A stretch of 55,926 nt of DNA from an uncultured SAR86 cluster bacterium (GTDB lineage: Bacteria; Pseudomonadota; Gammaproteobacteria; Magnimaribacterales; AG-339-G14): the NCBI GenBank assembly GCA_902514765.1, contig CABXSA010000004.1, forward strand, positions 1 through 55,926, given 5' to 3'. Under the pieces are notes generated by a model. That model had not been told where the DNA came from. It saw only the letters and a program-made list of their open reading frames with translations, and ran no database searches. Position 1 is the first letter of the stretch. Each line of letters begins with the position of its first letter. A program made the position numbers and the translations under genes. Below, piece by piece: positions 1 through 55,926 of this stretch.

Positions 1-6
1 AGTATT

Positions 7-2910
<2,904 letters not shown>

Positions 2911-2973
2911 AAATACTTTAAATTAATAAAGTTAAGTCTTTCGAATAATAAGCGCCAAAATTTGCCATTAGCA

Positions 2974-3057
2974 TTTTAAGATAATTATCTTAAAACTTGG
3001 TGCACTAATAATTGATAACATTAATTATTAGTGTCGTAACTAAATAAATTTAGTTAC
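2974..3057. repeat. Three adjacent inverted repeats in the 16S-23S spacer
   Basis: Perfect palindrome TTTTAAGATAATTATCTTAAAA (2974-2995); CACTAATAATT...AATTATTAGTG (3003-3033); GTAACTAAAT-AA-ATTTAGTTAC (3036-3057). Confidence 0.9.
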
Positions 3058-3071
3058 TGGATCAACAATAC

Positions 3072-3083
3072 TTTTAAAGAACA
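3072..3083 (-). promoter_or_regulatory. Spacer boxA antitermination site
   Basis: Minus strand TGTTCTTTAAAA, identical to the leader copy, preceded by a boxB-like hairpin (about 3088-3110). Confidence 0.85.
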
Positions 3084-3160
3084 CATCACTTATTTTCCTA
3101 TGAAAATAGTAAGACAAGTAATTCGAACGGACACTCACAATAAAAGTCGTGTAATTTGTT

Positions 3161-4693
<1,533 letters not shown>

Positions 4694-4818
4694 AATTAAA
4701 CGATTATTTTTTTTAAAAAAATAATAAAAAATGGGTGACTATCAAATTTTGATAATCTAAAAATTGACACTAACCTTTATTAAAATGGTAAGTGCCCGCA
4801 CGAATTACTTGTTTATAG

Positions 4819-4869
4819 TTTTAAAGAACACCCGAGCCTATTTTTCTTAGGCACGAGCGAGCGATTATA
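4819..4869 (-). promoter_or_regulatory. rrn promoter -10, discriminator, boxB and boxA leader
   Basis: Minus strand TATAAT (4864-4869), GC-rich CGCTCGC, a GCCTA/TAGGC hairpin, then boxA TGTTCTTTAAAA (4819-4830). The -35 is weak. Confidence 0.75.
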
Positions 4870-4899
4870 CATGGCTTTGAATAATAAGAAAGCGAAGAT

Positions 4900-6123
4900 T
4901 CAGCCTTTTTTAAGCTTTATTTTTAAGTGCTTAAGCTTCCCTACTTGATAGGTGTTTTCAGACGGATTTTGAACCGAAATAGCATCATCCAAAATCTTAT
5001 TTCCATCTATTTTTACTGCGCCTTGAGCTATCATTCTCCTCGCTTCTGATTTACTTTTACAAAGCTTATGGTCGCCCAGTTCATCTTTGGACAATAGATC
5101 TACAATAGATATTGAAGATGCTTTCATAGATAGCTTAATCGATTTGATTTTTGCTGGATCGTTTCCTTTAGAAAATCTATTTGTGAATTCTTTTTCAGCA
5201 AGAAGTGCTTTTTCTTCGCCATGAAATCTTGTCACAATTTCTATAGCAAGCATTTTTTTTGCTTCCATAGGATTTAAGCCTTGTTTAGTTTTTTTCTTTA
5301 TTTCTTTGATCTCAATAGATGTCTTGAAACTTAGCAAATTGAAGTATCGCCACATTAAGTCATCTGAGACTGACATAATTTTGCCAAACATATCGTTTGG
5401 ACTTTCTTGCAGGCCGATATAATTATTTAAGGATTTTGACATTTTCTTGACGCCATCCGTCCCTTCCAAAATTGGCAGAGTCATAATGATCTGCTCTTCC
5501 ATACCGAAAGATTTTTGAATATCTCTACCTACTAAAAGATTAAACTTTTGATCAGTTCCGCCAAGCTCTACATCTGATTTAAGCTCAAAAGAATCATATC
5601 CTTGGACAAGAGGATAGATAAATTCATGAATTGAGATGGGTTTATTCCCTTTATACCTTTTACTGAAATCGTCTCTTTCAAGCATGCGAGCAACTGTCAT
5701 TTTTGAGCTTAAATTAATGAGCTCTGCACTAGTCATTTTCTTAAACCAAGAGGAATTGAACTCAATTTTTGTTTTTTTCTTATCTAAAATTTTGAAAATC
5801 TGTTCTTGATAGGTTTCAGAATTTTTTTTAAGTTGCTCTACCGTTAAAATTGGACGAGTTTCACTAACACCTGACGGATCGCCTATCATTCCAGTGAAAT
5901 CTCCAATTAAAAAGACTACCTGATGTCCAAGATCTTGAAATTGTTTTAATTTATTGATCAAAACAGTATGGCCTAAGTGTAAATCAGGAGCAGTTGGATC
6001 AAATCCAGCTTTGATAATTAAAGGTTTATTTTTATTTAGCTTTTTTTCTAAACCTTTTTCAGGGATGACTTCTTCTACCCCGCGTTTTAATATTTCTAAT
6101 TTTTCTGAAGTTGATAAACTCAT
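4900..6123 (-). CDS. tyrS: Tyrosine--tRNA ligase
   Basis: [13 protein letters not shown] (HIGH) and KMSKS motifs; C-terminal S4-like domain. Confidence 0.98.
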
Positions 6124-6187
6124 GAATGTAATTATTTATTTCTCAAAAATTTATATATTTCTTTGAAATGATACTCTAAAAATGTAA

Positions 6188-7474
6188 ATGAAAAATTTAA
6201 TTCTTGATATTAAGTATTATTTGCTCTTTCTATTAGTTGTATTAGCTGCATTCTATTTGTATTTAAATTTTGGAATAAATTTCAATAAGAATTACTCTCC
6301 AGAAATAATTGCAGATGCCTCTTTTAGAGACGAAATAACTCTGAAAGAGAATCAAAGCGAGCAAATCTTTAAAGGAGCCTTATCAAAAAAAATAAAAGTA
6401 GATAAAAATGACACTTTAATAAAGATATTAAGCTCTAATGAAGTAGAAAATAAGTACATAAAAGCCTTAATAAAAACCAAAGGTTCTGAGAAGCTTGCCA
6501 ATATAAAAACCGGCGATATTGTAGAAATCTCATTCACTGAAAACAAAATACCTAGAGAAATATTTGTGACCAGAAATGGTTTGAAGGGGGTTTTGGCAGA
6601 ATTCAAAGACAAAACTTACTCCATTGAAAATCATGAAAGAATTCCAGAGGTAATTGAAAGATTTGCATCTGTGACCATTGATGAATCTTTATATCAATCT
6701 GCTTTAAAAGAAGGAATATCAGATAGCGTAATTATGGATTTAGTTTTTATATTTGGCTGGGACATAGATTTTGTTTTTGATATTAGATCAGGAGATAGTT
6801 TTGAAATTCTTTATGAAGAATATTTTTATAAAGGAGAAAAAGTCAAAAATGGAGATATTAAAGCTGCAAGATTTAAAAGAGGAAAAAAAGTTTTTTCAGC
6901 GATAAGATTCTTTTCCAACGTGTCAGGTACAAAAGAGTATTTTTCAACTAGAGGAGAAAATGTCAAGAAAGCTTTTTTAAGAACGCCTGTCGAATTTTCT
7001 TACATAAGTTCTCGTTACAACCTCAAAAGAAAACATCCGGTATTGAATAAAATTAGAGCTCATACAGGTGTAGATTATGCAGCGCCCACTGGAACTCCAG
7101 TAAGATCAACAAGTTCAGGAACAGTATCTTTCATTGGTAACAAAGGTGGATATGGGAAGCTGATTGAAGTGAAGCATTCTGAAGACTACTCTACTCGCTA
7201 TGCTCACTTATCAAAATTCAATCCGAGACTGAGTAATGGTTCAAAGGTTGAGCAAGGTGAGACTATTGGATACGTTGGCCAAACAGGATTAGCAACAGGT
7301 CCGCACTTACACTATGAATTTAGAGTTGGAGGTAATCACACTAATCCCTTGACCGTTAAGCTGCCGGATGCAAAACCAATATCGGAAGTTGAAAAAAAAG
7401 AATTTTTTGATCACGCCATAAAAATGATCAATAGACTTGATGAGCTATTTCTTAAATTTTATGCCGAAGTCTGA
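6188..7474 (+). CDS. M23 family peptidoglycan endopeptidase (MepM-like)
   Basis: N-terminal TM segment; HTGVD and HLHYE zinc motifs; tyrS/M23/anmK synteny. Confidence 0.93.
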   Translation: MKNLILDIKYYLLFLLVVLAAFYLYLNFGINFNKNYSPEIIADASFRDEITLKENQSEQIFKGALSKKIKVDKNDTLIKILSSNEVENKYIKALIKTKGSEKLANIKTGDIVEISFTENKIPREIFVTRNGLKGVLAEFKDKTYSIENHERIPEVIERFASVTIDESLYQSALKEGISDSVIMDLVFIFGWDIDFVFDIRSGDSFEILYEEYFYKGEKVKNGDIKAARFKRGKKVFSAIRFFSNVSGTKEYFSTRGENVKKAFLRTPVEFSYISSRYNLKRKHPVLNKIRAHTGVDYAAPTGTPVRSTSSGTVSFIGNKGGYGKLIEVKHSEDYSTRYAHLSKFNPRLSNGSKVEQGETIGYVGQTGLATGPHLHYEFRVGGNHTNPLTVKLPDAKPISEVEKKEFFDHAIKMINRLDELFLKFYAEV

Positions 7475-8582
7475 TTTATACATCGGGGTTCTCTCTGGAA
7501 CTTCAGCAGATTCTATAGATGCTTTATTAGTTGATTTTTCAAACTCGATTAAAGTTATTGATCGTTTTTCAAAAAAAATACCTAAAGCAGTTAAAAATAA
7601 AATATTTGAACTTGTCCTAAATAAAGAAATTCCTAACTACGCTAACCGACAAATGGAGTTAGATGACATTCTAGGTGAACTCATAGGTAAATCTGTTAAC
7701 CAATTAATTAAAAGAACTAAGATAGATAAGCAAATGGTTAAAGCCATTGGAAGTCATGGGCAGACCATAAAACACAGCTCTTCGAGAAAAAATCCCTTTA
7801 GTTTGCAAATTGGAAATCCAGAGTTAGTCAGAAAGCTTACAGGCATCAAAGTAGTTTATGGGTTCCGACAAAGCGATATAGCAAACGGGGGAATGGGTGC
7901 TCCCCTAACACCAGCTTTTCATAATGAGTTTATGTCTCAAGCAAAAGTTAATCGTGCAATTGTTAATATTGGCGGAATAACGAACGTAACTTTGCTGCCT
8001 GCAAAAGGAAAAGTTCTTGGATGGGATATTGGACCTGGAAATTGCTTTATAGATCAAGCCATGAAAAATCTTACTAATGGAAAAAAACAATTTGATAACA
8101 AGGGATTCCTGGCAAAGAAAGGAAATCCTCAAGTATTGAAAAATACCATCAAGAAATTTCTCAATGAGAGTTACTTTAAAAAATCAATTCCTAAAAGTCA
8201 GACAATTGAAAATTATGATTTAAGAAAATTTAGATTTGATCCATTAGAAATAAAGAAGCTAAAAGACGAAGACTTAATTTCAGGCTTAACCGAGATTACA
8301 TTTCAATCAATTTTAAGAGAGCTAAAGAAATACTGTAATAAAAAATATGAGATTTACTTTTGTGGTGGTGGAACAAAAAATAATTATTTAATGGGTAGAT
8401 TTAATGAGCTCAATATAGAAAATCTGCAATTCTTTAAAACTTCAGATTTAGGAATTGACCCACTTGATGTAGAAGCTATGACTTTTGCCTGGTTGGCAAA
8501 GAAAAGACTAGAAAAACAAAAAATTAAGCTAACAAGCGTAACCGGATCTAAACCTTGTTTGATGGGCGAAGTAATAAACTAA
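7461..8582 (+). CDS. anmK: Anhydro-N-acetylmuramic acid kinase
   Basis: [42 protein letters not shown] motifs; start moved to ATG 7461. Confidence 0.95.
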
Positions 8583-8926
8583 ATTGAAAAGGAAGCTCCA
8601 CAACCACAGGTTGTAGTTGCATTTGGATTTTCAATTATGAATTTAGATCCTTCTAAATTTTCTACATAATCCAAAGTTGATCCAAAAAGGTATTGAATAC
8701 TTAGAGAATCAATCAATACCGATACTTCGTCTTCTTTCAAGACCGTATCATCGTCTTCAGCATTATCATCTAACTTAAAACCATATTGAAAACCTGAACA
8801 ACCTCCTCCGGTAACAAAAACCCTGAGGTGAAGATTTTTTTTGTTTTCTTCAGCTATAAGGTTTTTAACCTTTAAAACAGCATTTTCAGTAATGTTAAGT
8901 TCTTTTGGGACAAATTTTTCAACCAT
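8579..8926 (-). CDS. erpA: Fe-S cluster insertion protein ErpA
   Basis: GGGCSGFQY and [14 protein letters not shown] motifs. Confidence 0.95.
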
Positions 8927-8927
8927 A

Positions 8928-9908
8928 TCAGCTACTCATTATATCCAAACATTGTATAGCTTGGCTTGCGGCACCCTTTAAAAGGTTATCAATTGCCGAA
9001 TTAACAACAATTGTATTACTTTGAAAAGCATATGAAACGGATATATCGCAATAGAATGTATTAATTACATCTTTGATTTCAGCAATTTCTCCCTTTTCTT
9101 TAACCCTCACTAATTTATGCTTCACATAATAACTTTCATACAATTCATTTAGGTCTAAATCATTTTGGCTGACTTCACAATAAAGCGTCACGTATTCTCC
9201 TCTAAAAAGCGGCAAAAGATGTGGGATGAAAATGATTTCATGATCAAGATTGAATTCCATTTTTAAGAAATCTTTAATTTCCGGTTGGTGTCTATGAAAA
9301 CCAACATTATAAGATTTAAAATTTTCTTTGATATCCTCTTCAAGACCATTTTCTACGGAAGATTTGCCGGCACCACTTATTCCAGATTTAGCATCCAAAA
9401 TAATTTTTGAATTTTTTTGTAGGTGTGGAATGACTGGAAGCAATCCAAGTATGGAAGCAGTAGGATAACATCCAGGTACTGCAACTAAATTTGCTGCTTT
9501 AATTTTTTCTGCAGAATGTTCAGGTAAGCCATAAATAGCTTGAGGTAAAAGATCATCTGCCCTATGTTTGCTGTCATAAGTTTCTTGCCAAAGTTTTCCA
9601 TTTGATAGTCTAAAATCCGCTGATAGATCAATAACCTTTATCCCCTTTTTTAAAATCTTTGGAACATAGTCCATTGAGTAGTCATGTTTGGTCGCAAAAA
9701 AAACATAATCAAGATTTTCAGGCATTTGATCTATAGGTTGTAATACTAATTTACTATTCGTTTCAGGATGAACCTCTTTATATTGCTTTCCTTCATGCGA
9801 AAAAGAAGAGACAAAGGTAAGGCTCAAATCTTTCCTAGATTCGATGATTGAAGCAAGCTCCTCTCCAACATAGCCTGTGGCGCCTACTATTCCAATATTT
9901 AAAGACAT
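8928..9908 (-). CDS. argC: N-acetyl-gamma-glutamyl-phosphate reductase
   Basis: [35 protein letters not shown] motifs. Confidence 0.96.
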
Positions 9909-9949
9909 TTATTTATTTTTAATTTTGCAAAAACATTATACTTTATTGC

Positions 9950-10711
9950 ATGATCAAGGATGACAACCTAATTTTATCTATTGCCGGACACGACCCCACG
10001 GGTGGAGCTGGAATTCAAGTTGATGCACAAATTGCAAATCATCACGGCAAGCATTGTCTCTCAATTCTTACTTGTGAGACTATTCAAAATTTAAAAAGTT
10101 TTGAAAAAATTATTCCTGAAGAAGAGAAATATATTCAAGAATCTTTTAACAATCTTTTAAAAAACTTTTCACTGAAGTATTTCAAGATTGGCTTGGTCCC
10201 AAACATCAAAATAGCTCATAAATTGGGCAGCTTAATTGCTTCAAACAAACCTGAATTAGTAGTCATTGATCCCATTTTGAAATCTGGAACTGGAAAAAAG
10301 CTTTTTCTGAAAAAAGATATGAATTCACTAATTCAAAAGCTCTATAAGAAAGCAACTTTATTGACACCAAACATATACGAATTAAAAACATTAACAAACA
10401 AACAAAATATTTTTGACAGTATTTCATTTTTAAACGACCAAGGCATTGAAAACGTTTATGTAACTGGAGAATTAAAAAAAGGAAAAATTAGAAATCATCT
10501 CTACTCAAAAGGAGAGTTAGTAAATATTGATGAAGTTCCTAAGATTAAAACTACCATTCACGGTAGCGGGTGTGCTTTATCAACATCCATCCTATGCTTT
10601 TTGGTAAATAAAAAAAGTTTGAAGGATGCTTGTTCGAAGTCACAAAACCTCATGAAAGTTTTAGTTAAAAGCTCAAGAAATCATATTCATCAGAATATTC
10701 TTAAAATCTAA
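9950..10711 (+). CDS. thiD: Hydroxymethylpyrimidine/phosphomethylpyrimidine kinase
   Basis: IAGHDPTGGAGIQVD, TPNIYE, HGSGCALS motifs. Confidence 0.9.
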   Translation: MIKDDNLILSIAGHDPTGGAGIQVDAQIANHHGKHCLSILTCETIQNLKSFEKIIPEEEKYIQESFNNLLKNFSLKYFKIGLVPNIKIAHKLGSLIASNKPELVVIDPILKSGTGKKLFLKKDMNSLIQKLYKKATLLTPNIYELKTLTNKQNIFDSISFLNDQGIENVYVTGELKKGKIRNHLYSKGELVNIDEVPKIKTTIHGSGCALSTSILCFLVNKKSLKDACSKSQNLMKVLVKSSRNHIHQNILKI

Positions 10712-10713
10712 TA

Positions 10714-11340
10714 ATGATCCAAGGACTTTATGCAATTACCCCTTCTGGCTTGGAAGAAAACGATTTGCTTTCTAAAACCGAAGTCTTACTCAAAGAAGGG
10801 ATTAAACTCATTCAGTACAGAGACAAAATTCTTGATAAAAAGACTTTTCAAGAAAAAGCTCATGCGCTTTTGAAACTAACTAAAAAATATGAAGCTATGT
10901 TAATTATCAATGATCACGTTGAAATTTGCTTGGAAATAAGTGCCGATGGTTTTCACCTAGGTTTAGAAGATTACTCATCTAAAGGAAACATAGAGCTCTT
11001 AAAAAAGAATAAAGAATTTATTTCAAAAAATTTGATATGCGGCTTATCTTGCAAATGGAATAAGGAGCTGGTGGTCAATCCTCCTGAAAATGAAATCAAA
11101 TGGACTTATTTGGCAGTTGGGTCTTTTTATCCATCCAATACTAAGTCAACTATTCCGGAGACAAATGAGAACGTAAAAAGAAAATTCCTAAGCTATACTG
11201 ATAAGCCTCTAGTAGCTATTGGAGGTATCAATGAAAAAAATATCGGGGAAGTTAGAAGTTTAGGCTATTCTTGTTTTGCTCTAAGCGAGGCCCTCTTTAG
11301 AAACCCTAAACATCTTTTAAATGAGTATAAAAGGTTATGA
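10714..11340 (+). CDS. thiE: Thiamine-phosphate synthase
   Basis: GLYAIT, IQYRDK, LIINDH, ADGFHLG, VAIGGI motifs. Confidence 0.9.
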   Translation: MIQGLYAITPSGLEENDLLSKTEVLLKEGIKLIQYRDKILDKKTFQEKAHALLKLTKKYEAMLIINDHVEICLEISADGFHLGLEDYSSKGNIELLKKNKEFISKNLICGLSCKWNKELVVNPPENEIKWTYLAVGSFYPSNTKSTIPETNENVKRKFLSYTDKPLVAIGGINEKNIGEVRSLGYSCFALSEALFRNPKHLLNEYKRL

Positions 11341-12317
11341 AAGTTATTGGTTTTGGCGCAGCACTAGTCGATAAGCAATTTCTTATCAAAGATGATGCGC
11401 TAAATGCTCTAGGTATAGAAAAAGGTTTAATGACTTTAAATTCTGAAGAAGAGCAGAATGAGCTTCTTACTTTTCTACAAAATCAAAATTACGAACAAAT
11501 ATCTTCGTGTGGTGGGTCAGCAACTAATAGTATTTATGCAGCTGCAGCTTTGGGGACTAGTTCTGGCTTCATTGGCAAAGTTGCACAAGATAATGATGGC
11601 GAAATCTATAACACTGATTTGAAAGACAATAACATTGAAATATCAAATTGCATCACATCATCAAATGGTAAAACCGGTAACTGCATTGTTTTAATTACTC
11701 CCGATGCAGAAAGAACGATGAATACTTATCTGGGAGTAAGTTCTGAAACAAAATTTTCTGAAATAAATTTCGAGCAAGTTTCTTTAACAAATCTGCTCTT
11801 TATGGAAGCTTATGTGGTTACTTCGCCTGATACAAAAGATACCGCGAAGAAACTCATCAAAAGCTGTCACGAATCCAATATCAAAATAGCTTTGAGTCTT
11901 TCTGATCCTGGAATTGTGGCAGGTTTTAAAGATGAGCTGAAATCTTGGATGAACGTGAAAATAGATTACGTGTTTTGTAACCATGAAGAAGCAAAAACTT
12001 TTTGTGATGCCAATGAGTTCGATGACTTACAAAACTATGCAAAAACAATTTTTATCACTAACGGAGTGAACCCAACTGTTGTTCTTGAAGAAAATCAAAC
12101 CTATGAGGTATCTGCTTATAAAGCAAAGGCAGTTGACACCAATGGTGCTGGAGACATGTTTGCGGGAGGCGTAATTCACGGTTTAAGCGAAGGCTGGGAA
12201 AATGCTGAATCAGTAAGATTTGGCAACTTTTTAGCCTCAAAAGGAGTTGCTGAAATTGGACCAAGACTTAAAAAAAATAAATACATGGAATATTTAAAGG
12301 AGTTCTCTAAAAAATAA
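11337..12317 (+). CDS. PfkB family sugar/adenosine kinase
   Basis: GGSATN, DAERTMNTYLG, DTNGAGDMFAGG motifs. Confidence 0.88.
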   Translation: MKVIGFGAALVDKQFLIKDDALNALGIEKGLMTLNSEEEQNELLTFLQNQNYEQISSCGGSATNSIYAAAALGTSSGFIGKVAQDNDGEIYNTDLKDNNIEISNCITSSNGKTGNCIVLITPDAERTMNTYLGVSSETKFSEINFEQVSLTNLLFMEAYVVTSPDTKDTAKKLIKSCHESNIKIALSLSDPGIVAGFKDELKSWMNVKIDYVFCNHEEAKTFCDANEFDDLQNYAKTIFITNGVNPTVVLEENQTYEVSAYKAKAVDTNGAGDMFAGGVIHGLSEGWENAESVRFGNFLASKGVAEIGPRLKKNKYMEYLKEFSKK

Positions 12318-12370
12318 AAAATTAACTGGATACTTTCATCTTCTTTTGATAAATTCTTGTCTTCAAAATT

Positions 12371-12979
12371 ATGGTTACTAAAAATTCCAAAAAACCAACC
12401 AAAGTAAAAAAACCTGCTGCTAAAAAAGTAACTAAGGTACAAAAAAAACCAGTAAAAAAACCTGCTGCGAAGAAACCAGTAAAACCAGTAAAAAAGGCAG
12501 CTTCTACTAAAAAAGTACCTAAGAAAGTAGCAGTCAAAGCCAGTGCTTCTCCAACGGATTTTTCAGCTTTCTTAAAGAATTTCCAGCCTTACAGGTCAAA
12601 GAAGTCAGAAAAATACATGAACAAAAATCAGCAGAAGCATTTTCTAGGAATGCTGACTGCTTGGAAAGAAGCTCTTATTGAAGAACAAGAAAAAACTGAA
12701 CAATTAATTCAACAAGATCAAAGTAATTTTCCAGATTCTTTGGATCGTGCTGCTAAAGAAGAAGAATTTATGTTGGAATTGAGAAAAAGAGAAAGAGAGC
12801 GAAAACTCATAGCAAAGATTGATCTTTCTCTGAAAGATTTAGAAGATAATCTTTACGGTTATTGTGAATCCTGCGGTGTTGAAATTGGTATCAAAAGATT
12901 GGAAGCCAGACCCACTGCAACGAAATGCATTGATTGCAAAACCGTCGACGAAATTAAAGAAAAACAACAGTTCGGTTAA
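12371..12979 (+). CDS. dksA: RNA polymerase-binding factor DksA with Lys/Ala/Pro-rich N-terminal extension
   Basis: DSLDRA coiled-coil tip, YGYCESCG...RLEARP...CIDCK zinc finger. Confidence 0.95.
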   Translation: MVTKNSKKPTKVKKPAAKKVTKVQKKPVKKPAAKKPVKPVKKAASTKKVPKKVAVKASASPTDFSAFLKNFQPYRSKKSEKYMNKNQQKHFLGMLTAWKEALIEEQEKTEQLIQQDQSNFPDSLDRAAKEEEFMLELRKRERERKLIAKIDLSLKDLEDNLYGYCESCGVEIGIKRLEARPTATKCIDCKTVDEIKEKQQFG

Positions 12980-13419
12980 TGTCTTCGCATCTTGCGTACT
13001 TGGTTTTAGGTTCTAACTTAGGGAATCGGTCAACAAATCTTGCAAATGCCAAGACAGCAATAAGCGCACTTTCTGAAACAAAAATTCTAAAAGAAAGCGA
13101 AATCTATAAGTCTCCTGCTTATGGCCCAATCGACCAGCCATTTTTTTTCAATCTTGCTTTGGAAGTTGAAACGAAGCTCACGCCTTTGGTACTTCTTGAG
13201 CAGCTACAAAAAATTGAAACGAAACTCAAACGCGAAAAAGATTCTCACATGAAACCTCGAACCATTGATATCGATATTGTATTTTTTGATAATGAAACAA
13301 TAGAAACGCCTCTTTTAAAAGTGCCGCACTACGATTGGCAAAATCGAGACTTTTTCATAATCCCGCTCAAAGAAATAAATTGCCAAGCTCAAGAATTTAA
13401 AAACTTTAGCTTTGACTAA
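12979..13419 (+). CDS. folK: 2-amino-4-hydroxy-6-hydroxymethyldihydropteridine diphosphokinase
   Basis: LGSNLG, PRTIDIDI, VPH motifs. Confidence 0.93.
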   Translation: MSSHLAYLVLGSNLGNRSTNLANAKTAISALSETKILKESEIYKSPAYGPIDQPFFFNLALEVETKLTPLVLLEQLQKIETKLKREKDSHMKPRTIDIDIVFFDNETIETPLLKVPHYDWQNRDFFIIPLKEINCQAQEFKNFSFD

Positions 13420-13442
13420 AGTTTTCAAGATAGAATTGTTTA

Positions 13443-15371
13443 ATGAAAACTTATTCGGTAAGCGAAGCAAAAAAGAAAAATTCCATAATCTCTGAAGAAG
13501 ATTTCAATACTGAATATCAAGAGTCAATAATTAATCCAGAGAGTTTTTGGCAAAAAAAAGCTGAAGAAACCTTAGACTGGTTTTCAAATTGGGATGAAGT
13601 GGCTGCATCTGACATGGAAGCCGGCGAAGTAGCTTGGTTTAAAACAGGAAAATTGAATGCTTGCTTTAATTGTGTTGACCGTCACTTGGAAACGCATGCG
13701 AACAAAACTGCAATTATTTGGGAAGGCGATGATCCTAATGACAATAAAGAAATTTCCTTTCAAGAGTTGCATGAAAAAGTTTGTCAGTTCGCCAACCTCT
13801 TAAAATCCAGAAATATAAAAAAAGGTGATCGAGTTTGCATTTACATGCCGATGATTCCTGAGGCAGCCTATGCCATGTTGGCTTGTGCAAGAATTGGTGC
13901 AATTCACTCCGTGGTTTTTGGAGGATTTTCCATAGAATCCCTGAAAGATAGAATTTTAGACTCAGATTGCACTGCAGTCATAACTGCAAATGAAGGAATC
14001 CGAGGAGGAAAACGTGTCCCTCTAAAAAATAATGTGGATGAAGCTCTTAAGGCCTGTCCTAATGTGCACAGTGTAATAGTCGTAAATCGAACGGAAAGCG
14101 CTCTCATTAAAGAAAATGAAGTGGATGTCGACTATTACCAGGACATTGAAAATTTTGATGCAGATTGCCCTTGTGAAGAGATGAATGCCGAAGACCCGCT
14201 TTTCATTCTTTATACCTCGGGCTCAACAGGAAAACCCAAAGGAGTCCTCCATACCACCGGAGGATATTTGTTGGGTGCCGCTTTGAGTCACAAATACATT
14301 TTCAATTTAAAAGAAGACAGCATTTACTGGTGCACCGCGGACGTCGGCTGGGTTACAGGTCATACTTATATTGTCTATGGTCCTTTAGCAAATGCCTCAA
14401 CCACTTTGATGTTTGAGGGCATACCGACATTCCCCGATGTTTCTAGATTCTGGAATGTAATTGATAAACATCAAGTTAATATTTTCTACACCGCTCCTAC
14501 TGCGATCAGAGCGCTTATGGCTCATGGCAATGAGCCTTTGCAATCCTCTTCGAGAGATTCTTTGGAAGTATTGGGTACAGTCGGAGAACCTATAAATCCA
14601 GAAGCCTGGGAGTGGTATTACCATGAGGTTGGCAAAGGCAAATGCCCAATAGTCGATACTTGGTGGCAAACCGAGACTGGCAGCATCATGATTTCCGGTT
14701 TGGCGGGATTTTCTGATCAAAAACCAGGTTGTGCAGGTAAACCTTTCCTTGGGATCACCCCTACGCTTGTGGATGAAGAAGGCAAAGAAATTGAAGGACC
14801 GGGTAAAGGTAATCTGGTTGTCAAAAGTTCTTGGCCATCACAAATCAGAACGGTTTATGGCGATCATCAAAGATGTGTCGAAACCTATTATGCAACTTAC
14901 AAAGGTTTTTATTTCACAGGAGATGGCGCTGAGCGAGATGCGGATGGTTTTTATAGAATTACAGGACGAGTTGATGATGTCTTAAATGTCTCTGGGCATC
15001 GCTTAGGTACTGCAGAGATAGAAAGTGCTTTGGTTTTACACGAAGCAGTCGCAGAAGCTGCAGTAGTTGGTTTTGAACATGAAATCAAAGGACAAGGAAT
15101 TTATTGTTATGTGAACCTTATGAAAGAAGCACAAGCTTCGGATGAAATCCATCAAGAATTAATTGGACTCATCGTCAAAGAAATTGGTCCCATTGCAAAA
15201 CCGGATTCCATTCAATTCTGTTACGATTTACCCAAAACCCGATCAGGAAAAATTATGCGTAGGATTTTGAGAAAAATTGCAGAAAATGAATTGGACAATT
15301 TGGGAGATACCACCACACTTGCTGATCCTGGTATCGTAGACATCTTGATTAAAGAAAGATTAAATAAATAA
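13443..15371 (+). CDS. acs: Acetyl-CoA synthetase
   Basis: [31 protein letters not shown] motifs. Confidence 0.98.
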
Positions 15372-16001
15372 ATGTTTGGATTCAAAAGTTTAGAAATACC
15401 TATTAAAGAAGATTGTCTACCTGGTAGAACACAGGCAATTTACAGTCCAGATAATCATTTCGTAACCGGTGCGCCTATGTCCGAGTGCATGTCTCAAAAT
15501 AGTCCCAGAATACTCTTTGGCATGGGCTGCTTTTGGGGAGCAGAGAAAATGTTTTGGGATTTGGATTGCGTTAAGGTTACCGGTGTTGGCTATGCTGCTG
15601 GACACACACCCAACCCTACTTATGAAGAAGTATGTTCGGGATTAACTGCCCACTCTGAAATTGTTTTTGTGACTTATGAAGATGCTTCCAATTTTGAAGA
15701 ATTGTTACAAGTCTTTTGGGAAGGACATGATCCTACGCAATTCATGCGTCAAGGTGGTGATGTGGGCACGCAATATCGTTCTGGGATTTATTTTTTTGAT
15801 AAAGCTCAAGAAGAACTGGCTCTCAAAACCAAAGAAATTTATCAAGCAAAACTAGACGCCAATGGCTTTGGTGAAATTGTCACGGAAATCTTACCCGTTT
15901 CAGAAGAATTTTACGCTGAGGATTATCATCAACAATACTTAGCAAAAAACCCTAACGGTTACTGTGGACACGGCGGCTGTGGCGTAAGATTTAAAGATTA
16001 G
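15372..16001 (+). CDS. msrA: Peptide-methionine (S)-S-oxide reductase
   Basis: GCFWG and YAEDYHQQYL motifs. Confidence 0.97.
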   Translation: MFGFKSLEIPIKEDCLPGRTQAIYSPDNHFVTGAPMSECMSQNSPRILFGMGCFWGAEKMFWDLDCVKVTGVGYAAGHTPNPTYEEVCSGLTAHSEIVFVTYEDASNFEELLQVFWEGHDPTQFMRQGGDVGTQYRSGIYFFDKAQEELALKTKEIYQAKLDANGFGEIVTEILPVSEEFYAEDYHQQYLAKNPNGYCGHGGCGVRFKD

Positions 16002-16813
16002 CCTTTCCAGTGAAATTCATCACCCTGGTTAACGGCTTTATCTTCTTCGATTAATTTATTCAAGTGAGCTAAGAGAGAGGCTCTTGCAATACCATGCAGC
16101 CTTTCATCGACATCGTCATAAACCTTTTCAACCAATTGGTCTAAGTTGGCTTTTGAAAATTCTGTTAAGGCATCGACTACTTTCTTCTCTCTAAACATTC
16201 TATGGCTGACAATCCAATCCACGACGCTTTTGGGATCTTTCATGAGATTTCCATGCCCTGGTGCAATCAAGGAGATATCAAATTGTTTGAGTTTTTCTAA
16301 GGACTCAATGTATTGCTTCATATTGCCATCAGGTGGACCAATGACTACTGTTGAACCTTCCATAATATGATCTCCAGTGAAGATTAATTTCTCTTCTTCT
16401 AGGAGATAGCAGAGGTGATTTGAAGCATGTCCTGGCGTGTGAATGGCTTTTAAGGTGTATTCAATTTCTCTAATTTCATCACCATCTTTTAAAACTTTGT
16501 GAGCTTTAAAGGTTTTATCCTGGGTTTGCTTATGCAATGCGTACATTCCCATAACTGGTGCTGCGGTTCGTTGATGAAGCAACTTAGCTCCCGGAGAATG
16601 ATCAGGATGGGTATGAGTAACAAGAATTTGTTTGATGTCGTCGCCACAAGCTTTAGCAATGTTTTCAATATGCTCTGGCATGGCAGGACCTGGATCAATC
16701 ACCGTGATTTCTTCTTTGCCTACAAGATAGGTATTCGTTCCTGGGCCAGTAAATACACTAGAATTGCCCGCAGTAATTCTTCTGACTAATGGTGAGAGCT
16801 CAGTGATCGTCAT
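15998..16813 (-). CDS. Metallo-beta-lactamase-fold hydrolase (LACTB2-like)
   Basis: TGPGTNTY, THTHPDH, TPGH, FTGDH, PGHG motifs and a C-terminal winged-helix-like part; likely start ATG 16813 (MTITEL). Confidence 0.88.
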   Translation of the reverse strand: MTITELSPLVRRITAGNSSVFTGPGTNTYLVGKEEITVIDPGPAMPEHIENIAKACGDDIKQILVTHTHPDHSPGAKLLHQRTAAPVMGMYALHKQTQDKTFKAHKVLKDGDEIREIEYTLKAIHTPGHASNHLCYLLEEEKLIFTGDHIMEGSTVVIGPPDGNMKQYIESLEKLKQFDISLIAPGHGNLMKDPKSVVDWIVSHRMFREKKVVDALTEFSKANLDQLVEKVYDDVDERLHGIARASLLAHLNKLIEEDKAVNQGDEFHWKG

Positions 16814-17669
16814 AACCCTCATCTCCTGGCATAAGCAAAACCATTTTTCCGTCTTGCATGAAAATTTTTGGTTCAACTGTCACAATATTGTTCTGCTCTT
16901 CCACTTTGTCTTTAAGAAGCTTTTCAGTATCGGAGTATCCTTTGATAGATTCTAAATTTTTAATAGTTGGAAAAATTATTGGAAACTCACCCTTTTCGCC
17001 TTGAGCGAGGGCATCTTCAGGTTTTATCCAAATACTTTTTACTCCTTCACTGCCATCATGTTTAGCAGTTTGGCCTTCTGGAAATAGCGCAATAAAAAAA
17101 TGCGTACTGTATCTTTTAGCTTCTGATTTTGGTGTAACCCAATGTGAAATGTATGCCAGACGGTCAACTGCCAATTGCAAATCCAATTTTTGACACAGTT
17201 CTAATAAGACTGGCTCGCCTCGATTCAATTTATCTCGATATTCATTGAGAACTTCTTTTTCTTTGCCTTCTGAGGACCCGAAGACCTCACCATCACTTCG
17301 ATAAGCGAGTAATACGCCACATTCTTCGAAACATTCTCTAATACAAGCAATCCAATAATTAAGTCCGCCTGATTTAACGCCTAATAATTGTGATGCGACT
17401 TCGTCTGTTAAACCACGGCAATAATTATTGATATCATCCTTGAGGTCGTATTCATCCAATTTTCCTCCAGGAAATACCCACGCACCGCCAAAATTTGTTT
17501 TGATTGATCTTTGAATCATAAATACTTCTACTGCTTCTCCGATAGTCCTGACCAGCAACACAGTGGCTGCAGGTTTAGGTTCTGAAGGCGGTAAAGAGGG
17601 ATCAGCTTGTTGAATATTGATCTTGGGATTTCTTTCTACTTTGATATCTTTGGAATCTTTTTCTGACAT
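16800..17669 (-). CDS. Nudix hydrolase (NUDT19-like)
   Basis: PAATVLL, VFPGGKLD, split Nudix box IRECFEECG, HWVTP...RYSTHFF. Confidence 0.85.
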   Translation of the reverse strand: MSEKDSKDIKVERNPKINIQQADPSLPPSEPKPAATVLLVRTIGEAVEVFMIQRSIKTNFGGAWVFPGGKLDEYDLKDDINNYCRGLTDEVASQLLGVKSGGLNYWIACIRECFEECGVLLAYRSDGEVFGSSEGKEKEVLNEYRDKLNRGEPVLLELCQKLDLQLAVDRLAYISHWVTPKSEAKRYSTHFFIALFPEGQTAKHDGSEGVKSIWIKPEDALAQGEKGEFPIIFPTIKNLESIKGYSDTEKLLKDKVEEQNNIVTVEPKIFMQDGKMVLLMPGDEGYDDH

Positions 17670-17728
17670 ATAAATTTTAGATTTCAGGATTGTTTGTACA
17701 TAATATATTTAATAAATTTTTATACAAA

Positions 17729-18565
17729 TTGAAAATCAAAGAATTTAAATCTAAAAATATCGAAAAAAAGATCATCAGAAATCCTAATTCGAATAAAGGA
17801 GACTATGGTCATGTTTTAGTCATTGCAGGAAATCTCGGTTTTGGAGGCGCTGCCCTTCTTTCTTCAAAGGCAGTTCTTGTAAGCGGTGCAGGTTTGGCGA
17901 CCTTAGCAACAAGAAAAGACCATCTGTCAGCTGCTTTGGCATATTGTCCAGAAGTTATGACGAAAACTGTGGAAAGTATCTCTGACTTAGAAAATCACTT
18001 ATCTAATAAAACAGTCATTTGTATCGGTCCGGGATTGGGTAGAAATTATTGGGCTGATCAGATGCTTTATAAAACAACAAACTTTGCAGCAAAAGAAAAT
18101 CTGCCGATTTTGATAGATGCTGATGGATTAAATATCCTCTCTGAAAACAGACTGAAAATTAAATTGCCAAAAAAACTAATCCTTACGCCTCACCCAGGTG
18201 AAGCAGCGCGATTGCTGAAGACAAAGGTCTCGACCATTCAAAAAAATAGACCACTAGCATTAGCTAAGCTTTGTGACAAATACAATGCAACGGTCATTCT
18301 TAAAGGTCATGAAACATTGGTTGGTAACAAAAGAACTTCATTTGTTTGTAAAAAAGGCAATGCCGGTATGGCAGTAGGCGGCATGGGCGATGTGCTTTCT
18401 GGGCTGGTTTCTGGATTAATTGCTCAAGGTTTATCATCCATTGATGCTGCTTGCTTAGGAGTGGATATCCATGCAAGTGCAGCAGATAGTTATGTAGAAA
18501 AGTACGATATGAAATCTTTGATGCCTTCTGATTTATTTAACTTTATGAAAATGAAGAATGAATAA
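17729..18565 (+). CDS. nnrD: NAD(P)H-hydrate dehydratase (stand-alone YjeF C-terminal domain)
   Basis: NKGDYG, IGPGLG, DADGL, TPHPGEA, GGMGDVLSG motifs; start uncertain (TTG 17690 or TTG 17729). Confidence 0.9.
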   Translation: MKIKEFKSKNIEKKIIRNPNSNKGDYGHVLVIAGNLGFGGAALLSSKAVLVSGAGLATLATRKDHLSAALAYCPEVMTKTVESISDLENHLSNKTVICIGPGLGRNYWADQMLYKTTNFAAKENLPILIDADGLNILSENRLKIKLPKKLILTPHPGEAARLLKTKVSTIQKNRPLALAKLCDKYNATVILKGHETLVGNKRTSFVCKKGNAGMAVGGMGDVLSGLVSGLIAQGLSSIDAACLGVDIHASAADSYVEKYDMKSLMPSDLFNFMKMKNE

Positions 18566-19010
18566 AGAACTTGTCTTGTCAGGCCTAGATGAAACAAAAC
18601 AACTTGCAGAAAAACTCGCTTCTTTTTTAACAAAAGAAAATAATTATCCAATTTCTATTCATCTTTCTGGAGACTTAGGCACAGGAAAGACCACTTTGGT
18701 AAAAGAAGTTTTAAATTATCTTGGCATAGAAAATTTCATCAATAGTCCAACCTTTACTTTGATTGAGCCTTATGAAATCAATGATTTGAAAATCTTTCAT
18801 ATCGATTTATACCGTGTGGAAAAAATAAGCGAACTAAGCGCAATCGGTTTAGAAGAATATCTGCAAGAAGCGAATTCCATTAACTTTATTGAATGGCCTG
18901 AAAATGGATCTGGTTTTTTAAAAGAGCCTGACATTGCCATTTCGTTAAATCACCAAGGTGAAACTACACGAAAATGTGAAGTTCAAACTTCTTTAGCCTT
19001 AAACCTCTAA
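18558..19010 (+). CDS. tsaE: tRNA t6A biosynthesis ATPase TsaE
   Basis: GDLGTGKTT, SPTFTL, HIDLYR, IEWPE motifs. Confidence 0.96.
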   Translation: MNKELVLSGLDETKQLAEKLASFLTKENNYPISIHLSGDLGTGKTTLVKEVLNYLGIENFINSPTFTLIEPYEINDLKIFHIDLYRVEKISELSAIGLEEYLQEANSINFIEWPENGSGFLKEPDIAISLNHQGETTRKCEVQTSLALNL

Positions 19011-19011
19011 G

Positions 19012-21177
19012 CTAGTTGAGTGGATCCACATCAATTCCAACTCTGACATTTTTTGAATAATCGCTTTGATCGATCATCTTGATAACTTGATTTGCAAGGG
19101 CATGTATTTTTTTTCTATTTTCAGATTTTAGAGTTAAGACCCATCGAAAGTAATTTTTTCGCTTTTCGATGAGCTCTGGTTTAGGCCCTATAAATTCATC
19201 ATCATTTAAGTTTAATGAACGAGAAATTTCCATCAAAACCTTCTCAGGTAGGGGTCGTTTTAGGGACTCCGCATGAATGTTGATTTGATAAACAAAAGGC
19301 GGAAGCTTGCTGGATTGTCTTTCTTCTAAAATTTCGTTGGCAATCCTATCGTAATCAAAAGAAGAAATTTTTTCTAAAAAAGGATGTTCTGGTACAAACG
19401 ATTGCAAAATGACTCTGCCTTCTTTATCTTCCCTGCCAGCTCTTCCTGAAACCTGAATCAATAACTGAGCCAACCTTTCAGAAGCTTTGTGATCAACTGA
19501 AAAAAGACCGCTGTCAGCGTCTACTACTACCACTAAAGTCAAATTGGGCATGTGATGACCTTTGGCTAAAATCTGCGTTCCCACCAAGATCAGAGGCTCT
19601 TTGGAATCCGGTAATACCGAGTTGGATCTTAATTGCTCTTTACCCAGAGCTTCTCGATCAACTCTAATAACAGAAGTATTTTTAAAATACTCTTTTAAAA
19701 ATTCTTCGAGTTTCTCGGTTCCTGTATGAAAAAATTCCAAACTTTCTTCGTTACAGTTCAGACAAGCAACAGGCATAGGATGCTTGGTACCACAATGATG
19801 ACAAACTAATCTTTTAGGATTGATGTGATAAACCATTGATACGTCACAATTACTGCATTCCGGAGTCCAGCCGCATTTGTTACAAAAGACCATTGGTGCA
19901 TAGCCTTTTTTGTTCAGGAAGACTAAAACTTGATTGCCTTTACTCAATTCTTTGGAAATTTCATTAAGACTGTATTCGGTTAAACCTGACTTTAATTCAG
20001 ATGATCTTAAATCAGAGATTTCAAACTTAGGCTGTCTGGCATCTTTTACCCTTCGAGTTAGTTTGTGTAAGGAGTATTTTTCATCTTGACAATTTTTAAG
20101 ACTTTCCAAGCTAGGCGTTGCTGAGCACATGATGACGGGAATTTTTTCAAGATTTGCTCGATAGACTGCAACGTCTCTAGCTGAATATCTAAAACCATCA
20201 ATTTGTTTGTATGAAGAATCATGCTCTTCATCTACCACTATCAAGCCTAAATCCTTGAAAGGCGTAAAAATTGCTGATCTTGTTCCAATCAAAATAGATT
20301 TAAAACCTTTGTTAATATCATTCCAAGCGTGAGCTCTATCTTTTTCTGACATTTCCGAGTGCAAAAGAGCGACATTGTCCTCGCCAAATCTCCTTTCGAT
20401 TTCGGCTTTTAGATTTGGAGTCAGACCAATTTCTGGAACCAGGATCAGAACTTGTTTACCTTTTTCTATGAAGTCTCTGATTAGATGAAAATATATTTCG
20501 GTTTTACCACTTCCCGTAACACCAAAAATTAGATGCGTAAGATTGGCTGATGAATTTTTAATGGACTTATAAATTTTATTTTGCTCATCATTCAATTCAA
20601 AAAAAGCTTCTGAGTTAAGTTCCTTGTTAGTTTTCAATTCATTTCGATTGCGGCTTTTTTTCTCAAGATAACTTTTTGAAATTAAAGCATCCAAGATGGC
20701 TTTAGAGATTTTGTTTGCTTTTAAACCTGGACGGGATAACTCCGATTGGTGTTGAAAAACTTCTAGGGCTTCAAATTGCTTTTTTGCACGTCCAAAGGAT
20801 TCTTTGCTTGCTAATTTACCCAAGTTTGTAATTACGTAAACCTCTATAAAATCATTTATTTCTTTGCCTTTTCTCAAGAAAGGTGGGAAATAGGATTTAA
20901 AAATTTCTCCAATAGGTGCTTTATAATAATTAGCTATCCAATGAATGAGGTCGTAAGAGGACTTATCAATTAAAGAATTTCTATCTAAAACTTTGGTTAT
21001 GGGTTTTATGGATTTTACATTTGGGCTGGATTGTTTTTTTAAAACGTATCCGACAATTTCTCGGTTTCTAAACGGAACTTGAACTCTGGAGCCATTGGAA
21101 ATCTTGATATTTGAACTGTAAGTAAAAGAGTTTCTTAAAGGTAAAGGAAGAGCTACTTCATAATATAAATTTTCCAT
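19012..21177 (-). CDS. priA: Primosomal protein N'
   Basis: GVTGSGKTE, DEEHD, four CxxC motifs, QVSGRAGR. Confidence 0.97.
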   Translation of the reverse strand: MENLYYEVALPLPLRNSFTYSSNIKISNGSRVQVPFRNREIVGYVLKKQSSPNVKSIKPITKVLDRNSLIDKSSYDLIHWIANYYKAPIGEIFKSYFPPFLRKGKEINDFIEVYVITNLGKLASKESFGRAKKQFEALEVFQHQSELSRPGLKANKISKAILDALISKSYLEKKSRNRNELKTNKELNSEAFFELNDEQNKIYKSIKNSSANLTHLIFGVTGSGKTEIYFHLIRDFIEKGKQVLILVPEIGLTPNLKAEIERRFGEDNVALLHSEMSEKDRAHAWNDINKGFKSILIGTRSAIFTPFKDLGLIVVDEEHDSSYKQIDGFRYSARDVAVYRANLEKIPVIMCSATPSLESLKNCQDEKYSLHKLTRRVKDARQPKFEISDLRSSELKSGLTEYSLNEISKELSKGNQVLVFLNKKGYAPMVFCNKCGWTPECSNCDVSMVYHINPKRLVCHHCGTKHPMPVACLNCNEESLEFFHTGTEKLEEFLKEYFKNTSVIRVDREALGKEQLRSNSVLPDSKEPLILVGTQILAKGHHMPNLTLVVVVDADSGLFSVDHKASERLAQLLIQVSGRAGREDKEGRVILQSFVPEHPFLEKISSFDYDRIANEILEERQSSKLPPFVYQINIHAESLKRPLPEKVLMEISRSLNLNDDEFIGPKPELIEKRKNYFRWVLTLKSENRKKIHALANQVIKMIDQSDYSKNVRVGIDVDPLN

Positions 21178-21187
21178 TTAAGTTTAT

Positions 21188-21220
21188 TTGAGAATAAATA
21201 GTCTTCTGGTATAGTGCGGC
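21188..21220 (+). promoter_or_regulatory. Sigma70 promoter of rpmE2
   Basis: TTGAGA-16 nt-TATAGT with extended TG and a GC-rich discriminator GCGGC. Confidence 0.65.
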
Positions 21221-21247
21221 AGCATATTTTTTTAATCAAGAAGAATA

Positions 21248-21727
21248 GTGAAAAAAGAAATTCATCCAGAATACAGAACGGTTTTATTTCATGATGTGAG
21301 TGTAGATAAGTACTATCTAATTCCATCAACATTGGAAACTGACCAAACAAAAGAATGGGAAGATGGTAATACTTATCCTTACTGCCCTCTTGATGTATCT
21401 TCAGCCTCACATCCTTTCTACACAGGTCAGAATAAAATCATCGATACTGGTGGAAGAGTTGAAAGGTTTAAAAAACGTTTTTCAAAAAAGAAAGCTGCTG
21501 TAAAAGCTGCTCCTGCTGAAGAAAGCCCTAAAGAAGAGACACCCTCAGTTGATGAAGAAGATATAAAAGCTTCAGCTCCTGCTGAAGAAGTTTCGAAAGA
21601 GGTTCCTGAAGCTACAGCTGAAGAAGCCATTGAAGCTACTGAAGCAGCTCCTTCTGATGCTCCTCAAGAAGAAACTTCTGCTGAAGAAGTTAGTGGTGAA
21701 TCTTCTGACTCTTCAGAAGAAAAATAA
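21248..21727 (+). CDS. rpmE2: 50S ribosomal protein L31 type B with long acidic C-terminal tail
   Basis: GTG start; KKEIHPEY...[12 protein letters not shown]...GRVERF; no CxC/CxxC ribbon; about 80-aa Glu/Ala/Ser tail. Confidence 0.92.
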
Positions 21728-21768
21728 ATTTTCATACTTGATTTTTTAGACTCCTAACAGTCACTTAT

Positions 21769-23556
21769 ATGAATCCTGAATTTATTAGAAATATCGCCAT
21801 CATTGCACATGTCGATCATGGGAAAACGACTCTAGTCGATAAATTACTAGAACATTCCGGTACCTTGGATAGAAAAAATATTGGCTCGGAGAGAATCTTA
21901 GATTCCAACGATCAAGAAAGAGAGAGAGGAATAACGATTCTTTCTAAAAATACTGCCATCAAGTGGAAAGATCACAAAATCAATATCGTAGACACTCCTG
22001 GTCATGCTGATTTTGGTGGAGAAGTGGAAAGAGTTTTGTCTATGGTAGATTCGGTTTTGTTGCTAGTTGATGCCGTCGATGGGCCTATGCCACAAACCAG
22101 ATTTGTGACTCAAAAAGCTTTTGAAAAAGGACTTAACCCGATTTTAGTTATTAATAAAATTGATCGTCCAAGTGCCAGACCCGATTGGGTACAAGATCAA
22201 GTTTTTGATCTCTTCGATAGGTTGGATGGGAATGATCAACAGATGGATTTTCCTACAATCTATACCTCTGCATTGAACGGAACATCTGGTTTGGATTTGG
22301 AGAAAATTGAAGAAGATATGTCTCCACTCTTAGACCTCATCATAACTAAAGTGAGTAAACCTCCTGTGAGTTTGGAAGAACCCTTTCAAATGCAAATCAG
22401 TGCTTTAGATAGTAATAGCTATGTGGGAGTAATCGGCATCGGCAGAATATCTCGTGGAAACGTCAAACCAAACGATCAAGTTGTAGTGATTGATGCTGAA
22501 GGAGAACAAAAAACAGGAAAAATTCTCCAGGTTTTGGGTCATGAAGGTTTGGAAAGAGTTGAGGTCGACAAAGCTGAAGCCGGTGATATTGTCTGTGTGA
22601 CTGGCATTGAAAAATTGTATATCTCAGATACTTTATGTGACCCAGAGAATATAGAACAACTCCCTCCTCTCTCTGTAGATGAGCCGACTGTGAGTATGAC
22701 CTTTCAAGTGAATGATTCCCCATTTGCTGGTAAGGAAGGTAAGTTTGTAACGTCAAGAAACATCAAAGACCGTCTTGAACAAGAATTACTAAGTAACGTT
22801 GCTCTTAGAGTTGAGCAAGGTGAAAGTGCTGATAAATTCAAAGTCTCTGGCCGTGGTGAATTGCATTTATCGGTTTTGATAGAAAACATGCGTCGAGATG
22901 GGTTCGAACTCGGAGTTTCAAAACCTGAGGTCATTCAAAAAGAAGTGAATGGTGAAATTCATGAACCTTTCGAGCAAATAGTAATTGATATCGAGGAACA
23001 ACATCAAGGACCTGTAATGGAAGAGATGGGTTCAAGAAAAGCAGAACTGAAAAATATGGAACCGAGCGAAACGGGAAGAATAAAATTAGATTTTATTGCA
23101 CCTTCCAGAGGAATGATTGGGTTTAGGTCTCAGTTTCTTACCTTAACCAGCGGCACCGGAATTCTAACCAGTATCTTCGATCATTACGGCCCTGCAAAAA
23201 AAGGTGAGATTACTACGCGTCAAAATGGGGTATTGGTCTCTATGGCTGAAGGCAAAACCTTGGCCTATTCTTTATTCAACCTACAAAACAGAGGAAAGCT
23301 TTTTGTCGGACATGGATTGAATGTATATAAAGGGCAAATTGTTGGCTTGCATTCCAGAGACAACGACTTACCAGTCAATCCAACCAAAGCAAAACAGTTA
23401 ACCAATATCAGAGCCTCAGGTACTGACGAAAATCTTATCTTGGTTCCCCATATTGAACATTCTTTAGAACAGGCATTGGAATTTATCGACGAAGACGAAT
23501 TAGTGGAAGTAACACCTTCAGCGATTAGATTAAGAAAAAAAGCTTTCAGATTTTAA
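21769..23556 (+). CDS. typA: Translational GTPase TypA/BipA
   Basis: [37 protein letters not shown] motifs. Confidence 0.98.
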
Positions 23557-23557
23557 T

Positions 23558-24109
23558 TTATTTAGTACCTGAAGAACCAAAACCCTTGGAGCCCCTTTCC
23601 GAGAAATCGAATTCAGAAACCAACTTGAAGTTAGGCGAAGAAACAGCAAAAAACATCATCTGAGCAATCCTATCTCCAGGAAGAATCTCGAAAGATTCTT
23701 TAGATCTGTTCCACAAAGAGACCATGATTTCTCCCTGATAATCGGAGTCAATAAGACCCACCAGGTTTCCCAAAACGATTCCATGTTTGTGTCCTAAGCC
23801 TGACCTAGGAAGAATCAAGGCTGCATATTTAGAATCTTTTATATGTATTGAAAATCCAGTAGTAAATAGAAAAGTCTCATCGGGCTGAAGAACTTTTTTT
23901 TCTTTGATATTGGTCCTCAAATCTAAGGCTGCGGATCCTGCAGTACTGAATTTAGGTAAGGGAATTTTGTCGCCGAGTTCGTTATCAAGAATTTTGAATT
24001 CAACGTTGAGTGCTATATTTGAGGTTGTTTGTGGTCCAGGACTAACCGCTTTAGATATCAATGAAGGCAGGAAAATTCCTACTAATTTGAGCAAAATCCA
24101 TCTAATCAT
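23558..24109 (-). CDS. dut: dUTP diphosphatase, apparently with an N-terminal extension
   Basis: [36 protein letters not shown] motifs; start uncertain. Confidence 0.94.
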
Positions 24110-25304
24110 TAAGGATGTTTTTTGAAATAAATTGAACTATTTTTCTGGCAACCTTTTCTTTTGAAGTTTTAGGTATTTTTAATTCTTCTTTTTCAGTAAT
24201 CAATGTCACCTCATTATTGTTTGAGTCAAAACCTATAGAACTGTCCGAGACATCGTTGGCGACAATTAAATTTAAATTCTTTGAGGATAATTTTTTTCTA
24301 GCGTTATCAATCATATTTTCCGTTTCTGCGGCAAAACCGACTATTTTTAAATCAGGATTGTTATCTGAAACGTGTTTCAAAATGTCTTCATTTTTTTCTA
24401 AACTCAGATTCATATTTTTGGATCGATCTTTTTTAATTTTTTGAGGTTCAGCTTTTTTCATTTTGAAATCTGCAACTGCAGCCGTTGATATAAACAAGTC
24501 GATATCGGATAGATTTGCAGTAACGTGCTCTTTCATTTCCTCGGCAGATTCGATATCGATTCTTTTGACCCTTTCTGGAGTTTCTAAAGTTACTGGACCA
24601 GAAATCAAAGTCACTATTGCGGATTCATCGACAGCAGCTTTGGCAAGGGAAAAACCCATCTTTCCAGAACTTTTATTAGAGATATATCTAACGGGATCTA
24701 TTTTTTCTCTTGTTGGCCCAGCAGTGATGAGCACTTTTTTACCAGCTAGTAATCCGTTAGAAAATTCTTTAGCTACCACTTCAATAATTTCTTTGGGTTC
24801 TGACATTCTGCCAGGACCCACATCACCACAAGCTTGATCGCCCTCGTTAGGACCGATTTGGTGAAAAACAGGTTTTTTCAGCATTGAAAGGTTCTTTTTT
24901 GTACGTTTATCCTTCCACATACCTTGATTCATTGCAGGAGCAAAAAATATTTTTGAGTCTGCAGCAAGGCATACCGCGGACATTAAATCATCACCTCTTC
25001 CAGCAGCAAGTTTTGCAAGGCTATCTGCCGAACAAGGAGATATGACGATGGCATCAGCCCATCTTGCCAATTCTATATGTCCCATAGCTGATTCTGCGCT
25101 GGTATCTAAAAGATCTGAATGAACTTCATTACCAGACAAAGCCTGCATGGTAAGAGGAGTAATGAATTCTTTGGCTGCTTCCGTCATGAGTACTCGAACT
25201 TCCGAGCCTGAGCTCTTAAATAGCCTAATTAACTCAGCAGCTTTATATGCCGCAATACCTCCTGTGACGCAAAGCAAAATTTGTCTATTAGCCAATTGTT
25301 CCAT
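24102..25304 (-). CDS. coaBC: Phosphopantothenoylcysteine decarboxylase/ligase
   Basis: [48 protein letters not shown] motifs. Confidence 0.97.
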
Positions 25305-25378
25305 ACAAAAATTATAACTCAGATAGGTTTCTTTGAACTTAGGATTCTGGTATAAAGCTCTTCTTGCAAAGGAATATT

Positions 25379-25615
25379 ATGAGCAAAGAGTGTCAAGTAA
25401 CAGGTAAAACGCCAATGGCAGGAAACAATGTTTCTAAGGCTATTAATAAAACTAAAAGAAAGTTTATGCCTAATTTGCATCGTCATAAGTTTTGGGTAGA
25501 GTCTGAAAACAAATATGTGACTCTTACTCTTTCTGCTAAAGGTATGAGAATCATTGATAAAAAAGGCATCGATGTTGTTTTAAAAGAAATCAGAGATCGA
25601 GGTGAAAAGATATGA
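25379..25615 (+). CDS. rpmB: 50S ribosomal protein L28
   Basis: [10 protein letters not shown]...GNNVS...TKRKFMPNL; AAGGA RBS before ATG 25379. Confidence 0.97.
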
Positions 25616-25767
25616 GAGAAAAAATTAAACTTGTCTCCTCTGCTGGAACGGGTCATTTTTATACAACAGATAAAAATAAGACTAAAACTCCGGACAAAAT
25701 AGAATTTAAAAAATATGACCCTAGAGTCAAAAAGCACGTCATCTACAAAGAAGAAAAAATCAAATAA
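25612..25767 (+). CDS. rpmG: 50S ribosomal protein L33 (not in the ORF track)
   Basis: Manual translation: [51 protein letters not shown]; ATGA overlap with rpmB. Confidence 0.97.
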
Positions 25768-26380
25768 TTTCGATATTTATCTTGCTTCTAGTTCACCTAG
25801 AAGAACCGAAATTCTTAAAAATTTAAAAGTTAATTTTGAAATCCTTAAATGTGATTTCGATGAGTCCAATTTTACTGATGAAAGACCTGAAGATTTTGTA
25901 ATCAAAAATACTCAGCAAAAATGTCTCGCTGCTCATGCGATAAGACAAAAAAAGAAGTTACCCAATAAACCAATTTTAACGGCCGATACTATTGTTGCCT
26001 TGGATGGCAAAATATTTGGAAAGCCTGAAAACAGAGATCATGCCATTGCCATGCTCCTTGAATTTTCTGGAAGAAAACATTCGGTCATGACCTGTGTTTG
26101 CTTAGGCGAAACCGACCCACAGACTGATGCTGAAATAAAAATGGTGTTTGATCTTGTCAGAACTGAAATTCAATTTGCAAACTTAACTGCCAATCAATGC
26201 GCTAAATATTGGGATACCAATGAACCAAAAGATAAGGCGGGTGCTTATGGTATTCAAGGTTATGGTGGGTTATTTGTTGAGTCTTTGGAAGGCAGCTACA
26301 GCAACGTAGTGGGGTTACCGATAGTTGAGACTTGTAAGATTTTTAAAGAAAAGAATATTGGCTATTGGTTGAATCAATAA
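25715..26380 (+). CDS. maf: Maf family nucleoside-triphosphate pyrophosphatase (YhdE-like)
   Basis: [32 protein letters not shown] motifs; start uncertain (ATG lies inside rpmG). Confidence 0.92.
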
Positions 26381-26405
26381 CTTTCTAATTCAGATAAAAT
26401 GAAGT

Positions 26406-27932
26406 GTGAATTTTTCTAAATTTTTCGCTGGGTTTTTTTTAGGCTCTTTTTTTGTCTTAGCTTTTCAGCCCTTTAATTATTGGTTTATTACTTTTCTCAT
26501 CCCAGGTCTTTTATATCATCTGATTAAGGGTGAAAGCATAAAAGGCACTTTTTTTATTTCCTACTTCTTTGGTTTTGGCCTTTGGGCATTTGGGATATTC
26601 TGGATCGAAAATAGCATTACCGTCTACGGAGGTGCTTCACCAATATTGGGAAGTTTTCTAACATTGTTGCTAGCAGCTTTTTTAAGCTTGTTTCAGGCTG
26701 TCAGTTTTACCATATTTAAACTTCTTACTGGCCAAAGAAAAACTTATGAAATATTCCTTCTTTTCCCAGCTACTTGGGTATTGAGCGAATGGTTGAGAGA
26801 ATTTCTATTTACTGGTTTTCCATGGTTATACGTGGGTTATACCGCTGTAGATAACGTCTTGTTACAGGGTTACATTCCGGTCCTTGGAATTTTTGGTGTG
26901 GGTTTTCTCATTGTTTTAATCTCTCAAATATTTCTTTCTTTGCTAGGCAACTTAAGAGACTTAACTCAAAGAAAATCTTTGTATTTATCTTTCTTAGTAC
27001 TAATAATCATTTTTTTCGGTAATCAACCGCTTGAAAATATCAATTGGACTAATTCAACTGGAAAAATCTCTGCAATAGTTGTTCAACCTAATATTGATGT
27101 CAAAGAAAAATGGACACAAAAAGGATTACAAAAAATTAAAAGCGCAATTGAAAAACAATTAAGTAAAAATCCAGTACAAAGTCTCACTCAATCCTCTGTC
27201 ATATTTTGGCCTGAGGTAGCCATTACTTCATTGATTCAAAAAAATAGAATCGATGAATTCAGAAATAATATTCTTAATGAAAATAATATGCTTGGAATGG
27301 TCGTAGGAGTTTTGTCAGTAACCTCTTCAGAAGAGATAAATAATTCACTAATTGGAATGGGCAATATCTCAGGCATCTACGACAAAAAGTTTTTAGTCCC
27401 ATTTGGAGAATACGTTCCACTTGCAGGATTTTTCAGTGTATTTTTTGATTTTTTTAACTTCAACAGACCGCAAATAATTCCAGGCAGCAAGAACGATTTC
27501 ATTGGAAATAATTTAATTAAAATATCTTCAGCGATTTGTTATGAAATTGCCTATCAAAATGTTTTTTTATCTAATAGTAAAAATACCAACCTCTTGTTTA
27601 ATGCCAGTAACGACAATTGGTTTGGAACTGGCCTAGGACCACATCAACATTTGCAGATCGCAAGGTTTAGAGCAGCTGAGAATCAAAAATATTTGGTTAG
27701 GTCGACTTCAACTGGTTTCAGTGCTCTTATAAATCATCGAGGGCAGATCATCAATAAAATTAAAATTTCTATGAATGGAACTGACTTACAAAGCTTTCAG
27801 GAAGAAGTTATCCTCAAATCAGGTCAAACTCCTTATGCAAATCTTGGAAAAAACCCCTTCTTATTCATATTGGTTATTATCTTTTTTATACCTGCGATAT
27901 TAAAATTTAGAAAGAATGAAAACTTTGTTTAA
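26406..27932 (+). CDS. lnt: Apolipoprotein N-acyltransferase
   Basis: Multiple TM helices; TGFPW, WPE, KFLVPFGEYVP, ICYE, SNDNWF motifs. Confidence 0.96.
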   Translation: MNFSKFFAGFFLGSFFVLAFQPFNYWFITFLIPGLLYHLIKGESIKGTFFISYFFGFGLWAFGIFWIENSITVYGGASPILGSFLTLLLAAFLSLFQAVSFTIFKLLTGQRKTYEIFLLFPATWVLSEWLREFLFTGFPWLYVGYTAVDNVLLQGYIPVLGIFGVGFLIVLISQIFLSLLGNLRDLTQRKSLYLSFLVLIIIFFGNQPLENINWTNSTGKISAIVVQPNIDVKEKWTQKGLQKIKSAIEKQLSKNPVQSLTQSSVIFWPEVAITSLIQKNRIDEFRNNILNENNMLGMVVGVLSVTSSEEINNSLIGMGNISGIYDKKFLVPFGEYVPLAGFFSVFFDFFNFNRPQIIPGSKNDFIGNNLIKISSAICYEIAYQNVFLSNSKNTNLLFNASNDNWFGTGLGPHQHLQIARFRAAENQKYLVRSTSTGFSALINHRGQIINKIKISMNGTDLQSFQEEVILKSGQTPYANLGKNPFLFILVIIFFIPAILKFRKNENFV

Positions 27933-28524
27933 ATATTTAATTTTTATGATTTTTAGTTCTGCCTTTTTTTATGGTTGTAGCTCAGTACCTCTGGATTATT
28001 CATCTTATGAAAATATTAATTATCAAGAGTTTGGTGAAATGAATAAAAACCGAACTCACGTTTTGATAAATTTAACTAAACAAGAACTTACAATAAAAAC
28101 TCCATATTCAAGTAAAACCTACCCCATTTCATCCTCTGCTTATGGGATTGGAAGTGTTCGAGATAGTTTAAAAACCCCTCTCGGCGCACATGTTATTTCT
28201 GAAAAAATCGGTAAAGGAGCAAAAATAGGTTCTGTCTTCAAGGCTAGAAAATTCACTGGAAAAGTGGTTGCGCCAATTACAGAAAAAATAGATATCAAAG
28301 AAGATGTCATCACTACCAGAATTCTATGGTTGGATGGTTTGGAAATTGGAAAAAACAAAGGAGGAAATGTAGATTCAAAAAGTCGATATATTTACATTCA
28401 TGGTACTGCCGAAGAAGGTCTAATTGGTGAGCCTGCCAGCTTGGGATGCATCAGAATGAGGAATACAGACGTTATAAAGTTATTCAATAGAGTAAGAAAA
28501 GGTACACAGGTATTGATTTACTGA
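27916..28524 (+). CDS. L,D-transpeptidase (YkuD family) lipoprotein
   Basis: Lipobox-like FYGC; KTPLG; IHGT...ASLGCIRM catalytic motif. Confidence 0.85.
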   Translation: MKTLFKYLIFMIFSSAFFYGCSSVPLDYSSYENINYQEFGEMNKNRTHVLINLTKQELTIKTPYSSKTYPISSSAYGIGSVRDSLKTPLGAHVISEKIGKGAKIGSVFKARKFTGKVVAPITEKIDIKEDVITTRILWLDGLEIGKNKGGNVDSKSRYIYIHGTAEEGLIGEPASLGCIRMRNTDVIKLFNRVRKGTQVLIY

Positions 28525-28547
28525 ACTTTATTATTTAATTTAACAAT

Positions 28548-29144
28548 ATGAGATTTGCTTTAATTTTATTTTCCTTCTTTATCGTCAGTTGTTCTCAAGG
28601 AAATGCCGAAACGGATAATTTTAATGCAATGAACTTTCAACTTGATCTAAACAAAATCCCTGTAGAAGGTTGTCCTGCGATTCTAAATCACAACATCCGC
28701 GTTCTTGATTCAAAAGAAATTATCAATTTATGCGAACACAAAGACAAAGTAGTACTTGCTGTAAATGTTGCAAGTCGATGTGGCTTCACCTATCAATATG
28801 AAGCTTTGCAAACATTATTTGAAAACTTCCAAGGAAAAGATTTTGTGATTTTAGGTTTTCCTTCCAGAGACTTTATGTTTCAGGAATATAATGATGAAGG
28901 TCAAGTAAAAGAGTTTTGTAGTTCTAAGTACGGTGTCACTTTTCCAATGTTCGCTACATCAAGTGTTAAAGGAAAAAAGGCCAACAGCTTCTATCAAAAC
29001 CTTGCAATGATTACTGGAAAATCCCCTGATTGGAATTTCACTAAGTATTTGATCTCTAAAGATGGTGAAGTTTTAAAACCTTTCTCCAAGAATATAGAGC
29101 CCGATAGCGAAGAAATAATTTCTGCAATCGAATCACTGCTCTAA
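28548..29144 (+). CDS. Glutathione peroxidase family protein with lipoprotein signal
   Basis: IVSC lipobox; NVASRCGFT, LGFPS, WNFTKYL motifs. Confidence 0.9.
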   Translation: MRFALILFSFFIVSCSQGNAETDNFNAMNFQLDLNKIPVEGCPAILNHNIRVLDSKEIINLCEHKDKVVLAVNVASRCGFTYQYEALQTLFENFQGKDFVILGFPSRDFMFQEYNDEGQVKEFCSSKYGVTFPMFATSSVKGKKANSFYQNLAMITGKSPDWNFTKYLISKDGEVLKPFSKNIEPDSEEIISAIESLL

Positions 29145-29810
29145 AACTTCCGGAACTCCATTTTTATCTATAACTAAACAATCTGCCTTTCTTGCAGCAA
29201 ATATACCGTTGGCTACAACTCCAGGAATGTTATTGATTTCGTTTTCAATGTCATAAGGTACCTTAAGTTTTAAGTTACGGACATCTATTATTTGATTACC
29301 GTTATCAGACACAAATCCTACTCTATATTCTGGAGTTCCTCCTCTTACTACCATCTGTCGTGCGACATAACTTCTTGCCATTGGAATAACTTCAATAGCA
29401 ACCGGAAATTTTCCAAGCAGTTTTACTTTTTTAGATGAATCGCAAATGCAGATGAATTTTCTAGATGCTGATGCAATAATCTTTTCTCGTGTCAATGCTC
29501 CGCCACCACCTTTGATCATTTCAAAACGATCATTGATTTCATCAGCACCATCGATATAAAAATCAGGTGAGCCAACGTCATTTAACTCGGACACTTCCAA
29601 ACCTGCCTCTTCCAATAATTTCGTACTTGCAACTGAACTGGATACGATAGCTTTGATTTCAGGTTTTTTAATGATCAATTCTCGGATAAAAAAATTAGTA
29701 GTACTTCCTGTACCAATGCCCAAAATACAATCCTTATGAAGCTTTGTGGCCAGATACTCATAGGCTTTGCTCGCAACAGCTTGTTTGATTTTTGAGTTAG
29801 AATTTTCCAT
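29133..29810 (-). CDS. rpiA: Ribose-5-phosphate isomerase A
   Basis: GIGTGST, DGADE, KGGGGALTREK motifs. Confidence 0.97.
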   Translation of the reverse strand: MENSNSKIKQAVASKAYEYLATKLHKDCILGIGTGSTTNFFIRELIIKKPEIKAIVSSSVASTKLLEEAGLEVSELNDVGSPDFYIDGADEINDRFEMIKGGGGALTREKIIASASRKFICICDSSKKVKLLGKFPVAIEVIPMARSYVARQMVVRGGTPEYRVGFVSDNGNQIIDVRNLKLKVPYDIENEINNIPGVVANGIFAARKADCLVIDKNGVPEVLEQ

Positions 29811-29864
29811 GTCTATGGCTTATAAGAGAACTCTACGTATAATACCTCGCTTTCCAGAATTTTT

Positions 29865-31397
29865 ATGAAAAAAGTAATCAAAAATTACATAGAAAAAATA
29901 GAGAACTCTAAAGTTTATGAGGTTGCTAGTATTTCACCTCTAACTAAGGCTGATAATTTATCAAAAGAACTGGCAAATAGTATTTTCTTAAAAAGAGAAG
30001 ACTTGCAGCCTACCCACTCTTTTAAAATCAGGGGTGCTTACAACAAGATTGCTCACCTTTATCAATCCAAAAAGATTACTGAGGTGGCAACAGCATCTGC
30101 GGGAAATCATGCCCAAGGAGTAGCTTATTCGGCAAAAGAGCTAGGCATCAAGGCTACTATCTTCATGCCAAAGACCACGCCTTTTATCAAAGTAAACGCA
30201 GTGAGAGATTTGAAAGCTAAAGTAGTTTTGGTTGGTAATAACTTTGATGATGCGCTTAAAGAATCAAAAACATTCTGTAAAAAAAATAAAGTAAATTTCA
30301 TCCATCCATTTGATGATCCATTAGTAATTGCAGGACAAGGTACGGTTGGCATGGAAATCTCAGAACAATTTCCTGAAAATCTTTATGCTGTGTTCGTTGC
30401 CGTTGGTGGTGGTGGTTTGATTGCTGGAATTGGAGCTTACTTAAATAAGGTTCATCCTAATGTAAAAATAATAGGTGTTGAAGCAGCGGATTCAGCAGGA
30501 TTACATGCCTCTGTGAAGGCAGGTAAAAGAATTAAACTCAAAGAAGTTGGATTGTTTGCTGATGGAGCTGCGGCAAAACAAATTGGAAAAAATAACTACG
30601 AACTTATAAAAAATTTCTTAGATGATTCAATAACCGTTGATACCGATGAAATTTGTGCTGCTGTAAAAGATACTTTCTTGGAAACTAGGACCGTTCCTGA
30701 GCCAACTGGAGCATTAGCACTTGCAGGATTAAAAAAATACATAGGCCAAAAAAGGATTAAGAATAAAAATCTTATCGCAACTTATTGCGGCTCAAATCTG
30801 AATTTTGAGTCTTTGGGACATATTGTTGAAAGATCCAAAATTGGAGAAAAAAAGGAAATTATTTTAAGTATCGCTATAGACGAAAAAAAGGGTTCGTTTA
30901 GAAAACTTTGCAGAGACATCGGCCAAAAAAATATCACCGAGTTTAGTTATAGAAAAGATGGTAGTTCTAAAGCAAAAATTCTTTTGGGATTGGAACTTCA
31001 AGATTCAAAAAAAAGCAAAGATAATTTTTTAAAAGCCTTAAGAAATAAAAAGTACTCTTTTACAGATTTAAGCAACGATGAAATCTCTAAAAAACATCTT
31101 AAATTCATGCATGGTGGTAGAGGACCCCAACTAGAATGTGAATTCGTAGAAGAAGTTTACAGTGTAGATTTCCCTGAAAAACCAGGTGCTCTTCTCAATT
31201 TTTTAACTTTGCTTAAAGACAAATGGGATATCTCCCTTTTTCATTATAAAAATCAAGGTGCAATCTATGGTGGTGCTTTAGTAGGTTTTACAATAAGACA
31301 GAAGCAAGTAAAAAGTCTGGAAAGAGATCTACTAAGGATTACCTATCCTTTTACCAGAGAGACTGAAAACCTAGGTTACCAAGCTTTTTTAAAGTAA
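29865..31397 (+). CDS. ilvA: Biosynthetic threonine ammonia-lyase
   Basis: KREDLQPTHSFKIRGA, SAGNHAQG motifs; two C-terminal regulatory domains. Confidence 0.96.
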   Translation: MKKVIKNYIEKIENSKVYEVASISPLTKADNLSKELANSIFLKREDLQPTHSFKIRGAYNKIAHLYQSKKITEVATASAGNHAQGVAYSAKELGIKATIFMPKTTPFIKVNAVRDLKAKVVLVGNNFDDALKESKTFCKKNKVNFIHPFDDPLVIAGQGTVGMEISEQFPENLYAVFVAVGGGGLIAGIGAYLNKVHPNVKIIGVEAADSAGLHASVKAGKRIKLKEVGLFADGAAAKQIGKNNYELIKNFLDDSITVDTDEICAAVKDTFLETRTVPEPTGALALAGLKKYIGQKRIKNKNLIATYCGSNLNFESLGHIVERSKIGEKKEIILSIAIDEKKGSFRKLCRDIGQKNITEFSYRKDGSSKAKILLGLELQDSKKSKDNFLKALRNKKYSFTDLSNDEISKKHLKFMHGGRGPQLECEFVEEVYSVDFPEKPGALLNFLTLLKDKWDISLFHYKNQGAIYGGALVGFTIRQKQVKSLERDLLRITYPFTRETENLGYQAFLK

Positions 31398-31940
31398 TTG
31401 CTTATCTGTAAAAACTACATCTAACTTCAAGTCAAAATCTTCAAGTATTAATTTTTTCATGAATTGAAACTCATAAGCCAAGCCAATAAATTCTGGTTCG
31501 GTGACTCCTGAAAAAGTTTTATCATAGAAACCTCCTCCGAATCCCAATCTTTGAAAGTTCTCATTGAAAGCGCGTAAAGGAACAATAACCGCATTTAATT
31601 TCTCGAGCTCAATGGTTTCCTCACTCATGGGTTCAAGGATATTTAAAGAATTTTTTCTAAATTTGGTTTTTTTGTTACAAAGTACAAATTCCAATTTATT
31701 GCTCTTGGAATTGATTTTTGGTAGGTAAAAATGATTATTGGAATCTGTTAGAAATTTATTTATTTTCTCAGTTGAAACTTCATGAGGAAGAGACATATAA
31801 CTTGCAATGTGTGAAAAATTTTTTTTCTCCAAATGATCTTTTATAAAATCTAAGTGGACTTTTTCTTGGTAACTTTTAGAGGAGGCAGTCAAGCTTTTGA
31901 AGCCTTTTGAAATTATTTCTCTTGCTTCAGTTTTATTCAT
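31389..31940 (-). CDS. fau: 5-formyltetrahydrofolate cyclo-ligase
   Basis: RLGFGGGFYD motif; downstream of 6S RNA as in the ssrS-ygfA arrangement. Confidence 0.92.
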   Translation of the reverse strand: MNKTEAREIISKGFKSLTASSKSYQEKVHLDFIKDHLEKKNFSHIASYMSLPHEVSTEKINKFLTDSNNHFYLPKINSKSNKLEFVLCNKKTKFRKNSLNILEPMSEETIELEKLNAVIVPLRAFNENFQRLGFGGGFYDKTFSGVTEPEFIGLAYEFQFMKKLILEDFDLKLDVVFTDKQLL

Positions 31941-31948
31941 ATTTAAGA

Positions 31949-32122
31949 GAGCTTCCCAAGTTATCGCCGTTAAATAAAACCCGAACCGTATAGTTCAGGT
32001 CGGGAAGAATCACCCTCTATCAGGCTGCCCTAAGGGCGCTCAACAAGAGAAGTATCAAATTCCCTATTTATTTTGCATCGGCTCGAAGTGTTATATAACT
32101 AGCAAATAAGCCAGGAAGCATT
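31949..32122 (-). ncRNA. ssrS: 6S RNA
   Basis: About 175-nt non-coding gap between zapA and fau; closing stem GCTTCCTGG/TTGGGAAGC; 6S-like motifs TCGAGCCGA and CCTGAAC...GGTTC; own extended -10. Confidence 0.92.
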
Positions 32123-32126
32123 GAAA

Positions 32127-32135
32127 ATTATAGCA
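32127..32135 (-). promoter_or_regulatory. Extended -10 promoter of 6S RNA
   Basis: Minus strand TGCTATAAT just upstream of the 6S 5' stem. Confidence 0.75.
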
Positions 32136-32140
32136 ATATT

Positions 32141-32509
32141 TTAAAGCTTAGATAATTCAGAAATCTCGTCTACTAACTTAAGACTTAAATTTTCTTCTTC
32201 AGATGAATCGACTTTTTCTTCTGAAACATTTGCGGTTGATTTTTCATCTGTAGCTGCAGATGATTCATCATTAACCTCGGTTGATGAAGCTCCTTCGTTT
32301 GAGAGGAATTCATTCACTACGTCAAGGCCTGCTAATACGGCAACTTTTTCAATTGGAAGATTTCTTGTTTTGCGTTTGATGGATTTGATTCGCTTATCCA
32401 AGATTTCACCTGCTTCGATCAAGGTGGATTGTTCCTCGGGAGGACAATATAACTGATACTCGATGCCTGCTATTTTAAGGGTAACTATGTCTTGATCGTC
32501 TTCACTCAT
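32141..32509 (-). CDS. zapA: Cell division protein ZapA with acidic tail
   Basis: VTLKIAGIEYQLYCP...EKVAVLAGL; canonical position upstream of ssrS. Confidence 0.85.
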   Translation of the reverse strand: MSEDDQDIVTLKIAGIEYQLYCPPEEQSTLIEAGEILDKRIKSIKRKTRNLPIEKVAVLAGLDVVNEFLSNEGASSTEVNDESSAATDEKSTANVSEEKVDSSEEENLSLKLVDEISELSKL

Positions 32510-32694
32510 AAGGCTTCTAATTTTGAAATCAATATTTCCAACTTATTTCTTGATAATTCTATATTATCTTTTAGACGATTATTCTCTTTTTTAAGTCTTA
32601 AATTTTTGTTTCTTAAATCTTTATTTGCCTCTCTAAGTTTTTTAGAAAGTTCTAAAAGTTCCTTTAAATTTTTCTCTAATTCCTTCTGCGACAC
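32506..32694 (-). CDS. ZapB-like / TIGR02449-type coiled-coil protein
   Basis: 62-aa heptad coiled coil ending LISKLEAL, overlapping the zapA start. Confidence 0.75.
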   Translation of the reverse strand: MSQKELEKNLKELLELSKKLREANKDLRNKNLRLKKENNRLKDNIELSRNKLEILISKLEAL

Positions 32695-32761
32695 AGATAT
32701 TATTTTATTCTTATATCAATAACGTTTCTATAAAGACTTTATATTGAAGTAAAATCAACTT

Positions 32762-34042
32762 ATGGACATTTTTCTAGAAAGAAGAAAAAAATTAGCTGAT
32801 CTGTTGCCTGATGGATCGGTGGCGATCATTCATTCAGCCAATCAAAAAATCAGAAATGGTGATACTGACTATTCTTTCAGACAAGATAGCGATTTTTTGT
32901 ACTTAACTAACTTTAATGAAGCCGATGCTGCATTAGTTATTGAAAAAAAAGGGAGTACGATTTTTCATCTCCTCTGTGCGGAAAAAGATGAAGTAAGAGA
33001 AAAATGGGAGGGACCTCGATTGGGTCCTAAAAATGTGTCTCAACTGGGTTTTGAAAGCGGTTTTAAAATAGATGATCTTATTTTAAAAACCACTGAATTT
33101 CTCGAAGGTGCAGACCATTTATTTTGTCAAAACAAAAGTCAAAAAAAATTATTCTTTGCATTAACCAAAAGGCTAAAAGGCAAAAAGATAAACTTTGATC
33201 TAAATCCAAAAAATATTAAAAGTGTTGATTCTTTAATACACGAATTAAGACTTTTAAAATCTAAAGAAGAAGTCAGTATTATTCAAAAAGCATGTGATAT
33301 CTCATCTTCTGCTCATGAAAGAGCAATGAAAGCTGTAAAACCAGAAATGTACGAATATCAACTTGAAGCAGAATACCTTCATGAATTTATGTTCAATGGT
33401 GCAAAGGAGTGTGCCTATCCTTCTATCGTAGGAGGAGGAGAAAATGCATGCATTCTTCATTACAGCAAGAATACAGATTTGCTTAAAGACGGTGATTTGG
33501 TTCTGGTCGATGCAGGCTGCGAATATAGAGGCTACGCGAGCGATATCACCAGAACTTTTCCTGTTAATGGAAAATTTTCGTCAGAACAAAAACTTATCTA
33601 CGAGATCGTTTTGGAATCTCAAAAACAATCTATTGAAAGCATTTCAGAAAAATCCAATCCTCTTGAGACGCATAAAAAATCTTTAGAAGTCATTGTTGAA
33701 GGACTATTAAGCTTGGGTTTATTAAAGGGCTCTAAAGAAGAAGTCATTGAAACTCAATCTTATTCAAAATTTTACATGCACCGCGTTGGTCATTGGTTAG
33801 GTCTTGATGTGCACGATGTCGGTGGCTATGAAAAAGATGGCAAGGTAAGGTCTTATGAAAATGGGATGATTACCACTATCGAACCAGGAATCTACATCAG
33901 CAAAGAAGAAAACGTTCCAGAAAAATTTAAAGGAATTGGAATTCGAATCGAAGATGATGTGTTAGTTGAAAACAATCAGCCAAAAGTTCTTAGTTCAGCC
34001 ATTAAAGAGCTTGATGACATTCAACAACTGATGGCGAGTTAA
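32762..34042 (+). CDS. pepP: Xaa-Pro aminopeptidase
   Basis: FRQDSDFLYLT, DAG...SDITRT, GHWLGLDVHD, TIEPG, RIEDD motifs. Confidence 0.96.
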   Translation: MDIFLERRKKLADLLPDGSVAIIHSANQKIRNGDTDYSFRQDSDFLYLTNFNEADAALVIEKKGSTIFHLLCAEKDEVREKWEGPRLGPKNVSQLGFESGFKIDDLILKTTEFLEGADHLFCQNKSQKKLFFALTKRLKGKKINFDLNPKNIKSVDSLIHELRLLKSKEEVSIIQKACDISSSAHERAMKAVKPEMYEYQLEAEYLHEFMFNGAKECAYPSIVGGGENACILHYSKNTDLLKDGDLVLVDAGCEYRGYASDITRTFPVNGKFSSEQKLIYEIVLESQKQSIESISEKSNPLETHKKSLEVIVEGLLSLGLLKGSKEEVIETQSYSKFYMHRVGHWLGLDVHDVGGYEKDGKVRSYENGMITTIEPGIYISKEENVPEKFKGIGIRIEDDVLVENNQPKVLSSAIKELDDIQQLMAS

Positions 34043-35175
34043 TGAAATATGATGTCCTCATTGTTGGTGCTGGCGTAACTGGTGCCCTCCTTTTTCTTGC
34101 ATTGAAGAATAAAAATATAAATGTCGGACTGATAGATGGTCGAGAAAAGGCGCCCAACAGTTACCGCCATCTATCATTGAATAACAAAAGTGTGACATTT
34201 CTTAAGGAGTTGAATGCATGGAATGAAATCAGTAAAAATGCTTTTGAATACAATCAGATAAAGGTTTGGGATCAAGAAGGCACTGGGTTCATAGATTTCA
34301 ATGTGAATGAATTGGAAAAAAATATTCAGAATATTGGCTTCATAGTCAAAGAAGGAGATATTCAAAATTCTCTGTTATCTCTCGTTTCCGATTCAAAAAA
34401 TCTTTTGTGGAGTTGTAATTTAGAAAAAATAGAAAAAATTAATAGAGATATTCATTGCGAAACATCAAAGGGAAAATTGGAGACAAAAATTTTAATAGGT
34501 GCTGACGGCATTCAATCAAGTGTAAGAAATCTTTCTTCGATTGCTTCAAGAACTTGGAGTTACAATCAGACGGCAATAGTTGCCAACTTTTCTGTGCTTC
34601 AAACAGCCCCATGCATAAGACAAACTTTCACCTCGGTGGGACCGCTTGCTTTGCTCCCAATGAATGAGACTGAACTTACCATGATATGGTCCATTGACGA
34701 TACCAAGGCCTATGATTACTTAGGCATGAATGAAGATGACTTTATAAATGAAATTCATCAATCTTTTGGGGAAAAACTTCCAGAAATAAAATTCTCAGCC
34801 AAAAGACAGTCATTTCCCCTAAAACACCTCTCTGCAAAAACTTTTGCCAGAGGTAATGTTTTTCTTGTGGGAGATGCTGCGCACCACATTCATCCATTAG
34901 CAGGATTAGGATTAAACGCAGGAATCGGTGATGTGAAATCTCTATCGGATTTAATTACTCTTGAAAGTTTGCTACAAGTTAAACAAATTGAAGATAAATA
35001 CAATCGACAAAGAATTCCAATCAATTTAGCCCTAGCAGCTGCTATGGAAGCTTTCAAAAGAGGTTTCGAGCAAAAAAATATCTGGATAAGACTCATTAGA
35101 AATCATGCCTTTAGTCTTACCAATAAACTAACTTTTCTAAAAAATAAATTTATAAAGCTTGCTACTGAGCTTTAA
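34042..35175 (+). CDS. UbiH/UbiI/UbiF-family FAD-dependent hydroxylase
   Basis: GAGVTG, GADG, YNQTAIV, GDAAHHIHPLAGLGLNAG motifs; follows pepP. Confidence 0.9.
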   Translation: MKYDVLIVGAGVTGALLFLALKNKNINVGLIDGREKAPNSYRHLSLNNKSVTFLKELNAWNEISKNAFEYNQIKVWDQEGTGFIDFNVNELEKNIQNIGFIVKEGDIQNSLLSLVSDSKNLLWSCNLEKIEKINRDIHCETSKGKLETKILIGADGIQSSVRNLSSIASRTWSYNQTAIVANFSVLQTAPCIRQTFTSVGPLALLPMNETELTMIWSIDDTKAYDYLGMNEDDFINEIHQSFGEKLPEIKFSAKRQSFPLKHLSAKTFARGNVFLVGDAAHHIHPLAGLGLNAGIGDVKSLSDLITLESLLQVKQIEDKYNRQRIPINLALAAAMEAFKRGFEQKNIWIRLIRNHAFSLTNKLTFLKNKFIKLATEL

Positions 35176-35185
35176 AATTTTAAGT

Positions 35186-36244
35186 CTATTTTTTCCAATA
35201 GCCAGTTATGTGCATTTGTTCTTTTGCGACACCCTCATTTTTGAAGAATTTTCTAATTTTCATCATCTGTCTAGCCTCGCCTGCTCCAAAAATATAAAAA
35301 TCATTTTTTGGAAGCTCATAAACTTTCAAACTGTCTAATAATTTCTCTCCTTCGCCGGGCTCATCGCCTTCTCGATAAATCCAATTTTCTAAAATATTAT
35401 TTTCTCCTTTAGTTGGTATTTGGCAGCTTTCATCAATAACTTCATAAAAAGTTGTACATTTGGAAAAGTTTTTATTGTTTTCACTAATGACTTTCATTGC
35501 AGGTATCCCTGTTTCATCTGCTATTAAAATCAAATGACTAAATTTTTTTGATGGACTAAACATTGACCTTGGGCCCCACAGAATCGCCTGATCACCCGTC
35601 TTAGCTTTTTCAGCCCAATTGCCTAAATTTCCTGAATGACTGTGTAAGACAAACCACATTTTTATTTCATCTTCTCTAAAGTTTCTGATGGTGTAATAAG
35701 CACCAGCAGTGATTTTTATTTCGTCAGATATCTGTTTTCTATAATTTTCCATTGAGTAATCTCTATCTAAATTGGTCTTGTTCTTATCTAAAGGAACGAT
35801 AACAAATAAAAAATCATCACCATTTTGGGTTTCTAGTTTTGTGAAATCTCCTTTAAATACTATTTCTTTGATATTTTTGGAGATGATTTTTGTTTCACTA
35901 ACCTCAGAATAGAAAGATATCGAATGCAAAGAATTTTCAATATCTTTTTCAATATTTGTTTTTGGAAAATCAGACCCTAATCTTTCCCTCGCTTGGTAGA
36001 TGAGACCAATAAAAAAATTTTTTAACTCATCATTTGTGTTTGAATTTAAATCAAAATCTAAATCTAAATACCCTTCCACATTGTTGTTCATTATTTTTAG
36101 ATTTAATTGGTTTTTTTCAGAGACAATTATTTCTGCAGAAGAGTTCTGATTGTTTGATAAATAATCAGCTACCATTAGAACAGCGTCACTATGATTACTG
36201 TTATAGGTATCAATAAAGAGTGTTATTTCCTTAGAATCTTTCAT
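35186..36244 (-). CDS. Siderophore-interacting protein (ViuB/YqjH type) with N-terminal DUF2470-like domain
   Basis: YYTIR, FVLH, GPR, ADETGIPA, AGE and terminal GYWK; extra about 100-aa N-terminus containing YNSNHSDA. Confidence 0.82.
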   Translation of the reverse strand: MKDSKEITLFIDTYNSNHSDAVLMVADYLSNNQNSSAEIIVSEKNQLNLKIMNNNVEGYLDLDFDLNSNTNDELKNFFIGLIYQARERLGSDFPKTNIEKDIENSLHSISFYSEVSETKIISKNIKEIVFKGDFTKLETQNGDDFLFVIVPLDKNKTNLDRDYSMENYRKQISDEIKITAGAYYTIRNFREDEIKMWFVLHSHSGNLGNWAEKAKTGDQAILWGPRSMFSPSKKFSHLILIADETGIPAMKVISENNKNFSKCTTFYEVIDESCQIPTKGENNILENWIYREGDEPGEGEKLLDSLKVYELPKNDFYIFGAGEARQMMKIRKFFKNEGVAKEQMHITGYWKK

Positions 36245-36273
36245 CAGCAATTAAATAAAATTTATTGAAACAT

Positions 36274-36294
36274 AAATGATAATCATTATCATTT
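36274..36294. promoter_or_regulatory. Fur box shared by the divergent SIP and DUF6607-like genes
   Basis: Perfect 10-1-10 palindrome AAATGATAAT-C-ATTATCATTT; overlaps a plus-strand TTGAAA-16-TATCAT promoter. Confidence 0.93.
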
Positions 36295-36313
36295 GATTGT
36301 TAATTTAATTATT

Positions 36314-37396
36314 ATGAAATTACTTAATACTCTATTGATTTTATTACTATCTTTTTCATCACTATCTTTAAGTGATAAGAATTATGTTTTTGGCTGGTCT
36401 CAAATAGAGGATGAAAAACTCAAAAACCCAAGAGGTGGTTCCACAAAAGGTCCTACTGTTGATCTCGACTTGTCCTTAAGCACTGCATGGGAAAAACTTC
36501 AAGAAAAAGGTATCAGTAAGTTTGAAAAGGATAGAAGAGCTATTCTGGCAATGTTAGGAGAATACAGAGTTTACTTTGATTTCATGGAAACCATGGGTTT
36601 CACTGAAGGTTATAGTCCTAGCAGGCCTTATCAATCTTGGGCAACAGAATTTGTGACTCTTGTGGAAGATGAAAGAGATTTTATTAGCCTGCAACATATC
36701 TTAGTAATTTTCACTGAGAGAGAAGATGGCTCACTATCAGAGCCAATGGTAGTAAAACACTGGCGTCAAGATTGGAAATACGAAGATAGAAACTTAAATG
36801 AATACAAAGGCTTCAATAAATGGGCAAAAAAAAGATATACCTCTTTTGCGGTAAGAGGTTCTTGGTCTCAATCTGTATATCAGGTTGATGACTCACCGCG
36901 TTATCAAAGTTATGGGATTTGGGATCATCAAGAAAATCTTTCTTCTTGGAAAAGTAAAGATACTTGGCGACCTTTGCCTAGAAGAGAATTTTCTATAAGA
37001 GAAGATTATGACGTTTTAATAGGTACAAATCTTAAAACCATAACTCCAAATGGCTGGGTTCATGAACAAAATAATAAAAAAGTAGTTCTCGACGAAAATT
37101 CAGAAATACTTGAAGTTTTGGCAAAAGAAATTGGCATTGCTAGGTATGAAAGAATCAAGGGATATGATTGGTCAGCAGGAAAAGATTATTGGAAAGCAAC
37201 TTCCGAATTTTGGATCAAAGTAAGAGATTACTGGACAATTCTTTTAAGTGAGTCCAAGACGCTTGAATTAGCCAAAGAAAAAGAGGGTTTAAGTTTATTT
37301 GCAAAGTTATTTGCTATGGCAAATGACTATAAAAAAGGAGATGTAGGCCAACTTGAAAAAATTAATAGCTCAATTGATTCTTATAGAATTAATTGA
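36314..37396 (+). CDS. Secreted protein, DUF6607-like
   Basis: Signal peptide MKLLNTLLILLLSFSSLSL; motifs KHWRQDW, YQVDDSPRY, WRPLPRRE, GWVHEQ recalled as DUF6607 (from memory, unverified). Confidence 0.7.
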   Translation: MKLLNTLLILLLSFSSLSLSDKNYVFGWSQIEDEKLKNPRGGSTKGPTVDLDLSLSTAWEKLQEKGISKFEKDRRAILAMLGEYRVYFDFMETMGFTEGYSPSRPYQSWATEFVTLVEDERDFISLQHILVIFTEREDGSLSEPMVVKHWRQDWKYEDRNLNEYKGFNKWAKKRYTSFAVRGSWSQSVYQVDDSPRYQSYGIWDHQENLSSWKSKDTWRPLPRREFSIREDYDVLIGTNLKTITPNGWVHEQNNKKVVLDENSEILEVLAKEIGIARYERIKGYDWSAGKDYWKATSEFWIKVRDYWTILLSESKTLELAKEKEGLSLFAKLFAMANDYKKGDVGQLEKINSSIDSYRIN

Positions 37397-37397
37397 A

Positions 37398-37916
37398 TTA
37401 AATTAAATCTTCTGCAAATCTTTTCACCCTATCCCAATCTGTAAATTCGAAACGAGCTTTCGTATCTGTTGGCCCGCTTGTGATCCACATTATTAACCTA
37501 ATCATATATTTATCGAAAAAATTATAGACTGGATAATCCACTACCCCAGCAAATACATCTATATTTTTTGGTTTCCATTTTGTAACTTTTAAGAACTTAT
37601 TTACATATGGGTTGGATTCAGCTCTATTCTTCTCATTTTTTCTGGCAACTACGTTAACGCTAAAAAATGCATTTTCTTTTTCGTTGAGATCTTCAAGATT
37701 CTTTTCTATAAATTCAAATAAATCTTTACGGTAATTTCCATACCTTATACTGGCTCCAATTATGATTTGTTGATAATTTTTTAGGCTTAATGTTTTCGCT
37801 TCCGATAAAGAAGCCAAATCAACATTTTCTGATTCACTCAAATATTCAGCAATCTTGGAAGAAATTTTTTTGGTGTGGCCATCGATCGAAGAATAAACGA
37901 TAAGGGTATTTTTCAT
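37398..37916 (-). CDS. hemG: Flavodoxin-type protoporphyrinogen IX dehydrogenase
   Basis: YSSIDGHTKKI, GASIRYG, FSVNVVARK, GPTD...EFTDW motifs. Confidence 0.93.
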   Translation of the reverse strand: MKNTLIVYSSIDGHTKKISSKIAEYLSESENVDLASLSEAKTLSLKNYQQIIIGASIRYGNYRKDLFEFIEKNLEDLNEKENAFFSVNVVARKNEKNRAESNPYVNKFLKVTKWKPKNIDVFAGVVDYPVYNFFDKYMIRLIMWITSGPTDTKARFEFTDWDRVKRFAEDLI

Positions 37917-37917
37917 G

Positions 37918-38736
37918 CTATTTCCATTTAGCGGTGGGAGGCATAGACATCAAAATTGCTTCAGTAGAGCCACCCGTTTTTAGCCCAAACAAAGTTCCTC
38001 TATCCCAAATTAGGTTAAACTCTACATAACGACCTCTTTTAAGAAGCTGCTGCTCTTTTTCCTCTTCAGTCCAATTTAAATCTTTTTTTTCAGAAACTGT
38101 TTCTTTAATAATGTTTAGAGTGGTTGAACCTAGCTCTTTTACAAAATCAAAATCGTCTTCCCAGTTTCCGGTATTCAAATGATCAAAAAAAATACCACCA
38201 ACTCCTCTGGGTTCATCTCGGTGTGCAAGGTAGAAATATTCATCACAATTTTTTTTAAAATCTGAGTAATAGTTATCGTCTGATTTATCACATGCTTCTT
38301 TTAATTTGGCATGAAAAAGTTTAGTTTCTTTATCATCTGGAATTGACGGAGTCATATCTGTTCCACCTCCAAACCAATTTTCACCAGTTGCTAAAAATCT
38401 TGTATTGAAATGGAAAGCCGGCACCTTGGGCGATTGCATGTGGGCAACCAAACTGATTCCAGAAGCCCAATACTCTGCAGATTTTTCTGTTCCTTTGATT
38501 TGAGATTTAAAATCATCAGAAAATTCACCCGCGACAGTTGAAATGTTTACCCCAACCTTTTCGAAAACCTCGCCTTTAAGGATACTTATCTCACCTCCTC
38601 CTGAGCCTCTATGATCCCATTTTTTTCTTTCGAACTTTCTACCATCTAATTCTTCAAAGGCCGCACAAAATTGATCTCTCAAAGATCTAAACCATTGAGA
38701 TGCTAAATCTTTTTTTTCGTCTAAACTGCTGGTCAT
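37918..38736 (-). CDS. hemF: Oxygen-dependent coproporphyrinogen III oxidase
   Basis: FEKVGVN, WFGGGTD, HRDEPRGVGGIFFD, RGRYVEFNL motifs. Confidence 0.96.
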   Translation of the reverse strand: MTSSLDEKKDLASQWFRSLRDQFCAAFEELDGRKFERKKWDHRGSGGGEISILKGEVFEKVGVNISTVAGEFSDDFKSQIKGTEKSAEYWASGISLVAHMQSPKVPAFHFNTRFLATGENWFGGGTDMTPSIPDDKETKLFHAKLKEACDKSDDNYYSDFKKNCDEYFYLAHRDEPRGVGGIFFDHLNTGNWEDDFDFVKELGSTTLNIIKETVSEKKDLNWTEEEKEQQLLKRGRYVEFNLIWDRGTLFGLKTGGSTEAILMSMPPTAKWK

Positions 38737-39749
38737 AGTTGGGATATTTTATTTGCAATTAAATTGTTGATGGCTTCTACATGCTCGACATTATCATTTA
38801 AGCAAGCTATGTAATGGAAAGCCTCTCCTCCAGAATCCAAGAAAATTTCTTTATTCTCTTCATCGATTTCTTCGATGGTCTCTAAACAATCCATGCTAAA
38901 CCCTGGCGATAAAATTAAGATTTTCTTTACTCCTTCTTTAGGTAATTTTTCCATTAGTTCACTTGTATATGGTTTTAACCATTCTCTTCCAGCCGCTGCC
39001 AATCTAGATTGAAAGCTAGTAATGTACTGATTTTCTTCAAGCCCTAAAGTTTCTGCAACTAAGCGTGAAGTCTTCTGGCAAAAACAATGATAGGGATCCC
39101 CTTCTTCAAAATATTTTTTTGGAATGCCGTGATAAGAAAAAACTATCTTGTCCTGTTTTCCATAAAATTCATGAGTTTTAATTGTGTTAGCTAATGAATT
39201 TATATACTCAGAATTATCATGGTAGCCACTCACAAAATGCAAACTAGGCACCCATCGCCATCTTGAGAGAATTGTGCTCACCTTGTCGAATATAGTCGCA
39301 GCAGTTACTGCAGAATATTGAGGAAATAAAGGCAAGAGTAAAATTTTGCGACAATTTTTTTCCTTCAAACTCAATAAAGCTTTTTCAAGGCTTGGATTTC
39401 CATAGCGCATGGCTAATTCAAATTCTATAGATTCAGAATTTTCATTCAGGTTTTTTATTTTGCTTAAAAATCTCTTTGAATAAACCAGCAAAGGCGAGCC
39501 TTCTTCAAGCCATACAGATTTATAAAGAGCTGCAGATTTCCTAGGTCTAAAAGGCAAAATAAACAAGTTAAGTACGAGCCACCAGATTATCTTTGGTACT
39601 TCTATGACTCTCGTATCTGATAAAAATTCTCTAAGATATTTTCTTACATCTTTTGTAGAGTAACTATCTGGCGAACCAAGATTACAGATAATTACACCAA
39701 CTTTTTGTTTATCTTCGTGGAAAAAATTCTCTTCGCCTAAAAAACTCAT
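38733..39749 (-). CDS. hemH: Ferrochelatase
   Basis: NLGSP, MRYGNP, PQYS, FSYHGIP, DCLETIEEI motifs. Confidence 0.96.
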   Translation of the reverse strand: MSFLGEENFFHEDKQKVGVIICNLGSPDSYSTKDVRKYLREFLSDTRVIEVPKIIWWLVLNLFILPFRPRKSAALYKSVWLEEGSPLLVYSKRFLSKIKNLNENSESIEFELAMRYGNPSLEKALLSLKEKNCRKILLLPLFPQYSAVTAATIFDKVSTILSRWRWVPSLHFVSGYHDNSEYINSLANTIKTHEFYGKQDKIVFSYHGIPKKYFEEGDPYHCFCQKTSRLVAETLGLEENQYITSFQSRLAAAGREWLKPYTSELMEKLPKEGVKKILILSPGFSMDCLETIEEIDEENKEIFLDSGGEAFHYIACLNDNVEHVEAINNLIANKISQL

Positions 39750-40765
39750 AAATAAGACCTTACTTTTTTTACAAAATGCTTAACATTATCTTGAGGTGTG
39801 GTCTTGATAACGCCATGGCCTAATCCACATACCCATCCTTTTCTATCCTCTATTGAAAGAGAAGAAATGTCTTCTAGAAATAAATTTAAAGCTTTATCAA
39901 ATTCCTTAAAATCCTGAGAAATGACCTTTTCACTGAAATTGCCTTGGATGAACCCATCATTCCTTTTTACGAAAATATCTTGAATGCTTACATTTGAATC
40001 TACTCCAATTCCTGCAAAAGGAACTTCGAAGCTATCGGATGCAGCAAAGATCTCATCATAAGAAACTCCATCTTTTGCATAGTAACCAACTTGATTTGGA
40101 AAAGACTTTACCAACTCACTTAAAATTTTATTGAGGTAAATAGATAAATCGTCCTTAGCAAGCTGGTGAGCACAAGAATCAAAAATCATTACCATTTCAG
40201 CTCCAGCCTGCAATTGCAAAGAAATATTTTTATGTAAAAGAGGATAGATATACTCTTCTAAAATTGCCCATTGGTAGCTTTCTATTTTTCCTATTTTGTC
40301 TAATTTATTTTTCGCTGAGGCAAAAGATAGCAATGTCCATGGTCCGCCAATAAAGCCAATCATCGACTTATCGTCTGGAAGCAGTTCGATCGTTCTTTCT
40401 ATTGCCTCCCCTTGGAATTCCAAAGATGTAATGGGATTATTATTGACAAGAATTCTGGAAACATTTTCTTCTGATAAATGTTCTTTGAATATTGGACCGG
40501 GATCATAAATTAAATCCATACCCAAAGATTCCAATGGAAAAAGTATATCGCTAAACAAGATAGCGACATCAAAGTCAAATTCTTCTATTGGACCCAAAGC
40601 AGTTTGAGCTGATAAGGCTGGACTTTTACAAAGCTCAACGAAAGAGTGAGATTTCTTAAGGTTTTGATAATGATCATGATATCTGCCAGCTTGACGCATA
40701 AACCATATTGGCGGAATTTCCTGAGGAACCCGATTCAAAGCATTTTGAAACCTGGAGTTACGCAT
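39746..40765 (-). CDS. hemE: Uroporphyrinogen decarboxylase
   Basis: PIWFMRQAGRY, AILFSDIL, GLGHGV motifs; start moved to ATG 40765. Confidence 0.95.
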   Translation of the reverse strand: MRNSRFQNALNRVPQEIPPIWFMRQAGRYHDHYQNLKKSHSFVELCKSPALSAQTALGPIEEFDFDVAILFSDILFPLESLGMDLIYDPGPIFKEHLSEENVSRILVNNNPITSLEFQGEAIERTIELLPDDKSMIGFIGGPWTLLSFASAKNKLDKIGKIESYQWAILEEYIYPLLHKNISLQLQAGAEMVMIFDSCAHQLAKDDLSIYLNKILSELVKSFPNQVGYYAKDGVSYDEIFAASDSFEVPFAGIGVDSNVSIQDIFVKRNDGFIQGNFSEKVISQDFKEFDKALNLFLEDISSLSIEDRKGWVCGLGHGVIKTTPQDNVKHFVKKVRSYL

Positions 40766-40773
40766 ATAAGAAA

Positions 40774-41769
40774 TTATAGATTTTTTGCTATCTCTTTTGC
40801 GGCATAAGTTAAGATGCAATCCGCACCGGCTCGCTTAAATGAAAGAAGCGATTCAAACATTACGTCCTCGCTAAGCCAGTTTTTTTCAATTGCTGCTTTC
40901 AACATAGCGTATTCACCGCTTACTTGATAAACGAAGGTTGGCATTTGAAATTTTTCTTTAACTGCCTTTACTACGTCAAGATAAGGCATGCCTGGTTTTA
41001 CCATAACAATGTCAGCGCCCTCATTTATATCTAGGGCAACCTCATGGAGCGCTTCATCAATGTTCGCAACAGCCATTTGATAAGTATCTTTTGTTTTATT
41101 TCCAAAAAATTTTGCAGATTCTACTGCATCCTTAAAAGGACCATAGAACTTTGAACTGTATTTTGCTGAGTAAGCCAAAATCATAGTATTTTTGAAACCC
41201 TTTTCTTCCAAGGCTTTCCTTATGACTCCAATTCTGCCATCCATCATATCGGATGGAGCAATGATGTCTGTTCCTGCTTGAGCAAGCTTCAATGCCTGAT
41301 CTTCTAGAACTTTAAGTGTCTCATCATTATCAACATCGCCATCTGAATTTAATATGCCATCATGACCATGGGTTGTATAAGGATCTAAAGCTACATCAGC
41401 AATAACTAGAATCTCCGGAAAATTTTGTTTTATTTTCCTTATGACATTATTAAGAAAATTATTTTCATTTATTGCCTCGGAACCTTTCTCGTCTTTCTTG
41501 TCTTCATCAATTACAGGAAAAATAGCTGTCGCCTTGATACCTAATTTCACAAGCTCTTCAATTTCTATGAGAATACTTTTTTCTGAGTGTTTAAAAATTC
41601 CAAATAGAGATCCTATTTCTTCTTTTTCTTTAATGGATTCCTTAACGAAAATAGGTTGAATTAAATCATTAATGGATAATGTACTTTCTGCTACAAGATC
41701 TCTAATAGGTTTATTCGATCGTAGTCTTCTCAGCCTTGAGAGGGGATATTTTCTTTTAAAATTTGCCAT
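40774..41769 (-). CDS. hemB: Porphobilinogen synthase (Cys-free, Zn-independent type)
   Basis: DVALDPYTTHGHDG, PSDMMDG, VMVKPG, YQVSGEY motifs. Confidence 0.97.
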   Translation of the reverse strand: MANFKRKYPLSRLRRLRSNKPIRDLVAESTLSINDLIQPIFVKESIKEKEEIGSLFGIFKHSEKSILIEIEELVKLGIKATAIFPVIDEDKKDEKGSEAINENNFLNNVIRKIKQNFPEILVIADVALDPYTTHGHDGILNSDGDVDNDETLKVLEDQALKLAQAGTDIIAPSDMMDGRIGVIRKALEEKGFKNTMILAYSAKYSSKFYGPFKDAVESAKFFGNKTKDTYQMAVANIDEALHEVALDINEGADIVMVKPGMPYLDVVKAVKEKFQMPTFVYQVSGEYAMLKAAIEKNWLSEDVMFESLLSFKRAGADCILTYAAKEIAKNL

Positions 41770-41791
41770 ATTAGGTAAATAGAGGCGTAGC

Positions 41792-43291
41792 TTACTTTGC
41801 TTCGTTTACTTTTTCCAGCCAGTCTTCATAGTTTAAAAAAGGCTTTATCTTGTTAGGATATAGTTTATTCAATTCATCAAAAGTTTTACCCAAACCACAA
41901 GAGTGTTCTGCATTTTTAATGCTTGGAAATCTTTTCAAAGCTTCTTTAAAAGAACTGATAGACATCCAATAGAAATGAGAATATTTAGATAAATCTTCTA
42001 TATCTTTTTCAGGAACTAATTCATATGTTGCAATAAGTTTTTTATCTTTGGATTCTGAAGCAATATGGGAAACCAAAAACCAATTTACCTTCTTCAGGAT
42101 CGATTCAGGTTTAGATTGTTCTTCTCCTAAACCATCTGAGGTACCATTCACCCATATTCCTTTCCTAGCCAATTTAAACCAATTTTCTATACCACTTGTC
42201 CAAATTACATTAGACAAATCAATTGCTGTGCCAGTTTCGATTGAGCTTGCTCTGGATATGTACAAACCAGCATTTTTAATGTCCTCTATTTCTTTTGTTC
42301 CATCATTGATCATTGATCGAAAGAATAATTTGAAATCTTTTTTTAATTTTGGGTAGAAATCTTTTATGGGATTTTCAAATTTAGAAAATTCTTTCTTGAA
42401 AGGTAAAAAAGACCTTTTATCAATGAGTTCATTATCTGGCGTTAAGCCTTTCTCAGTAATGATCTTTCCGAGGGAATGATTTTCTATACTGACGCCAATT
42501 TTTTGATGACAGCCTCCACCATATTTTTTAAGTTTCTCTCTCTCCTCTTCAACATTTTTAAAAACATCTAAGTCATTGATTTCATTAAGTAATTCAATAA
42601 CTCTTTTATTGCCTGACTTTACTTCAATGGCCAATGCCCCTTGACCAGGTGCACAGGGATTTTGCGAACAGGGAATTACCATCCATAAAAATTTCTCTAA
42701 GTTTTTTTTAAATGAATCTAACTCACCGGTAATTCCTACTTTAGGAAATAGCAATCTATCAATAGCAGCTTTTGCTATTACCAAACCATCAGCGTTTGAA
42801 TCTTCTAGTTTCTGAACTCTGGTTAGAATATTTCCTCTTACATCGCTAAAACTCAGAGAGTCTACTTCGAAAGGAATTGCTTTTAATAGAAACTTCGAAA
42901 GATTTTCTTGTCTTCGTGGAGAAGAAGTAAATATTTCTAATTTTTTCTTTTTGAAGGAACCCTTCTTAAAAATCAAAACATCTCTTAAGTCTGCTCTTTC
43001 TATAGTTGCGGCAAGTTCTGTCCCTTCTTCAAGATCAACTGGAAGGTCTTTCCAAGAGTGAACTGCAATATCTGCCTTTTCAGTTAATAATTCTCCTCGG
43101 ATATCTGAGGTAAAAACTCCTATCTCAGGCATTTTGTGAAGGGGTGTAGTCAAATCTATATCGCCTGAAGTATCTTTAGTTTTAAAATTTATTTTTATTT
43201 CAGGAAATTTATTTTTAATTACCTCAGAGACTTCTTGTGCTTGTATTTTTGCCAATACACTTTTTCTTGAAATAATAGTTAACTTATCCAT
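41792..43291 (-). CDS. hemC: Hydroxymethylbilane synthase fused to a HemD-like domain
   Basis: AVHSWKDLP, RGNILTR, PGQGALA, GGGC motifs, then about 200 extra aa with HemD-like motifs; AAGGA RBS before ATG 43291. Confidence 0.9.
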   Translation of the reverse strand: MDKLTIISRKSVLAKIQAQEVSEVIKNKFPEIKINFKTKDTSGDIDLTTPLHKMPEIGVFTSDIRGELLTEKADIAVHSWKDLPVDLEEGTELAATIERADLRDVLIFKKGSFKKKKLEIFTSSPRRQENLSKFLLKAIPFEVDSLSFSDVRGNILTRVQKLEDSNADGLVIAKAAIDRLLFPKVGITGELDSFKKNLEKFLWMVIPCSQNPCAPGQGALAIEVKSGNKRVIELLNEINDLDVFKNVEEEREKLKKYGGGCHQKIGVSIENHSLGKIITEKGLTPDNELIDKRSFLPFKKEFSKFENPIKDFYPKLKKDFKLFFRSMINDGTKEIEDIKNAGLYISRASSIETGTAIDLSNVIWTSGIENWFKLARKGIWVNGTSDGLGEEQSKPESILKKVNWFLVSHIASESKDKKLIATYELVPEKDIEDLSKYSHFYWMSISSFKEALKRFPSIKNAEHSCGLGKTFDELNKLYPNKIKPFLNYEDWLEKVNEAK

Positions 43292-43401
43292 TATAACCAA
43301 TCCTTATAAACAACTATATTATTATAATACTACTAACTTTTGATATTTAGTTTGCATCTTTTTAAGTCTATAGTAATGGTCAATTCCTTGTTGGAGATGA
43401 A

Positions 43402-44652
43402 ATGAATTATAAAAAATATTTTTCAGACGAATTGACTTCCTTGAAATCTCAAGGTTTATACAGAAAATTTAGAGAAATTAACAGAGATAAAAAGCACTTT
43501 CCAAGAGCTACAGAAAGGTTTGAAGGTATCGAAAGGCCCGTTGAAGTTTGGTGTAGTAACGATTATCTCAATTTAAGTCAGCATCCAGAAGTAATCAAGA
43601 AGTCTGTTGAAGTTATTGAAGAATTAGGAACTGGCTCTGGAGGTACTAGAAATATTTCAGGAACTTCCTCATATCATGCAGAACTTGAAAAGGAGTTAGC
43701 AAGTTTGCATAACAAACAATCCAGCCTTATATTTCCCTCCGCCTATACTGCAAATCAATCAACTTTGTGGACTTTGTGTAAAAAATTAGAGGGCATAGAA
43801 GTGTTCTCAGATGAGCTCAACCATGCATCTATGATTCAAGGAATAAAAAATGCAAATGTCCCATGTCATATATTTCGCCATAATGATGTAGGTCATTTAA
43901 GAAAGCTCTTAAATACGTCTAATGCGAGTGTTCCAAAACTAATAGTTCTTGAATCACTTTACTCTATGGAAGGCCTTAGGTCGCCGCTTAAACAAATTGT
44001 TTCTCTAGCAAAAGAATTTAATGCTTTGACTTATCTCGACGAGGTTCACTCAGTAGGACTTTATGGTACAGAAGGTAGAGGTATAGCAAATGAACAAAAT
44101 ATTTCTGATGAAATTGACATCATAAATGGAACTCTATCAAAAGCTTTTGGGCAAATGGGTGGTTATATTGCTGCTAGCTCTGACATCATTGATTTCATTA
44201 GAAGCTTTGCACCCGGTTTTATTTTTACATCTTCTGCCAATCCAAGTATTGCAGCTGCTTCAATCAAGGCCATAGAAATAGCTAAGAAATCTGAACACTT
44301 AAGAGAAGAAATTAGAAAAAATTCTGATCTCATAAGGGCTGGATTGAGAGATTTAGAGATACCGCATTTAAATAATGATAGTCACATTATTCCTATACAT
44401 CTTGAAGATCCAAGACTCTGCAAAGAGGCTGCTAATCTTCTTATCGAAGATCACGGAATTTATATTCAGCCTGTCTTCTACCCTACAGTCCCCAAGGGCG
44501 ATGAAAGATTCAGAGTTACAATCACTCCTAAGCATCAATCAAAAGATATCAAGAGATTTCTATCTTCATTGAACCAAGTTTGGGATAAGTTAAGTTTAAG
44601 AAGAGAAAGTTTCTCTTATAATCAAAAGTCTCAAGTAGCTAAAATTTACTAG
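43402..44652 (+). CDS. hemA: 5-aminolevulinate synthase (C4/Shemin pathway)
   Basis: VWCSNDYL, GSGGTRNISGT, SDELNHASMIQGI, DEVHSVGLYG, GTLSKAFG, RSFAPGFIFT are ALAS-type motifs; adjacent to the hem operon. Confidence 0.93.
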   Translation: MNYKKYFSDELTSLKSQGLYRKFREINRDKKHFPRATERFEGIERPVEVWCSNDYLNLSQHPEVIKKSVEVIEELGTGSGGTRNISGTSSYHAELEKELASLHNKQSSLIFPSAYTANQSTLWTLCKKLEGIEVFSDELNHASMIQGIKNANVPCHIFRHNDVGHLRKLLNTSNASVPKLIVLESLYSMEGLRSPLKQIVSLAKEFNALTYLDEVHSVGLYGTEGRGIANEQNISDEIDIINGTLSKAFGQMGGYIAASSDIIDFIRSFAPGFIFTSSANPSIAAASIKAIEIAKKSEHLREEIRKNSDLIRAGLRDLEIPHLNNDSHIIPIHLEDPRLCKEAANLLIEDHGIYIQPVFYPTVPKGDERFRVTITPKHQSKDIKRFLSSLNQVWDKLSLRRESFSYNQKSQVAKIY

Positions 44653-44654
44653 TT

Positions 44655-44812
44655 TAAAAGTCGAAATCCCGCTGTTAAGCGGGATTTCTTCTCTCCAAAA
44701 ACTTTAATGAAATATTCAGGGGGAGATCTTTAAGAGATATGCCATGAGATGAAATGAAAAGGCTACTCTAAAAATCTTCATACTTTCATTATCGTTTTTA
44801 TCCTCTCCTAAA
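44655..44812 (-). ncRNA. Candidate 3'UTR-derived small RNA
   Basis: About 160-nt trailer in a genome with minimal spacers; contains UUCAUUUCAUCUC, complementary to the hemA RBS/start; ends in a terminator. Hypothesis only. Confidence 0.5.
44663..44688. terminator. Bidirectional intrinsic terminator between hemA and the TonB receptor
   Basis: GAAATCCCGCT-GTTA-AGCGGGATTTC 11-bp stem with T-rich sequence on both sides. Confidence 0.85.
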
Positions 44813-44814
44813 AT

Positions 44815-46920
44815 TTAAAAACTTCTAGAGTAGGAAATTCTTACATTTTGCGATTCTCCTACGGATACCTGATGATTTGAGTGAGAATGCGGATAATAAG
44901 TTTCATCACCTAAGTTCTCGATATTAATTCTCACAGCATCGTTTTCATTAGGAGTAATGCTCATAGACATGTCGAATCTTGTGTAGTCAGGTAGAAAAGG
45001 ACCACTAGCAGCATTTATAACAGACTCGTCTTGGTATGTTGCACCCAAACTTATTGAAAACATGTCGTTTGCTTGGTGGGTATACCATAATGAATAAGTC
45101 AGCTCAGGAACTTCTTTGGCTTTATCTCCAGTAGTATTTCTTACTGCATCAACTGATGCTAAACCAAATCGGATAGCATTTCTTTCATCAATGTCACCGT
45201 TTAATGTAATCTCAAAACCATCTATAGCTAGAGCTCTTGTCTCAGTTCCGCCAGTTCCATCCTCAGCTGCCTTGGTTTGTTCCATATCGAAATAACTTAC
45301 TGCTAGAGAAAGTCCAGAATCGGTATCGTATTTGAAACCTACTTCAGTATTTTCGAAAACGTCTGGATCAAATCTTTCGCCGCTAGTTCCAAATGTTTTA
45401 TATTGCTCACCAGAGCGAGGAATAAAACTTTCACTGTAACTTAAGTAAAGAGACATATTTTCTTGAGGCTTGTAAATGATTCCAAAACGAGGTGATATTG
45501 TTGAATCGTCTCTGCTTTTGGTAACGTCATTGCCGTTTACGGCTCCCATTCCTTCATTTGCACCAGATGTAGGTGTTGTTATTCCGTATTGTTTAACACT
45601 AATACTAACGTCGTCATATCTTGCTCCAAGGACCATTTTCCATTGATCAGCAAGATCTATGTTTCCTGTTAGATAAAAAGAAGTTACTTCAATATCTGTA
45701 TCTGATTTATTATTCAAATCAGAAGTGTAATCAACATAAGTTACATTACCTGCAGAATTTACATTGAAGTTCAAAGGCTTAGGTGTAGAGCCTGTTAAAG
45801 CAAATGTCTCGTTATCATCTTTGGTTGTTGACCAAAAAGTGTTGTAACGATAATTACTGTTCTCAGTTTCTAGAATTTCTAAACCTACAGCTAAAGTACC
45901 TCTTTCAAACTCGTTAACGTTACTTAAAGCTATAGCCAAAGTTTCTCTTAAGGTCATATCAAGATAACCGTCAAGAGTTACTACGCCTGCTGCGTAGTCA
46001 GAGGCATATAGATTTTTGTACATTTTATTAAAATCATTGGCAACAACACTCAAGTTAACTTTTCCGCTATCCGAGTAGTTATGGACAAGATTACCTTTAA
46101 GAATGTTTGCTTCAAGGGTAGTACTATTCAAGTCCAAAGTACCAATAACAAATCCATTAAGAGAGTCAATTGGGAAATTAGTACCTCCAGTTACATCGTC
46201 AGTTGGAATACCTCTATCAATAAATCTTTCATGATCTGCATATTCATAAGATAAATCTATTGTAGTTTCAGGATTTACCTGAAATCTCATTGTCGGATTT
46301 ACACCTACTCTGTCTCCATGGAACATATCTCTATGGTTGGCTAAAGAATCGGCATGGAAATTTAAACGGAAAGATATGGTATCTGAAACTTCTATATTCC
46401 CATCTAAAGCTACATCAGCACCTCCAAAAGAGTCTGCCCCTGTGTCTAATCTTCCAAAAGTTTCACCAATCTCTGCAGTTTTAGATACTCTGTTTATCAG
46501 ACCACCTGTTCCACCTCGACCAAATAGAAGTGCATTAGCACCTTTAATGATCTCAACTTGTTCAACATTATATAAAGATCTGTAATATTGGACATCGTCT
46601 CTAACTCCGTCTTGGTAAAAGTCTGCGGTAGACCTTACGCCCCTAAAAACAACCGCGTCTCTGTGTCCTTCTCCTTGAGAAGTATTCACGCCCGGCGTGT
46701 ATCTAATCAAATCGCCTATTTGTCTAAAGCCTTGGTTTCGAATGTCTTCATCAGTAATTACTGAAACTGACTGAGGAACGTCTAAAACCGGCATAGGAGG
46801 TTTAAGCGAATTAACTTGATCTTTAAAAAGAACCTTACCTTTTACTTCAAGTTCTTCATCCTGTGCAATGATTACAAAGCTAGTGATCACTAGAGCAATC
46901 ATATAAATAATTTTTTTCAT
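44815..46920 (-). CDS. TonB-dependent siderophore receptor (Fiu/PiuA-like)
   Basis: Signal peptide, plug motifs DVPQSVSVI, GEGHRD...FRG, EQVEIIKGANALLFGRG; C-terminal Phe; Fur boxes upstream. Confidence 0.92.
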   Translation of the reverse strand: MKKIIYMIALVITSFVIIAQDEELEVKGKVLFKDQVNSLKPPMPVLDVPQSVSVITDEDIRNQGFRQIGDLIRYTPGVNTSQGEGHRDAVVFRGVRSTADFYQDGVRDDVQYYRSLYNVEQVEIIKGANALLFGRGGTGGLINRVSKTAEIGETFGRLDTGADSFGGADVALDGNIEVSDTISFRLNFHADSLANHRDMFHGDRVGVNPTMRFQVNPETTIDLSYEYADHERFIDRGIPTDDVTGGTNFPIDSLNGFVIGTLDLNSTTLEANILKGNLVHNYSDSGKVNLSVVANDFNKMYKNLYASDYAAGVVTLDGYLDMTLRETLAIALSNVNEFERGTLAVGLEILETENSNYRYNTFWSTTKDDNETFALTGSTPKPLNFNVNSAGNVTYVDYTSDLNNKSDTDIEVTSFYLTGNIDLADQWKMVLGARYDDVSISVKQYGITTPTSGANEGMGAVNGNDVTKSRDDSTISPRFGIIYKPQENMSLYLSYSESFIPRSGEQYKTFGTSGERFDPDVFENTEVGFKYDTDSGLSLAVSYFDMEQTKAAEDGTGGTETRALAIDGFEITLNGDIDERNAIRFGLASVDAVRNTTGDKAKEVPELTYSLWYTHQANDMFSISLGATYQDESVINAASGPFLPDYTRFDMSMSITPNENDAVRINIENLGDETYYPHSHSNHQVSVGESQNVRISYSRSF

Positions 46921-46956
46921 AACGAAATGTTCTCCATCTAATAAGAATTACTCGCG

Positions 46957-47003
46957 AATGATAATGATTATCATTAGCCTTGTCAATGAGAATGATTATT
47001 ATT
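46957..47003 (-). promoter_or_regulatory. Tandem Fur boxes over the TonB receptor promoter
   Basis: AATGATAAT-G-ATTATCATT (46957-46975) and AATGAGAAT-G-ATTATTATT (46985-47003) overlap minus-strand TTGACA (46981-46986)-17 nt-TATCAT (46958-46963). Confidence 0.92.
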
Positions 47004-47026
47004 TGTATTCAGTTATATCTTAAGAA

Positions 47027-47692
47027 TTAAATAGTTAAATAATTAACTTTGCCTTCATTTAGTTCGATGATCTTATCGCACATTTCCTTTGCTTCATCTA
47101 GTTCATGAGTGACTAAGATACTTGAGGTATTTGTTTTTTTGAATAATTCCTTGCTTTCTTTTCTTAATTCTTCTCTAAGATCTTTATCTAGAGAACTGAA
47201 CGGCTCATCTAATAAAACAAGATCAGGTCCTGGAGCAATGGCTCTGGCAATTGCTACTCTTTGTTGCTGCCCTCCTGACAAAGAGTTTGGATAAGAGCTA
47301 GCAAATTGTTCTGCTTTTAAAAGTTTTAAATAACTTAGGGCTTTTGCATTTTTATCTTTATTTGATCCTTTTAAACCAAACTTAACATTCTCAAGGGCAG
47401 TTAAGTGAGGAAATAATACTTTTTCTTGAACTACCAATCCTATTCCTCTTTTGTTGGGAGGAACAAAAATATTGGTTGAACTCAAAACTGAGCCAAAATA
47501 GAAAATTTTTCCGGTTTTTGGTCTTTCTAAGCCTACAATTAATCTCAATAGAGAACTTTTGCCAATTCCAGAGGGCCCTAAAATTCCTAAAATTTCTCCT
47601 TCATTAAGACTAAAAGATATATTAGAGAAGATTTCCTTATCTTTCGTGTATTCAAAAGATAAAGAATTGACAGATAATATTTCTCTTTTCAT
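47027..47692 (-). CDS. Fe3+ ABC transporter ATP-binding subunit (FutC/FbpC-like, short)
   Basis: GPSGIGKS, LSGGQQQR, LLDEPF motifs; coupled to the permease. Confidence 0.88.
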   Translation of the reverse strand: MKREILSVNSLSFEYTKDKEIFSNISFSLNEGEILGILGPSGIGKSSLLRLIVGLERPKTGKIFYFGSVLSSTNIFVPPNKRGIGLVVQEKVLFPHLTALENVKFGLKGSNKDKNAKALSYLKLLKAEQFASSYPNSLSGGQQQRVAIARAIAPGPDLVLLDEPFSSLDKDLREELRKESKELFKKTNTSSILVTHELDEAKEMCDKIIELNEGKVNYLTI

Positions 47693-49320
47693 TTTGCTCC
47701 TGGTCTGGAATCTCTTATTATTCTTGAAAGAAAAAAAATAGGCACTAAGCCAATTAATACTATCAACATTGCAGGACTTGCGGCTTCATACATTTTTTCC
47801 TCTGCAGCGTAAATGTATGTTGTCACAGCCAAGGTATCAAAGTTGAACGGTCTAAGAATTAAAGTTGCAGGTAACTCCTTTATTATCTCTGAAACAACAA
47901 GAATTAAACTGGTAAGAATGCTAGTTTTCATAAGAGGTATATGGATTTTGAAAAAGATTTCTAATTTAGATTTTCTTAAAGTAACCGATACATCATCCAG
48001 AGAGTTACTGAGCCTGATGTAACCGGATTCAATTGTGTTGTTGGCTAATGCAAAGGATTTAATAATGTATGCCAAAATTAAACCTAAAATTGAACCTATA
48101 AGAATTACATTGAGAAAATAATTCAAAAAATTCTTATCTAAAAAAGAAAAGAACTCAATTATACCTACTGCTAAGACTAATCCGGGTAAAGCGTATCCTA
48201 GAGATAAAAACTGACTAGTGAATTTTAATAGATAGCCTCTGTCAAATCTTTTTAAAAAATTTATATACAAAGCAAAAAAGGTGCAAAAAATTGATGCAAT
48301 TATTCCTAAAAAAATTGTATTGAAAAAACTAATTAAAATATTTTTCGAAAAGAAATTTTCTGAAGGGTAAAAGATTGCCCAGTTTGTTAATTCAATGATC
48401 GGCAAAATAAATCCCACAAAAAGAGGTAAAAAACAAAATAAAAAAATAAAAAAATTTTTTATACCTCTAAGTTTTATTTGGTTTGTTTTTTTGAACGTCG
48501 AGCCTGAGTATGAATATGACATTTTATTTCTTTCATACCTTTCTAGAAATAGAAAAAAAGTTACAAAGATTAATAACATACTCGAAAGCTGCATAGCTGT
48601 ATTTAGGTCATACATTCCAAACCATGTTCGAAATATTCCTGTAGCTAAAGTTTGGACTGCAAAATGCTCAACAGCTCCAAAGTCGGAAAGTGTTTCCATT
48701 ATTACCAAAGCTAAGCCAGCTATGATGGCAGGCCTAACTAAAGGTATAGCTAACTTAAAGAACAAAGACCGATTACTTAAGCCTAAAAGCTTACCTGCCT
48801 CAATGAGGTTTCTTGATTGATTAAGAAGAGCCATTCTTGTTGTAAGGTAAACATATGGATACAGAGTAAAAGAAAAAACAATTATTGCACCATAAATATT
48901 CCTTACATTTGGAAAGAAAATGTAATTATTTTCTAAATTGAAAATTGTTCTAATCAGCTCGTTGGCAGATCCATAAGAGTCGAAAAGCCCGGTAAATGTA
49001 TAAGCTAAAATATATGGTGGAACTGCCAGTGGCAAAATTACAGCCCATTCAAGCCAGCTTTTAAAAGAGAAGTCATAATTAGTTATGCACCAAGCTGTTC
49101 CCACCCCTAATACCAAAGACAAAAGAGATACGCCTATTATTAAATATATGGAATTTAAAATGTAATTTGGAAGAACATAATTTATTAAGTGATTCCAATT
49201 ATCTCCAAATTCACCAAATAGACTTAAAAGAATAAAAATTAAAGGCATTAAGAAAAGAAATAAAAAGATAAGAGGAATTGATTTCCAAAAAAAATCTAAA
49301 AGATAACTTTTAATTACCAT
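47689..49320 (-). CDS. Fe3+ ABC transporter permease (FutB/FbpB-like)
   Basis: Two BPD permease repeats; YPYVYL, METLSDFG, KELPATLILRPFNFDTLA motifs. Confidence 0.92.
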   Translation of the reverse strand: MVIKSYLLDFFWKSIPLIFLFLFLMPLIFILLSLFGEFGDNWNHLINYVLPNYILNSIYLIIGVSLLSLVLGVGTAWCITNYDFSFKSWLEWAVILPLAVPPYILAYTFTGLFDSYGSANELIRTIFNLENNYIFFPNVRNIYGAIIVFSFTLYPYVYLTTRMALLNQSRNLIEAGKLLGLSNRSLFFKLAIPLVRPAIIAGLALVIMETLSDFGAVEHFAVQTLATGIFRTWFGMYDLNTAMQLSSMLLIFVTFFLFLERYERNKMSYSYSGSTFKKTNQIKLRGIKNFFIFLFCFLPLFVGFILPIIELTNWAIFYPSENFFSKNILISFFNTIFLGIIASIFCTFFALYINFLKRFDRGYLLKFTSQFLSLGYALPGLVLAVGIIEFFSFLDKNFLNYFLNVILIGSILGLILAYIIKSFALANNTIESGYIRLSNSLDDVSVTLRKSKLEIFFKIHIPLMKTSILTSLILVVSEIIKELPATLILRPFNFDTLAVTTYIYAAEEKMYEAASPAMLIVLIGLVPIFFLSRIIRDSRPGAK

Positions 49321-49364
49321 TAATGTATTTTGAAGACTTGTTAGAAAAATTCAAAAAGAATTTG

Positions 49365-50396
49365 CTATTGCCATCCAACTCTATCCATCAATTTTATTGC
49401 AGCGGAATTGAATTTCCCAAATTCTGACACAACTGATGAATCTTCTTTAAAATTGATTCCAAACTGCATCATGATTTCGTTAGGCTTAACATTGCGGTTG
49501 ATGGGATATTCAAAAGTATTATTCACAAGATGTCTTTGTGCTTTTTCTGAAAGCATGAACTCTAAGAATTTAATTGCATTATCATAATTTTGTGAAGATT
49601 TTAGAATTCCTGCCCCACTTATATTTATGTGTGCACCATACTTATTTTGAGAAGGAAAAAGAATACTTACCTTTTTCCCTGCACTTAACTGTTTATCACC
49701 TTTCTTGCCTGAAAGCATTAACCCGAGATAATAACTATTTGCTATGGCTAAATCTGCCTCTTTATTAGCCACTGCTATAATCTGAGCTCTGTCATTTCCT
49801 TGAGGTTTTCTGGAAAAGTTACTTACCAACCCTTTTGCCCAATTTTCCGTATAGTTTTCTCCATATTTAGCTATTAACGAAGCAACTAAAGATTGGTTAT
49901 AGAGATTATTAGAGCTTCTTATAGCTATTTTATTTCTCCATTTAGAAGAACTAAGATCTTCATAATTTAAATTTTTTAGATCCTCGAAGTCATACTTATC
50001 TTTATTGAAAAATATGACTCTTGCTCTTTTAGCCAACGCTATCCATTTGTTATTTTCCCCTCTAAGATTTTTTGGAACGATTTGATTTACTTTTTTAGAT
50101 TCAATTTTTGTAAACAGTTGATAATCTTGAACTTTCCAAAGATTACCTGCATCAACGGTTATAAAGATATCGGCTGGAGAATTTTTCCCTTCAGATCTTA
50201 TTCTCTCAATAAGTGCCTTACTCTTACCTGAAACGATGTTTACCTTGATGCCGGTTGAATTTGTAAAAATTTTATATAGCTCAATGTCTGAATCATAATG
50301 CCTAGAGGTATAGATATTAACCTCAGAAGGAAATACAAAGTTTGTAAAAATCGTTAACGATAGAAAAAAGGCAAGTTGTTTAATAATTTTTGGCAT
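49365..50396 (-). CDS. Fe3+ ABC transporter substrate-binding protein (FutA-like)
   Basis: YTSRHY, SPAD, YNQSL, ANSYY iron-ligand motifs; start moved to ATG 50396. Confidence 0.92.
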   Translation of the reverse strand: MPKIIKQLAFFLSLTIFTNFVFPSEVNIYTSRHYDSDIELYKIFTNSTGIKVNIVSGKSKALIERIRSEGKNSPADIFITVDAGNLWKVQDYQLFTKIESKKVNQIVPKNLRGENNKWIALAKRARVIFFNKDKYDFEDLKNLNYEDLSSSKWRNKIAIRSSNNLYNQSLVASLIAKYGENYTENWAKGLVSNFSRKPQGNDRAQIIAVANKEADLAIANSYYLGLMLSGKKGDKQLSAGKKVSILFPSQNKYGAHINISGAGILKSSQNYDNAIKFLEFMLSEKAQRHLVNNTFEYPINRNVKPNEIMMQFGINFKEDSSVVSEFGKFNSAAIKLMDRVGWQ

Positions 50397-50419
50397 ATAA
50401 CTAATAATAATGGAATTCA

Positions 50420-50438
50420 AATGATAATCATTCTCATT
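50420..50438. promoter_or_regulatory. Fur box upstream of the fut operon
   Basis: AATGATAAT-C-ATTCTCATT; overlaps minus-strand TTGAAA-16-TATCAT. Confidence 0.9.
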
Positions 50439-50555
50439 GATATTTCAAGTTCTATTCTCCTTAATATAATTGTTTTTTTTCTCCCAAAAACTCGACTTGA
50501 GGAACTGATATAGGTTAGTATTCACATATAAATTTATTATCTCAGGGGGGGTAAA

Positions 50556-53500
50556 ATGTATAAAAAACTATTGCTTGCGGGAGCTATTTTCTCGCTTTTC
50601 TCTGGTTTGAGCCTGGCTCAGGACGAGGAAGTAACAGTGATAGGTTCCTTGATTAAAGGCACACCTATCGACTCAGGATCTCCCATATCAACTTTCGATG
50701 CGGAATCTATTTCTGCTCAAGGAAATCTTAACATCGTAGAACTCGTTAAGATGGTTCCTGGAAGTTCAGGTATGGATGGAGAAACAAACCAATTTGGTTC
50801 CAATGCTGCTGAAGGAGTTTCGAACATAAATCTAAGAGGTTTAGGTACGCAAAGAACTTTAGTGTTAATTAACGGTAAAAGACAAGTAACTGTTCCCATT
50901 AGAAGTGGAGCTGGAAGATCTGTTAACCTGCATGACTTGCCAATGGGTGCTCTTAGTAGAATAGAAATTCTAAAAGAGGGTGCTGCCGCGACTTATGGTT
51001 CTGATGCTATATCAGGTGTGGTTAATTTCATTACAGATTCTACTTTTGAAGGTTTAAGAGTGAACTTGGCAGCTAAAGGAATTCCTAATGCTGTTGATGA
51101 AGGTAGAGAATTCTCAATTACTTATGGAACGCTTATTGGAGATACTAATTTCTTGATGTCTTTAAGTCATCAATACAAACCTGAATTAGCTGCTAGAGAT
51201 ACAGATTACGCTATCAAGCCTTATTCTGCTAATGACAAAGGTGGTTGGTCTACTATGGGTAACCCGCCTACTTTTGTATCGCCAGGTGGTGCGCCTGCTA
51301 ACGCTTCTTTAGGTCTTGGTGGATATTCACTATTAGCTGACCCAGGTTGTAACAATGCAGGTGGTCTTAACACTTCACTTGCTGCCGTTGCAGGTGGTGT
51401 CTTAGGAACACAAGTTGCAGCTGGTCGTGAATACGGTGGTATTTGTAGATACCAATACACCTGGTTTGATAACGTCCAAGAAGAACAAGATAACTCACAG
51501 CTTTGGATGGAATTCAATGGTGATGTTGACGGTCATGATTTCCACGTAGAATTTGCTTATGGTAAAACTGATGTACCTAATTGGGCTACTTCACCTTCTT
51601 ACCCGCCAAACAATCCTACTTCTAACACCATGCCTGACTTCAATCCAGGAATGGTTCAGTTGTGTGCTGACTACGCAGATTTCTGTAACGATTTGAAAGA
51701 CGCTAATTACGGCGGTGATGGCACAAACAGATCGCCTTACCATCAATTGAGAACTAGAGCATTGGCTGCTGCGGGTAATCCAAACGGAAACTTCAGAGGA
51801 GCTGAAATAGAGTCTAGAGAATATGATACTTTTAGATTTGCATTTAATTTTGAAGGTGCTCTTTCGGACACTATTGATTATTCAACTAGCTTGAATTACT
51901 CAACTAGTGAAGGTTTATTAACTTCTTCAGATACTCAGCAAGGTAAATTCTTAGCTGCCCTATGGGGATATGGTGGACCTAATTGTGATGCGGAAATTAC
52001 TGCTCTTACAACTAGTGCTACTGATTTAACACCTCAATTTAAGGTTAAATCAACTGGAGCTGCTATAGCTGCTAATACTGTAAAAGCTGCATCTAGACCA
52101 ACAGGATGTTTGTATTTCAACCCAACATCTAACGCTATTGCTCAGGGAAATCAGCCTGATCAAACAACAGGCCAAAGAGTTGCTGTAAACCCAGATTACA
52201 ATGCTGCTACTGCAAATGATCCTGCGTTGATTAGATCGTTAATCGATAAAAGACACACTAAGTCAACTTCAGAATTACTAACTCTTGACTTCATCGTACA
52301 AGGTACTATGGGTGCTTTAGCTGGAGGAGACGCAGCGTGGGCTCTTGGTTATGAGCGTCGTGATTACAACATCGAAACAACCTTGCCTGCACTTCAAGTT
52401 CTTCCTACTGGAAACTCAATGACGAATATTCACGACGGAAGTTTATATCCGTGTGATATTCCTCAAAACAATGAAACAGAATCTGGCAGAGCTGCTTGTG
52501 CTTCTAACCCTGTGGGATTATTCATGTTCTTGGCGCCAACTTTCCCAGAAAATAATGACCAAACTGTTGATTCATTATTTACGGAATTTGCGTTACCAAT
52601 AACTGATTCCTTTGACATGCAATTGGCTCTTCGTTATGAGGATTATGGCTCTAAAGATTCAATAGATCCTAAACTTGTGATGAGATGGATGCCTATGGAT
52701 TCATTAACTTTGAGATTTACTGGACAAACTACTTTTAGAGCAGCTCATCCTGATGAGACTTCTGCAACAAGAGTAACTGCACTGCAATATGTTAACCAAG
52801 CAGGTGCCTTTAAAGCAGTTGATATTTCTGGAAACACTAATCTTGAACCAGAGCAAGCAACTACTTACAACTTTGGTTTCATTACCAATTTTGGTACCGA
52901 TAACTGGACTGCTACATTAGACTTTTATGAATTTGATTTTGATAACCCAATTATCATTGAGAATCATCAACAGCTAATGGATGCCTATGCGTCTGGCGGA
53001 GCTGCTAAAGCTGCCGTTCAAAGTCAGATTTATAGTGGAACGCCTCTTGTCAACGACGGTTCTTTTGGAGCTGGTGCTGTTGGAAGAATTGCTGCAAATT
53101 TTGTAAATGGACCAAGAACAGTTACTAATGGAGTTGACCTATTCGTTGAGTATGAGACTGACTATGCAGATGGTGTGATTACTTCTGGTCTAGAAGCAAA
53201 TTACGTAGCTAAGTACAGTGTAGACGCATACTCTAAAGGTGGAGTTCAAGTTGCTGCTGCTTACGAATGTGATGGTTTCTTCAACATAAACAATCCTTGC
53301 CGACCTATTCCTACGATGAAAGGTAAGGCATTTGTTAATTACAAAACCGATGTTCACAATTTCTATGGTGCAGTGAATTATATTTCTGCTTACGACGACA
53401 GAAGGTCTAGTAGAGAAATCAACGCTCACACTACTGTAGATGCAACTTACACGTATACTTGGGATGACGCTTTTGATATCTCTTTATCAGTTTATAACTT

Positions 53501-53609
53501 AACTGACGAACAGCCCCCTTTCACTGTTTGGGAAATGAACTATGATGCATATACTCATAGTCCTTTAGGAAGATTTTTCAAAGCTGGATTCACTTATCGT
53601 ATGCAATAA
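50556..53609 (+). CDS. Large TonB-dependent receptor, substrate unknown
   Basis: Signal peptide, EEVTVIGS TonB box, NLRGLG...RTLVLINGKR, RIEILKEGAAATYGSDA plug; barrel with Cys-containing loops. Confidence 0.93.
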   Translation: MYKKLLLAGAIFSLFSGLSLAQDEEVTVIGSLIKGTPIDSGSPISTFDAESISAQGNLNIVELVKMVPGSSGMDGETNQFGSNAAEGVSNINLRGLGTQRTLVLINGKRQVTVPIRSGAGRSVNLHDLPMGALSRIEILKEGAAATYGSDAISGVVNFITDSTFEGLRVNLAAKGIPNAVDEGREFSITYGTLIGDTNFLMSLSHQYKPELAARDTDYAIKPYSANDKGGWSTMGNPPTFVSPGGAPANASLGLGGYSLLADPGCNNAGGLNTSLAAVAGGVLGTQVAAGREYGGICRYQYTWFDNVQEEQDNSQLWMEFNGDVDGHDFHVEFAYGKTDVPNWATSPSYPPNNPTSNTMPDFNPGMVQLCADYADFCNDLKDANYGGDGTNRSPYHQLRTRALAAAGNPNGNFRGAEIESREYDTFRFAFNFEGALSDTIDYSTSLNYSTSEGLLTSSDTQQGKFLAALWGYGGPNCDAEITALTTSATDLTPQFKVKSTGAAIAANTVKAASRPTGCLYFNPTSNAIAQGNQPDQTTGQRVAVNPDYNAATANDPALIRSLIDKRHTKSTSELLTLDFIVQGTMGALAGGDAAWALGYERRDYNIETTLPALQVLPTGNSMTNIHDGSLYPCDIPQNNETESGRAACASNPVGLFMFLAPTFPENNDQTVDSLFTEFALPITDSFDMQLALRYEDYGSKDSIDPKLVMRWMPMDSLTLRFTGQTTFRAAHPDETSATRVTALQYVNQAGAFKAVDISGNTNLEPEQATTYNFGFITNFGTDNWTATLDFYEFDFDNPIIIENHQQLMDAYASGGAAKAAVQSQIYSGTPLVNDGSFGAGAVGRIAANFVNGPRTVTNGVDLFVEYETDYADGVITSGLEANYVAKYSVDAYSKGGVQVAAAYECDGFFNINNPCRPIPTMKGKAFVNYKTDVHNFYGAVNYISAYDDRRSSREINAHTTVDATYTYTWDDAFDISLSVYNLTDEQPPFTVWEMNYDAYTHSPLGRFFKAGFTYRMQ

Positions 53610-53622
53610 GTTTTAATAACTT

Positions 53623-53656
53623 AAAAAAAAGGCCTCTTTTTAAGAGGCCTTTTTTT
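53623..53656. terminator. Bidirectional intrinsic terminator
   Basis: A8-GGCCTCTT-TTT-AAGAGGCC-T7. Confidence 0.92.
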
Positions 53657-53667
53657 ATGAGTGATTC

Positions 53668-54300
53668 TTAAGGATTTTCAATTATTTTTGCTAGAGATTT
53701 TTGAACTTCTGAGGCGATAAGACTTTGTGCTTTTTGATTTGGATGAATACCATCCAGTTGCATGAGACTTTTATTGAGCGCAATATTTTGAAGCATAAAT
53801 TCGACCATCGGAACATCTTGCTCGATAGATAATTCCTGATAAATTTTTTCGAAAGCCTCAACGTATCTCTTTCCATAATTGGGTGGAATTCTGATTTGCA
53901 TCAATATTGGTAATGAACCATTTTTTTTAATAAGTTCGATAGTAGTCGATAAATTTTTTTTTATTGAGTCTATTGGATAACCTCTTAGCGCGTCATTCCC
54001 TCCTAACTCAATTAAAATATGAGAAGGATTAAATAAAGATAGATCTCTTTTTATTCTCCCTAAACCACCGATGGTCGTATCTCCTGAAACGCTGGAATTA
54101 ATTATATTTATATCAAGATCTCTCGCAGCGTAATTTTTTTGTAGAAGCGTTACCCAATTATCTGCCTCTTTAATACCATAGCCTGCTGAAATACTATCTC
54201 CTAAAATCAAAAGCGTCTTTGATTGCGCAGTGATAGAATAAGAAACAAGCAAAATAAAAATCAGTATTAGTTTTAATCCGTATTTTTCTAAAAAATTCAT
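53668..54300 (-). CDS. tesA: SGNH arylesterase / acyl-CoA thioesterase I
   Basis: Signal peptide; GDSIS, SGDTT, ELGGND, DGIHP motifs. Confidence 0.93.
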   Translation of the reverse strand: MNFLEKYGLKLILIFILLVSYSITAQSKTLLILGDSISAGYGIKEADNWVTLLQKNYAARDLDINIINSSVSGDTTIGGLGRIKRDLSLFNPSHILIELGGNDALRGYPIDSIKKNLSTTIELIKKNGSLPILMQIRIPPNYGKRYVEAFEKIYQELSIEQDVPMVEFMLQNIALNKSLMQLDGIHPNQKAQSLIASEVQKSLAKIIENP

Positions 54301-54303
54301 TTG

Positions 54304-54963
54304 ATGATTATAGAAGCAAGAAATTTGTCAAAAAAAGTTATTTTCAATGATGAAGAAATAGTTATTCTAGATGATATCAATTTAAAAGTAAGTGCTTCTT
54401 CCTCATTAGCAGTCGTTGGTCCATCTGGATCAGGTAAATCAACTTTGCTAGGAATATTAGCGGGTTTAGATTCTCCATCATCTGGAGAGATATTTATCAA
54501 TCAAAAACCTCTGCATAACTTACCTGAAGAAGCTAGAGCAAAGATAAGAAAAGATTCAGTTGCTTTTGTTTTTCAAAATTTTGAACTTTTATCAGGACTT
54601 AATGCTCTTGAAAATGTCATGCTTCCCTTGGAACTTAAGAATAAAAGAGACGCAAAAGAAATAGCTCTGAATTATCTTAATAAAGTTGGTATGGAAAATC
54701 GTCTCATGCATTACCCTCAACAACTTTCTGGTGGAGAACAACAAAGAGTTGCTATTGCTAGAGCTTTCGCTTGCGAAGCTGAAGTTTTGTTTTGCGATGA
54801 GCCGACAGGAAATTTAGATTCCAGCAATAGTGAACTTATAGCCAATCTTATTTTTGACGCCTTTCAGCAATCTTCTAGCGCTTTAATCATCGTTACACAT
54901 GATCTCGCCCTTGCAAATAGATGCGATCAAAAAATAGAACTTATTGATGGGAAAATTCTATGA
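54304..54963 (+). CDS. ybbA: ABC transporter ATP-binding protein (YbbA-like)
   Basis: GPSGSGKST, LSGGEQQR, DEPTGNLD motifs; divergent from tesA. Confidence 0.85.
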   Translation: MIIEARNLSKKVIFNDEEIVILDDINLKVSASSSLAVVGPSGSGKSTLLGILAGLDSPSSGEIFINQKPLHNLPEEARAKIRKDSVAFVFQNFELLSGLNALENVMLPLELKNKRDAKEIALNYLNKVGMENRLMHYPQQLSGGEQQRVAIARAFACEAEVLFCDEPTGNLDSSNSELIANLIFDAFQQSSSALIIVTHDLALANRCDQKIELIDGKIL

Positions 54964-55926
54964 CGATTATTTCTTTAGCTTCAAAGATTTTTTTTAGAGA
55001 ACTTAAATCAGGGCAGCTGCTACTGATGTTTTTATCTCTGTCTTTAGCGGTAGGTATTGTTGCCTCGATAACATTTTTCACAGACCGCTTGGATAGTTCA
55101 CTGATGTTTGAATCTAAACAGTTTTTAGGAGGAGACCTTAAATTTGAATCAAGCACTCCTTTGGATGAATCAGTATTTCCTGAGGGAGATTATTCTTATA
55201 CGATAATCTATGAATTTGGTTCGGTTCTAGGTTCTGATACAAACTTTCAACTTGCCTCTATTAAATCAGTTTCTTCTCCTTATCCTTTAGTAGGAGAAAT
55301 AGAAATCCTAGATAGCAATAGCAAACAAATAATTAAAAAAAATCCACCAGCAAGTGGAAAAGTTTGGCTTGATGCTCGTTTGGCAAGTCTTTTAGAGGTT
55401 ACTGTTGGCGAAATGGTTAATATTGGTGAGAAGAATTTTTCAGTAAGTGGAATAATTCTATCCGAATCTGACCGAGGAGCAGGATCTTTCGCTTTTGCTC
55501 CTAAAGCTATTATGAATTCAGCTGACCTTAAAGAAGCAAATGTTATTCAACCTGGCTCAAGAGTGAGATATTCCTATACTTTTTTAAGCTCAATTGAAAC
55601 TATAAAAATGTTAGAAACTTTTTTTCAATCAATAAAAAAGCCTGGTGATGACATAGAAACGCCTAACAACGAGGCAAGTCCATTGGGCAGAGCCATAAAA
55701 AGAGCATCCAATTTTTTTCTCTTAGGTGCTTTACTTGCAATAATTTTATCTTCTTTGGCTATAGCAATTTGTTCGTTGCAATTTATCAGACGTCATGTGG
55801 ATTATGTTGCTGTTTTTAAAGCCCTTGGGCTTGCTCCATCGCAAATAAGAAACACATATTTTTTGGTCTTTGGCTTAATAGCGTTATTTTCATTTTTAAC
55901 TGGTATTTTAATTGGCTGGATTGTTC
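54960..55926 (+). CDS. ybbP: FtsX-like ABC permease (YbbP-like), truncated by the window end
   Basis: Manual translation MTIISLASKIFFRELKSGQLLLMFLSLSLAV...FFTDRL...FLGGDL; ATGA overlap with ybbA. Confidence 0.85.
   Translation, partial: MTIISLASKIFFRELKSGQLLLMFLSLSLAVGIVASITFFTDRLDSSLMFESKQFLGGDLKFESSTPLDESVFPEGDYSYTIIYEFGSVLGSDTNFQLASIKSVSSPYPLVGEIEILDSNSKQIIKKNPPASGKVWLDARLASLLEVTVGEMVNIGEKNFSVSGIILSESDRGAGSFAFAPKAIMNSADLKEANVIQPGSRVRYSYTFLSSIETIKMLETFFQSIKKPGDDIETPNNEASPLGRAIKRASNFFLLGALLAIILSSLAIAICSLQFIRRHVDYVAVFKALGLAPSQIRNTYFLVFGLIALFSFLTGILIGWIV

What the first reader, a model, noticed from the sequence alone, without database searches (positions are those of the whole stretch)
44655..44812. 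Candidate iron-sparing sRNA in the 3'UTR of a Fur-repressed receptor, antisense to the ALA synthase RBS/start
Seen: plus-strand 44746-44758 (GAGATGAAATGAA) is identical to 43394-43406, which spans the hemA SD and ATG (ttgGAGATGAA-ATG-AA). The minus-strand trailer of the TonB receptor mRNA therefore carries 5'-UUCAUUUCAUCUC-3', 13 perfect pairs over the hemA initiation region. The trailer is about 160 nt in a genome whose spacers are mostly under 50 nt, has three AUCUC anti-SD-like motifs and ends in an intrinsic terminator; its parent promoter is covered by two Fur boxes. The copy lies beyond the hemA terminator, so it is not ordinary 3' overlap. Known: RyhB/PrrF are Fur-repressed sRNAs that block iron-consuming mRNAs, and 3'UTR-derived sRNAs exist. 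Inference: low iron induces uptake and, from the same transcript, shuts the first step of heme synthesis; I do not recognise it as RyhB or PrrF. Alternatives: a 13-bp direct repeat left by hemA insertion, or chance.
Basis: partly seen in the sequence, partly recalled or inferred. Interest (0 to 1): 0.9.

Follow-up and report, generated by a model that had tools for sequence, protein, structure and literature searches.

The report
Receptor-trailer RNA antisense to hemA start
The trailer of an iron-receptor gene in a small marine gammaproteobacterium holds a conserved RNA hairpin whose loop matches the start site of the neighbouring heme-synthesis gene, so it probably links iron uptake to a shutdown of heme synthesis, though this is untested.

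Summary
GAGATGAAATGAA occurs exactly twice in the 0.9-Mb assembly: at the hemA (5-aminolevulinate synthase) SD/ATG and at 44746-44758.

The second copy is not a stray repeat. Read on the minus strand, it fills the 17-nt apical loop of a stable hairpin. A C/U-rich single strand follows, then the only terminator of the spacer.

The ~135-nt element is found once per genome, always between hemA and the receptor, in 14 of 17 genomes of the genus and 31 metagenome contigs. It has no Rfam family.

- **Loop:** the core is invariant in all 33 copies recovered with a pattern that left it free.
- **Target:** the hemA site changes only by transitions. The two A-to-G kinds keep pairing as G-U; a G-to-A at the duplex end (1 of 33) loses one pair.
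- **Strand:** stems hold 49 G-U cells and 0 A-C cells, which favours the minus strand.
- **Promoter:** two conserved Fur boxes cover the receptor promoter.
- **Chaperones:** Hfq and ProQ were not found.

Best reading (about 0.6): a 3'UTR-borne, chaperone-independent riboregulator that blocks hemA translation in low iron. Transcript strand, 5' end, iron response and repression are untested.

The parts
43394..43406 (+). Proposed target site: hemA SD (GGAG), spacer, ATG and the next two bases, GAGAUGAAAUGAA in the mRNA
   Evidence: Positions -6..-2 and 0..+4 are invariant in 33 of 33 distinct loop/start-site combinations. Positions -7 and -1 vary only A/G. Opening energy is about 4.4 kcal/mol.
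43402..44652 (+). hemA, 5-aminolevulinate synthase (416 aa)
   Evidence: TIGR01821 equivalog domain, 540 bits (cut-off 338.55). No glutamyl-tRNA reductase above cut-off in 5 genus genomes.
44655..44688 (-). Shared terminator-like hairpin GAAAUCCCGC-UUAACA-GCGGGAUUUC (44688-44663) plus tail GACUUUUA (44662-44655). Proposed 3' end of the receptor transcript and of the RNA.
   Evidence: Fold. Two covarying pairs, and one-sided changes that are G-U only on the minus strand. Not flagged by the strict consensus scan.
44718..44725 (-). Single-stranded C/U-rich stretch CUCCCCCU after hairpin 1. A possible second, anti-SD-like pairing site; role unknown.
   Evidence: Unpaired in the centroid fold and nearly invariant.
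44724..44777 (-). Hairpin 1: an 11-pair lower stem, an internal loop, a GCC/GGC clamp and a 17-nt apical loop
   Evidence: 95.8% of cells paired in 39 distinct sequences, with no pair changed on both sides. The variable bases lie in the internal loop.
44744..44760 (-). Apical loop UUUUCAUUUCAUCUCAU. The seed UUCAUUUCAUCUC is 44758-44746.
   Evidence: Opening energy 0.02 kcal/mol. The core CAUUUCAUCUC is invariant in 33 of 33 copies found with the loop left free.
44778..44814 (-). Linker from the receptor stop codon to hairpin 1. The 5' end of the short RNA, if one exists, lies here. In most relatives a further ~80-nt covarying hairpin is inserted here.
   Evidence: No conserved sigma-70-like -10 was seen. 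One RNA-library contig ends about 8 nt beyond 44782.
44815..46920 (-). TonB-dependent receptor gene (701 aa, ends RSF*), proposed parent transcript
   Evidence: Plug and beta-barrel domains. TonB-dependent siderophore receptor subfamily at 208.7 bits, just under the 223.5 cut-off.
46958..47004 (-). Receptor promoter TTGACA-17-TATCAT (46986-46958) covered by Fur box 1 (46978-46960, 18 of 19) and weaker Fur box 2 (47004-46986)
   Evidence: The same arrangement is present upstream of the receptor in 8 of 8 relatives fetched. A Fur gene is present in 15 of 17 genus genomes.

Best explanation
The 162-nt trailer of the Fur-box-controlled TonB receptor gene encodes, on the minus strand, a regulatory RNA of about 115-135 nt that ends at the terminator shared with hemA.

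Its hairpin presents a 17-nt, fully accessible loop. Thirteen bases of that loop pair perfectly with the SD, spacer and AUG of the neighbouring hemA (5-aminolevulinate synthase) mRNA.

The proposed sequence of events is:
1. Iron falls and Fur leaves the receptor promoter.
2. The receptor mRNA is made, carrying this trailer either whole or as a processed 3' fragment.
3. The loop pairs with the hemA initiation region and keeps the 30S subunit off.
4. The only entry into tetrapyrrole synthesis is throttled while iron is short.

Pairing would not need Hfq or ProQ, which the genus appears to lack. katG, and less surely acnB and ETF-QO, may be further targets.

**Shown:** anatomy, conservation, complementarity, accessibility, Fur boxes.

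**Inferred:** transcription strand, co-transcription or processing, iron response, repression.
For: **Anatomy and energetics**
- The seed sits exactly in the apical loop of a hairpin. The 135-nt fold has dG -36.7 kcal/mol (z = -3.7; 0 of 200 shuffles fold as well).
- Seed opening costs 0.02 kcal/mol, target opening 4.4, and the duplex gives -16.3 to -18.4.

**Distribution**
- One copy per genome, always between the hemA stop and the receptor stop, in 14 of 17 genus genomes.
- Of 46 pattern matches, 33 are true copies: 2 genome contigs and 31 metagenome contigs.

**Conservation**
- The loop core is invariant in 33 of 33 copies although the search pattern left it free. Variation sits in the internal loop and linkers.
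- The hemA site is complementary in 33 of 33 distinct loop/site combinations from 40 loci, with duplex energies of -14.7 to -21.5 kcal/mol. The only changes are A-to-G at -7 (8 of 33) and at -1 (3 of 33), both giving G-U, and one terminal G-to-A. There are no transversions.
- In the same genomes the nth and receptor start regions drift freely.

**Loss pattern**
- Of the two genomes that lost the element, G008 also lost the SD and spacer of hemA. G009 kept them.

**Strand**
- Stems hold 49 G-U cells and 0 A-C cells. Most come from one invariant U-G pair. About six positions contribute independently.

**Target rank**
- hemA is the best site at a real start codon in the genome. It is second of all sites once the element's own antisense is excluded.

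**Fur control**
- The boxes are conserved in 8 of 8 relatives.

**RNA libraries**
- One 710-nt contig begins at the terminator, crosses the element and aligns again in the receptor CDS. A 301-nt contig of depth 126 covers 44497-44782.

**Precedent**
- Fur-controlled IsrR binds the RBS of hemA (GtrR) and lowers heme in S. aureus (PMC12607789, abstract and section 9 read).
Against: - Hairpin 1 has no pair changed on both sides (0 of 14 pairs), and the seed never varies. There is therefore no compensatory proof of either the fold or the pairing.
- The conserved SD, spacer and ATG could be held by translation alone.
- The loop's complement is close to an ideal initiation region, so some 'targets' are expected from that alone. 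The best non-self site genome-wide (-20.4 kcal/mol) lies in a coding 3' end and is not conserved. The nth site exists only in G000.
- The RNA evidence is unstranded Logan contigs from relatives in one study. The deep contig also runs 155 nt into hemA, and DNA carry-over is not excluded.
- No conserved promoter and no defined processing site were found, so a discrete short RNA is not shown.
- G009 keeps the hemA site without the element.
- A 13-bp helix inside a 17-nt closed loop needs the 3-bp clamp to open.
- An ATG-started 20-25-aa minus-strand ORF is intact in 22 of 39 distinct copies.
- Fur was not found in G000 itself, which is 68% complete.
Confidence: 0.6

Rival explanations
1. It is the same antisense regulator of hemA, but made from its own promoter in the spacer or the receptor 3' end, and not coupled to Fur or iron.
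For: - In 11 of 14 genus genomes that carry the element, a large covarying hairpin separates the receptor stop from the core. It could insulate the two transcripts.
- A deep RNA-library contig stops about 8 nt upstream of 44782, near the hairpin base.
- Weak -10-like words (GATAAT in G000) lie upstream.
Against: - No conserved -10/-35 pair was seen. The region upstream of hairpin 1 is poorly conserved.
- The consensus scan found no promoter there.
- The extra hairpin has no U-tract on the minus strand, so it is not a terminator for the receptor.
- One 710-nt RNA contig runs from the terminator into the receptor CDS.
Confidence: 0.12
2. It is a structured 3'UTR element that acts only in cis on the receptor mRNA, for stability, 3'-end formation or processing. 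The match to hemA is then a leftover of an old local duplication.
For: - It always lies in the receptor trailer and shares its terminator.
- Hairpin 1 shows no covariation that would tie it to a trans role.
- G009 keeps the hemA site without the element.
Against: - Stability hairpins do not need an invariant 17-nt loop, yet here the loop is the most conserved part.
- The match is to the neighbour's SD/AUG, is unique in the genome, and is kept across the whole genus while other start regions diverge.
Confidence: 0.13
3. It is a small protein gene on the minus strand, giving a peptide of about 20-21 aa (MKIFRVAFSFHLMAYLLKISP in G000).
For: - An ATG-started ORF in the same frame is intact in 22 of 39 distinct copies.
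- A stop (TGA, TAA or TAG) sits at the same place in most.
Against: - 17 of 39 distinct copies have no in-frame ATG within the aligned stretch, which begins only about 12-15 nt upstream of hairpin 1.
- Length changes in the U-run (3, 4 or 5 U) shift the frame in three lineages.
- The variable bases fall on first and second codon positions (V/D/E/A and Y/D/N/M/K/R). They coincide with the internal loop of the RNA fold.
- No clear SD is present.
Confidence: 0.05
4. It is a plus-strand or DNA-level feature. One version is a protein-binding word repeated at the hemA start and downstream. Another is an RBS mimic in a hemA read-through transcript.
For: - The repeat is direct on the hemA strand.
- The plus strand also folds well (dG -34.4 kcal/mol, z = -3.7).
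- In some relatives the extra hairpin folds better on the plus strand.
- The deep RNA contig joins the hemA 3' end to the element.
Against: - All non-Watson-Crick standard pairs are G-U on the minus strand. They would be A-C mismatches on the plus strand (49 against 0 cells).
- G000, G007 and G012 have no plus-strand hairpin or U-tract after the element.
- The candidate plus-strand promoter region is not conserved.
Confidence: 0.06
5. It is chance, or a neutral remnant such as a target-site duplication from hemA insertion.
For: - 13-mers recur often in AT-rich DNA.
- The two copies flank hemA.
Against: - p is about 3e-4 for this pair, and the 13-mer is unique in the genome.
- Both copies are invariant across 40 loci.
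- A sister genus has the same hemA-receptor synteny (receptor 37% identical) with an unrelated 127-nt spacer and no repeat. hemA was therefore in place before the repeat arose.
Confidence: 0.03

Closest known systems
IsrR of Staphylococcus aureus (Fur-repressed iron-sparing sRNA)
   Same: - It is iron/Fur-linked.
- It pairs with the RBS of the mRNA for the first committed enzyme of heme synthesis and lowers heme.
- It also hits catalase mRNA (PMC12607789, abstract and section 9 read).

Here the predicted targets are hemA and katG.
   Different: - IsrR is a stand-alone gene with its own Fur-controlled promoter in a Firmicute, and its hemA is glutamyl-tRNA reductase.
- Here the RNA lies in the 3'UTR of an uptake gene and the target is 5-aminolevulinate synthase.
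- There is no sequence relation, and nothing here has been tested at the bench.
RyhB (RF00057) and PrrF (RF00444) of Gammaproteobacteria
   Same: The logic is the same: loss of Fur repression gives an RNA that pairs at initiation regions of mRNAs for iron-using proteins. That acnB is a RyhB target in E. coli is recalled, not checked here.
   Different: - No match to either covariance model, even at E up to 10 over 43250-47150.
- Those RNAs are Hfq-dependent stand-alone genes (recalled). No Hfq was found in 0 of 17 genus genomes.
- Here the seed is in a hairpin loop with 13 perfect pairs.
3'UTR-derived sRNAs such as CpxQ, SdhX, DapZ, GlnZ (names recalled; GlnZ is mentioned in PMC13501541, passages read)
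   Same: The RNA lies between the parent gene's stop and its terminator, shares the parent's terminator, and has a conserved seed. It would thereby report the parent promoter's activity to other mRNAs.
   Different: - Those are Hfq-dependent enterobacterial RNAs with mapped ends.
- My searches found no paper describing a Fur-box-driven TonB receptor as parent of such an RNA with a heme-synthesis target. The library is incomplete and supplements are closed.
Loop-presented antisense RNAs of plasmids (CopA and RNAI type; recalled)
   Same: A long perfect complementarity is presented in a hairpin loop and no chaperone is needed.
   Different: Those are true cis-antisense RNAs, transcribed opposite their target. 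Here the RNA is encoded 1.35 kb from the target site, downstream of the target gene, and pairs through a duplicated word.

Membership tests
RyhB / PrrF / any Rfam 15 family | Match to the family covariance model | tested here: not met
   Gathering-threshold scan of the whole window found only LSU and SSU rRNA. A permissive scan of 43250-47150 gave only sub-threshold noise, the best over the element being 25 bits against a gathering score of 54.
RyhB / PrrF | Hfq available as partner | tested here: not met
   PF17209 was found in 0 of 17 genus genomes (6 of them at least 90% complete), and the control genomes rang. ProQ PF04352 was found in 0 of 5.
3'UTR-derived sRNA (class) | Lies on the parent's strand between the parent stop codon and the parent's terminator | tested here: met
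   Receptor stop at 44815-44817, hairpin 1 at 44777-44724, terminator hairpin at 44688-44663. The position is the same in 14 of 14 genus genomes that carry the element.
3'UTR-derived sRNA (class) | Seed more conserved than the rest of the UTR | tested here: met
   The loop core is invariant in 33 of 33 copies. Linkers and the internal loop vary.
3'UTR-derived sRNA (class) | A discrete short transcript with a defined 5' end (processing site or internal promoter) | tested here: inconclusive
   Only unstranded contigs of RNA libraries were available. One ends about 8 nt beyond 44782 and another runs on into the receptor CDS. No conserved promoter was seen.
Fur-controlled iron-sparing riboregulators (functional class) | Fur box at the promoter that drives the RNA | tested here: met
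   An 18-of-19 Fur box overlaps the -10/-35 of the receptor promoter, with a weaker second box. The arrangement is conserved in 8 of 8 relatives, and a Fur gene is present in 15 of 17 genomes. This is met only if the RNA is made from that promoter, which is inferred.
Fur-controlled iron-sparing riboregulators (functional class) | Pairs with initiation regions of mRNAs for iron- or heme-dependent functions | tested here: inconclusive
   **Predicted sites**
- hemA: 13 bp, kept in all loci.
- katG: 12 bp with one G-U, kept in 15 of 15 genomes.
- acnB: kept in 11 of 16.
- ETF-QO: kept in 9 of 13.
- nth: present in 1 of 14.

**Enrichment**
- Among the 13 best start-site hits, 6 are iron- or heme-related, against 1 of 20 random genes (p = 0.008).
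- Without hemA the comparison is 5 of 12 (p = 0.018).
- If iron-uptake genes are counted in the random set, p rises to 0.06-0.10.
- The categories were chosen after the fact, and 2 of the 13 were not annotated.

These are predictions only.
Fur-controlled iron-sparing riboregulators (functional class) | Induced by iron limitation | not testable with these tools
   No stranded or iron-manipulated RNA data were available.
Small protein gene | Start codon and reading frame kept in all copies, with variation biased to third codon positions | tested here: not met
   The ORF is intact in 22 of 39 distinct copies. Frame-shifting U-run lengths occur in three lineages, and variation falls at codon positions 1 and 2.

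The most novel reading that the evidence does not exclude
This is a chaperone-free riboregulator built into the 3'UTR of a Fur-repressed iron receptor gene. It would hard-wire iron-uptake transcription to the shutdown of the only entry into tetrapyrrole synthesis (ALA synthase), and probably also of heme and Fe-S enzymes (katG, acnB, ETF-QO). It would do so in an abundant, uncultured, genome-streamlined marine gammaproteobacterial genus. It would have arisen by copying the target's own SD-AUG word into the convergent neighbour's trailer.
Probability: 0.35. Interest if true: 0.75.

Novelty: new variant of a known kind. Interest (0 to 1): 0.62.

Why it matters
Iron limits much of the surface ocean. 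The lineage that carries this element has about 1.2-Mb genomes and few regulators.

If the reading is right, this genus runs an iron-sparing response with no separate sRNA gene and no Hfq or ProQ. A word copied from the hemA start site into the trailer of a Fur-controlled uptake gene would do the work.

That would be a minimal, evolutionarily young solution, since it is confined to one genus. It would also show one way a 3'UTR regulator can be born.

It gives a defined RNA-target pair (13 perfect base pairs) that can be tested in E. coli without culturing the organism. It also gives a marker, the trailer RNA to hemA mRNA ratio, that could be read in stranded ocean metatranscriptomes as a signal of iron stress in this group.

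In addition, it flags ALA synthase as the sole heme entry in a gammaproteobacterial genus.

Tried and rejected
**1. Rfam.** Both thresholds gave nothing for the element.

**2. Homologues outside the genus.**
- The covariance model R1 was run on a 151-genome sample of the order. It gave strong hits only in the genus.
- Five weak hits elsewhere (E 4.8e-5 to 4.3e-3) were ordinary terminator hairpins without the loop word.
- The genome contigs pattern scan gave 7 stretches, of which 2 were true. The other 5 were unrelated GC-rich matches in Kiloniellales, Vicinamibacterales and Acidobacteriota records.
- In metagenomes, 8 of 39 stretches were unrelated.

**3. An analogous pairing in the sister genus.** The synteny is the same and the 127-nt spacer is conserved. 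The longest common words with the hemA leader are only 9-10 nt and differ between genomes. Whole-spacer RNAduplex was no better than shuffles, also for G000, so that test is uninformative for long RNAs.

**4. Other predicted targets.**
- The best non-self site (C8:22739, -20.4 kcal/mol) lies in the coding 3' end of an upstream gene and is not conserved.
- The nth site exists only in G000.
- The acnB site is kept in 11 of 16 genomes, including both genomes that lack the element.

**5. A second seed.** The one near-match to AGGGGGAGATCT elsewhere in the genome (C28) lies inside a SecF gene.

**6. Small-ORF reading.** Rejected as the main function.

**7. Promoter for a separate sRNA.** None was convincing.

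**8. RNA libraries.**
- Only three runs of one study held small shares of the stretch (0.09, 0.07 and 0.03 of the words).
- They are contigs, so strand, ends and level cannot be read.
- Parts of the receptor without cover mean nothing.

**9. Organism.** Its name was not established. Two true hits carry the record title 'Gammaproteobacteria bacterium'. 'SAR86-like' is my inference from genome size, AT-richness, the TonB receptor and a ferric ABC system (compare PMC3358033, passages read). It was not tested.

**10. Literature.**
- 'sar86' with 'srna' gave 2 irrelevant papers.
- 'sar86', 'aminolevulinate' and 'heme' together gave 0.
- 'utr-derived srna', 'siderophore receptor' and 'iron starvation' together gave 0.
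- For some searches I saw listings only, apart from the two papers read.
Fig. S11 and the tables of PMC12607789, which hold the IsrR-hemA pairing, were not seen.

Full report
**Observation.** The first covers the GGAG SD, the five-base spacer, the ATG (43402) and two more bases of a 416-aa ORF. That ORF is 5-aminolevulinate synthase (TIGR01821, 540 bits, cut-off 338.55). The word occurs nowhere else on either strand of the 902,813-base assembly. Simulated spacers shared a 13-mer with the hemA start region in 103 of 300,000 trials.

**Context.**
- hemB lies at 40774-41769 (minus) and hemC at 41792-43300 (minus).
- hemA lies at 43402-44652 (plus).
- A convergent TonB-dependent receptor lies at 44815-46920 (minus). 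It ends in RSF*, and its siderophore-receptor subfamily score of 208.7 bits is just under the cut-off.
- Upstream of the receptor, on the same strand, lie an ABC ATPase and a two-domain permease.
- In a rough ORF map the median gap is 2 nt and 32 of 45 gaps are under 50 nt. The 162-nt spacer is one of the five longest.

**What the second copy sits in.** On the minus strand the 135 nt from 44789 to 44655 fold into four parts (dG -36.7 kcal/mol, z = -3.7; coordinates):
- **Hairpin 1, 44777-44724.** It has an 11-pair lower stem, a small internal loop and a GCC/GGC clamp.
- **A 17-nt apical loop, UUUUCAUUUCAUCUCAU.** Bases 3-15 of the loop are the antisense of the 13-mer.
- **A single-stranded CUCCCCCU.**
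- **The hairpin GAAAUCCCGC-UUAACA-GCGGGAUUUC with a U-rich tail**, directly beside the hemA stop.

Opening the seed costs 0.02 kcal/mol, opening the hemA site costs about 4.4, and the duplex gives -16.3 to -18.4. The strict consensus scan did not call the last hairpin a terminator on either strand. It is nevertheless the only hairpin plus U-tract in the spacer, and it covaries.

**Conservation.**
- hemA homologues were fetched from 40 relatives.
- In the window's genus the spacer between hemA and the receptor carries a block that aligns at 83% mean identity.
- A covariance model built from 13 copies found one full-length copy, always in this spacer, in 14 of 17 genus genomes.
- Two genomes (G008, G009) have a 45-50-nt spacer with the terminator only. 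G015 (59% complete) has no hemA hit either.
- In a 151-genome sample of the order only this genus has the element. Weak hits elsewhere were plain terminators.
- A pattern that fixed only the stem flanks and left the loop free found 2 true copies in genome contigs, both titled 'Gammaproteobacteria bacterium' MAGs, and 31 in metagenome contigs. In all 33 the loop core CATTTCATCTC is unchanged.
- In the 44-sequence alignment (39 distinct), variation sits in the internal loop, the linkers and the terminator loop.

**Strand.**
- Hairpin 1 is too conserved to covary: 0 of 14 pairs changed on both sides. The terminator has 2 such pairs.
- Every departure from Watson-Crick that is still a standard pair is G-U on the minus strand. 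That is 49 cells, against 0 A-C cells, which would be the G-U pairs of the plus strand. Of the 49, 38 come from one invariant U-G pair. About six positions contribute independently.
- G000, G007 and G012 have no hairpin or U-tract that could end a plus-strand RNA after the element.
- I therefore read the element as a minus-strand RNA.

**The target side.**
- In 40 loci that hold both the element and the hemA start there are 33 distinct loop/site combinations, and all remain complementary. Duplex energies run from -14.7 to -21.5 kcal/mol, and 32 of 33 are at or below -17.5.
- Positions -6..-2 and 0..+4 never change.
- The only changes in the 13 nt are A-to-G at -7 (8 of 33), A-to-G at -1 (3 of 33) and one terminal G-to-A. 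The two A-to-G changes give G-U with the unchanged loop. There are no transversions.
- In the same genus the nth leader is unalignable and the receptor's own SD-ATG spacer differs between genomes. Start regions are therefore not generally frozen.
- Of the two genomes that lost the element, G008 has also lost the SD and spacer of hemA (ttttaaaacgaaATG), while G009 keeps them. The loss looks like a deletion between the two TCTCTCC words that flank the element.
- None of this is compensatory proof. It is what the pairing model predicts, and nothing contradicts it.

**Specificity.** The loop was tested against every 28-nt window of the genome. Excluding the element's own antisense, hemA is the second-best site and the best at a real start codon. 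The best site lies in a coding 3' end and is not conserved.

The next start-site hits, named, are:
- **A TorF-like porin.**
- **RNase E.**
- **acnB** (TIGR00117). Its site is kept in 11 of 16 genomes.
- **nth.** Its site is present in 1 of 14 genomes.
- **An SDR.**
- **A TauD-like dioxygenase.**
- **PBP2.**
- **katG.** The site AUGAGGUGAAAU pairs over 12 bp with one G-U and is kept in 15 of 15 genomes.
- **An ETF-QO** with a 4Fe-4S domain. Its site is kept in 9 of 13 genomes.

Six of the 13 best genes are iron- or heme-related, against 1 of 20 random genes (p = 0.008). Without hemA the figures are 5 of 12 (p = 0.018). If iron-uptake genes are counted among the random set, p rises to 0.06-0.10. 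The categories were set after the fact, two of the 13 were not annotated, and the loop's complement resembles an ideal SD-spacer-AUG. I count this as suggestive only.

**Control.**
- The receptor has a TTGACA-17-TATCAT promoter overlapped by an 18-of-19 Fur box. A weaker second box lies over the -35.
- The same arrangement is present in 8 of 8 relatives fetched, including the two without the element.
- A Fur gene is present in 15 of 17 genomes. It was not found in G000, which is 68% complete.
- The spacer holds no other terminator.
- In 11 of the 14 genus genomes with the element, an extra ~80-nt hairpin lies between the receptor stop and hairpin 1. It covaries strongly but has no U-tract on the minus strand. 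The receptor transcript should therefore run through it.
- No conserved promoter precedes hairpin 1.
- Co-transcription with the receptor, followed or not by processing, is thus the simplest reading, but it remains an inference.

**RNA data.** Three metatranscriptome runs of one study held small shares of the stretch. Their contigs, which come from relatives, are unstranded.
- A 710-nt contig begins at the terminator, crosses the element and aligns again in the receptor CDS.
- A 301-nt contig of depth 126 spans 44497-44782 and stops about 8 nt further on.

These show that the element is present in RNA libraries and can be contiguous with the receptor. They do not show strand, ends or level, and the deep contig also reaches into hemA.

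**Cell context.**
- Hfq was found in 0 of 17 genus genomes, and ProQ in 0 of 5. A long perfect seed presented in a loop fits chaperone-free pairing.
- No glutamyl-tRNA reductase above cut-off was found in 5 genomes. ALA synthase therefore appears to be the only entry to heme, which makes it a sensible single control point.

**Comparison with what is known.**
- The element is not a member of RyhB, PrrF or any Rfam family.
- It works like the Fur-linked iron-sparing sRNAs. The closest functional precedent I read is IsrR, which binds the hemA (GtrR) RBS and katA mRNA and lowers heme in S. aureus (PMC12607789, abstract and section 9).
- In architecture it belongs with the 3'UTR-derived sRNAs.
- My searches turned up no paper that puts these together, meaning an iron-sparing RNA carried in the trailer of a Fur-controlled receptor gene, nor any paper on sRNAs of this marine group. 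The library is partial and supplements are closed.

**Verdict.**
- The element is real and under strong selection.
- It is a new variant of a known kind, confined to one genus.
- It is testable with a simple heterologous reporter.

Noticed in passing
relatives: spacer between the receptor stop and hairpin 1 (e.g. L033, L036, L037); absent from window 44778-44814: An extra ~80-nt long hairpin is present in 11 of 14 genus genomes that carry the element and in most metagenome copies. Its sequence differs widely between clades but the long stem is kept, which is strong covariation. Its apical loop is often CCAGGAAGAU. It folds better on the minus strand in most copies and better on the plus strand in some. 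Its role is unknown.
   Followed up: partly
G008 and G009 (L010, L007): The element is missing and the spacer is 45-50 nt. The junction suggests deletion between the two TCTCTCC words that flank the element. G008 has also lost the hemA SD and spacer.
   Followed up: partly
window 43402-44652 and genus genomes: A gammaproteobacterial lineage (by record titles) uses 5-aminolevulinate synthase. No glutamyl-tRNA reductase above cut-off was found in 5 genomes of the genus. hemB, hemC and hemA are clustered next to iron-uptake genes.
   Followed up: partly
genus genomes G000-G016: No Hfq was found (0 of 17 genomes) and no ProQ (0 of 5), although RNase E is present (L105).
   Followed up: yes
window 36272-36290 (+), upstream of 35186-36244 (-): Another Fur-box-like site (3 mismatches of 19) lies just upstream of a gene for a siderophore-interacting protein (Pfam SIP and FAD_binding_9).
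   Followed up: no
window 6-4693 (-): The rRNA operon has a ~249-nt spacer between SSU (3160-4693) and LSU (6-2910). ARAGORN found no tRNA gene in it or anywhere else in the window.
   Followed up: no
window 41792-43300 (-): The hemC ORF is 502 aa, but the hemC model covers only residues 7-275. The C-terminal ~225 aa may be a fused second domain, possibly uroporphyrinogen-III synthase. This was not checked.
   Followed up: no
G003:C2 (L028), G008:C1 (L144), G008:C2 (L193), G003:C1 (L194, L196): hemA in G003 matches in two overlapping pieces, which points to a frameshift or an assembly error. In G008, nth matches with about 10 stops and the ETF-QO gene matches with stops. In G003 the ETF-QO gene matches in two pieces, one of them with stops. 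These may be pseudogenes or errors.
   Followed up: no
L017, L018, L020 (sister genus), spacer after hemA: The sister genus keeps the hemA and convergent-receptor synteny, with a different, internally conserved 127-nt spacer that contains its own hairpin. No significant pairing to its hemA leader was found.
   Followed up: partly
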